Source: Atractiella rhizophila
Lineage: Eukaryota
Length of the DNA stretch: 50,856 nt
Assembly: GCA_021432655.1 (NCBI GenBank)
Contig: MU271523.1
Location: forward strand, 1-50,856
Direction of reading: 5' to 3'
Within the stretch, counting starts at the first letter, position 1. Every line of letters starts with the position of its first letter. The position numbers and the translations under genes were made by a program. Below are positions 1 through 50,856 of the stretch, in pieces. A model generated the notes under the pieces. The model worked only from the letters and a program-made list of their open reading frames with translations, made no database searches and was not told the origin of the DNA.

Positions 1-995
1 GTTTCCCGGTCCTTCTCTCCTTCCTCTCCCCCATCCTTATATTTGAAAAGTCCACTCAAAGTCCAACCAATCCTCCCCTCCCTCCACAGTTCCATTACCA
101 CACACCCCGCACTGAACACATCCATAGCCTCCGTCACTTTTCCATCCCTCTTTCCCATCTCCAACTCCGCCTTCTTCTTCGCCACCTCACTCCCTGCGGC
201 GTAGAACCGTTCGGGGGCAATGTAGCAAGCACGACGAGAGGAGGTGTCGAAGAAGTATGAGAAGTCGGATGGGTTGTCGATGGGCAAGTAGGTAGGTTTG
301 AAGGGGGCAAAGTCGGAGAGGTACAGGTGGAGAGAGGTTGTGAGGAGGATGTTCTCGCTCTTGATGTCGCCGTGAGAAATCTGCACCTCTCCTCAGTGGC
401 AGGCTCACAAACTCAGAAGGAACAAGAAAATACCTTCGCCTCTCGACAATCCCTTAGGGCAGTCAGAAGCTGAAAGACGATCCATTTCTTCTCCACCTCC
501 TTGAGAAACGGACGAGTCGAAATTCGATCGTAAAGGCTGATATGTTTCCACGAACGAATGAGGTATCCTGCCTTCTCAGTCTCGAGTATTCGATCGTAAG
601 GCAAGACATTAGGTATGAGAGCGAGCTCTTCTTTCTCTGCTGTTCCTCATCTAGGGTTATTTATCGTCCTCTTCCTATACGGGTATCGAAATAACACACA
701 TTTGAGCTTCCGAACCAAAGTACGGAGAGAAAGAGAGGTGTCAGGTTTAAGAAAGACCTTTATTACGAGGGCACCTGATCGATGACGACCCTTGATAGTC
801 TTGAGAAAGCGTGAGCTTGAAAGTCTGGGAACAGGTAAAAGACAGTAAGCTTCAGACAACCAGAATGGAAGCAGAGGTGCATGAAGGAGACGATACTTAC
901 GATTTGTCGTATTCGAGGTCGCCGCCGAGCTCAGATAGGTAGGAGGTGGGAAGAACGATGCTTGGACGAGCGAGGGTGGAGAGATTCTGACCCAT
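1..995 (-). CDS. VPS15: Vps15/PIK3R4 kinase-like regulatory subunit of PI3K class III; 5' part only, gene runs off the left edge
   Basis: ATG at 995. Manual splicing gives MGQNLSTLARPS...DLEYDKSLSSSRFLKTIKGRHRSGALVIKVFLKPD...YLIRSWKHISLYDRISTRPFLKEVEKKWIVFQLL...SHGDIKSENILL. Gly2 (myristoylation site) and the YDRISTRPFL motif are hallmarks of Vps15. Confidence 0.95.
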
Positions 996-1677
996 CGCTT
1001 AGAACTAGCAATAATATAAAGCTCAGTAATGGCACATTCTGATTATGTGTGAGTGAGCGATGCTAGAGGAACGAGCAAGACTGGACAGCCTGAGTATTAG
1101 GTCTCAAGGCTATTCCACGTCGTTCTGTATGTTCGGGACTAAAAACGCGCTGCGCCTACTACCATAACGAAGACTGCTTTGCTCTTTTGCATACACGGAG
1201 GCAGCCCTAAAGCAAGTTGCCTCCAAGCTCGTGCACCCAGCGCTGGTAGAGCAAACACGCACATCAAGTCCAACTTCACTATACACAATACCTAGCTTGC
1301 AATGACCTATTATATCTTTAAGCTATCTCTCCCTCACAGTTCCTTCCCTACAGAGTCACTTCTCGTTTGGTGTTGGTCGAAATAAAAGCAGATTAGAACA
1401 CTACCCGACCTACCCTCTCGGCTCCGGACCGATCGACAATTTGAACAATTTCTGGTTGAGAGAGCCACCTTTGGCTCGTGTTCTGTGCGAGGAGACCTTG
1501 CATTGGTGTGTTCCATCACTTACTGGCAGTCTCTGAGTCCCACCACGCAGCCCCTGACACAAAATTAGCAGTCGGCGAGCGAATCGACCCCTATCCTCGA
1601 GTTCGACGCCCAATTCAGCATTTTGTCTCCATATCTACCTAACGTAGCTCAATCTAGAATATATCCAGCAACACAAG

Positions 1678-3051
1678 ATGGCTACATCTACAGCGCCTGC
1701 AATCTCTAAACGTCGACGGATTCTCTCCCTCCCTCCCCTTCCCGTTGCAGTCTTCCGCTCAAAGTCTCAACCTTCCACAGAAAGCCCCTCCCAATCCCTG
1801 TCCCTAGAAGACTCAGAAGATCCAGAACAAGGGTTACCCGCGCTTATCGTCAGCGAGCCAGAATCAGCATCCACTCCGCCTACACCCATATCTCCCCTGT
1901 CTGCTTCCGCAGAAGCTCCCTCGAATTCGAAAGAGAACGCGAAGGCCCCGTTTTGGGGAATGAAGAAATTCGGTTCCTCCACCACAAACGTCTCTACGCC
2001 CCTCGTGCAGGGCGTGAACGCACGCGCGGGTCTCAAATTGAAACGATCTCCACAATCGCAGTCCAACAGCGCTGCAGCCTCCGCCCTTGCCATCTACTCA
2101 TTCATTTCCGGTACTTCTCCCGACTCCGGGAAGAACAAAGCAGATTTAAATAAAGTCAAAAGCCAATTGACGAAACCGGACAAGGCTAGACGAATCGTGG
2201 GAGAGCTCAAGCGAATACAGAAACCTCCTACGAAGGAGGCGGATGGAAGAAAGAAGGGTGTTGGAGTCGGCGTGGCCGGAAAGGAGAGGGATGAGGAGGA
2301 AGAAGCTTTGTTGAAGAATGCGAAGAAGATATGTCTTGAATGCGGGGAGGAGGATGTCGTGAAGCTGTCATCAAAGAAGCTCGATGGAGACGCGAAGGAT
2401 TCACAGCCTCACGTCCATCCTCCCCAACGTGCCAACTCTGCTCCTCCCCCAGACACTGGCTTTCAGAACCTTCTCGCCCTCCCAGGCTTCATTCCATCCC
2501 CCGGTGACATTGTTGGACAAGCCGGCACATCCTCTGGTGCCTACAGCGTGATGGCTGATGTGTCAGCCACTTTGGTCAACGCGACGGGGAGAGAGGTAGG
2601 AGATGTACCAGTGGATCGTATGAGCGTTTTTATTTGTGAGTCCTCTACCTTTCCACTTCTATCCATCTCTCGTTCCCCCTTTATTATTGCAGAATGCTCA
2701 ATGGACATTGTGACTCAATAGATTGGTGGGGATATGAACTTTTCCTCCCGCCTCCGACCATACGCTACCTATCTACGGTCCACTCCGTCTCTGGAACGTT
2801 CTTCACCTTTCTCTCGACCTTTGCGACGGCAGGAGGAGCAGCGGAACTCACGCCGTTCATAAGGTACCTGAGTATGTGGGCTGACATGGAGTGGAAGGTG
2901 CGTTCCGAATTCCCAGAAGCGAACGTGATGTATGACTTTGCTATAACCCTGGGCATAGGCGATAACAAGTCAGGATAAAGGAAATGGTGTCATTCTCGCC
3001 GCTACTTGGGTCCTCCCCGTAGCTATCGTCCCGAGAGCTTGGGATGTTTAG
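1678..3051 (+). CDS. Conserved fungal hypothetical protein with a low-complexity N-terminus and a C-terminal domain (WWGYEL...GNGVILAATWVLPVAIVPRAWDV)
   Basis: 347-aa ORF from ATG 1678, then two GT-AG introns (~2636-2721 and ~2898-2955) joining the 2694..2978 frame and a final exon ending at TAG 3049-3051. Confidence 0.75.
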
Positions 3052-3667
3052 CCCTTCTTTTTACATCTCTCCAGTGATGACACTTACGGCTGAACGTTGA
3101 ACGATTGATACGACATCACGATAAGAGATGAGTATCTTTATTGATCAGTTGTGTTGCATTTTTTGGACTCGGACGATTTCTGGCCCTGTCACTGAAGGTC
3201 GATGTTGACGATGCTGTTCTTTCCACAGTAGCTAGTCGACCTACATTTCGCTCGTAATTATATTCCCATCACGGAATGATTGATGCTCCTACCAGACCTG
3301 TGATTCTCGTCGAACATTCCGTGTGCCTATCGCGCCTCCTCCGCTTCCTTCCCTGTTCCCGTGCACTCTCAAACGCTTCACCTTTACCACTTCAGCCCCT
3401 AGCCAATCTGGATTCTTGGCCGCCCTCCGGCGTCGTCGTTAGGTCGGACAGTCCATCCGGCTATTGGTCAGTTCTGTGCCTGAGTGAGCGTGCGGGGCTA
3501 TTCAGATTCAGGATGTCAAAACGACTGTGGTCACCGGATTTAGCAGAGGGGGAAGAAGCGGATAAAAGACCATCCATCTCCTTTCTCCCCCCTTCTCAAT
3601 TTCCCCCCTCCCTTTGAGCCTGACTTTGAGCATTTCGTCGAAAGCGCGCGAGCCTCAGAAAGCCATA

Positions 3668-5363
3668 ATGCCACTCGAATTACCTGACTATAAAGACTTG
3701 CCTCATCTTCCTGGTACGCTCTTTCCCTCATTTGACTGGTTGGTAGTTGACGGTACTGGTTCAGATCATCCTGAGTACCCTGGATGTGCCTGTAAGCGAC
3801 CGATATTTCAACTCTCTCCCTGCTATTTCACTGAACACCTCCTGACAGGGGGACTCTTTGGGAAGGATGACGAACTGGGCACTGTGAACCTTCTTACTGA
3901 CGATGTTGTGAAGGAAGCAGCGCAAGAAATTAAGAAGGGACGAGCTGTGTCTCTCAATTGGTTCGTCTTCCCTTGCTGGACAGTCAGAAGAATCACTTCT
4001 GACTTCTGGAAAGGGCATTCCACCTCCCACTTGCTGTCAGCTTTTCTATCTTGACTAGTGAATCCTCAAATCGTGATCATAGCCTTCGTTCCATCGTGAG
4101 GGCTTGACGCACAAGTTCATCATCAACTATCCTGGTATGGCTGTAAGGGATGACCATCTCACCATTAACTCCCAAGCTGGTGAGCTTTTCCACACTTCCT
4201 GAGAGTGTATAACTGAAGACGGCGTAGGTACGCAATGGGGTAAGCATTTGTCGCAACCTGGAACGTACTCATGAAACATCACCGCTTTTTCAGATGGTAT
4301 GTCCTTTCCAGAGATACTCAAGGTCTGCATTGAGCGTTCAAACCATAGGACTCCGACATTTTGGCGTTCTTGCTACTGGAGTATTCTACAACGGTCTCAA
4401 AGAGGACGCGATCAAAGTCGGGGAGTTCAAAGCACATACCGCTTCTTCAGCGGATGACACGAAACTGGGCATCCATAGTGCGTCTCTTCATATCCACGCT
4501 TCTTTCCCTGACATACAACGTTAAGATCTTGCGAAACACGGCGTCAATGGCAGAGGTGTCCTCCTCGATCTTCCGCGTTATTTCGCCTCCCTCAATCCGC
4601 CCAGAGAACCCATCAAGCCACTGACCTCGACCGCTATCCCTGTAAAGGACCTCGAGGACTGTGCGAAGTGGGCCGGCGTTACATTTCGCAGAGGAGACAT
4701 ATTGCTCATCCGCGTTGGCTTCATCAAAGCTTATGGCGAGCTGGACGACAACGTGAAGGCTAATCCGTTGAAAGAAGAATTGTTCGCTTACCCCAATCCT
4801 CCTTCTCTCTTTCTTTCCACTACTTGGCGATTAATTGGCGGTTGCTGTTGGGAACAGTGCAGGAATTGAGCAGAGCGAGGAAATGAAGGCCTTCTTGTGG
4901 AATAATCACTTTGCTGCATGTTCGTCCCCTCTTTCTACGTCATCCGATGCTGCTCAGGCGCTTGTCACTAGTGGCATCAGATCAACCCTCTCTCGAAAGG
5001 TGGCCACCGCCGGAGGGACAGAAGTACCTCCACGAGACTATTCTCGGTCTCTGGGGCTGTCCAATTGGAGAAATGTTCGACTTGGAAGAGTTATCGAAGG
5101 TGAGGGTTTGGGGTATTGGAATGAAATGGAAATCAGAGCTGATAGACTCGTTTTCGAAGGTATGCTCGGAGGAGAAGAGGTGGTCGTTCTTTTTTACGAG
5201 CTGGGTATGTCTTCTTTCATTTTTAACAGTTCAAAAAACTTACCTTTCATGATGCAGCCATTGAATGGTTAGGATTTTTTTCCACCTTGTTTTGTTTCGT
5301 CTAATTCTAGGGATAGTTGTTGGCGGAATTGCCAGCCCTCCGAACGCCGGAGCTTTCTTTTAA
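3668..5363 (+). CDS. Cyclase-family (kynurenine formamidase-like) metal-dependent hydrolase, multi-exon
   Basis: Spliced product contains CAWGLFGKDDELGTVNLLT, SLNW, NSQAGTQWDGLRHFG, GRGVLLD, GDILLIRVG, LHETILGLWGCPIGEMFDLEEL and GGIASPPNA; stop at 5361-5363. Confidence 0.9.
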
Positions 5364-5537
5364 TCAGACAATGTGTTCACAAATGTATCAAAGAAGGTCA
5401 TGGAATAATGGACCAATGTCGTCGTAAATAGGTTGCGCTGCACTTGCTTGCTTATCCAACGAGGGGTTAATTCAGAGAGAGTTCACGCAATCAATCCCAA
5501 CTCATCGATGTGACGCTGTCTAACCAATAGATTACCC

Positions 5538-6905
5538 TCAATGTGTATCCAAATCCCAAGGTAAGTATCCTCTAAAAACATGATCCCCACCATAAGGACA
5601 CCAATTGAGAACGTCCCTAAGAGGAGGATTGCTCTCCCAATACCCACTAAATCGTCTCCATGGGTTCCTGCGCCTCTTCTTTTCCACCAGCGTCCCATGA
5701 CACCCATACATGTCCGCCGCGAACATATCTCTCGTCCTCGACTCTCCATTCACCTGCTGAGAGGTGGGCGGAAGATCGTCGTCGTCTATCCCAATGTAGT
5801 GTATTCGGGAAGAAGGAAAACGGAGGGCGTGAGCGTGGAGAGAAAGGAAACGACTGGATTTGAAGCTGTATCCGACTATGGTAATTTTTGAGGGATAGTG
5901 TGAGGTGTATTCATAGAAGCGGCAGAGGGAATATAGGAGGTTGGTCAGTGAATCTAGTGCATATTCTTCCTGCACACGAAACGAAAACAGCTTGAATATT
6001 CGATTCATTTGTGAATAAGGAGAGGACGGACGCTTGTTGTTCTCTCTAGTAAATCCGCCAATCCACGCTCCTCCCTCTCCTGTCCTTCTTCTGCATGCCT
6101 CATCTCCCAGGCAAGCTTATGTAACTCCAAAGTCTTAGCTATGAGCCAGTAACTGCCACCTTCGCTGAGGTTTGGAAACTCTTCGCGGGTCTGACCCCCC
6201 GAAAAGACAAGTAGAGCGTTCCGGTCTTGAGCTAGTAGCTCCACGCTAACTTGTTGCCAATGAGATCCAGCGTTTTGAACAGAGACAGACAAACCCTTTT
6301 GAGATATGTGAGAGGAAGGTGTGTGGTGATGTACGCGACTGGAACGACTCCAATGCCCAGTTGGAGGGATCGAGTAGCGCGGTGCGGTTGGACTCGCTGA
6401 GCGGTCCATGGTATATTGCGTGACCTAAACACCACACAGCGAAAGTCCCCCAAAAACAAAAGAGTTAGCAAACCGCGCACCCGGTACTAGGATGAGATGC
6501 GACAGGTGTTTTTCTGTCTCTCGAGTCGGCGTCAACGGTGGTTCTTTCTGAGCTTCAACTCAGCCCATCCAGTTGATTTCGACAGAGGGAAAGCTTACAA
6601 TGTCGCAAGATGGATTCGAGTAGGCGACCCAATGTCGTATATGCATTAGAACTGCAACCGTGCAAAGTGCAAGAAGCCCAAGGAGAGCAAGATTTGTAAT
6701 TCTGCTCCTTTGGCGCAACCAAACCTTCCACACAAATATTCATCACCATCCTAGGCCCTGAATCACAAAACAAGCTACATACTCGATAAGAAGAGGTCTC
6801 ATAATCCCTTCCTTGAGGTGGAAAAGAAAATTGTCGAAACCGAGAATTCGCTGACACTGAGGGAGGACGACGCCGTCCTGAGATTGATGCGTGAAGGGGA
6901 AGCAT
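5538..6905 (-). CDS. DUF218 / YOR238W-like protein with a probable N-terminal membrane anchor
   Basis: Spliced HLILVPGHAIY, LLVFSGGQTR..SEGGSY, EEYALDSLTNLLYSLCRFYEYT..YPSKITIVGYSFKSSRF..LH and KKRRRNPWRR. Hydrophobic stretch LALLGLLALCTVAVLM near the N-terminus. Confidence 0.85.
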
Positions 6906-7500
6906 GTCTGCCTCGCTCTTGTAGCCCCTCTATTTGTGTCCGTCTTGCTCCCTGTAGCCAATAACTCCAGAGCCAAGCAACTCCTTCACTCGCGCTGGAC
7001 CTTTCTAGTCAGGCTCTAGTTTGTAGTGCTTCATCTACTGAATCGACAAAGTAGCAAGAGGAACTTGAACAGGCTAGTGGCTGGAAGAGTTGGCATATCG
7101 TGTATTAGATTCATTGTGCATCTGGTGAGCTAGCTCTGTAGATGAACTCCGTGTTCTTGAGACGTGTATTTCCCAAGTGGAGTTCCCCGATGGCATCCTT
7201 CATGAGTGAGGAATCTGGGGATGCGCACACCGTGGCATCGTCTGGGGGGTCCCTATCACATAAGTTGGAGATGTGGCTAGTCATAATGCGTTCCTCAACG
7301 CGTTCAGCACCTGCAATACAACACTTCAGACAGACGGTAGACGCGAAAGACGCATCTTTGGTATTTCAAACCTGACTCTCCCCTCAAGTTCAGATGAGAA
7401 AGCAAGCCCACATCTTGTGACTCGGACTCGCCGCTTCCCCTTCCTTGCTGAAGCGATCTGAAATCAAGCTGTAAGAGGTGGGAGAGTTCAATATTGCAAG

Positions 7501-10500
7501 ATGTCGCACCAGCTTCAGCTAGCCAGACGTCCTGGACTTGGGGTCAAAGGAACGAGGATAAATAATGTTACTGTGAACGCGTTCAAAGTGAAGAGACCTA
7601 CCGGGACAGTCCACCACTATGACGTCTGTCCCACTCTCCTCTTTTCATAACACACCAATAAGCTCTTGAAGGTCACGATTGTCGATGATAGAGGACGAGG
7701 AGATCTCCCAGCTGCTTTAGGGAGAAGAATTTTCGGAGAGTTGGAGGCAGGAAGAGCATTTGGGAACGCCGCGGTGGCCTTTGATGGAAAGAAAAATATG
7801 TATGCGAATAAGGAGATTGGGGAGTTGGCTGGTGCGGGAAGCGCTGTATGTCCCTGATCTGCTCTCACTTTTGGAAAGATATGGATGTGTATTGATGCAC
7901 CAACATGATTAGAGAGAGGTCGATTTGAACGAAGATGGCAGGACAAAACGTTTCAAAGTCAAGGTAAAACTTCCCCGTTCGGATCTCATGGAATAATGTC
8001 CTGATATGCCTGCTTCCAATCCAGTTCCAATATGTGGCCCCGATAGACCTTCGAGTCCTCGTACAAACTCAAGGCGTTCAACCAGCTGACATGCAGAGGG
8101 CGATAAACGCTCTGCAAATGGTCATTCTGCACAGTGTTCGTCTAACCTGTCCCCAACACACAAATGTTGATTCCATTTGTTTAGCCAATGATGAAATACA
8201 TCAGTGTACGCACTAAGTTCTTTCCCGATCCTGTTTCCAGCGAGAGTACTGGGAGCCTTGGAGGTTGTCTTGAGATCTGGAGAGGGTATTCAGTGTGGGC
8301 CGCCCCTCTGTAGCTCATACAATCGCTGAAGCAAACAACAGTTCCCTCCGTCCCACTCCTGGCGGACTTATTCTTAACGTCGACACGACGAGCATCCCTC
8401 TTTTACGCCAAGGCAATTTATCACAAGTTTGTCAAGCATATCTCCAGGAAAAATATCGGAATGCAGCACCGCGATTGGACAACATGACTGGTCCCCAGAA
8501 GGTGGAACTGGGGAGGTTCTTGAGAGGTGTCAAGATTCGAACTTCCGGTTATGTGAGTTCCTCTCTCGATGAGCTGAAAGTTTCTGAGCATGCGAGGGCA
8601 GGTCCAAACAAGGTCCTACACGATAAAGGGGTTGGGAGACAGTGCTAGTAAAATATTGTTTGAGCATAACGGGAGAAAAATCAATGTCCAAGTCAGTTCC
8701 TTCGATTTTCGCATTAATTAGTATAGCTGAGATGTGAAACAGACTTACTTTCGACAGAACTATCAGCTCAATTTGCAACAACCCAACTTGGCACGCTTAC
8801 TCCCACTTTTTAGACCTAACCTTTCTAAAGTATTTTCTAGCCTTGTGTCAAAGTGTCGGCTACAGCTTTTCTTCCTATGGAAGTTTGCCAGATCCAGCCG
8901 GTTTGTCCTCTTCTCTCTGAATCACAAGGCATGACCTAACGTCAGTGATGAGTAGAAGCAAAAGTGGGGAAAGAAGCTTACACCTGAACAGACAAAGGAC
9001 GCCTTGAATTTCATCAAGAAGGCCCCTAATGTCAGGATGGGTGACATCAAAGGTGGTCTCCAGTTCCTGTTCCCAACCACCGGACCTAGGTGAGCTTTCC
9101 GTACCAAAAGATTTACGAAATCTGATACGATCACTAGTCCGAGAAGCTGGGGCATGGACGTCGAATCTAGGGACCTCATGAAGGTTCAAGCGAGAGTTCT
9201 GCCTCCGCCGACCTTGAATCAGACTTCTGGTAACCAACCCTTCAAGCCGACGCCTGGAGCATGGGAAATCAAAGGGAAGAAGTTCGAGGTAGGATCAGCC
9301 ATCAAACATTGGCTCGCAATTGTTTTCGGAGGTCCACGACAAATGGGGGAGATCCAGCAATCGACTGCCTTGGCTGACCTTCGCAGAGCCTGTGCTGACT
9401 GTGGTAAGGATCTTGATCTCGTGTGGAACAATTTAACGAAGTGAACCAGGCATCCAGTTTCACAGCCAAGCAGCACCAGCTTTGGTCCACTTCAGTGACA
9501 GACAACAAATCAATCCAGTGACACTCAAACAATTTTTGATGAAGGCTTCTCCAGGGCAGAAGACGGACCTCATCATCTGCTTTCTGGGGCCAGGTACACC
9601 AGATTCCACCTACGCTGCGTAAGATTCATCATGGCAAACTTTTCCACCGGTGGCTACAGTGACATTGACCTAATTTATCACAGGATCAAATGGATGACGG
9701 ACATTGATCTCGGGATTGCCTCCCAATGTCTCGATATGAAAAAAAGTAAGAAGTGGGGCAGGCAATATTGGGAGAAGTGAGCCTACTTGCACATCCCTAT
9801 GAATTCTTGTGGAACAGACCTCAAAGTCTAGCTTTGAAGATAAATGTGAAGCTTGGCGGGAGAAATCATTCGGTTCATTCTTCATCCTTGCCTCAAGTCT
9901 TCCAGAAAGAGCCTACAATAATCTTTGGTGCGGGTGAGTCTCATATTTAGCTTCAGGACTGTCAAGAGGTTGAAGTAAATTATAGACGTTAATCACCCCA
10001 GTCCGGACTCGTCAGCCCCTTCAATTGTTGGTGTTGTCGCTACAATGGACAAAACCTTTAGCCAATACTCCACTGCCATTGGCGTCCAGACAAGTCAGCA
10101 ATTACCTGTGTTCTCGTTAAGGAACTAACCCTTCCGACACCTCTTGACAGGTCGAGTTGAGATGATGGAAGATCTCGCCACCTTCGTCAAAGTATGGCAG
10201 GTTCCACTTTCAAATAAACGTAAACAACGGGGGTATAGGATCTTGTACTGCAGTTCAAGGCCAAGTTAAATATCTTTCCTAAGCGATTACTCTTCTATCG
10301 CGATGGCATTTCGGAAGGACAGGTGTGCACCTTTTCCACTTGTTAGAATTGCCCAGATTGTGCCTAGTTCCCGATCTGCTTCGAGCAAGAGATCCCAAAG
10401 GTAGTTCGTGAGTGCTTTCTGATTCCTGAAGGGCAAGCTTATACGATATCTAGTTGGGTGCCAACTTGCTGATCCTGCTTGTCGACCTCGGGTCTGTTCA

Positions 10501-11322
10501 CTTTCACTGAATCCTAGCAGGCTAGATAGTTGATGTCGATATTCTAGATCACTTTCATTGTTGTTGGAAAGCGACACAATTTTCGTTTCTCTGCTCAAGC
10601 CCCTGATGGAGATAGAAGCGGCAATCTCAAACCAGGCACCGTTATCGATCAGGGTGTGATTTCAACCAGCGAATGGGACTTTTATCTGAACAGGTACACC
10701 CATCGCTTTCCGTCACAGGCAACCGCTCATTTTGTTTCATCCAGTCATGCTGGTCTTCTTGGAACATCAAAGGTGCGCTTCAAGTCTTATCAATGTCACC
10801 TCTAACCGCAGAGCAGTCCTCTCATTACACAATTCTCGTCGACGAAAACAATCTTTCGGCAGATGATGTGGAAGGACTGTCTTACAACCTCACCTACTCT
10901 TACGCGCGATCCACCCGCTCAGTGTCGATCCGTAAGCATTTCCTGCCCCAATCAGAAGCAGACTAACAGTGTTTTCAGCTCCCCCGGCATACGTGAGTGC
11001 ATTCAACTGCTAGCACAATCGGCCTGATGCAACATAAGTATGCACATCATGTCTGCACCAGAGCGAAGGTTCGCCCTTCATAAATCATTTCTTTCCTCAT
11101 GCACTGCCTTAATAGCTGCTGCTTTCCCACGCAACGGGAACCGGAGACACTGAATCCGTGGCCACGTCGGGGGATAGGAGCTTGGAGGAGGGACGGATGC
11201 TGCAACAATACCGTGGGAAACTGAAACAAGTTCACGACGACATTCGACGAGTATGTGACTTTTTCATAACAGATTGATCACTGAATATCTGCACCCAGGG
11301 ACAAAAGTTGTATTTCATGTGA
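7501..11322 (+). CDS. Argonaute (N-PAZ-MID-PIWI), ~25 introns, DEDH slicer tetrad
   Basis: Continuous frame after manual splicing: RRPGLG, AFDGKKNMY, LRPT..LILNVD, PCVKV..FLPMEVC, ARVLPPP, YAAIK, SQC, NLALKINVKLGG, IIFGADVNHP, QTSRVEMM, YRDGISEGQF, VGKRHNFRF, PGTVID, SHAGLLGTSKSSHY, ARSTRSVSIPPPAYYAHHVC, ending KLYFM; stop at 11320-11322. Confidence 0.96.
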
Positions 11323-12611
11323 GCTCAGTAGCAAACTTAGTACAAGATTTTCTTGCTGTTCATTATGTTAGGAGGGCGGTAAGGATGTTTGTTGTGTTTA
11401 TTGGACACCATCGATAAAAACCTTGTTACACGGCCTATTCTAGCCTGCCCATGAGAGAACTAAGGACGGAGCACTCTGGCTCTGGCCGGGATCATTTTCA
11501 TGATATCCAGCGTCCATGATATAATTTGTCACCGGCTGCAACAGTCATTAATAAGTCTATTTCTTAAACCGAACCTGGGCTCCAAATCATTGCTGTAAAT
11601 TACTGAACAGTTCCCAAAACTGCTATCAATGGCGGACACGGACATCCACGATGTTGCAGCAATCGGCGCTGCAAGAGGCATGGAAGCTAATCGGATATGA
11701 CATTATGAGATATCAGCACATCAGCAAAAGACGAATCAGAAATAAACCCTCCTCGCATCACACCGCATTCGGCTGCATCAGTGCTCGATCCTATCTTCAC
11801 TGACAATAGTACAGGAACAGTACTGCTTCCTGATTGCTTCGGTTAGCAAGGAAAGGTGAAATGCCGATATCGCGATCTTTGGTTTGGCTTGCACCTTGCT
11901 TGCTTTGGCGAGAATCTTCCGAATCGAATCCGGAGGGGTCTGCACTCCGCTGCAATGCAGGTCCAAGCGCAGCCAATCAATTAATACATTGATTCCTACT
12001 TGGAGTTCGACCGAGTTGTACCATTCAAATTTTCGCCCCAATCCCCGTCAACGAGCTGCCAATCTCCTCGATTGTCACCATTGCTCTTTCGGACGCCAGC
12101 CACCCGAAGAACCAAACATTCAGGTCTCAGGATCATAAAAATGAAGCAGGATGGTGGGAATCGAGTAGAGTTTGGAATTATGGAGCTGGATTTGGGGTGT
12201 TCATGGTTAATAGGATTAAGCTTTAATATGTGGTGCGGAAATACTCTGCTGAGATCGGATAGTGCCAGTAGAACGGATCGCTGCTGAGCGTGATCCTGTC
12301 AATCGATCAAATGCTCCCCTCAGACATGCTTGCAGATTGCAGAGAAGCTTTGATGCATGATCCGTGTTGATAGACGTGATTTTCCACGCCAACATTTCAT
12401 TGAGAGAATGAGCATCCAAAGTACCTCAAAATCTTCTGTCTGATGCATCTGATGTTCTTTACATTTTGACCGACCTTTTCACCTTTCCCTATCGGTTTCT
12501 TTCCCCAGACTCGTTTACCTGAATTTGTACATCTAGGTCGGGGTTAACCCTCAAATGGAAATGGAAGAAGGAGCCGTCCGTAGTTTAACAGTCGTGGTGA
12601 ACAACTTTGGA

Positions 12612-12618
12612 TATATAA
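12612..12618 (+). promoter_or_regulatory. Putative TATA box of the halogenase gene
   Basis: TATATAA ~70 nt upstream of ATG 12686. Confidence 0.5.
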
Positions 12619-12685
12619 GGGGAGCTCATCGGACGAACCGTCCCTCACCTCTCAAAGTTGGCTTTTGCTTTGTGACGATTTGAAG

Positions 12686-15217
<2,532 letters not shown>

Positions 15218-15852
15218 ATGATGTTCACGCTCTAATTTCTGTACGTTTACCAATGTTGTCGTCCTTCTTCTTGCTTGATACCTACTCCATTGTTCCCGGT
15301 CATTCGTTCACATCGAGACAAGCCTTACGAACGCAACGTATAGTAATGCATGCAATGCCAATTCGTTTTCAATAAATCTGTGGCACTGACTCTACGCAGA
15401 AAACCGTATACGTATCGTGTGCACGTAGTATCTATTCGTTGAGTGAGGAAAGTAAGATGCGGAATGCTATTCGTGCACTATTTTCGTTTTCGACGCCTCA
15501 GCGGAGCACAACATTGGGAGCTAGTAGTAGTATCATCCGGACGTAAGAATGTAGCGGCCACTGGAACGCAAGAGGGCATTGGTCTATTGACAATTCATTA
15601 TTAAATTGATTTCTGGTTGGATATGGACGAAATAAATGGGATAGCTCTAACTTTGAGAATGCGAATGAGCAGGAAAATGCAAACAACAAGTCAATGAATC
15701 AGCCAACTCACGGGTAGAAAATTACTGGAAGTGAACATATACACAATCGACGTATCTACAGATCATCGAATAAAGAAGATTAGGTGAAAGCCAATGTTAA
15801 TAAGAAATAGATTGGACGTTTATACGTAGAGTCAACTTTCGTTTCCTTCCCT

Positions 15853-16996
15853 CTACTTCAGTTCTCTCTCTATTCTTTCCTTCACCCCTCTTGCTACCAT
15901 TCTGGCGACCTCCAATTCAGTATCTACCTCTTCGTCATCTTCATCCGGCGCAAACATTTTGAGCTCCGGAGTTTTCTTCTCCGCGTCCGCTGACTCAACC
16001 TGAGTCGTTGTGAAAGTCGGAACTGGAGTTTGAGGCACATTTTCCTGCTCTTTCGATTTGGAGGTGGATGACCATCCTGACACCGTAGACGCAAGACTTT
16101 CGCGATCCGAATCGTATAGTGTGCGTGCACGAATCAACTGTTCATCCATCCAAAAGTCAATCAGTACTTCCCTGTCTAATGACGGGTCAAAATGTTGGTT
16201 GAAGACGCACCAATTCCCCCACTTCGACTTGTAACTCAATTCCGACCTTCCTCTTTAAAGCGTCTTGCAAGCGTTGAGTTGTGCCTTCCTCCACTATTCG
16301 TGCCTTCGATTCTTTGATCGTTTGCTCTCCAACTTCTACCTCCTGCTTGCTGTTATCGCTGTTATCGCTATTAATTCCAATTCCTTCTGTCAATTGAGAT
16401 TGAGGTAGGCTTGGAGGCAAGGAAGGTGTTTCCATCGATTCCTCGCTCTCTTTCTTGAAGGAATCCAACTCGCTCCCGACCCTCATGACGAAGAGGAAGT
16501 GTGCAAGTTCACTAAGCGATATTCGATCCGGAAGTTTCTTCCCTTCAGCCGCTGGTAATTTCTCTAGTGCGTTTCTCAGTCGTCCAAGCTCCTCTTCCCA
16601 TCCCTTGAAATCATCGTCCGATGGAGGAAAGAGGTCTTGCCAGCTGAATTCTTTCGAGAATAGCGGATCGAGAGAAAGGAAGAGTGCATGAAATGAATTA
16701 GGGTTCTCAGTCGTGTTTTCCGGTACCGCTCGCTCTTCTCCAGGAGTGGCACTTGAAGCAGAGCTTCGAAAGCTCGGTGCTTCGATGTTCGCCTGCCCGC
16801 GTGTCGCGTGGCGCGTTGGCGGTGGAGCGAACAGAAAAGGGGAATCCTCGTTCTCATCCTCGTCTCCATCAGGGCCCACGGATGCGGAGGGAGGAGGGGT
16901 AACGAGAATAGAGTTGAGCGCTTCTTGGTTGGACTGGGAAGTGAGATTGGAAATGTCAATTTCTGAGAGACGTTTGAGCAGCTTTTCGGGATCCAT
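15853..16996 (-). CDS. Hypothetical protein with acidic/low-complexity segments, probably two exons
   Basis: ORFs 16187..17248 (first ATG at 16996, MDPEKLL) and 15853..16239 can be joined by one intron within ~16140-16240. No family recognised; exact splice sites are uncertain. Confidence 0.65.
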
Positions 16997-17678
16997 CTTT
17001 GAAGCACGAATGGAGTAAGGGTCAGGAATGGGACACGTAAGTAACTGGGAGGAGTGGCTACTGTACACCAAACCCATTGGCACCTTGCAAACAGAGATCG
17101 AAAACTCACCTTGAACTATAGCGATAAGAGTTCTAAGCTCATATATTCCTTCGTGTATCTTTGAGATATATCCAACACAATCCACTAAGGCTAGAATATT
17201 TTCGATCTTAATGAAACGCGCTCGCGGTTCTAAGCTGGCGGTCGGCAAATGTCTTGTGCAAACTTCGGACAGTTATCAAGGAGGCAGTGTCCTGAGCAGA
17301 CAAGTACTCCCAGTATTGGACACGGCGGGTCTTCAGGTGAGTGATGTCTCCATATATTTCGAAAGTTCAGTCAGCCAGGCCATCAGACTGCGGCACAGGC
17401 AGAGTTCTGCCTTGATCTTACATGACGGGCAATAAGCACCTTAACACCTGTGAGCATAGACGCTGCATGATGTGTGATGCATGTGATCAGGGTGTATTCC
17501 TCCTCTATTGATAAAATAAAGTAGTGAGAAAATGCGAGGAATTGTTTCGCATGAGGAGTCCTCCCGTTGTTCTTTTCCTTTCTGTTCGCCAATTTAGTAT
17601 CATACTCACATGTTCACATCTGGGTCACCTTTAGAATAACTTGAGAGTTACTCATCGTCTCCCTTCATTAATTTCAGA

Positions 17679-19430
17679 ATGGACGAACATGCCACCTTGA
17701 TGGAAAAGGTTGACCAAGTTTCCTCAAATGAAGGTATGTTTTATGATTAGGCTGGTGTAGGATGTCAACGGGAACGGGGGGCAGAAGTCAAATATCGGAT
17801 TTTTTTGCTGCCAGAAATTCTCTATTGTATATTTGAGCAACTCCACCATGATTACTACAGCCAATGGACTCTGTTACTCAGAGTTTGTCGCCAATTTAAC
17901 GATATCATCAGACGAGATTTTATGATCAGAACTCTCGCACTTCCTCATGTTCTAACTGCCAGACTGACCCGTCGAATGAAGAAAACGCATGTTTTTGGTG
18001 TCCTTTCCCTTCTTCGCAGAGACGACGGCACACGATCTCGCGTCCGCTTTCTGTACCTCCAATCTGATGCCCGGCAACTTCTGGAGGACAAAGGCTTGTG
18101 GGAAGCGACCCAAGAGGTTCTGGACCTTATATCCAACGATGTGCGTAGTTGTCAGGTTTTCAACAGATCCGACGCTTGCACCATTACACTCCCAGGATTC
18201 CCCAATCTCCGTCACCTGTTCCTCCGGTCAACAAATCACGGAAACTTTGGTGTCAACTTCGACCTTCCTTTTCTCAGTGAATCGAACGCTTCTTTGCGCG
18301 AACTTGAGGTCTATGGACGGATACTGCCCTCGTTTGGTCAAAAGGGACCTCTGCCTATTTTCCCAAATCTAAAACGGATTCAGTATCAAAGTTGCACAAT
18401 TGACAGAACGGTAGACTTATCTTGGAAGGAGATGTTGGCACATTCTGCTCAATCCGTCCGAATCCTCGATTTTTCTATCGATCGTGTACATGAACATTGG
18501 AAACCAGCCATCGAGTTGCTTCATCTATTTAGAGACTCCGTTCAGGAGCTTAACATCAAGTTTCGAGTGCTGACGAATCGTTTCGATCACGTCGATCCTC
18601 TCCCCGCTCTCCCATACCTCCAAAGACTTCAACTTTGGATTATAGATAGGGGTGGCGCATTAGAGGCGATTCCCATCTCAGATATAGTTCCTTATATGCG
18701 TCAGTCCACTCAGCTCGAGGACGTGGAAGTTATAGGCTCCTGTACCTTCTATTTCCCTGCAACTCAGGCGCAAGCAGCCAATGCTCTCCCAGCTAAAGTT
18801 CTGGACTTTCGACGCGGAGGTCCCGTTGACCACCTATCGTTCCGCAAATTATTTGCCCCATACGCAAGTTTGCAAACGCTCCGAGTTCATTATCGATTAT
18901 TCAACAGACATGGCACACGGACAGGGAGCCATGCACATACAGCCAATGTCCTTCTCGAGCTCGCCAGCTCTCAGTATGCTCCGCGGCTCCATGTTTCACT
19001 CCTTGTCAGTGGCTTGGCTCATCTCACACATAACATGAAGGCGAACGAAAACCTGGAGAGGATGGATGCTTGTGCGGCAGAAGTTTGTGCTACCTTATCA
19101 TCATTGCTTCACTTCCGTTCCGTCTTCCTCGAGGCCGACCACCTATATCTCCTCGACATATTAGGGAAAGCCATATCCTCGAAAGCACGGCCAAACATTA
19201 AGACTCTCGACTTGCTTTGTGACCTGGATTCCGCTGCAGAAGCAAGTTGTGACGTTCAACGTGTAGTCAAACTCGTTCTTGGGGAAAACCTTAACGCAAT
19301 GCCATCCTTGGAAGGCCTTTCTATGTATCTTTCCGGCATACAATACGATGACGAGCAGATATACCCTCTACAGGCGGAACTCGCTTCTCATGGCATCAGG
19401 TGGACGCCCTGGACTGAAGTAGACCGTTGA
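17679..19430 (+). CDS. F-box protein with LRR-like C-terminal region
   Basis: ATG 17679 is in frame with the 541-aa ORF; a 51-nt GT-AG intron (17734-17784) removes the intervening stop. F-box-like LLPEILYCIFEQL...LLRVCRQFNDII, followed by LRR-like repeats (FPNLRHLFL, LRELEV, FPNLKRIQ, LPYLQRLQL, MPSLEGLSM). Confidence 0.8.
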
Positions 19431-21148
19431 AGAATGAGCGCCTAAATAAACTTGGGAAAGGTCATTGTGTGATGGGTTCGATGTTGAATCAAGAATCTGA
19501 AAGAACTGAACGGAATGTGCTAGTCCAATCGCTTGCTTCCGAAATGCCTTGAGGATATTGTTGATTATCATCCTCATGAGATACGCCCGTTGTGGTGCTG
19601 GCAAAACTCTTGGATTACCAGGAAAGTAAGACACACACTTGAAAATGGCAAATCTTACGAATTTAGTAACTTGATTTTTCAGTAGAACGAGGATGTCATT
19701 TATTGTGCCTGAAGTTTCAGAGAAGACATCAAACAGACTTGCGTTAATCCATCGCTGTGCACCTTCTGAGCCAGGATGGGAAGGAAGTAAGAAAGAGAGG
19801 ATTCGTTGAGTCCTCATGATCCTTCTCCATCTCCATATCGAATAATCGTCTAACGTTCAAGGGAGGAGATCACGCAATCATATCCATTCCTTTTGTATGG
19901 TTGAATGACAATGAACAAGTTGCGTGGGCAATCATTGCAGATGCTGACAACCGTTGACAAAGGACTGGAATCCCTTCCACGCTTCAATATTGGCGTCGCA
20001 GAAAATCTCTCCCGAGGACTTGCAGCAAAACGCTGAAGGTTTGAAGCGGATATATGATCATGCATATGGCTTTTTGAGACTGGCAAGAACCTATTGCCCT
20101 GCTCACTCTTACTTTATTCAGGTTGGTCTCGGAGACACAGATGGTAACATCCTGTGCTGGCAAATGAGAGCTTTGAGGAAGTTTGACTGATAAACAATGT
20201 GAGTTCCTGACAGCACATCAAGATCGGGCTTGATGTAGATACCAGCTCATTAATGTGAGGACATGGTCTTGCAGATTTGTGAACGTTAGAGTGCAAATTT
20301 TGCGAATCCAACTGGATGACACAATGGGACTAGCTGGCATAAGACTTAAACGGAGTGACGACGAACTCTAGCCTAACTAGGGTCGTAAGTGTATGTGTGC
20401 TGCAACTGGTGGAAGATTCAAAGTACCGTCGCACATCTCAAAGGGGGTTTATGATTGGAGCCAACCTTGGCACTCATTCCATCTGTCTTGATCGGTACCA
20501 TTGACGAATCATCGCAGGATGTCAACGCACCGAAATGTTTTTTTTTCGAGAACCGATCATGATTTACACCGATGAGGGGACAGCGTCCATCTTAACACTG
20601 CTCTAGAAGTGTAGAGCGGAAACTTCAGAGAATAAACCGTGTTCTTATTGGGAGTCAATGTCGAATGCAAGCTCTTGAGCAAGAATGGTTCTGACGTCCT
20701 GAACTAACACTATGAGCTAGTAACGCTCTCTCCCTTTCGAGACAGATAGTTCTGCATTGCAGGGAGATAAACGAACGAAACGAACCATACTAACCATGCT
20801 TCCAGATAAACCGTTACTAAAATACATACCAATTCCTGCTTTCTTCAGAAAGAGGAGCAGTTACCCCTTCGACTAAGTCTATCAGGATGTTATTTCCAGC
20901 TCTCGTCTCATCCGCACTTGGCAATAGATCATTTTGATAATGAAAATTTGCGATGGTGGTCGTGGTCGATCTTTGGTTCTCTCGGCGAAGTAAATTCAGT
21001 TAAGCAGCAAGTAGCAACTATTCGACCAACATCTTCTCCATGCAGCTGCACGTCCAAATACTCTCAGCGTCAGCGAGCTCTCAATAGTTGCATAACGAGC
21101 CAAAATACGCCAGGCTCCTACTTTTTGTGCGAGCACGACTGAGCGAAG

Positions 21149-24100
21149 ATGTCGTGGGAGCCAACGACTAAGATATGCTACGGCTTCGCAGTGTTCCCAT
21201 TCTCACCTATCTCTCCCTCTCAGAGCTTGGAACAAGGTCTCCTAGATGCATCGCAGGCAGAAGAAATAGTCCTACACCAGGTGCGCTGTTCATACTCTCC
21301 CCAATGACACGGGAAGCGTTGGGAGTAACGTTGACATGTTAACATTTCTGTTGGTGCAAGGTGCCATTGGAGGTTGGAGACGAAGTATATGTCTTTGAGC
21401 ATTATTCTCCTTCAAAAGGAAAAGAGGCTCCTTGGTATCGCGGCTACGTGGTATCCTCCTACAGACCATCCAGTTCCCTCCCAACTTCTTCCCTCTCAGA
21501 CCCTTCCATCTCCTCCCTCTCAGCAACCCGACTTGCACCATCAAATCCAGCCGAAGAACCACAAGTATTTGTCGGCATCTTTCCTTCGACCCATGTACAG
21601 ATAAGAGAGGAGCTAGAAGATGCGGAGAGGCGGTTAGAGGAACTCGCAGCTCAAGTCCAGGGACAAGAGAAAGAGGAGAAGCGGGTCGAGAGGAGCGGGA
21701 GCGTGCGACGAGTGAACGGGGTGGCGCCTATGGAACCACTGAAGGAAGAGGAAGAAGAGGATCTCGCTTCCGCCGTCACCCCTTCCTTCCCTTCCCTCGC
21801 TTCAAGGAGGACGAGTAAAGCTCTTATCCCCAGTAATCGATCATCAATATCTGCTTTCTCTCAACTCCTCAACGGATCCGCTAACGCCGCCAATCAACCA
21901 GGACGCGCTTATTCTGGTGTAGAAGACGAAACGTTTGAACAGAGACCGCCTCCTCCCCTACCATCCCTCAAGTGTGGCGACGAGACACTTTCTGGCTTCT
22001 CCGAACCTTTGGTGGACGAAATCGCGTGCGCGTTGAGAGAATGGAGTTCGTTGCTTTTCACGCACTTGCATCGAAGAGAGTATGCGCTCTTCAACCTCGT
22101 GCGAGGACACATCGAGGCGTTGCATACGGGGAGGAAGCATCTGTTGTCAGGTAGTCTGGGGACGGAGGAGGTGATGAGGCTGAGAAGAGAGTGTGTGCGA
22201 AGGTTAGTGAGAGGGAACGTCTGTCAAGGCCTCGAGGTCATCGTCCGCCATCCGGTATGGGGAGCCCTCGTCACTGTAGACACGACGGATGATAGTGGAA
22301 AGTTCCCAGAAGGGGCGGAGGAAGAGGTGGATGAAAGGTCATGGGTGTCTGCGATCCGGATGTACGCCATGCAAGTTGCACTGGCTTATGGAGTAGGACT
22401 AGAAGACGGAGAGACAGGCGGAGCTGGAGGGAGGGAACGAGATGCCGCCCCAACGAGTATGAATGCTGCCGTTCTCAATACGAGCGCGTCGAATCCGCGT
22501 CTCGCTCTTCCAAACGAAGTGGGAGCGAAGAGGCGGGGAAAGGTGGGATGGAAAGGACGGAACGAGTCTATCGACACCATCCTTCCCACGTCCAAGGACA
22601 AGAACACTGGGAAGGAGGATCGGGCCAAATTCAACCATGCGTTTTTGGACGTTCGAGCCTTCGTTGGGTCTCTGGCTTCTGCTGGAGAACTTGTCGAGTT
22701 GTACTTCAGTCTTTACAACAAGTCGGACTCTAGGTTCCTCACTGAGGAGTTCTGCGTGGTTCTCAATCACCATGGAGCGCCGGCGCGAGAAGCGGAAGGG
22801 CGGTTGGGGATGTTGCGAACCCTCTTTCGTGATTTGAGCAGCCACGATCTCATGGATCAGATCTTTCTGGTGTGCAAGGTGGTAAAGAATGGAGGCATGA
22901 AGGTGGAGAAGAACCCAACTGGTCTCGTTGCGAACGGAGGAGGAGGAGGAGGAAACGGGATGCTTGCACCACCACAACCGACAAATGGAGGAGAGACCGC
23001 GAGCTTCGATTCCAATATTACTATGGCTTTCAATTCCACCGGTCCCTCCATGGTCAACACCTCTCGTACTGGCGCGCAGACGTTTCGAAGGCCATTTGGA
23101 TGCGCGGTGCTTGAAATTTCTCAGTTCAATAAGCACGGTTCTGCATCTGTGGGGGAAAGTCTCGCAGGCAAAGAACACTCCATGCCAATCTTCGTCCCTG
23201 CTAACGAAGCCGCTTTTTCCACCTTACATGAAGATATCATAGCGTCACGTATCAAGGAAATCGAGAAGAGCCCCCGTGCTGAGTCCGTCGTCGTCTCCGT
23301 CAGGATCTTTCATGGCGAAGCAGAGCAGATCGTGAAGGAAAACCCATCCTTACTTCAAGACGCCCCTCTTACTCAAAGACTCGGGTTTCCAGATGTCGTC
23401 TTTCCAGGAGATCAGAGGAACGAGGTGTATATCAAACTTTGGAGTGGGGATTTTACGAGCGGAAGTGGAGGGCAGGGAGGACTCAGATTTAGTAGGATGA
23501 TGGATAACGCGGCGGGTGGGACGAGGAATATCGAAGTTTCAGCAGAGGTCAGAAAGAGGGATGGAGGCGTGCTGGATCGTGCTATCAGCAGAGGGACCGG
23601 AGAGCCCAGGGTGTCACAGTACAATAGTATGGTATTTAAGGGCAACAATATCCCGAGTACGTCTTTCCTTTTTTCTCTACCCTTCTGCCTTTCCCCACGC
23701 TTGAAGGAGGCGATCGACTGATGTCACGGCGGGCACAGCTTGGGGCGAGCTCATGAAACTCGACATTCCAATGGAACTCATGGAAATCTGTCATCTCTTC
23801 TTTACTTTCAGGAACCGCAACCCAAAGTCCTCCTCCTCATCCAGCGTCGAGAAGCCGTTTGGCTTTGCCTATCTCCCTCTTTTCCCTGACGGGCCAGCAT
23901 TCATCGCTGATGGGTCACATCCCCTCGTTATTTACAAGTACGAGCGACAGTACGCAACCCCGCAGGTTTACTTCCAAGCGCCTTATCTCGCGAATCCTGG
24001 CCAAATGCCGACTATCCCACCTAGCGTGTCCAAAGCTCTCTCGCCGCTCCGAGATAGTATGGTGATTCGAAGTTTCCTTTGCTCAACTAAATACACGCAG

Positions 24101-27100
24101 AATGAAGTCCTCCTCAAAGTCCTCAACTGGGAGAAGCAGCTCCTCGGAAATGCGGACGAGCTCAAGACTACCCTGACCAAACTAAGATTCTGCAGCGAGG
24201 TCGAAGTGTGCAAGTTCCTCCGGAGTGAGCGTTTCCTGCCTATTCTTTCTTTACTGCTGACATGCCCTGTAGACATTTTCGATGCACTTTTCGGTATTCT
24301 TTCCTCTGTCCAGAATCAAGCTGGAGAAGTCGACGACCTCGTCTTCAATGCCTTTGTCACCATTCTAGGAATCGTCTCAGATCGCCGATTCTCCAACTTC
24401 CGTCCCGTCCTTGACGTATACGTCGAACGGCACTTCTCCAATTCTACCGCTTGGTCACATATCCTCAAGTCCCTTAGCCACCTCCTCTCCGATCCAGCAG
24501 GAACAGAAGCTGGTCAGACCCTTCGATCGGCCATCAAGGTCTGGCATTACCTCTTCAAATTCGTGGTCCGCTCGAGGGAAATCCAGAAATCGAAGGATGT
24601 AGGAATGGGAGTTACGGCAGATCATCTCCAGTCGAAATTCAAACAACAGCTTTCTGACCTCCTCTCAGACGTTAATGGCTTGATGCGCGCCATGTCCCCA
24701 AACTCAATAATTGGCACACAAACTTTAGCGGTCCAGCATTTCGCAGCGATCATTCCGGATCTGAAGAAGTGCTTTACGGATGAGGAGTTAGTAGATATCG
24801 TTGTTGCTTTCGGAGATGCCATTGTTGGACAGAAGGGCAAGATTGTAATCTGGAAACTTCTCTTCCAGACTCAGCTCATCAACAGTATCCTTTTTGAGCC
24901 TCCAGCTTCCCGCGCAACCTTAGTCCCGAACATCGTTCGATGGATCAAAGGCCACTTGGGTCGTTTTGACGAACTCTCAATGACTTCTCCTAAAGATACG
25001 GAGGCAACAAAAGACGCTGCTCGAGTTGGATGGTTGGAAGGCGTTCGCTTAGGTGTTGCGACTATCGCTGCCATGTTGGATCGATTGCACGAAGCCCTTA
25101 TTGACCCTGTCATACGGAACAATCGTTCCTTACTGGGTCAGGAACAAGACAACGTCGAATACGTTCTAGGCCTCCTCCCCCGCTTACTAGATTCATACAG
25201 CGAGCTTCAAAACACCCTCAACCTTCAGTCTATCGAAAGGCACCGCTCCACTACATCGGTAGTTTCCAACCTACCTGTCACCTTCCCTTCTTCATACCCT
25301 TTTCCCATCCTCTCCTATCCACCCGAAAGTATCAAAGGAAGCTCACGAACGTCAAAGTCAGTCGGTCGGCCAGATCTTCAAAACGCAGTTGGCGAAATCG
25401 CCGTTGTGCTGCTTGTCATGATCCTCCTCTCTCCTATCAAAATCCTGAACAATTTCTTTTCTGGGGCCTTGGAAGTTGAAGGGAAGGACAATCTTGCTAG
25501 ATTTCTCTCCAGTTTCTTCCAAGTCTCAACGTCAATACTCGAAAACGAAGCGTTCCCCTCAGATTGGCTCAACATCAATGTACTCGCTCATCGTGTTGTG
25601 GTCAAGCTTGTTGGGCCTGTTGCCGATCTTCTCGAGAAGAACTTCATTCCTCCGACCGCTCAATCCTACACATTCAACACATCTCTGTGGCGAAGTTTCT
25701 TTGAGATGGTTTTGAAACTCTTGGCCAGTCCGCAACTGGTAATCGAAGAGTTCAGTCCTCAGAAACGTCGAGCGGTCTGGCGATTGGCAGGCGATATCAG
25801 GGGCGAAGGGGCTGCCGTTTTGCTACGATTATGGGATGCGATTGGATGGCCAGAAGAGCGCTCGAATGGAAGTGCACCGGTTACTCGATTCGGTGGATAC
25901 CAGGTTCAGTTCATCCCCGCGCTCGTTGAAGGAGTACTCGAACTGTGCCTATCGCATCACGACGAGCTTCGAAACAACGCAGTTCACGTCCTTTACAGTA
26001 TGATTGTCAGTGAATGGCATCTCAATGACGACTTTGCTGTAATCGAAGCGGAGGTCATTGACCGCTTAGACAAGCTCTTCATGTCTCAGACGAAAGGAGA
26101 CGAGATATCACGAGCATTTTTCATTAGTCAATTGCGCGCATTGTTTGATTCAGCCTCGATCGATGACCGGTTACGAGAACAGGTATCGGCGTTCCTGGAA
26201 TCCGTCAACCAGTTCTTGGACCTCCTCTTAGCCATTCGAAACCTGCCAGAAGGCGAAGAGGTTTGTGCCGCTATTCTTCTTCGGGTCAAGAACTGACTGT
26301 TCTTCGCAGTGGTTGGATGATCGAATCATTGGCACACTGAAACTTATGTCTTTCATCCGAGGGATTGGAAGATCAGAGATGTGAATATGAGATCCAATGC
26401 CTTTCGCTGAGGCTGACTATTTCCTATAGCTTCGTTCGCTACGTCAATCGTCTAGTCGGATATCATGTTGCGTCAGGTCTGTACCTCATCATCCTATACT
26501 TTTGTGCTGAAGGAAAGAAAGGCAATGAAACGGAAGCTGGACTCACGCTCAAATTGCACGCTGATCTGCACTCTTGGGATTTCAATACCTTCTGCGACCC
26601 TATACCCGACCTTCGACTTCCACGGCAGAGCGATTTTGCACGTAAGGAGACCTTGTACATGCGGATCCTGGAACACCTTGCCAAAGGCAAGGCTTGGGAG
26701 TGTGCTATTGAGATTTGCAAGGAGCTCCAGTTTCAATACGAACATCGTTCTTTCAATTATGAACGTTTGGCAGAGTTGCTGGTTCATGAAGCGGAGCTGT
26801 ATGCAAGCATTGTGAAATCGGATCGTTATTTCAGGTTGGTTGTTTCCTTACCTTCACTGATTCGATGCATGACGGGCTGATTGCGATGCCATTCGTTAGC
26901 GAATACTTTCGGGTCGCTTTCTACGGCAACCGCTTCCCAGCCTCCGTTCAGAACAAACAGTTCATATACCGGGGTCTGGAATGGGAGAAGTTTTCGGCCT
27001 TCTGCGAGCGGTTACAAAACAAGCATCCCAATGCCCAGCTCTTGAAGACGAACACTCTCCCACCAGAGGAGGTTCAGTACGCCGACGGTCAATTCCTCCA

Positions 27101-28264
27101 AATCACATCAGTTAACCCTGAACCCGATTACACGTCTCCTATATTCCAAAGTGCGGAAGTCCCTCAAGCCATCAAGACATATTACGAGCACAATGCTACT
27201 AATACCTTCTCATTTACGCGACCCGTAAAGAAGGAGAATAGAGGACTGCAAAGGGTAACCAACGACTTCGTTAATCTATGGACGGAGAAGACAGTCTTGA
27301 TTTGTGAAGATGCATTTCCGACGGTATTGAGGAGGAGCGAGGTCGTGGAGGTGAGGATTGTGGAATTAAGTCCCATAGAGAATGCTCTCTCGTCTGTGGA
27401 GAAGAAAACGGCGGAGCTGGAGAGTTTGGAGAAGCGCTATCTCAGTTTAAGTAAGACCAGTGAGGGGAAGATCAACACAAACGTCCTCAGTATGGCGCTT
27501 AACGGAGCGGTCGATGCACCAGTCAATGGCGGAATTCCTATGTACCGCAAAGGTTCGTGTCCCTGATGTTTTCATATGGAAGATAGTGATAAGTATGACT
27601 GGACAGCGTTCTTTGGCTCTGATTTTATCTTAGCCAATCCAGATAAAGCTTACCTCGTCAAGCGACTACAAGAAGCAATCGAAGCCCAGGTTAAAACACT
27701 AGATCGTTGCATGCGTTTGCACGAGATGCTGGCTCCACCAGAGATGAAGCCGTTCCATCTCACGTTAAAACAATGTTTGTCCATTCCACTCCTCCATCTA
27801 GCGCATCTAATTGATCATTTTATCTCTTTATAGTCTTCGAGCGAAACTTCGCAGAAGAAATCGCACGCCTGCCACCTGAACCCTATTCTCCACCCAATCC
27901 CCCTATCTCGAATGGTATTGCGATCACAACCAATCCGTCTGAGCCTCCCTCTGCTCGCGCCTCTTTGAGTCGAAACCGCTCCAACTCCGCCACAACATAC
28001 CAGAGCACTCAATCAGCCGCCGTGACAGGAGGTGGAAAGAAAGCCGAGAGATCATTTACCCTTCCACCCGTGGTCACTGGAAACCAGAGTCAAGGTGTAG
28101 GGAAGGTACCGGCCTTCTATGAGAAGTGGAATAGTGGAGGAAGCATGGATGGGCATTCAGGAGTGGGAAGGGAGGGTACCATTCGCTCCGTGACTAGTCA
28201 AGGATCGACAGGAGGGAGTGCGTTATCGAGGATAGGCGGAAGCTTGAGGTGGAAGAGAGGGTAA
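21149..28264 (+). CDS. DOCK-family (Dock180/Dck1-type) Rac guanine-nucleotide exchange factor: SH3, DOCK_N, C2-DOCK (DHR1) and DHR2
   Basis: SH3-like start (GFAVFPF...PLEVGDEVYVFE...WYRGYV...VGIFP), EPLVDEIACALREW, FRRPFGCAVL, RNEVYIKLWSG, HLFFTFR, FGFAYLPL, EYFRVAFYG.RFP...NKQFIYRG, FPTVLRRSEV, LSMALNGAVDAPVNGGIPMY. Confidence 0.95.
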
Positions 28265-29098
28265 AATAATAACAGGATTCTGTTCGTTCGACTGATTAGT
28301 TACGTTTTACGATCTGATGGTCGGATTTCCACGTTGAGTTAGAAGTTCTTCTAATGATTTCTGTGGTTAAATTTGAAGGGCTTTGTTTTGGACAAGTGTT
28401 GTGCTCGATCGTTACTAATTCGTTGAATTTCTGTTCCTTCCCTTTCGTTGACTGTAGTCTGACAAAGCAGTATTTCTTGCATTTTATCGTTTGCCCTATT
28501 CTGTTATAAGGCACAGCGGATTTGAAGCAACCAACAAGTCCGTCACTAGGCGACAGATCTGCGAGGATAAAGAAGGATAAGGATCACAAATCGCAATCAT
28601 ATCATGTAGCTCACCTTCTCTTTACCAGAAAGGACGGATTGCAAAGCGCAGTAACTCCCTCGAAAAAGGATACGATTTATGTCATTGGGTAAGAACGTTG
28701 TGATATGGCAGCTTGAATGCTATTCAGCTCTGTGAAGGGTACGTTATTATACTATGTTGAATTCAAGTTCTGTGGCATCTGCGCCAGTAGTTTTCTTAAT
28801 CTAGATGATAGTGTTTCTGTTGTGAGAACAAGTGACACTTATCGGACACACTGCCTATCTGCCTATCCCAGTGTTTGAAAAGGCTCAGACGTTCTTCAAA
28901 CTTCAAACCATGCGACACCGTTTTGTCAATCTTTTACAATGGCTGGTCAGCTAGCCTAAACTGCAAACAATTTGCTTGTCTTTCGCGTGACCGTTCTGTA
29001 TATCTCAACTCGTTATACCCTCCACGAACACACGCCGAGTTCTACTTTCACGTTCCTATGGATCATTACTGACTCTCCTCGTCTGGGTCCAAGCTCGA

Positions 29099-30691
29099 AT
29101 GCCACTTACGATCAAGATGGATATGTCGCGACCACCAGGACCAGTTGCACGTCCAATAGGCTTACCATTTAGGATGGAACCTGCTAGCTCAACCCTGTCA
29201 AGAACGCGACAACAAACACTGCCTCTACGTTGGAACACTCTCTTTCGTGGTAGGTGTCTCCTGGAATGCGGGGGTCCCTTTTACGACTGATCCGTTGTAA
29301 GAACGAGTGCCGACAGAGCAGGAGACGGTGGAGGAATGGTTTCAACTTGGGATAGATACAAAAGCCCTTGCTGTCGCTGCATCCCTTGCAGCTGGTGAAG
29401 CCTCTCTACCAACCGTCAAGTTCGAAACAGTAGGAGGGTTCAACCATATCTATTCATTGACCTTTCCGTCTTCTCGAAAGCTGCTGGCTCGAATTCCGTC
29501 GACCATCAAGAAAACTACCTTCCTGTCAGCATGGAATCTGAAATAGCCACGATGACTTTCTTACGCGAGTGTCGACACGTTCCGACAAACACTGTTCTCG
29601 CCTGGAACTGTTGTCGATCTAATCCTGTTGGCGTGCCATACATCATCACTGATTGGCTCGATGGCCAGTTGGCATCATTGCAATGGCGAAGGTGGACAGA
29701 GTCTCAGCAAAAGCATTTTCTGGCGCACTTGGCGAAGTGGCAGTATAATGCTTTCTTTGCTCACCTGCCGAAGCATCTCAATTAGTATGGAAACCTGTTT
29801 TTTGACCAAAGCAAGATTTCCAATGGATCAGATCCTTTGACTTATCACATTGGATCGTACGTCCGACGTCAAGACGACCTTCACCGCAGCGGCAAGGTAG
29901 AATTGCGTTGGGAATATCAGTCCAATATCGATTTTGTCGGTTTCCTAAGGAGAAATTTTGAACGCGAAAAGCACCGGATTCTTTCAATGTGGAAAGGCAT
30001 AGATCCTCAAGAAGTGATTGTAGGCTTCGAGGGAGATACCCAACCCGCTGCCATGTATTTTCTCTCAGGAGGCGCGACATTGGCTGACGTTCTGGCTGTT
30101 GCCGAATCCCTTGAGAGTCTTTTAGACAATCTTCAATGTCCTCCTATCTTCGACGAGTTTTCTTCTGCTGCATTCATGTTGAACGATTTTGCCTTGAGAA
30201 ACGTCCTTGTCGATGATTCGGGCACATTTCTGCCTTTCTCGATTGGGACAACGTGCGGATCATGCCTCAAATGTTCTGTGTCGGCTTTTTCGATGAAATC
30301 TGCGACACGGCAATTCCCCCTCCAGGCTGGATCCAAACCACTGGAGGATTTCCCTTCGCTCCTCCCGAGAAATGGATAACCGAAGAAAATGCATGGGTGA
30401 TGGAGGGCTCAGTAGCATCTGATCCGCTGCGCGATACAGACCGTCAAAAGTTCGAGGAGAAGTACATGTTCAGAGGCACAATTGAACAGGGCATCAGAAA
30501 TCAGAAATCGGGAAATGCGGAACTTCTACAAAGAGGCACTCTGCAAACTGGACCCTCGAATCAACACACATTTTTGGTCCGCGAGAGAGGATCTTCTAAA
30601 GTTACAATATGTTGTGCTGGGTGGATGGTGTACGTGGCTTCGGAAGAAAGAGTGGATTCGAAAACGGGCTCAAGAAAGTAGTAAATGGTGA
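29099..30691 (+). pseudogene. Aminoglycoside phosphotransferase/choline kinase-like (APH-family) pseudogene
   Basis: Motifs GGFNHIY, LLARIP, MESEIATM, NPVGVPYII, NDFALRNVLV and FLDWD lie in different frames. Lesions: frameshift ~29495-29530, in-frame TAG at 29783-29785, frameshift ~30224-30230, and a 7-bp duplication at 30493-30506. Confidence 0.82.
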
Positions 30692-31442
30692 AATATGAAG
30701 ATACATCTAGTCATAGCATCCCCAAGTTATTTCTTTGCCTTCTGCTCATTTGGACTCCTCTTACCTTCCCGCTCTATCATGAAATCATTTTTGCACGTGT
30801 GCGTTCACGTAAACTTGTAAACTCATTCCTTGATGACCTTAACAGAACCAACCACCAGCAAGGGTGCAACATCACTTGTAGTCACCGCAACACTTCTTCC
30901 TGCGTTGATCACCGTTCAGACCTTCTGTAGCAGCTGAGGCAGAGTTATAAATTTGCAGAGGAAATGATCCCTTGCTGCTCCTTGTTGAAGACGATCTAAA
31001 CTCGAAGTTTGATATTTCAACGATCAGTACGTCCTTTTCCAATGTAGCAATGTCTGGTGATGGATGAGGTCTGCGAGGTCTGAGCTATGCAACTTGAGGC
31101 TCCTTTCTTGCCTTGGCAGCTACCTTGCGCTTTGCATTTGCCAAACCAAGTTTTATGTACATATACCTCTCAATAGTGAAGCGCTGTAGATTGGAGAGAT
31201 CATCTACTTTGCTCGTTACAGCATAACCTGCACTTTCAGTTTGTTGTATAGGCGAGAAGTTGCTTTCCGGGGCTCTCCGCTCAAGGTCATGCCGCCACCA
31301 AGGTCAAGCTGAATGAAGGTTTATTTCCTCGTGAACTATTAACCAGCTCCTGATTTCTTCCTAATACTTCTGCTCAGAATTCGAAGTATTATTTCACGTC
31401 CTGGACCAAACCTGACACGTTCACATTAGGTGATTTTGCAAC

Positions 31443-32926
31443 ATGGCGGAAGGGTACATCTCTGCGCTCACGCTCATCTCACTCACGACCGTTTCCCTCT
31501 ACACTCTTACAACATTTTACTCGTACCTATCACGTCCTTCCGCGCCATCACCACCTCCTATTCTCTCGGGAGAGTTGCATACCACCAAGATCGCCATGCC
31601 GGAGGATAATTTGGAAGAAGCGAGGGAGAGGCGAGCCGTATTCTACGTGCCGGAGGACGTGCAGAAAGAGAAAGAGAAAGAGAAGGGAGAGAAACCAGCG
31701 CTCTTGATTTATTTGCACGGAAGCACGGAGAATGGAGAGCAATCCAGAAGTTCAACGACAAGGTGTGTCTATGGAATCCCTCTCAGCATCGAGACGATGG
31801 ACATTCGTTGATTGTGACACAGATACGAGTACGATGTCCAGGCTACTATCCTAAGCAAACGTTCTGGGAAAAGGGGATGGATAGTTGCATATCCAGATGG
31901 GTACAAAGGTGTAAGTCACTATTGCTTATACTGCTGACGAATCTGACCTGCTTTTATGTCGTGGTCCCAAAGTACTGGAATGACTTGCGCCGTTCCAATC
32001 TGCCACCACAGAAAGACGATGTGCACGACTCCCTGTTCCTCTTCCGCCTCATTCAACATGCTATAGAGACCTACAACGTCTCCCCATCCCACATCTTCCT
32101 CACCGGGTTCTCGAATGGAGGTCAGATGTGTTTGCGCCTAGTGCAGGAGCTCGGTGCTGTTCCGCACTCCGCAAGTCATCCTTCTTCGAACAAGGACGAC
32201 GCAAACCCTCGTATACGAGCCATCGCTCTACACTCAACTACTCTACCCCATCATTCCAACTTGCGCTCTCCTGAACCGATAGCTGAAGATCCTGAGCCAA
32301 AACTCTGTCCGATCATCATGTGCAACGGAACGGCTGACCCTGTCACTCCTTACCGCGGGGGAGAGACAGCATTCATTGGGACTTTTAGGAGCATCGGACT
32401 CTTGTTTGGAAGGCGTGGGAGAATGAGAGGTGTCATGGACAGTGCAGAGGAGTTCGCTCTCGGGTGGAGAAGAGAGTTGAAGCGTTTATCGTCGATAGGT
32501 GCTCAAGGGGAAGGTCACGAGAGCGCAAAATTGCGACGAAGGGAGAGATCTTGTGATATCGTCCAGCAGAAGCATAGGAACCAGGTTTACATTACGGAAT
32601 GGTATGAAGAGTACCTGGAGGAAGATGAATTGGAGTTGGGAGCTGGGGATCGGAGGAGCAGGAGCAGGAGCGTAATAAGTGTGGACTGGGAGAGGGCGGA
32701 ATTAGAAAGGAGGAAGGAGGGGAAGTCGTTAGTTAAGTGCATAGTTGTGAAAGGGGACGGTCATAATGTTGCTCTTAGTTCCGGTGGGAGACGACTGCCA
32801 GTGCGTTCCTCTTCGTCTCGACGCATTCTTTGACTTATTACTTGATAGTTGGTCATGGGACCTCAATTGCAAGCACTCAATGCACCAAAGGCCGTCATGG
32901 AATTTTTTGACCAGTTCTTGGATTAA
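31443..32926 (+). CDS. Alpha/beta-hydrolase, LpqC / PHB-depolymerase-like esterase with an N-terminal hydrophobic anchor
   Basis: LLIYLHGS, WIVAYPDG..YWND, nucleophile elbow IFLTGFSNGG, NGTADP (acid) and GDGH (His); three GT-AG introns; stop at 32924-32926. Confidence 0.85.
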
Positions 32927-33329
32927 TGAGCATTCGACTTTCGACTTCCTTTTACGCGTTTTGTTAGTTTCATGAGTTCAGTTACGTTTCTGTATGATCC
33001 CATATACCCTCAACACTGAAAGTCTGCCTGCGGAAGCTTCCCATGTCTATCATGTCCATATTTTGCACAATATACATAATGTACCAATCTAGGGGCAATA
33101 ATATGAAGCGTAATGCAAGGTTAGAAATTGAAACTCGATTGAAACTGATATTGAAATCCTGATATTGAATAGGTGCAAACATGATAGTGAGTAAATGACT
33201 AAATCTGAGTTATTTGTAACAACAGTGAGAACATATGCACGAAATGTTGGAGTTGTTTCATGTCAGATTATTTATATAGACGAACAAAGAACATCTATGT
33301 GAAAGTCGAGACTCAAATACTTGAAAAGG

Positions 33330-36300
33330 TTATCGTCTCCGTTTAGTCGTATGTGAGGCCTGAGAGGTCTGGGATTGCTTCTCCATGAACTGCCTCAGTT
33401 CTTGTCGATCAACTTTAGCGATGAAGTACGTTCCTGCTTTATCGGTCCAACTGACATGCTGCTTGGCATACTCGAGGGGGGGACTCTGCATCAAGATGGC
33501 TTCGACGGAGTTGCATTTGTAAAGGGACAGCTTGAAGTCGGTCGCCTTGAATGGTTGCAGCGAGACAATCATCGCTCCTTCGCGAAGGTCGAGAAAGCGG
33601 TCGGCGATGGAGCGGTTGAGAGTCGCAGAGAACACTTGGTTGTTACACAACTGTTCAAAGGCATTAAACCTCGCACGGGCTTGGAGAAACTGATACTAAC
33701 GATAACATCAGCACGTTGCATAACTTCCCCTAAGCTCTCGCTCGTCACAATGTCGTCTTCCCTCGCTTCCACTTGGCCACCTCTCACACCCCACATCTTC
33801 CATCTCTTCCGTGCTTCCTCCACTTGTAGTGAGCCTAGAGATGCCGTGCTGCTCAGGTTCTCATAACCGTAGGCTTCGCAACCAGTCCTTTATGAAACAG
33901 TTAGGATTTGGTTATTCGAGAAAGTTAGAGACATCGTACGCGAGTGCAGCCTGGATTGTGCAATTGCTTACTCCAGAACCGAGGTCGACAAACACCATTC
34001 CTTCCCTGAGCCCTGTCTGAGAGAAAATCTTTTCCAAAAAGTTTGGGAGTAGCTCTCCATACACATTATTAGACCACGACTCGTACTTCTTCAGTTCCCC
34101 GACGTTTGGACCAATGGTTCTTTCATAAGTTTGATCTGCTATCGGTTCCCAAAGAGATCGTGGTAGCCCATTCATCTTCTGGATGTTTTCTTTTAGGGAG
34201 CCACTTTCTTTCAGCTTACGCATGGTGCGATTATACCACTCAACAGTACTTGTGAACGCAACGCCGTCTTGAGCAAGATATGCCCGGTCCAGTTGATCCA
34301 ATAAAGGTATGGGGCACTCAGAGGTGGTCGAGCCTTCCAGCTGGGAATATCCAAAGTGATCGAAAGCTTGTTCTGCCGTAAGGAAAAATTGCAAGACGAG
34401 TGAGATTACCCTTCGAAGATCGAGAATCGGGTGATATTCGTAACCATCGTGCGCCGTTGGGTGGACCAGAATGAAGCTGCATCCGGTGAACGTCCTTAAG
34501 ATGGCTGATGAAACGGGGCCATGATGACTTACAGCTCTGATGCACCTATTGCAGGGTATTCTAGGACCACTTCTGGAGCATAAAGCTCTGCATCAATGCC
34601 AGCGCTGTATCCTTTGCGGAACCCTGACGAGACCATGAGATGAAGGGAGGGCGGGGAACGCAACAACGACGCACAATTCCTGAAGCCACTTGGATTTCTT
34701 TCCACTAACCAAGCGGCACCGTACACTTCCCTGCCGACTGCCAACAGTTCATCCACAGTTGATGGATCCGCTGAGACGTCTCGCTCAACTCTCCAGTCCA
34801 CGAGATCTGTCTCGTCCCAGAAAATATCGTTAACGAGCATTGGTGTCGTGCTCCTCGACTTGCGAGCGATGAGAGACAGTGGAGGGACCTTTGACGGAGC
34901 TTTCCTCGTTCCGAAAGAAGTTCGTTTCTTGGTCAAGACACGTTTTTTAGATATCTTTTTCAGCGCCGAACGCGGTTTGATCTTGATGTCAAGATCCCAT
35001 GGCTCTTGTTCCTCTAGTTCCTCCGTTTTCCTGGAGCAACCAGCAGGCGGAGAAAGCTCAGGAAGACCAGGAGTAGAGAGAGAAGACTGAGGACTGAAAA
35101 TGACACGTCGACTTTGCCTGCTGCATTGCCATAAGGGTAAGTCATCGTCAGAATCGTCTTCTGTGCTAAATTCTTCTTCCAATGTAGCATTTTGAGGTTG
35201 ATTCTGGATCACAAAGGGCAAGGGGTCATGTTCAGTTTCTTCTCCCGCAGAATTCGAGGCGAACATCTCAGCGGAAAGAGTCCCGTAAGGTTGTGGACCG
35301 TCAGACTGGAGTTCGCTTTCTGAAAATTGTGAGACTTCCAAACCAGTTTTGAATTTCTTCATTGGTGGCTCCGGTTCCTCTGACGACGAACGAGAGCGTG
35401 GGTTCCTGAACCTCTTTCGAATCGACGGTGTAGAAGCAGTTGGAGAGACATCAGTAGCGTCATTAGTGATTCGATATTGTGTAGAGGCCTGCACCTTCCT
35501 GGTGGTCTTGCGTTTCATCTGCCTTGGTCCCAGATCGACGCAGGCATCCGAAGAACGATCATCATCCTCTGGACTGGAATCTTTCGGGAGGTCAGCCAAT
35601 GGTTGAAAGAGGGCTAAGAACGCTTCCTCGAACTCGTCCACCGTAGCTGAAGCAGACGCTAAATCTCTGTCGCAGACAGTGAATCCCCCGCTCGCCTTCT
35701 GGGTGGGTTCCACAGCGACTACCACCTTTGGTGGAGCGATATCAGATTCTGAGATTGGCATCTCAATTACTGTCGCTGCTTGATTACAAGAAGGGGATGA
35801 GATATTCTTGTCAGAATTGCCGCCGTCGACTGGAGTCTGCGTTAAGTCGCCTTGCCATCCATCTCGCCCAGATACAGACGTTCTGCTAACCAAATGGCGT
35901 TCTTTAACGCAGTGGGAACACGACGGATCGTCCTGATCATGTGTATTATTGGAGGGCTGCAGCTCGCAAGTAGCTTGCAGTGCAGCTGTCGGAACTGGAG
36001 GAGGTAACTTGTCCATGGGCGATAGAACTTGCCGACCGTGAAGAAATCTGGTGTCATGAGCTCGAGGCAAAGATGTGACGTGCGGATGTGCAGTAGTTTC
36101 CAGATCGGGCGAACTGGAACTGCCCTCCGACTGTGGAGCGGTAGATTTCAGTGGTAATTCGCTGGTTAAGGAGTGGGAGGCGACAGGACGGTGTATTGGA
36201 TCACTGGCTTGCGCTGTCACTTCACTTCGTGGTCTAACACGATTCTTCGCAAAGTGGGTTAAGCGGACTGTTTTACCGCCAAAAGGCTTGTCACTAAGAT

Positions 36301-39300
36301 GCACTATACAAGCGTTAGAACGGTCATTACGGAGCAAACTCTGCTCACTGATAACGTCGTCAGCGACCTTGAAGTTCAAAAACTCAGCGGTTGCCTTTCC
36401 TTGATACGTCCTCCTGAGATAACTTTCATCACCCTCATCTTTCGTTTGACGATGGGATGTATCGTGTTTTAGTTTGACACGCCGTACATTCCCATTGCCA
36501 GCTACAGTACTTAACCACTGGAGAAGTTCAACTTCTAAGGTCTTCGTGTAAGGCCCAAGCTATTCACACCATTAGTTTAGATAGATGGATAAGAAAAATC
36601 TCGATTACCTCCAAAACGTTAACTGGAATCCAATCATGACGATGAGTTTGAGGTTCAAATCCAGTCCGTTCAAGCGGAGAATAATTGTTGTCCCAAGCTG
36701 AACCCCTGGCGCGGGGCTTGATCATAGAACTTAGTTGCCTTGAGGGCTGATGCCCAATGGCTCCTGATTGAACACTCGCCTCATGTATCTTTTCCCGGGC
36801 GGATCTGTCCTGTGGAATCCAACTCCCGCCTCTCGACCCCTTCCAGCCACTTGGCCGCCCTGAGGTTGACAAAGGCGACGAAGAGTTCACGTTCGTAAGA
36901 CCATGGTTCAGATTTACGTTTGAGTCGACATAAACGGCGTGACGTTCAGCTGTGACCGGCAAACTGCAGGGCACGGTATTGTTAGCAATTAGCCCTTTGT
37001 TAGATATGTCGCTGCTGCGCTTAGAAGGATAAAGATTTCTTTGTTGGCCTGTTGTCAATGGCGCAGGCGTACTAGACCCCACGGACGGTGGTAGTACGGG
37101 AGTGCTAGTTGATTTCGAAGAAAGAGAAGGTTTCGGAGGGAAGGAATTGTTGGACTGCTGCTTGCTCTGACTGCTAATACAATGTGTACGGCCGATATCG
37201 CTACACGATTCGTTGGCAGCGGCATCCACACTGCGATGATTGACAGAAGGTAGCTGCCCAGACGGTTCAAAACTTCCCAAAGGACCGTTCGTCGTAGTGA
37301 GGACAGCATGAGTTCTGTCTTGTTTCTCGTGCAACCTGGCTGAACCAGGCTGTGCCAGCCTTGAATGCGGCACTTTCGATTGACTAGTTGTATGAGTTAC
37401 TGGGATGGACGCAACGATATTCGGCTGCCGAGGTGCAGAGAGAGCTGTGATCCTTGAAGGTTCGTGAGGAGGAGAATTGCGCAATATGGAGGGAGGTTTC
37501 GGTGTTGAATCTGCATTTTCAGTAGATTTGATGGGTTCCATGCCAGCATGATGCTTGTCCGTACCACGAGCCAAACTCGTTTCGCTCACAAAACTCATGG
37601 TTGGAGGCTGGAGCATTGCTTGAGCTTTAAGCAGAGATGTGAGAAGGGAGTGCTTACACCTACAACCTCAATCTGAGCGTTTTCTGTCGCCGATCCCGAC
37701 GAAATGGACTGCAGATTCGATTGCATATTACTCTTAGGTGTGAGAGGGTCGGAACAATGCAGACCGTGGGTACCGGCGTGATCGGCGTCACAGTTGATTC
37801 TTGATTCCCTTCTTTCTTGCTCCTCGTGTTGGTGCCTCTATGGAAGGGTTCAATCACACGCATCGCCTTTAAAGAATGACCTACATATTCTCTTCTGCTT
37901 CGAGTACTCGTGATCTCTTCGTCCTTATCAGCACGACGAAACCGACCACTCTCATGCACCCTATCTGTGCCCCTGCTGGAATCCCTATGAGCACTGCGGT
38001 GGCGATAGTACTCTTCGGGAGACCTCTTTCTTTCATGTCGAGAAGATGTTCTTCTATCGCTTCCTACAGGACGAGAAGGTGAAGGAGGATGGAACCATCT
38101 ATCGTGCTCCCTTGAACGACGAACTGGCGAATCGTTGTAAAAATCAGGGGAATGCCGTCTGTCTCGCCCACGATCCCTTGAATAACTTCTGGAGCGACGT
38201 CTCCGTCTCCGAGGCTGATCGTCATCTGAACGGTTTCGAGATCTGAAGCGAGTAGGAGACCGTCGATACTCAGTGTCTCTCTCCCTTCGATCTCGACCTC
38301 TTTCTCTCGAACGACTCCGGTGGCTCCGCCTTTCCCTGCTTTCTCTTCTCCTCTCCCTCGACCTTCTCTCTGTCCTATCTTCCCTCTCCAGCTCCTCTCG
38401 CGACCTCTTCCGTTGCCTCTCTTCACGCTTTTCCTCCTGCTTCGCTGTTGAAGAACTAACAAAAGGCTTCGATGCGACATCACCCTCTTCTTTCTTCGTC
38501 CTACGCAGTGATATCGGATTAATCAGTTCTGTCTCAACTTCCCGTTCTGAATGTTGCTCTACGTTCTGAGACGTTAGCAAGGTCGTACCCACCTTCTCCG
38601 CACTCTGCTTCTCATCAACGGCGCCAATGGGAGAGGCACAACCATTCTCCGGAGAAGCGAGTTTGACAGGAGTCCGAATACTCGAGGAAGAAGGGAAGTC
38701 CTTTGGCTCTCCTGGGCCAGATGATAGTTTCGAATCGTCATTCGACGAAGCGATCGTGGAAACCGGCGGTAGTTCCTCAAGCTTTGGTTTAAGAGAGGTA
38801 GTCGATGCAACAAAGGGAGATCCAGTTGTTTGCCGCTTCGGAGGAGTAGTGACTGGTCGCGCTGAAGTGGGGGAAGAAGGCGGCCTGTTTGTGCTCCTTG
38901 GCTTCCCCTTTGCAAGTGCTGAAGGGAGGAGTCCTGCTGACGGTGGTTTCGTACTTGACGGTATCGATATCGATATGGGAACGGATGGAGTGGATGAAGA
39001 TTCTTTGAGAATGGAAGCGGGTTTGGTGACTTTCGGCGCAGATGCAGTAACGGTGAAACCGTAGGCGGAGAGGATGTCGGAAGTTGTTTCCTTCGGAGAA
39101 GAGTCGGGAGGATCCTTCTTCGCTGAAGAAAGTCGTATAAGCGTTAGTTCCCTTTCGCCCATCCCTCTCCCGACCTCCTTCTCCTTTCCACCTGCTTTCT
39201 CTGCCATCCCTCCCACCAAATCCTCCTTCAACTTCACCTCAAGGCCGTGCTCTCCCAGGTTAGTCGCCTTCACCATCGCCTTCCTTGCTTCAGCGCCGAA

Positions 39301-40239
39301 CCCCATCTTCACCTGCTCCACATCCACCTTCTCCTGTCTCCCCTTTCCTCCCGTAATAGCTGATGGCACATCCACAAAGTCCGAGTGCCTTTTCTCTCTC
39401 ACCACCGATTCCTTCAGCTCGTCATTCCTCCCTACCGCCATCCCATCCCCACTCCCACACGAAACATCATCGTAGACCATACGTTTCCTCATCCCCAATC
39501 GATTCAAGAGCGAAGGAGGCTTCCGATCTGTTATCGTTGGCTGTGACGGTTCCGAAAAAGCCACTGCTGGAAGATTGGAGGCTGTTGGATGTGGAAGACA
39601 AGGGAGTGGAGTCGGCACTTGCGATTGAGAGTTTGTAGCTAGAGGGACACTCCTCAAAGTTTGCAACTCTTCCTCGCCTTCGCTCTCCCATCGTGAACGC
39701 ACTAAACCATTGCGACCGCGTCCAGATGATGGAGGAGCGATTGACGTTTCGGAGCGGTGTGGTACCGTTCGCGGAGGTAGTAGCGGGGAGACTTTAGCTT
39801 TGAGAGAGGTGGGATTGGGCCGCATGGGTACTGCTGAATCACAAGGGAGAGGAGCAGCTGAAGAAACGGGCGAGAGTCTTGCTTGGAGAGACAGGGATGG
39901 CTTGGAAAGTGATGGTCCTGATATCGAGGCTTCGATGGAGAGAGACGTAGCCGACGTCTGCGATGAATGGACAGAGAGACGCTCTGAGAGCTTGATCATG
40001 TTTGTGTTTGGAGCGAACACACGCGACGGTGTCGGCGACGGACTCGTCTCAGAATCTGAATCCTCGTCATATTCAACCAGGGGAAGAACGCCCGTCCGCG
40101 TTCCTATCCTCCCCAATAATGTACTCAAACCCAAAGACGAACCCGAATGCATACCTTTGCTCGCAGCAGAACCCTTGATGTTTATACCCTGCGCCACAGA
40201 GGCGGAACCCTTGATATGTAGCCCATGGCGGTTATCCAT
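33330..40239 (-). CDS. DOT1: DOT1 histone H3K79 methyltransferase with a very long N-terminal extension (~2,100-2,200 aa spliced)
   Basis: C-terminal catalytic domain: QTYERTIGP, SNNVYGELLP, VFVDLGSGVSN, ADVILCNNQVF, LREGAMIVSLQPF, VSWT...YF. Upstream ORFs join in frame through introns 37884-37838, 37657-37608 and 36608-36560. Confidence is high for the DOT1 domain and moderate for the full fusion. Confidence 0.85.
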
Positions 40240-40368
40240 AGCCTATCCTAGCTATTTCCTAGCTGCCCCAGGTGGAAGTGCAGGCGAGAATGTGCAAAGG
40301 TCGTTTGCTCACTCGTGATACTGCGGCGGTCGGGTCTACCACAACTCCACCAAGAACCAAGAACTAAA

Positions 40369-40723
40369 ATGACCCGTGAGTGTTTTTCCCAGTCCAGCGA
40401 CGCAAGAGACGCTGTCTGATGTATACGATATGTGCAGGCGGAAATCAGCGCGAGCTTGACCGCCAAAAGGCGCAAAAGAAGGCTGCCGAACATGCGAAGA
40501 AGCCGAAAGAGTCCAATTCGAAGTTGGCGTCGAAGAAAGAGGCTGATGCTGCCATCATGAGAGAGAAACAAGCTGTGAGTAGTTTCTCTTCCCCTTCATG
40601 TGCTCTTTTGGAGTGGATAGTTAGTTGGTGGAGGGAGACAAGCAACTGATTACTGTCTTTTGGTGGGAGCAGAAGGCGGCGGCGGCTAAGAAGGAGGGTG
40701 AGGCTAAGGGAGGAGGGAAATAA
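40369..40723 (+). CDS. SERF / 4F5 (small EDRK-rich factor) family protein, three exons
   Basis: Exon 1 ATGACCC (40369-40375) and intron 40376-40437 give MTRGNQRELDRQKAQKK...DAAIMREKQA; the last exon ends KKEGEAKGGGK with TAA at 40721-40723. Confidence 0.92.
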
Positions 40724-42275
40724 CATTAGTGAGATGTGAGGAGAGGACGGAGGAGGTGAGAGGAGGGGAGGAGGAGGAGGAGGAAGACAGAGGTCCGTCC
40801 AATTTGTCTGTATCAGAAATGGATCTCTGGTATTCCTTCTGAGTATCAAGGCTCTGAACGTGCCTCACTTAGCTAATGCACAGCATGAACGCTTCACTCT
40901 GGGAAGACATATCATATATCATGCCTATATTACTGCTATGATTAGAGCTTTCTCTCAACAATCGATGTGAGCGTACGATCGGATAACATTACCACTGGCC
41001 GCTTGGTAGCGTGCTCTCGAGTAAACCTTCACTGTTACATCCCATCTCTCTGATTAATTCCATGCAATGAATTATCCCGAGAGGAAAGCTCCAAGCGTGA
41101 AATACCAGAAACACAATGTCCAACATCGTTCACCCCTGGATTGCAACACATAAATACTTAGTCACTGAAGCGTTCCTTTCTTACTTTCTCACAGCGATGT
41201 TAAACGCGTTGTGGCAAAGTGATCCAATCCTTTCCTGATTAGAACAGGTGGCGATCGTGGCAATCATTCACAAGTTGACAGTTCTGCCTATTGGTGTTGC
41301 ATTCGCTTCTTCTCTTTTCCACATTATAGGGCGATGTTCTCCTACATGATCAACGCTCGGGCAACCGTTATCCACCTTTATAAACAAATCCAACCCAGTC
41401 AGCTAATAGTCGTTCGGTTCGGAGGACTAATTCCGTTTCCCTCTCCGTTCCCCTCATTTCAAATAAGCTCATGGTGTAACTTACTCCGCTTTCGGAGCGT
41501 CTTGGTCCGACGGGCAAAGTTCCTCTCTCATCCTCTCGCTTCGACGTCAGTTATTGTGTTTTTGTTTCTATACTCTTGACATCCATATACAGAATGAATG
41601 ACTTAGACGTTTGAGAGAAGCTCACAGGAAGAAACAGAAGGATCAGTACTTGATCAGTCAGCGCGTTCGCCTCCAAAGTGCTGATTCCGCTGAATCAGCG
41701 TCATGTCGCGTTCTGAATAGGAAGATTGCGCGGGGTACAAAAGATAATCAACATGGTTTTGCTGACCTCACCGCTGCTTCCTAGCTTAAGTATCCTAACA
41801 TGCCTCGTACCGGCCCTATCCTAACTGCATGTCCTATAACCTGTGGCTCACAGGCTGTCTCTGGCATTGAATCTTCCGTGTCGCGTCGCCCTTCGCGTCC
41901 CAGCGGCACGCATAAATTATCGCCGTCCGACTCCGATATCCTTGTGACTCATCGCTTCTCAGCCTCTAACAATCGTCGCGTTTTTTCTTCCTCGTTCTCC
42001 ATTCTTGTACGCGTTTCATTCTGCTCGCTCCACTGTTACTGTAATGCAAAGACCTCCACCATTTCCCTGCTCCACAAACCCAAGCTTCATTCCTGGTTTT
42101 GTGGAGTTCGGCAGAGACGGATGGTGCGCGGAGCTATCGCCGACGTCCGAGCGAAACTAGTTTGCTTCTCGCCCGCGCCGGGCTATCGCGTCGTCGCCTT
42201 TAGAGCGAACAGAAAGCTTGTCAGCGCGCCGAAGCGCTGACTTCTCCACTTCCAGCGCGTCTTGCTAAGCAGAAA

Positions 42276-42282
42276 TATAAAA
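42276..42282 (+). promoter_or_regulatory. Putative TATA box of the cyclin-like gene
   Basis: TATAAAA ~115 nt upstream of ATG 42396, downstream of a CGCG-rich tract. Confidence 0.55.
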
Positions 42283-42395
42283 CCCTCGCCGCTTGGTTTT
42301 CATCCCTCAGACCCAGATCATCCAACAAGTTACCGAAGCAAACGCAAAAGCCAATCAATATCCTTATTGCAGTCAGTCAACACAGTATAGTGGCA

Positions 42396-43154
42396 ATGGC
42401 TCCCAGTACCAAGCAAGTAGCAGATAAGTTTTACGGGCGAAAAGGTTAGCCTTCCTTGTCATCTGTGGAAAAAGATATCGGACTGATTTTGATTCGACAG
42501 ACATTTCGCTCCATGCAGCCAAGGTCGTCCAGCAGTTGTTCCCAAGCAATGTCAGCTCATCATCAGCCGGATCTACATCATCAAATCCTTCACCAGCACC
42601 ATTAGCGGAGTGGTACGCGTATGTCCTCTTTCGGACAGCGCTTCCAAATGCAACCATCTTCCACGCTCTCTACCTCCTTCAACGGTTATCGCACACATTC
42701 GTCGTCGACGAAACCGTACCCTCGCCGCCGGTGTTACAATATCAACTGCTCTACTCAGCTACCATTCTAGCTACCAATTATCAGATGGATGATTGTACGT
42801 TCCGGTTTGTTCATCAGAGAATGCAGGATGCTGACAATGAAACGAATAGGCTACTCCAATGCATCATGGTCCATCGCATCCCGCTCACTGTTCTCTCTCG
42901 AACAAACAAACATCATGCAAATGACAATGTTCGAAAACCTCGACTTCTCCCTCCACATCGACCCTGAAGAGGTCGAAGCCCTCGAACTGGATTGGGAACG
43001 GGAGCGCCTCCTGGCAAAAGAGAAAGTGAAAAAGCTAGCTTTCAACCTGGCATGGGCGACCCGGCGCCCGTCCGATGAGAAGATCCAAGTGAAGGAGGGG
43101 AGGTCACGGTCTGGTTTGGAACTTGCTAGAGTCCCGTCAATACGCGGTTTCTGA
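42396..43154 (+). CDS. Cyclin-like protein (Pho80/Pcl/Clg1-type cyclin box), divergent
   Basis: Two introns. Spliced AYVLFRTALPNATIFHALYLLQRL...QLLYSATILATNYQMDDCYSNASWSI...FSLEQTNIMQMTMFENLDFSLHI matches the spacing of the Pcl/Pho80 cyclin box. Confidence 0.8.
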
Positions 43155-43422
43155 ACAGTTGGTTGAGAGTAGTTAGATGTTTATTCGCATTTCGTGCTAT
43201 GTTGTTTAATTGATTGTAATAAAACGTCCACCATTGGCTGTAAACTGCTGCTCATTGCTACACAATGACGAACCTGCTCAATATTTTCGGACCAAGAATC
43301 TCAACAATTGGAGTTGGTCGCTACTTGCGAGGACATTTAAGCACGCCGCCAACCAGAACAAGCAAGAGAAGTAGAAGACCTGAGACAGAGAGGTGGTTGT
43401 CCGTAAGCTTCAATCCTCAAGC

Positions 43423-46400
43423 TTATTGTTCTTCGATGACGTTCACCTCTTGCGTCTTAAAAGCAATCTCCTTCGCGAGCTTCCTGAAGACACTATTTTC
43501 TCGCTTGAGGAGCTCTTTTGGTGACCTGTATATCGCTCTAGGGTGCTGTACTAGAGTGCAAATAAACGTACCCGTATTCCGCTAGCTCCCCATTGTCCAG
43601 GACAAGTATCAAATCGTCCTCGATTAGGGTCGATATTCTGTGGGCTATGGTCAAGGTTGTGCAACCGTCGAAAGAGTCCTTTAGCCTTTAGATAGTTCTG
43701 TTAAACGCTCGCAAAGGAAAGAGAAAACGTACACTCTCTGGACCAGCGTCTGAGTTTCATGATCGATCGAACTTGTCGCCTCATCAAAGCAAATGATGCG
43801 CTTTCCGCTTTAACAGAGATGTTAACAATACGGCTATAAAGATGGAGGAAGGCCAAACAAACCTGATCAGCGATCGAACAAGCGCCAACAATTGCCCTGA
43901 GAGGAACTTGAGCTCCAAACTTTAAACACAGAATACGTACTTTGACCGCGTGATAAAGTTCCACCTTCGCCAGTGATAGGTGTGTCCAACTTTTGCGGCA
44001 GTTCTTCGACAAAGTTTTTGAGTTGGGCAGAATCTAGAGCTTTCCAAATGTCTGCGTCAGATGACTGACTTTCGATGTCGAGATTTTCTCGTAAGGTGGT
44101 ATCCAACAATAGCGGGTCTTGTGGGATGACACTCATGCTGGAGCGAAGAGCTCGTTTCGATATCGTAGTGATGTCGACATTATCAACTGAGAGAATTGTA
44201 AGGGAAGCATAGGAGAGAATAGAAGGCAGCACTTAGGATTTTCCCACTCTCCAGTTCCTGTAGCCTGAACAAGGCTGCGAACAGACTCGTCTTGCCTACT
44301 CACACCGTCAGAGCTTCAACGCAGAACATGGTGCCCGAACCTGCTCCTGTTCTCCCACAGATCCCTATCCGTGTCCCGCCAGGAGTAGTAAAAGACAGGT
44401 TATTTAGAGCCCGGTGCCCTGCATCGCCATAACTCAGCGACACATTCCTAAATTCTACTTTGCCAGTGGACGGCCAGTCTACGGGTTTTGGTGGGCAGTC
44501 AGGAGCGTCTTCGGGTTCGAGGTCCCTGAATGAGCATGAACGGTGCACAGGAGAAACAGAATGGACTGGCTCACTTATACTCCTGGAGTCTATCAAGGGC
44601 AGCGGCGGCGATCTGAAGTTCTGTCCAAGCAAGAACAACGTAGTTGACTGTTCCGCTGAGGGTAAACACTTGCAAGATGGCGACTGCGAGGACCGCAGGG
44701 TTCAGAACTCCAACTGACGCTGCCCAGCGAGGTAAGTAATTTGGTGCAACATGGAACCGTCACGTACAAACTGCTACTACGACAAGCACAATGGCAATGA
44801 AGCTCATCAGATTAGATAATGCCGAGCTGAGCCATATGCGAATCATTGCGAGTAGGTAAACCGTCCTTTGGGCGACATTCACTTGTTCGCTGTTCAGAGT
44901 TATAAGCTCCTCTTCACATCCAAATGCTCGCAAAGAAATGAGCCCTTTTGGATCAACCCTGCACATCCGGTTCAGACGAAGCACAAAGGAATCAAGGTGC
45001 GCACGTTTCACTGAACAGACTGTGGGATCAATGAGAAATGTTTTCGAAGTCGAGAGGGATTACTTTACGTGTTCAGGGGACTAACCGCGCTGGCGCTCAA
45101 CCGACGCAATGATTGGGATGTGAACTACCGAGCGAATGTTAGAGCCACGTTTACTGCGATGAGAACGCTTCTTTACGTTATAGAACCGCTGGATAAACCA
45201 GAGCCCGAGAAACAGGAGCCCAAGGGGAATCCACATTTTAGGGACAGCGATGATGACAAGGACGAGTTGAGCGATCATGTTCAATCCTGCAGGAAAACAA
45301 TCAGACGGCGCAGAGACACAACCGTAGTAGATTACCGGCTTAGGTCGTAGATAGCCAATCTGCATGAGTGTTTCCTCCTTTGCCGACAAGTTAAACTCAC
45401 ATGACGTTAGGTTGGCAGACTGTCCAGGGAACATGAAGTCTACAGGAACTAGTTAGCCGCCATGTCGTAAAATGTCACCATAGTGCGGACCTAAGGTCAT
45501 TACATCAGAGCTGTGAGATTTTCGATGAGTAAAATCCCAGACAACAAGAACTAGACATACGAAAACCTAGTGATGATGCGGCCAATCGGTTGGTTTTCGA
45601 AAAAAGAAAGTGAAGTTCTGCAATACGGTCAGATTATTCATGTTGAACGGGTGCAAACGAAGCATACAGGAGTACGTTTTCGATAACAGGATTGACAACG
45701 TGTTTGGATGTGAGTGTTGGCATACGAACGAGGATATTATAGGAGTTCCCCCAATACGAAAACAAGAAGCCCAATTCGAGTACAACGTAAAAAGCGAGGC
45801 TCGTCAGAAGATATGCAGTGTCCAAATGATCGGCCATGGATTGGAACCATCGAGCCTCTGCCTCATAAGTCAGCTGGTGTTTTCATATGAGAAATGAGAC
45901 AATTACGATACAACGGAATCGCCAACGTGAAGGCTGAGGTAAACATCATCCCCAGATAGTAAAGGCACCCGTTGAAGATGCCAGCGGACATGTAGTAGTT
46001 CCAATAAGTCGAAGATGGTATAGTCTTGAATCCAACATCTAGATCTTTAGAATTCTTCGTAACCACATCCCTTTCATCTCTCTTGCTGCCACCGTCGTCA
46101 ACCGAAGCTACTTTGGTCGCCTTTTCATCTGCAACCTCCCGCTGCTGCTTCAGCTCCTTCAGGAGGCTGTAGCCGTGGCCTTTCTTCAGCAACAGTTGCT
46201 CATATGTTCCTTGCTCGACAATTGTCTGCCCTTCCATCAAAATGATCCAATCAGCCCTCGGAAGCCGCTGCACTAGAACAGAGGCGCCGGTTAAAGTCAG
46301 TCGAGTGGCCAGGAACATACATGCCTGCATTGGTCGTCATCACCACCTGTGATTCACTTCAGCGAGGCCCTTATATGATAAGGACCACAGATAAAGACTG

Positions 46401-49400
46401 ACGGTTTGATCTCTCAAAAGTCCATCTTGTTTGTCAAACAGTTGGCGAAAAACGTGTTCCTCAGTCAACACGTCCAAAGCCGAAAGCGTATCATCCAAGA
46501 GGTAAATATCATTCTGAGCATAAAGAGCTCTTGCTAAAGCCACTCGCTGTGGAAAAGAGGTCAGATTCACATCGGCAGTGGACAACGAAAGGATCTACTT
46601 GACTTTGCCCTCCGCTCAGTGTTGCAGTCAACGTTTCATCGCCCTCCTTCAACGTGGCCAGATCAACGTCGAGGGCTACAGCACGTAGAACGGTGTCATA
46701 CAAAACCGATTGATCTTTCGATCCCATAAACTGAATATTCGTTCGAATGCTCTCACTCCGTCGAAGCCCTGCGCTTTCATCAACTCCTTTTCTGTTCGAC
46801 CAAAGATACTGACAAGCATCTTGAGAACAGTACGAAATGTTCCTTCCACCTCTCCCCGAAAATTTACCCTCGGACAGTACAACTTCCTCCAAGAGGGCTT
46901 GAAGAAATAGGGACTTCCCACTTCCCACCTTCCCAACAACCATCGTGAGTTTACCGCTCCGTATGCTTGTCGTTATGTCGGCCAAAAGAATTGTACCGTC
47001 TTTATTTTTGTAGGTTGCGTTTTGGAGAGTCAGGTCCGCGATTTCAAGTGGTGTGGCCACTGTTCGTTTCTCGTTTCGCAACAAAAATTCCTGGTCTCGC
47101 TGGTCAGGTTGGGCTATGTGGGCGGTTGGATGAAAGCCGACCTCTATCCTGAGAACAGAATTAACTGTTTGGACAATGGAACCATAGTCCTGTCCTAAGC
47201 GTACTGCATACCAGTCAAAACTGAGAAATCCTGTGGTAAATGGAAATGCTCACTCAATGGTGCACCGATGACTTGTACCATACTGACGACAGTAAACATT
47301 TTTTCGACGTTGAGCTCACTGCGTCTAGACGGGGTGAGAAGGCAGATGATGGTAAATGCACTTGAATAAGGGCATGTCAGCCAGCCACTCTTTGTGGGAG
47401 GGAAAGAGACCCACAGAATCGTGAGCTAGAGGCACATTCAAATGTTAGCTCAGTTTAGCTGAGCAAAGAAAAGTCTCTTCACAAGCCTAAAGGTGTCCCC
47501 GGTCACACCTTTCGAGGTTACATTTTATCACTATTGAGCAGTCACGAGATGTAGCCAGCTCACTAGACACAAAAGCTATCAAAGTAGCCCTGAAAAACAT
47601 GGCCTTCCGCTTGTCGAGCTCGACTTCTCGATAACTTTGAATTTTCCGGATCAAGGGAAGTTCCCAAGAGGAAAGTTTGACGGTCCGGATGCTCTTCAAA
47701 ACCGATACTAAAAGTTTGGACCGCTTGTCCATCGCTTGCCTCCAAGCAGCTTGCAAAGGTCCCATCGGACGAGAAAGATGAGGGGTGACCGATAGGAAAA
47801 CAACTGCTCCTAGCAGAGGGGCGACAAATGCAGCTCCAACCTCGTACCAAAGCAGTACCAGGCCAAATATCATGGCTATGACGGCCGAGTAAAGACCTGT
47901 CACCTGGCTTGATAGGAGTACTCCCATGTGAGAATGACTTGCCGTGGAAAGTGGTGACTCCGTCCGAAATGTTGCTAGTGTCCTTCAACCGATTCATTAG
48001 TCATTAACAAAAAGGATTTGACAAGGAAATAGAACCGCAGTAATCATGTTAGACGCCATCCCTGTTCCGACTTCTCTCATTTCATCAACATCCATTCGGA
48101 GAGATTTTCGATAAATGATCTCTCGCAAGAAGCCTTGTAAGGTAACAGAACTCCGCCTGAGTGCAATATCCCTACAACCCTGTAAGCGCAGGAGTCGCTG
48201 AAATCTGGAACACACTTTAGATTGGTGAGCAGAGTCTTCGAGATCAGGACGATGCCCACACTCCAAGCAAGATATGTGCCAACCACCGCATCCTCTGGGG
48301 CATCGGAGGCTTGTGAGCTGCAAATGATTTAGCAGAAATAATGCGTGCTATAATCATACGGACTTGAGGTAGCCAATAATTCGACCAATGAGATATGGCT
48401 GTAAAAGTGAAATGGCCGTGACGAGAAGATTTGGAATAGCTGGTCGAAGCAGAATCGGCCAGAAGACAGAAAGGATAGTCCCAAGAAGTGGGGATATTGT
48501 CATTCCATGTTCCTTTCCCGACTTCCTGGCCAAATAAACATCGCGCTGGTGGTCCCACACAGCCTGAGCGCGAAAGTAGCTCGCCTTTCCGCTCAGACGT
48601 CGATCCATCTCTGGCAACTCGGAAACTGCGAGAGGACGTGAAATGTCGGATCCTCGCATTAGAAGAGGAAACAGCCAATTGACGAGCACCTTGGACAGCG
48701 GCGGGGCCATCTCTTCAGGAGGAAGCTTCGCAGCCTGTGAATGTCGAACACTTAGTTTCGAAGATATTAATGCAACAAAAGCACTCACCAGGTCCTCCTC
48801 GATAAAGCAAGAACTCTTGTTTACGTTTTCGACACTCAGTAGTAGGACAGTAAGAAGCCAAGGGAGATAAAAGACTAGCTCAAAGACGAGTAACTCCTTC
48901 GTCACCAAGACTGAGGAATGTAGGAAAACGTTGGAAAAAGTGCGTATTTTGAGGAGATTAGATATTGTCGTCAACAGTAAATAAACCGAGCTGGCGGAAG
49001 AGGAGGCGACAGCGTAGAAATGGTTGAGGTAGACTAGAGATGACAGCAATATCTGGAGTCTATGTCAGCGCACTGTTCTGAAGGGAGCAAACCGACTGAC
49101 CGTAGCAACAAAATCTTCAACCCCAATGCCAATCATGTGAGCCGTCCCCTCCTCCCATCTTTGATTCCACCAGATGGCTGCAGCTTTGCAGGTCAACAAG
49201 ACGCCACAGATCAAAACTTTGACAGTTGCAAGCCAGTTCCATTTGATGAGACGTATGCCGTTGTGGGGTATGAGCAACGGGGCAGAGGTGATAATCAGAA
49301 CGGTTGGTAACGTAGTCAAAAAGCTGACGATACCTTTCAGTTAGTTTCTTTTGGTTGCGAAAGAACCCTGAAGATAAGGCTCACAGATGCGAGAATGCTA

Positions 49401-49479
49401 ATGTTACATCACGGTCTCTACAGTTTGCGCTCAGTGTAAAGATGTCCCACTCATTTGAGCAAAAATTTGGCTCCTCCAT
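43423..49479 (-). CDS. ABCC (MRP-type) ABC transporter, full length with TMD0, many introns
   Basis: Start MEEPNFCS at 49479. NBD1: [28 protein letters not shown]2: [37 protein letters not shown] motifs IYRKSL and [12 protein letters not shown]. Stop at 43423-43425. Confidence 0.93.
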
Positions 49480-50856
49480 GTTGCAGCGTCAGTGGAGTGG
49501 CCTCCAGGTTAAGCACGGTCGGCTCGCATATTCCTGTCACATGTTATAAGGGGAAACAAGGTAAGTCGGTTTGAAGGAGGAGAGCGTGCGAACGCAACTC
49601 GAAGGTCGCGCAAAGCGCACTTCCTTGTATCTCGGGATATCCAGATATCTGATGTAGTACTCTGTCGCACTCTGCATATACAGGAGAAAACACCCGCCGT
49701 GACAAACGGCACTGCGCTCGGCAGCACACAGCAGCTCGTAGCAAGAAAGATCTTGCAGCAGCTCCTCAAGCGGCGGACTGCCAACTTTTCTCCGAGTACA
49801 TTACTATACGGGTCGCTAAACATTTGGCTTTGGATCTGCGACGCACTCTCAGGATGGAGCATCAGGATCACAAATGTCTTAATGAACGAGAACACCAGGG
49901 GTTTGCTCCAAAACCTGCTGCTCAACGCGTAGCTTCGATACCAAGTTTTTTATGGCTCCTTGAAGTGGTGAAATGGGATTTCCCACGATAAAGTTAAAAA
50001 GTTAAGAGGATACAAAGCTCCCAAGCCTAACTCATGGACGCTGCTCTAAGGATCGTTTCTGTTCTGACTGGCTATACACATTAGCGGCCTGGGTATTGAA
50101 GTGCGAGGGAGTTTGAAAGACCCTGAATGGGATTTTTGTAACCGTGGAAAGACGCACCACGACACAAACTCGGGCGGGATTTGGGGATGATAAACATTGG
50201 AAGGAGGGTGGGTAAAAAAATAAGTCCAGGGAAGACATGCACACGTAGAAAGACGACATGAGCCTGACGCTGAAGGCATACCATAAACTTGTACAAAGCG
50301 GTTCCGGTGCCGTATCTGAAACATTAGTATTGTTTATCGGTGTTTGGAAGGATCGACAAGTATCAACACGGCGCCTGGCGTTTCGCGGGAAACTTTTTTC
50401 ATTCAGGCACACTTTGGATCAGAAAAGACGACCAACGTAGACGCATTCCTTGCAGCAGCTGCACACGATCAGAACGTGTTAGAAGCCACTGGCAAGTTTT
50501 ACAGGGCTATCAAGTGAGTGACTGATTATATTGGGCATCGATGGCGTTGGGGAGCTGTGTTGATGTTGTTTTCCTGCTTCTTCTCCCGTCAGGAGTATCT
50601 TCACACATTCGCCGCTTCATCCATAGTTGCAATACGCGTGCTTATTCCTCACACAAATCACCATTAATATGTCAGCCCCTTCCGCATCAGCATCGCCCGA
50701 TGAGGACGCAGTTCCTTCCGTACGCCCGTCCTTTGTGTTATTGTTGGCATAAGTAAATGCGAATCGCATATCTGCTTAGGCTGCAGCTGCTCTTATCACG
50801 CAAGTAACGCCGCAAACCACTCATAATACTCGTCTAATATCTCCGCCTAAAATCTC

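Follow-up and report, generated by a model that had tools for sequence, protein, structure and literature searches.

A 10-exon Dot1 gene of Atractiella rhizophila with a long N-terminal extension holding an Arg-rich RS-like region and a putative RRM-like segment

Three large open reading frames follow one another closely on the minus strand of the window (the whole 50,856-nt stretch of Atractiella rhizophila DNA analysed here), and they raise the question of whether a histone methyltransferase of the Dot1 family has been fused to RNA-processing domains, or whether two neighbouring genes merely look like one. An earlier note, made from the sequence alone, had favoured the fusion: it joined the three frames through three introns into a Dot1 protein and read an RS domain and an RRM into the part upstream of the catalytic domain. 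The frames themselves exist as claimed, measuring 860, 367 and 676 aa from stop to stop (37660-40242, 36564-37667 and 34529-36559).

Gene model and contig evidence

Splicing was read from assembled contigs of the public run X3, whose molecule type is not on record, aligned to the window; runs X1 and X2 are RNA by guess only, and all three were used solely for what their contigs bridge. X3 contigs hold nine minus-strand GT..AG joints, two of which are also present in X1 contigs from a separate study. Together they define one 10-exon minus-strand gene at 33330..40239, with a spliced frame of 6,459 nt that comprises 2,152 codons and no stop other than the terminal one. The start is an ATG at 40239, preceded by an in-frame stop at 40243-40245. 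The parts of the gene are listed in the order of transcription, the joints of all ten exons being present in X3 contigs.

40239-40155, minus strand, exon 1
40104..40154, minus strand, intron 1, 51 nt, GT..AG; X3 joint 40102/40154 ('cut +1')
40103-37885, minus strand, exon 2
37838..37884, minus strand, intron 2, 47 nt; X3 joint 37837/37885, depth 101, shorter side 180 nt
37837-37658, minus strand, exon 3
37608..37657, minus strand, intron 3, 50 nt; X3 joint 37607/37658
37607-36609, minus strand, exon 4
36560..36608, minus strand, intron 4, 49 nt; X3 joint 36559/36609; falls within the RRM-like module, in its putative first strand
36559-36349, minus strand, exon 5
36304..36348, minus strand, intron 5, 45 nt, in frame, phase 1; X3 joint 36303/36349; within the RRM-like segment
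36303-34675, minus strand, exon 6
34624..34674, minus strand, intron 6, 51 nt, in frame; X3 joint 34622/34674 ('cut +1')
34623-34533, minus strand, exon 7
34477..34532, minus strand, intron 7, 56 nt; X3 joint; within the first conserved strand region of the Dot1 core
34476-33940, minus strand, exon 8
33888..33939, minus strand, intron 8, 52 nt; joints in X3 and X1; directly after the SAM-binding motif
33887-33701, minus strand, exon 9
33651..33700, minus strand, intron 9, 50 nt; joints in X3 and X1
33650-33330, minus strand, exon 10
32927..33329, minus strand, 3′ UTR of at least ~403 nt; the 5,129-nt X3 contig has 402 letters before 33330, and the coordinates are inferred

The three introns claimed at first (2, 3 and 4) are exact, as X3 contigs skip just these stretches, which read CT..AC on the plus strand and GT..AG on the minus strand. 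They are not the complete set, however, since introns 1 and 5 to 9 are removed in the same contigs. Likewise the proposed join into Dot1 stands insofar as the frame is open throughout, and falls short in that the 676-aa ORF runs to a stop at 34529 instead of closing with the Dot1 domain. Intron 5 reads GTGAGC...TATAG, with TTCTAAC upstream of the acceptor. In-frame introns of 45-51 nt hide within long ORFs of the Atractiella rhizophila genome.

A single X3 contig of 5,129 nt, at depth 101, runs without a break from 38456 past 33330 into the 3′ UTR and bridges eight of the nine joints. It crosses all three of the junctions first claimed. This contig ends at 38456, and residues 1-577 are attached only by the uninterrupted exon-2 ORF and other X3 contigs; X3 depth is present in all 30 bins up to 40239. 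Of the 132 differences between the window and X3, 40 are listed; 15 of these are synonymous and 25 nonsynonymous, and none introduces a stop. The nonsynonymous share shows fast evolution of much of the protein.

Two adjacent genes, one for an RS-rich protein and one for a Dot1 that starts at an internal ATG, could give a similar picture if their overlapping transcripts were merged by the assembler. An ATG does lie at 37597, directly after intron 3; the public annotation has a partial Dot1 model only, with no annotated model above 1,100 aa covering 34674-36559; and the data consist of contigs, where a contig spanning two genes does not by itself prove a single transcript. Against this, both inter-ORF introns are removed in the same contig, and one frame then stays open over all 2,152 codons. 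Splicing leaves the upstream part free of stop codons, and each large ORF is far longer than chance would give. Furthermore, the inter-ORF gaps coincide exactly with the introns and measure 47-50 nt, too little to accommodate a terminator and a promoter. We regard the existence of two genes as very improbable. The spliced contigs and the 2,152-codon frame free of internal stops thus argue for a single gene with a single frame, and we hold with high confidence that one gene encodes one protein. This is a real, N-terminally extended Dot1 gene, expressed as far as the spliced contigs show, and its 10-exon, 2,152-aa model improves on the annotated partial model of 345 aa (P0002).

The catalytic core and the Arg-rich region

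On sequence grounds the gene product is a Dot1-family lysine methyltransferase with its core at the extreme C-terminus, preceded by a basic patch.

33333..34579, minus strand, Dot1 catalytic core, residues ~1790-2152, containing three introns; placed by PF08123, PDB similarity and motifs
34838..35047, minus strand, Lys/Arg-rich patch, residues ~1651-1720, ~75 residues upstream of the catalytic core

The Dot1 domain seen by the earlier note is confirmed by Pfam, in which PF08123 (cut-off 23 bits) matches two exon pieces, at 75.1 bits over profile positions 1-67 (E 7e-21) and at 54.9 bits over positions 127-204 (E 1e-14). P0002 matches 18 distinct PDB sequences, all named H3K79 methyltransferases, with E 2e-44 to yeast Dot1p (7k6p/1u2z) over P0002 residues 56-319 and E ~1e-26 to human DOT1L (1nw3 and other DOT1L chains). 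The stretch FVDLGSGV (V159-V167) and N242-N243 of P0002 are invariant in a 5-sequence alignment; we take VDLGSGV to be the SAM-binding glycine motif and NN the active-site Asn-Asn motif. The core reaches upstream of the annotated partial model, as BLASTP with the fungal Dot1 protein P0005 aligns residues 1792-2134 and thereby crosses the exon 7/8 junction (intron 7). The core most likely methylates H3K79 on nucleosomes, as predicted from these similarities. Yeast Dot1p and human DOT1L bind nucleosomes through basic regions, and the Lys/Arg-rich patch, whose residues 1671-1720 hold 17 K/R and no D/E, may be the analogue of these regions here.

Low-complexity Ser/Pro/acidic sequence makes up most of the remaining ~1,650 N-terminal residues, within which two parts stand out.

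37885..38538, minus strand, RS-like region (Arg-rich, mixed-charge, with RS/RD/RE dipeptides), residues ~551-768, running to ~770 in the next exon
36239..36638, minus strand, RRM-like segment, residues ~1152-1253 when spliced, holding introns 4 and 5; the fold is putative

The Arg/Ser/Asp/Glu-rich block reported earlier is evident from the composition of residues 551-770 (~38538-37832), where 66 of 220 residues are R (30%), 32 are S (15%) and 44 are D or E (20%). R and S together make up 98/220 (45%), that is, an Arg/Ser-rich region of at least 50 aa is present, and its dipeptides comprise 27 RS/SR, 30 RD/DR/RE/ER and 17 RR, with Arg content peaking at 41% in the best 100-aa window. From ~residue 578 onward the region is covered by the 5,129-nt X3 contig. 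SR proteins are defined by one or more N-terminal RRMs and, downstream of these, an RS domain that spans 50 aa or more and has an RS content above 40%. Residues 551-770 show neither this RS content nor this placement downstream of an N-terminal RRM; RS/SR dipeptides account for ~25% of them, and the region lies ~400 residues upstream of the RRM-like segment. Arg-rich regions may equally serve just as signals for localisation to the nucleus or nucleolus, or bind nucleic acids.

We see an even chance that the RS-like region is a functional targeting module. It is possible, if rather doubtful, that it is instead a nuclear/nucleolar localisation signal, or a basic region that binds nucleosomes or DNA, with no link to RNA processing. 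Such a role would suit a region in which RS/SR pairs make up only about a quarter while RR, RD and RE pairs are equally common, which has no canonical RRM beside it by Pfam, and which belongs to a protein with a separate K/R patch near the core. That same patch is adjacent to the core, however, whereas the Arg-rich region lies ~1,000 residues away, and the 20% of acidic residues interleaved with Arg suit mixed-charge, speckle-type regions better. Nor was anything similar found in three other long fungal Dot1 proteins or in the DNA upstream of 80 Dot1 loci, where the maximal Arg content per 100 aa is 12-17% and at most 28%, respectively, against 41% here.

This limited survey also bears on whether the architecture is already common among fungal Dot1 proteins, a point on which the earlier note had staked its proposal: in these small samples no RS-like or RRM-fused Dot1 was found. 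At loci L004-L006 an RRM_1 ORF lies upstream of Dot1, and it was rejected as a second RRM-Dot1 fusion and assigned to a separate gene; at L004 the ORF has its own stop at L004:8239, ~1.1 kb before the likely Dot1 start. A literature search, with poor coverage of subscription journals, found no paper on a Dot1 that has either an RRM or an RS domain, and in the passages of PMC2442719 and PMC9692433 that mention an RRM, it refers to SET1. As for relatives of the extension, HMMER with the 676-aa exon ORF gave one weak low-complexity match in the whole protein library (P0001, E 2.5e-4), a word-index search for longer proteins gave none among 7,999 candidates, and a metagenome scan with the RRM-like piece gave none among 396 pattern matches. 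Since these searches and the fungal Dot1 comparisons found no homologue of any non-Dot1 part, conservation cannot support a function of the extension.

The RRM-like segment

The peptide first quoted as RRM-like has to be amended, as its ...SEQSLL...ACIV stretch is partly intronic; splicing of intron 5 removes 16 intron-coded residues and creates a single Met codon at the joined exon ends in their place. The segment so corrected shows, by eye, an RRM-like spacing of hydrophobic positions over ~100 residues, and this is clearer after removal of the 45-nt intron. Read by eye against the general consensus, the aromatic positions of RNP1 and RNP2 are taken by other residues in the segment, namely K and T in the RNP1-like GKATAEF and N in the RNP2-like VNVLE. 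Such a lack of aromatic residues is usual in non-canonical RRM variants that bind protein, or else means that there is no RRM.

We see a fifty-fifty prospect that, within the single gene, the 'RRM' is a chance pattern in a fast-evolving, largely disordered linker. Pfam gave no family at E<=1, nor at E<=10 on four unspliced pieces of the segment; PDB sequences gave no match at E<=10 to the unspliced piece; and a local RRM profile gave none to the spliced 2,152-aa protein even at E<=1000, this profile being too narrow, as it was built from four ORFs (three distinct sequences) of one gene that we name eIF4B-like. Smith-Waterman comparison of the segment with three RRMs (two of them near-identical) of one unrelated protein gave z 1.3-1.9; 52-105 of 1000 shuffles scored no lower, and equally high scores occur in other windows of the 2,152-aa protein. 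Two of the three listed X3 differences within the segment change residues. AF2 without an alignment returned pLDDT 41.5 for unspliced 36270-36559, a piece lacking the first and last strands, and pLDDT 37.1 for unspliced 36200-36559, which lacks the first strand and carries the intron-coded insert; both models are unreadable.

Several of these results are weakened by the pieces used, however. All sequence tests except the local profile and Smith-Waterman ran on unspliced pieces without the first strand and with the 16 intron-coded residues, and the pieces given to PDB, the language-model Atlas and the first AF2 run also lacked the last strand. Besides the improvement of the pattern upon splicing, the segment is poorer in Ser and Pro than its flanks (S 4% and P 3% in residues 1151-1250), and the low-confidence AF2 model of 36200-36559 shows the order helix, strand, strand, strand, as expected. 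In the Atlas, all named neighbours of the segment belong to the RRM clan, at weak scores of 0.77-0.84, in a test where one third of shuffled proteins also draw ten of ten same-clan neighbours. The RRM of the earlier note is so far not supported, with a weak language-model lead to the RRM clan as its only pointer; Pfam, PDB and the local profile gave no match, and its pairwise score does not stand out from chance. We put the chance that the segment adopts an RRM-type fold at a little short of even; should it do so, it would probably bind protein, rather than RNA in the canonical way.

Proposed role and comparison with known systems

We propose a model, moderately probable as a whole, in which an expressed 10-exon Dot1 gene carries an N-terminal extension for targeting or tethering. 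The extension would act as an arm, whose RS-like mixed-charge region may draw the enzyme to places where RNA and SR-type proteins are abundant, such as transcribing chromatin or speckle-like bodies, and H3K79 would then be methylated at the sites of pre-mRNA synthesis and splicing. Recruitment through nascent RNA or splicing factors, as suggested in the earlier note, is in this model conjectured from composition alone. A stronger version makes the extension a true splicing-machinery adaptor, in which a degenerate UHM-like RRM and the RS-like region would dock Dot1 onto SR-type or spliceosomal factors, so that H3K79me is written co-transcriptionally at intron removal. The non-aromatic RNP positions of the segment, and a basic-X-Phe followed by Gly-Gly before its last strand, can be cited for a UHM-like reading, but we consider this version unlikely. 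If true, it would hard-wire a core-histone mark directly to splicing in an intron-dense basidiomycete; to our knowledge a link of the two has been seen in other organisms only as correlation. No histone lysine methyltransferase of non-SET type other than Dot1 is known, and yeast and animals differ in how they direct it to transcribed genes. A Dot1 carrying an Arg/Ser-rich region of its own like that of splicing factors, and perhaps a degenerate RRM as well, would amount to a natural experiment in recruitment, and makes targeting of H3K79 methylation by the RNA-processing machinery a testable idea.

With SR and SR-related proteins that have mixed-charge regions, such as U1-70K, the protein shares an Arg-rich stretch with RS/SR, RD and RE dipeptides. 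It differs from SR proteins in the RS/SR share of about one quarter, in the reversed order of RS before RRM-like, and in that the RRM is putative; this is resemblance, not membership. A precedent for pairing an RRM with histone methylation is the H3K4 methyltransferase Set1 of COMPASS, which, according to PMC2442719 and PMC9692433, has an RRM upstream of a C-terminal catalytic domain. The SET fold is unrelated to Dot1, however, and the Set1 RRM is seen by standard profiles, whereas the segment here is missed by Pfam.

Among Dot1 proteins the closest likeness is to yeast Dot1p (1u2z, 7k6p), with which the protein shares the C-terminal core, the conserved VDLGSGV and NN, and a basic patch upstream of the core; a C-terminal core is given as the rule for fungal DOT1 proteins in the review PMC2442719. 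Fungal Dot1 proteins differ in size, at ~500-700 aa as against 2,152 aa, so that ours is about four times longer (P0003 has 501 aa, P0005 564 aa, and core-bearing ORFs span 245-716 aa in 80 loci). They differ also in the Arg-rich RS-like region and RRM-like segment, for which a counterpart was found in none of those compared.

Human DOT1L belongs to the same catalytic family and also has a long non-catalytic arm. The long arm of metazoan Dot1 is mostly disordered and thought to recruit the enzyme to transcribing chromatin; that of DOT1L, a protein of ~1,500 aa with no known RS-like region, binds AF9/ENL/AF10 and RNA polymerase II. In DOT1L the core is N-terminal and the arm C-terminal, according to PMC2442719. 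Core and arm therefore lie at opposite ends from those here, and outside the core no sequence similarity was seen. At 2,152 aa the protein is unusual for a fungus, although not, given the size of DOT1L, for the Dot1 family.

Gene structure and annotation

We propose a revised gene model for the Dot1 locus at 33330-40239 that very probably represents a single gene. Positions 33330-40242 of the minus strand hold six stop-to-stop open reading frames (ORFs), three of them long (860, 367 and 676 aa) and three shorter (226, 106 and 121 aa). Contigs assembled from the public sequencing run X3 skip nine short stretches here, all with CT..AC ends on the plus strand, that is GT..AG on the minus strand, as follows.

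Introns of the Dot1 gene, all on the minus strand and each seen as a joint in X3 contigs
Intron 1: 40104-40154 (contig joint 40103-40153, 'cut +1')
Intron 2: 37838-37884; first intron of the earlier note
Intron 3: 37608-37657; second intron of the earlier note
Intron 4: 36560-36608; third intron of the earlier note, inside the putative first strand of the RRM-like segment
Intron 5: 36304-36348, 45 nt, in frame, inside the RRM-like segment
Intron 6: 34624-34674 (contig joint 34623-34673, 'cut +1')
Intron 7: 34477-34532
Intron 8: 33888-33939 (contig joint 33887-33938, 'cut +1'), joint also in X1
Intron 9: 33651-33700, joint also in X1

For the three of nine X3 joints marked 'cut +1', a one-base shift gives GT..AG ends and leaves the protein unchanged. 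The three introns of the earlier note match contig joints exactly; its single stop-free frame leading into Dot1 also stands, its gene structure being incomplete at three introns rather than nine. Joined, the ten exons give 6,459 nt and 2,152 codons with the sole stop at the end, starting from an ATG at 40239 that has an in-frame stop one codon upstream. Exon 1 (40155-40239) encodes a short motif, G-L/I-x-I-K-G-S-A, repeated twice at the extreme N-terminus. Introns 36304-36348, 34624-34674 and 40104-40154 (45-51 nt) are invisible in the ORF map because they are stop-free multiples of three, and such in-frame introns may be common inside long ORFs of this genome, inflating or altering predicted peptides.

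A single X3 contig, record 14 (5,129 nt at depth 101), spans 38456-33330, continues for another 402 letters and lacks eight of the nine introns; X3 depth is present in all 30 bins across 33330-40239, and the two 3'-most joints recur in X1, a run from a separate study. The link between residues 1-577 and the remainder of the protein comes only from the unbroken exon-2 ORF and other X3 contigs. The X3 match to the query region amounts to 0.61 of sampled words in a run of unrecorded kind, none of the three runs found being recorded as RNA. Among 40 listed of the 132 differences between X3 and the window, 15 are synonymous, 25 nonsynonymous and none a stop. This evidence consists of assembled contigs, and a contig that spans two genes is no proof of a single transcript; the merging of two genes is nevertheless most improbable, as the gaps between the big ORFs coincide exactly with 47-50-nt introns and the upstream part is without any stop once spliced. 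A tenth X3 joint (39663-39725; 63 nt, in frame, 21 codons, depth 19.8, shorter side 30 nt) has GC..AG ends on the plus strand, non-canonical for a minus-strand gene. It may reflect an indel between strains where the protein is Ser/Pro-rich, minor alternative splicing or faulty assembly.

The annotated protein, P0002 (345 aa, 100% identical to the window), was retrieved by a word-index protein search as NCBI 'DOT1-domain-containing protein, partial [Atractiella rhizophila]' and comprises the last three exons only. BLASTP of the spliced protein against P0005, a 564-aa Dot1 of a yeast, aligned residues 1792-2134; the exon 7/8 junction, which precedes the P0002 start, falls within this match, and the annotated model is therefore truncated inside the conserved core. 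The long form is missing from the public protein collection searched, since no protein of 1,100-3,140 aa there matches 34674-36559.

About 140 nt separate the Dot1 ATG from a small divergent SERF-like gene (40380-40649, plus strand; SERF-like_N, PF04419, E 1e-6), so that one short bidirectional promoter probably serves both. On the other side, a convergent 407-aa ORF (31610-32833, plus strand), whose alpha/beta-hydrolase matches are weak and fall below cut-off (Abhydrolase_2, E 0.0024), stops some 100 nt short of where the Dot1 3' UTR is inferred to end (about 32927), and the two transcripts may nearly abut.

Catalytic core and RS-like region

The Dot1 catalytic domain named in the earlier note is borne out by Pfam and by solved structures. 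DOT1 (PF08123) scores 75.1 and 54.9 bits in the shorter ORFs against a cut-off of 23, the three long ORFs matching no Pfam family at E<=1, and P0002 matches the yeast Dot1p core (7k6p, 1u2z) at E 2e-44 and DOT1L cores from human at about 1e-26. All five sequences of an alignment share the FVDLGSGV and NN motifs. A C-terminal core is given as the rule for fungal DOT1 in PMC2442719. About 75 residues upstream of the core lies a basic patch of 50 residues (1671-1720), in which K/R number 17 and D/E are absent.

Residues 551-770 (about 38538-37832), noted earlier as an Arg/Ser/Asp/Glu-rich block, are a real Arg-rich, mixed-charge, RS-containing region joined to Dot1, with 66 R, 32 S, 44 D+E and 8 K, dipeptide counts of 27 RS/SR, 30 RD/DR/RE/ER and 17 RR, and a peak of 41% Arg per 100 aa. 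SR proteins are defined by more than 40% RS content and an RS domain downstream of an RRM, whereas RS/SR dipeptides cover about 25% of this region, which lies about 400 residues upstream of the RRM-like segment. That it is a mere localisation or nucleic-acid-binding patch is a possibility we hold to be rather doubtful.

The RRM-like segment

Residues 1152-1253 or so (36239-36638) had been read as fitting an RRM, and none of the Pfam, PDB, local-profile and shuffle tests confirms this. Intron 4 falls within the putative first strand, after ...WIPVNVLE and before LGPYTKT..., and intron 5 takes out 16 residues that the earlier note had quoted as coding. Once spliced, the segment reads by eye as strand, helix, strand and a long loop, then GKATAEF, a helix and KPFGGKTVRLTHF, a pattern that looks more RRM-like rather than less. 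External RRM queries were all unspliced pieces in which the first strand was missing and the intron-coded insert still present. With these, no Pfam family came up at either E<=1 or E<=10, phmmer against PDB sequences gave no match at E<=10, and two AlphaFold2 models made without an alignment (pLDDT 41.5 and 37.1) were too poor to interpret; the pieces for the PDB search, ESM Atlas and the first AlphaFold2 run (pLDDT 41.5) also lacked the last strand. A local RRM profile, built from one gene we name eIF4B-like in four loci, the sole RRMs collected, had no match in the spliced protein at a threshold as lax as E<=1000. Smith-Waterman comparison with these RRMs gave z 1.3-1.9, with 52-105 of 1000 shuffles as good and other windows of the Dot1 protein scoring equally.

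The sole positive lead comes from ESM Atlas, in which all named family sets among the 30 nearest clusters belong to the RRM clan (RRM_1, RRM_11, RRM_PARP14_3, RRM_2), at scores of 0.77-0.84, with recognition below the mark set for it and with one third of shuffled proteins also obtaining 10/10 same-clan neighbours. Where canonical RNP1 and RNP2 carry aromatic residues, this segment has K, T and N. If the segment is an RRM, it is degenerate and more like protein-binding variants. We hold an RRM fold for this segment only tentatively, and that there is no RRM at all is a reading we could as readily accept as reject.

Other Dot1 architectures and a proposed function

Among 7,997 long proteins (988-2,820 aa), a Dot1-profile search scored three (P0007-P0009; 1,136-1,382 aa), all with a C-terminal DOT1 domain and N-terminal parts of about 900-1,160 residues that hold no RRM or other clear Pfam family. 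Maximum Arg content in these three proteins is 12-17% per 100 aa, and BLASTP shows no similarity between them and the window Dot1 outside the core. The textbook size of about 500-600 aa may understate how common long N-terminal arms are among fungal Dot1 proteins.

A metagenome survey (JGI and other contigs) gave 134 stretches with Dot1 relatives. In the best 80 of these, core-bearing ORFs measure 245-716 aa, upstream 100-aa ORF windows within 7 kb reach at most 28% Arg, and none resembles any of six non-Dot1 pieces of the window protein (tblastn, E<=0.01). A Pfam scan of 450 of the 451 same-strand upstream ORFs (at least 70 aa, within 5 kb) at the 33 distinct loci whose upstream sequence spans 3 kb or more found a canonical RRM fused to Dot1 at none. 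The survey is blind to a divergent RRM because Pfam misses the window's own RRM-like segment, and the loci are not close relatives, core identity being only 32-41%. RRM_1 occurs in three upstream ORFs (L004:6530-8239, L005:50-1759 and L006:3-1559), for which fusion was rejected, the L004 ORF having its own stop at 8239, some 1.1 kb short of the likely start of Dot1. This RRM_1 gene, eIF4B-like in our reading, lies near Dot1 in several metagenome fungal contigs, on the same strand in L004-L006 and as an ORF at 13428 of L073 (minus strand), which is synteny, not fusion. The earlier note held that canonical Dot1/DOT1L is not described with RRM or RS domains; in these limited samples no second such Dot1 was seen, and full-text literature searches found no paper reporting either domain in a Dot1. 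The window gene encodes a fungal Dot1 whose extended N-terminal part carries an RS-like region, a form absent from the public protein set searched.

In our model the core would methylate H3K79, and the basic patch would aid nucleosome binding by analogy with the nucleosome-binding basic regions of Dot1p and DOT1L. The long N-terminal arm would serve in targeting, taking the enzyme to places of active transcription and splicing that are rich in RNA and SR proteins, with the mixed-charge RS-like region as the most plausible means. A function coupling histone methylation to RNA processing is speculative. DOT1L itself has a long recruiting arm, a precedent for such an arm on a Dot1 enzyme. For an RRM wired to a histone methyltransferase the precedent is Set1, the enzyme that the RRM concerns in passages of PMC2442719 and PMC9692433.
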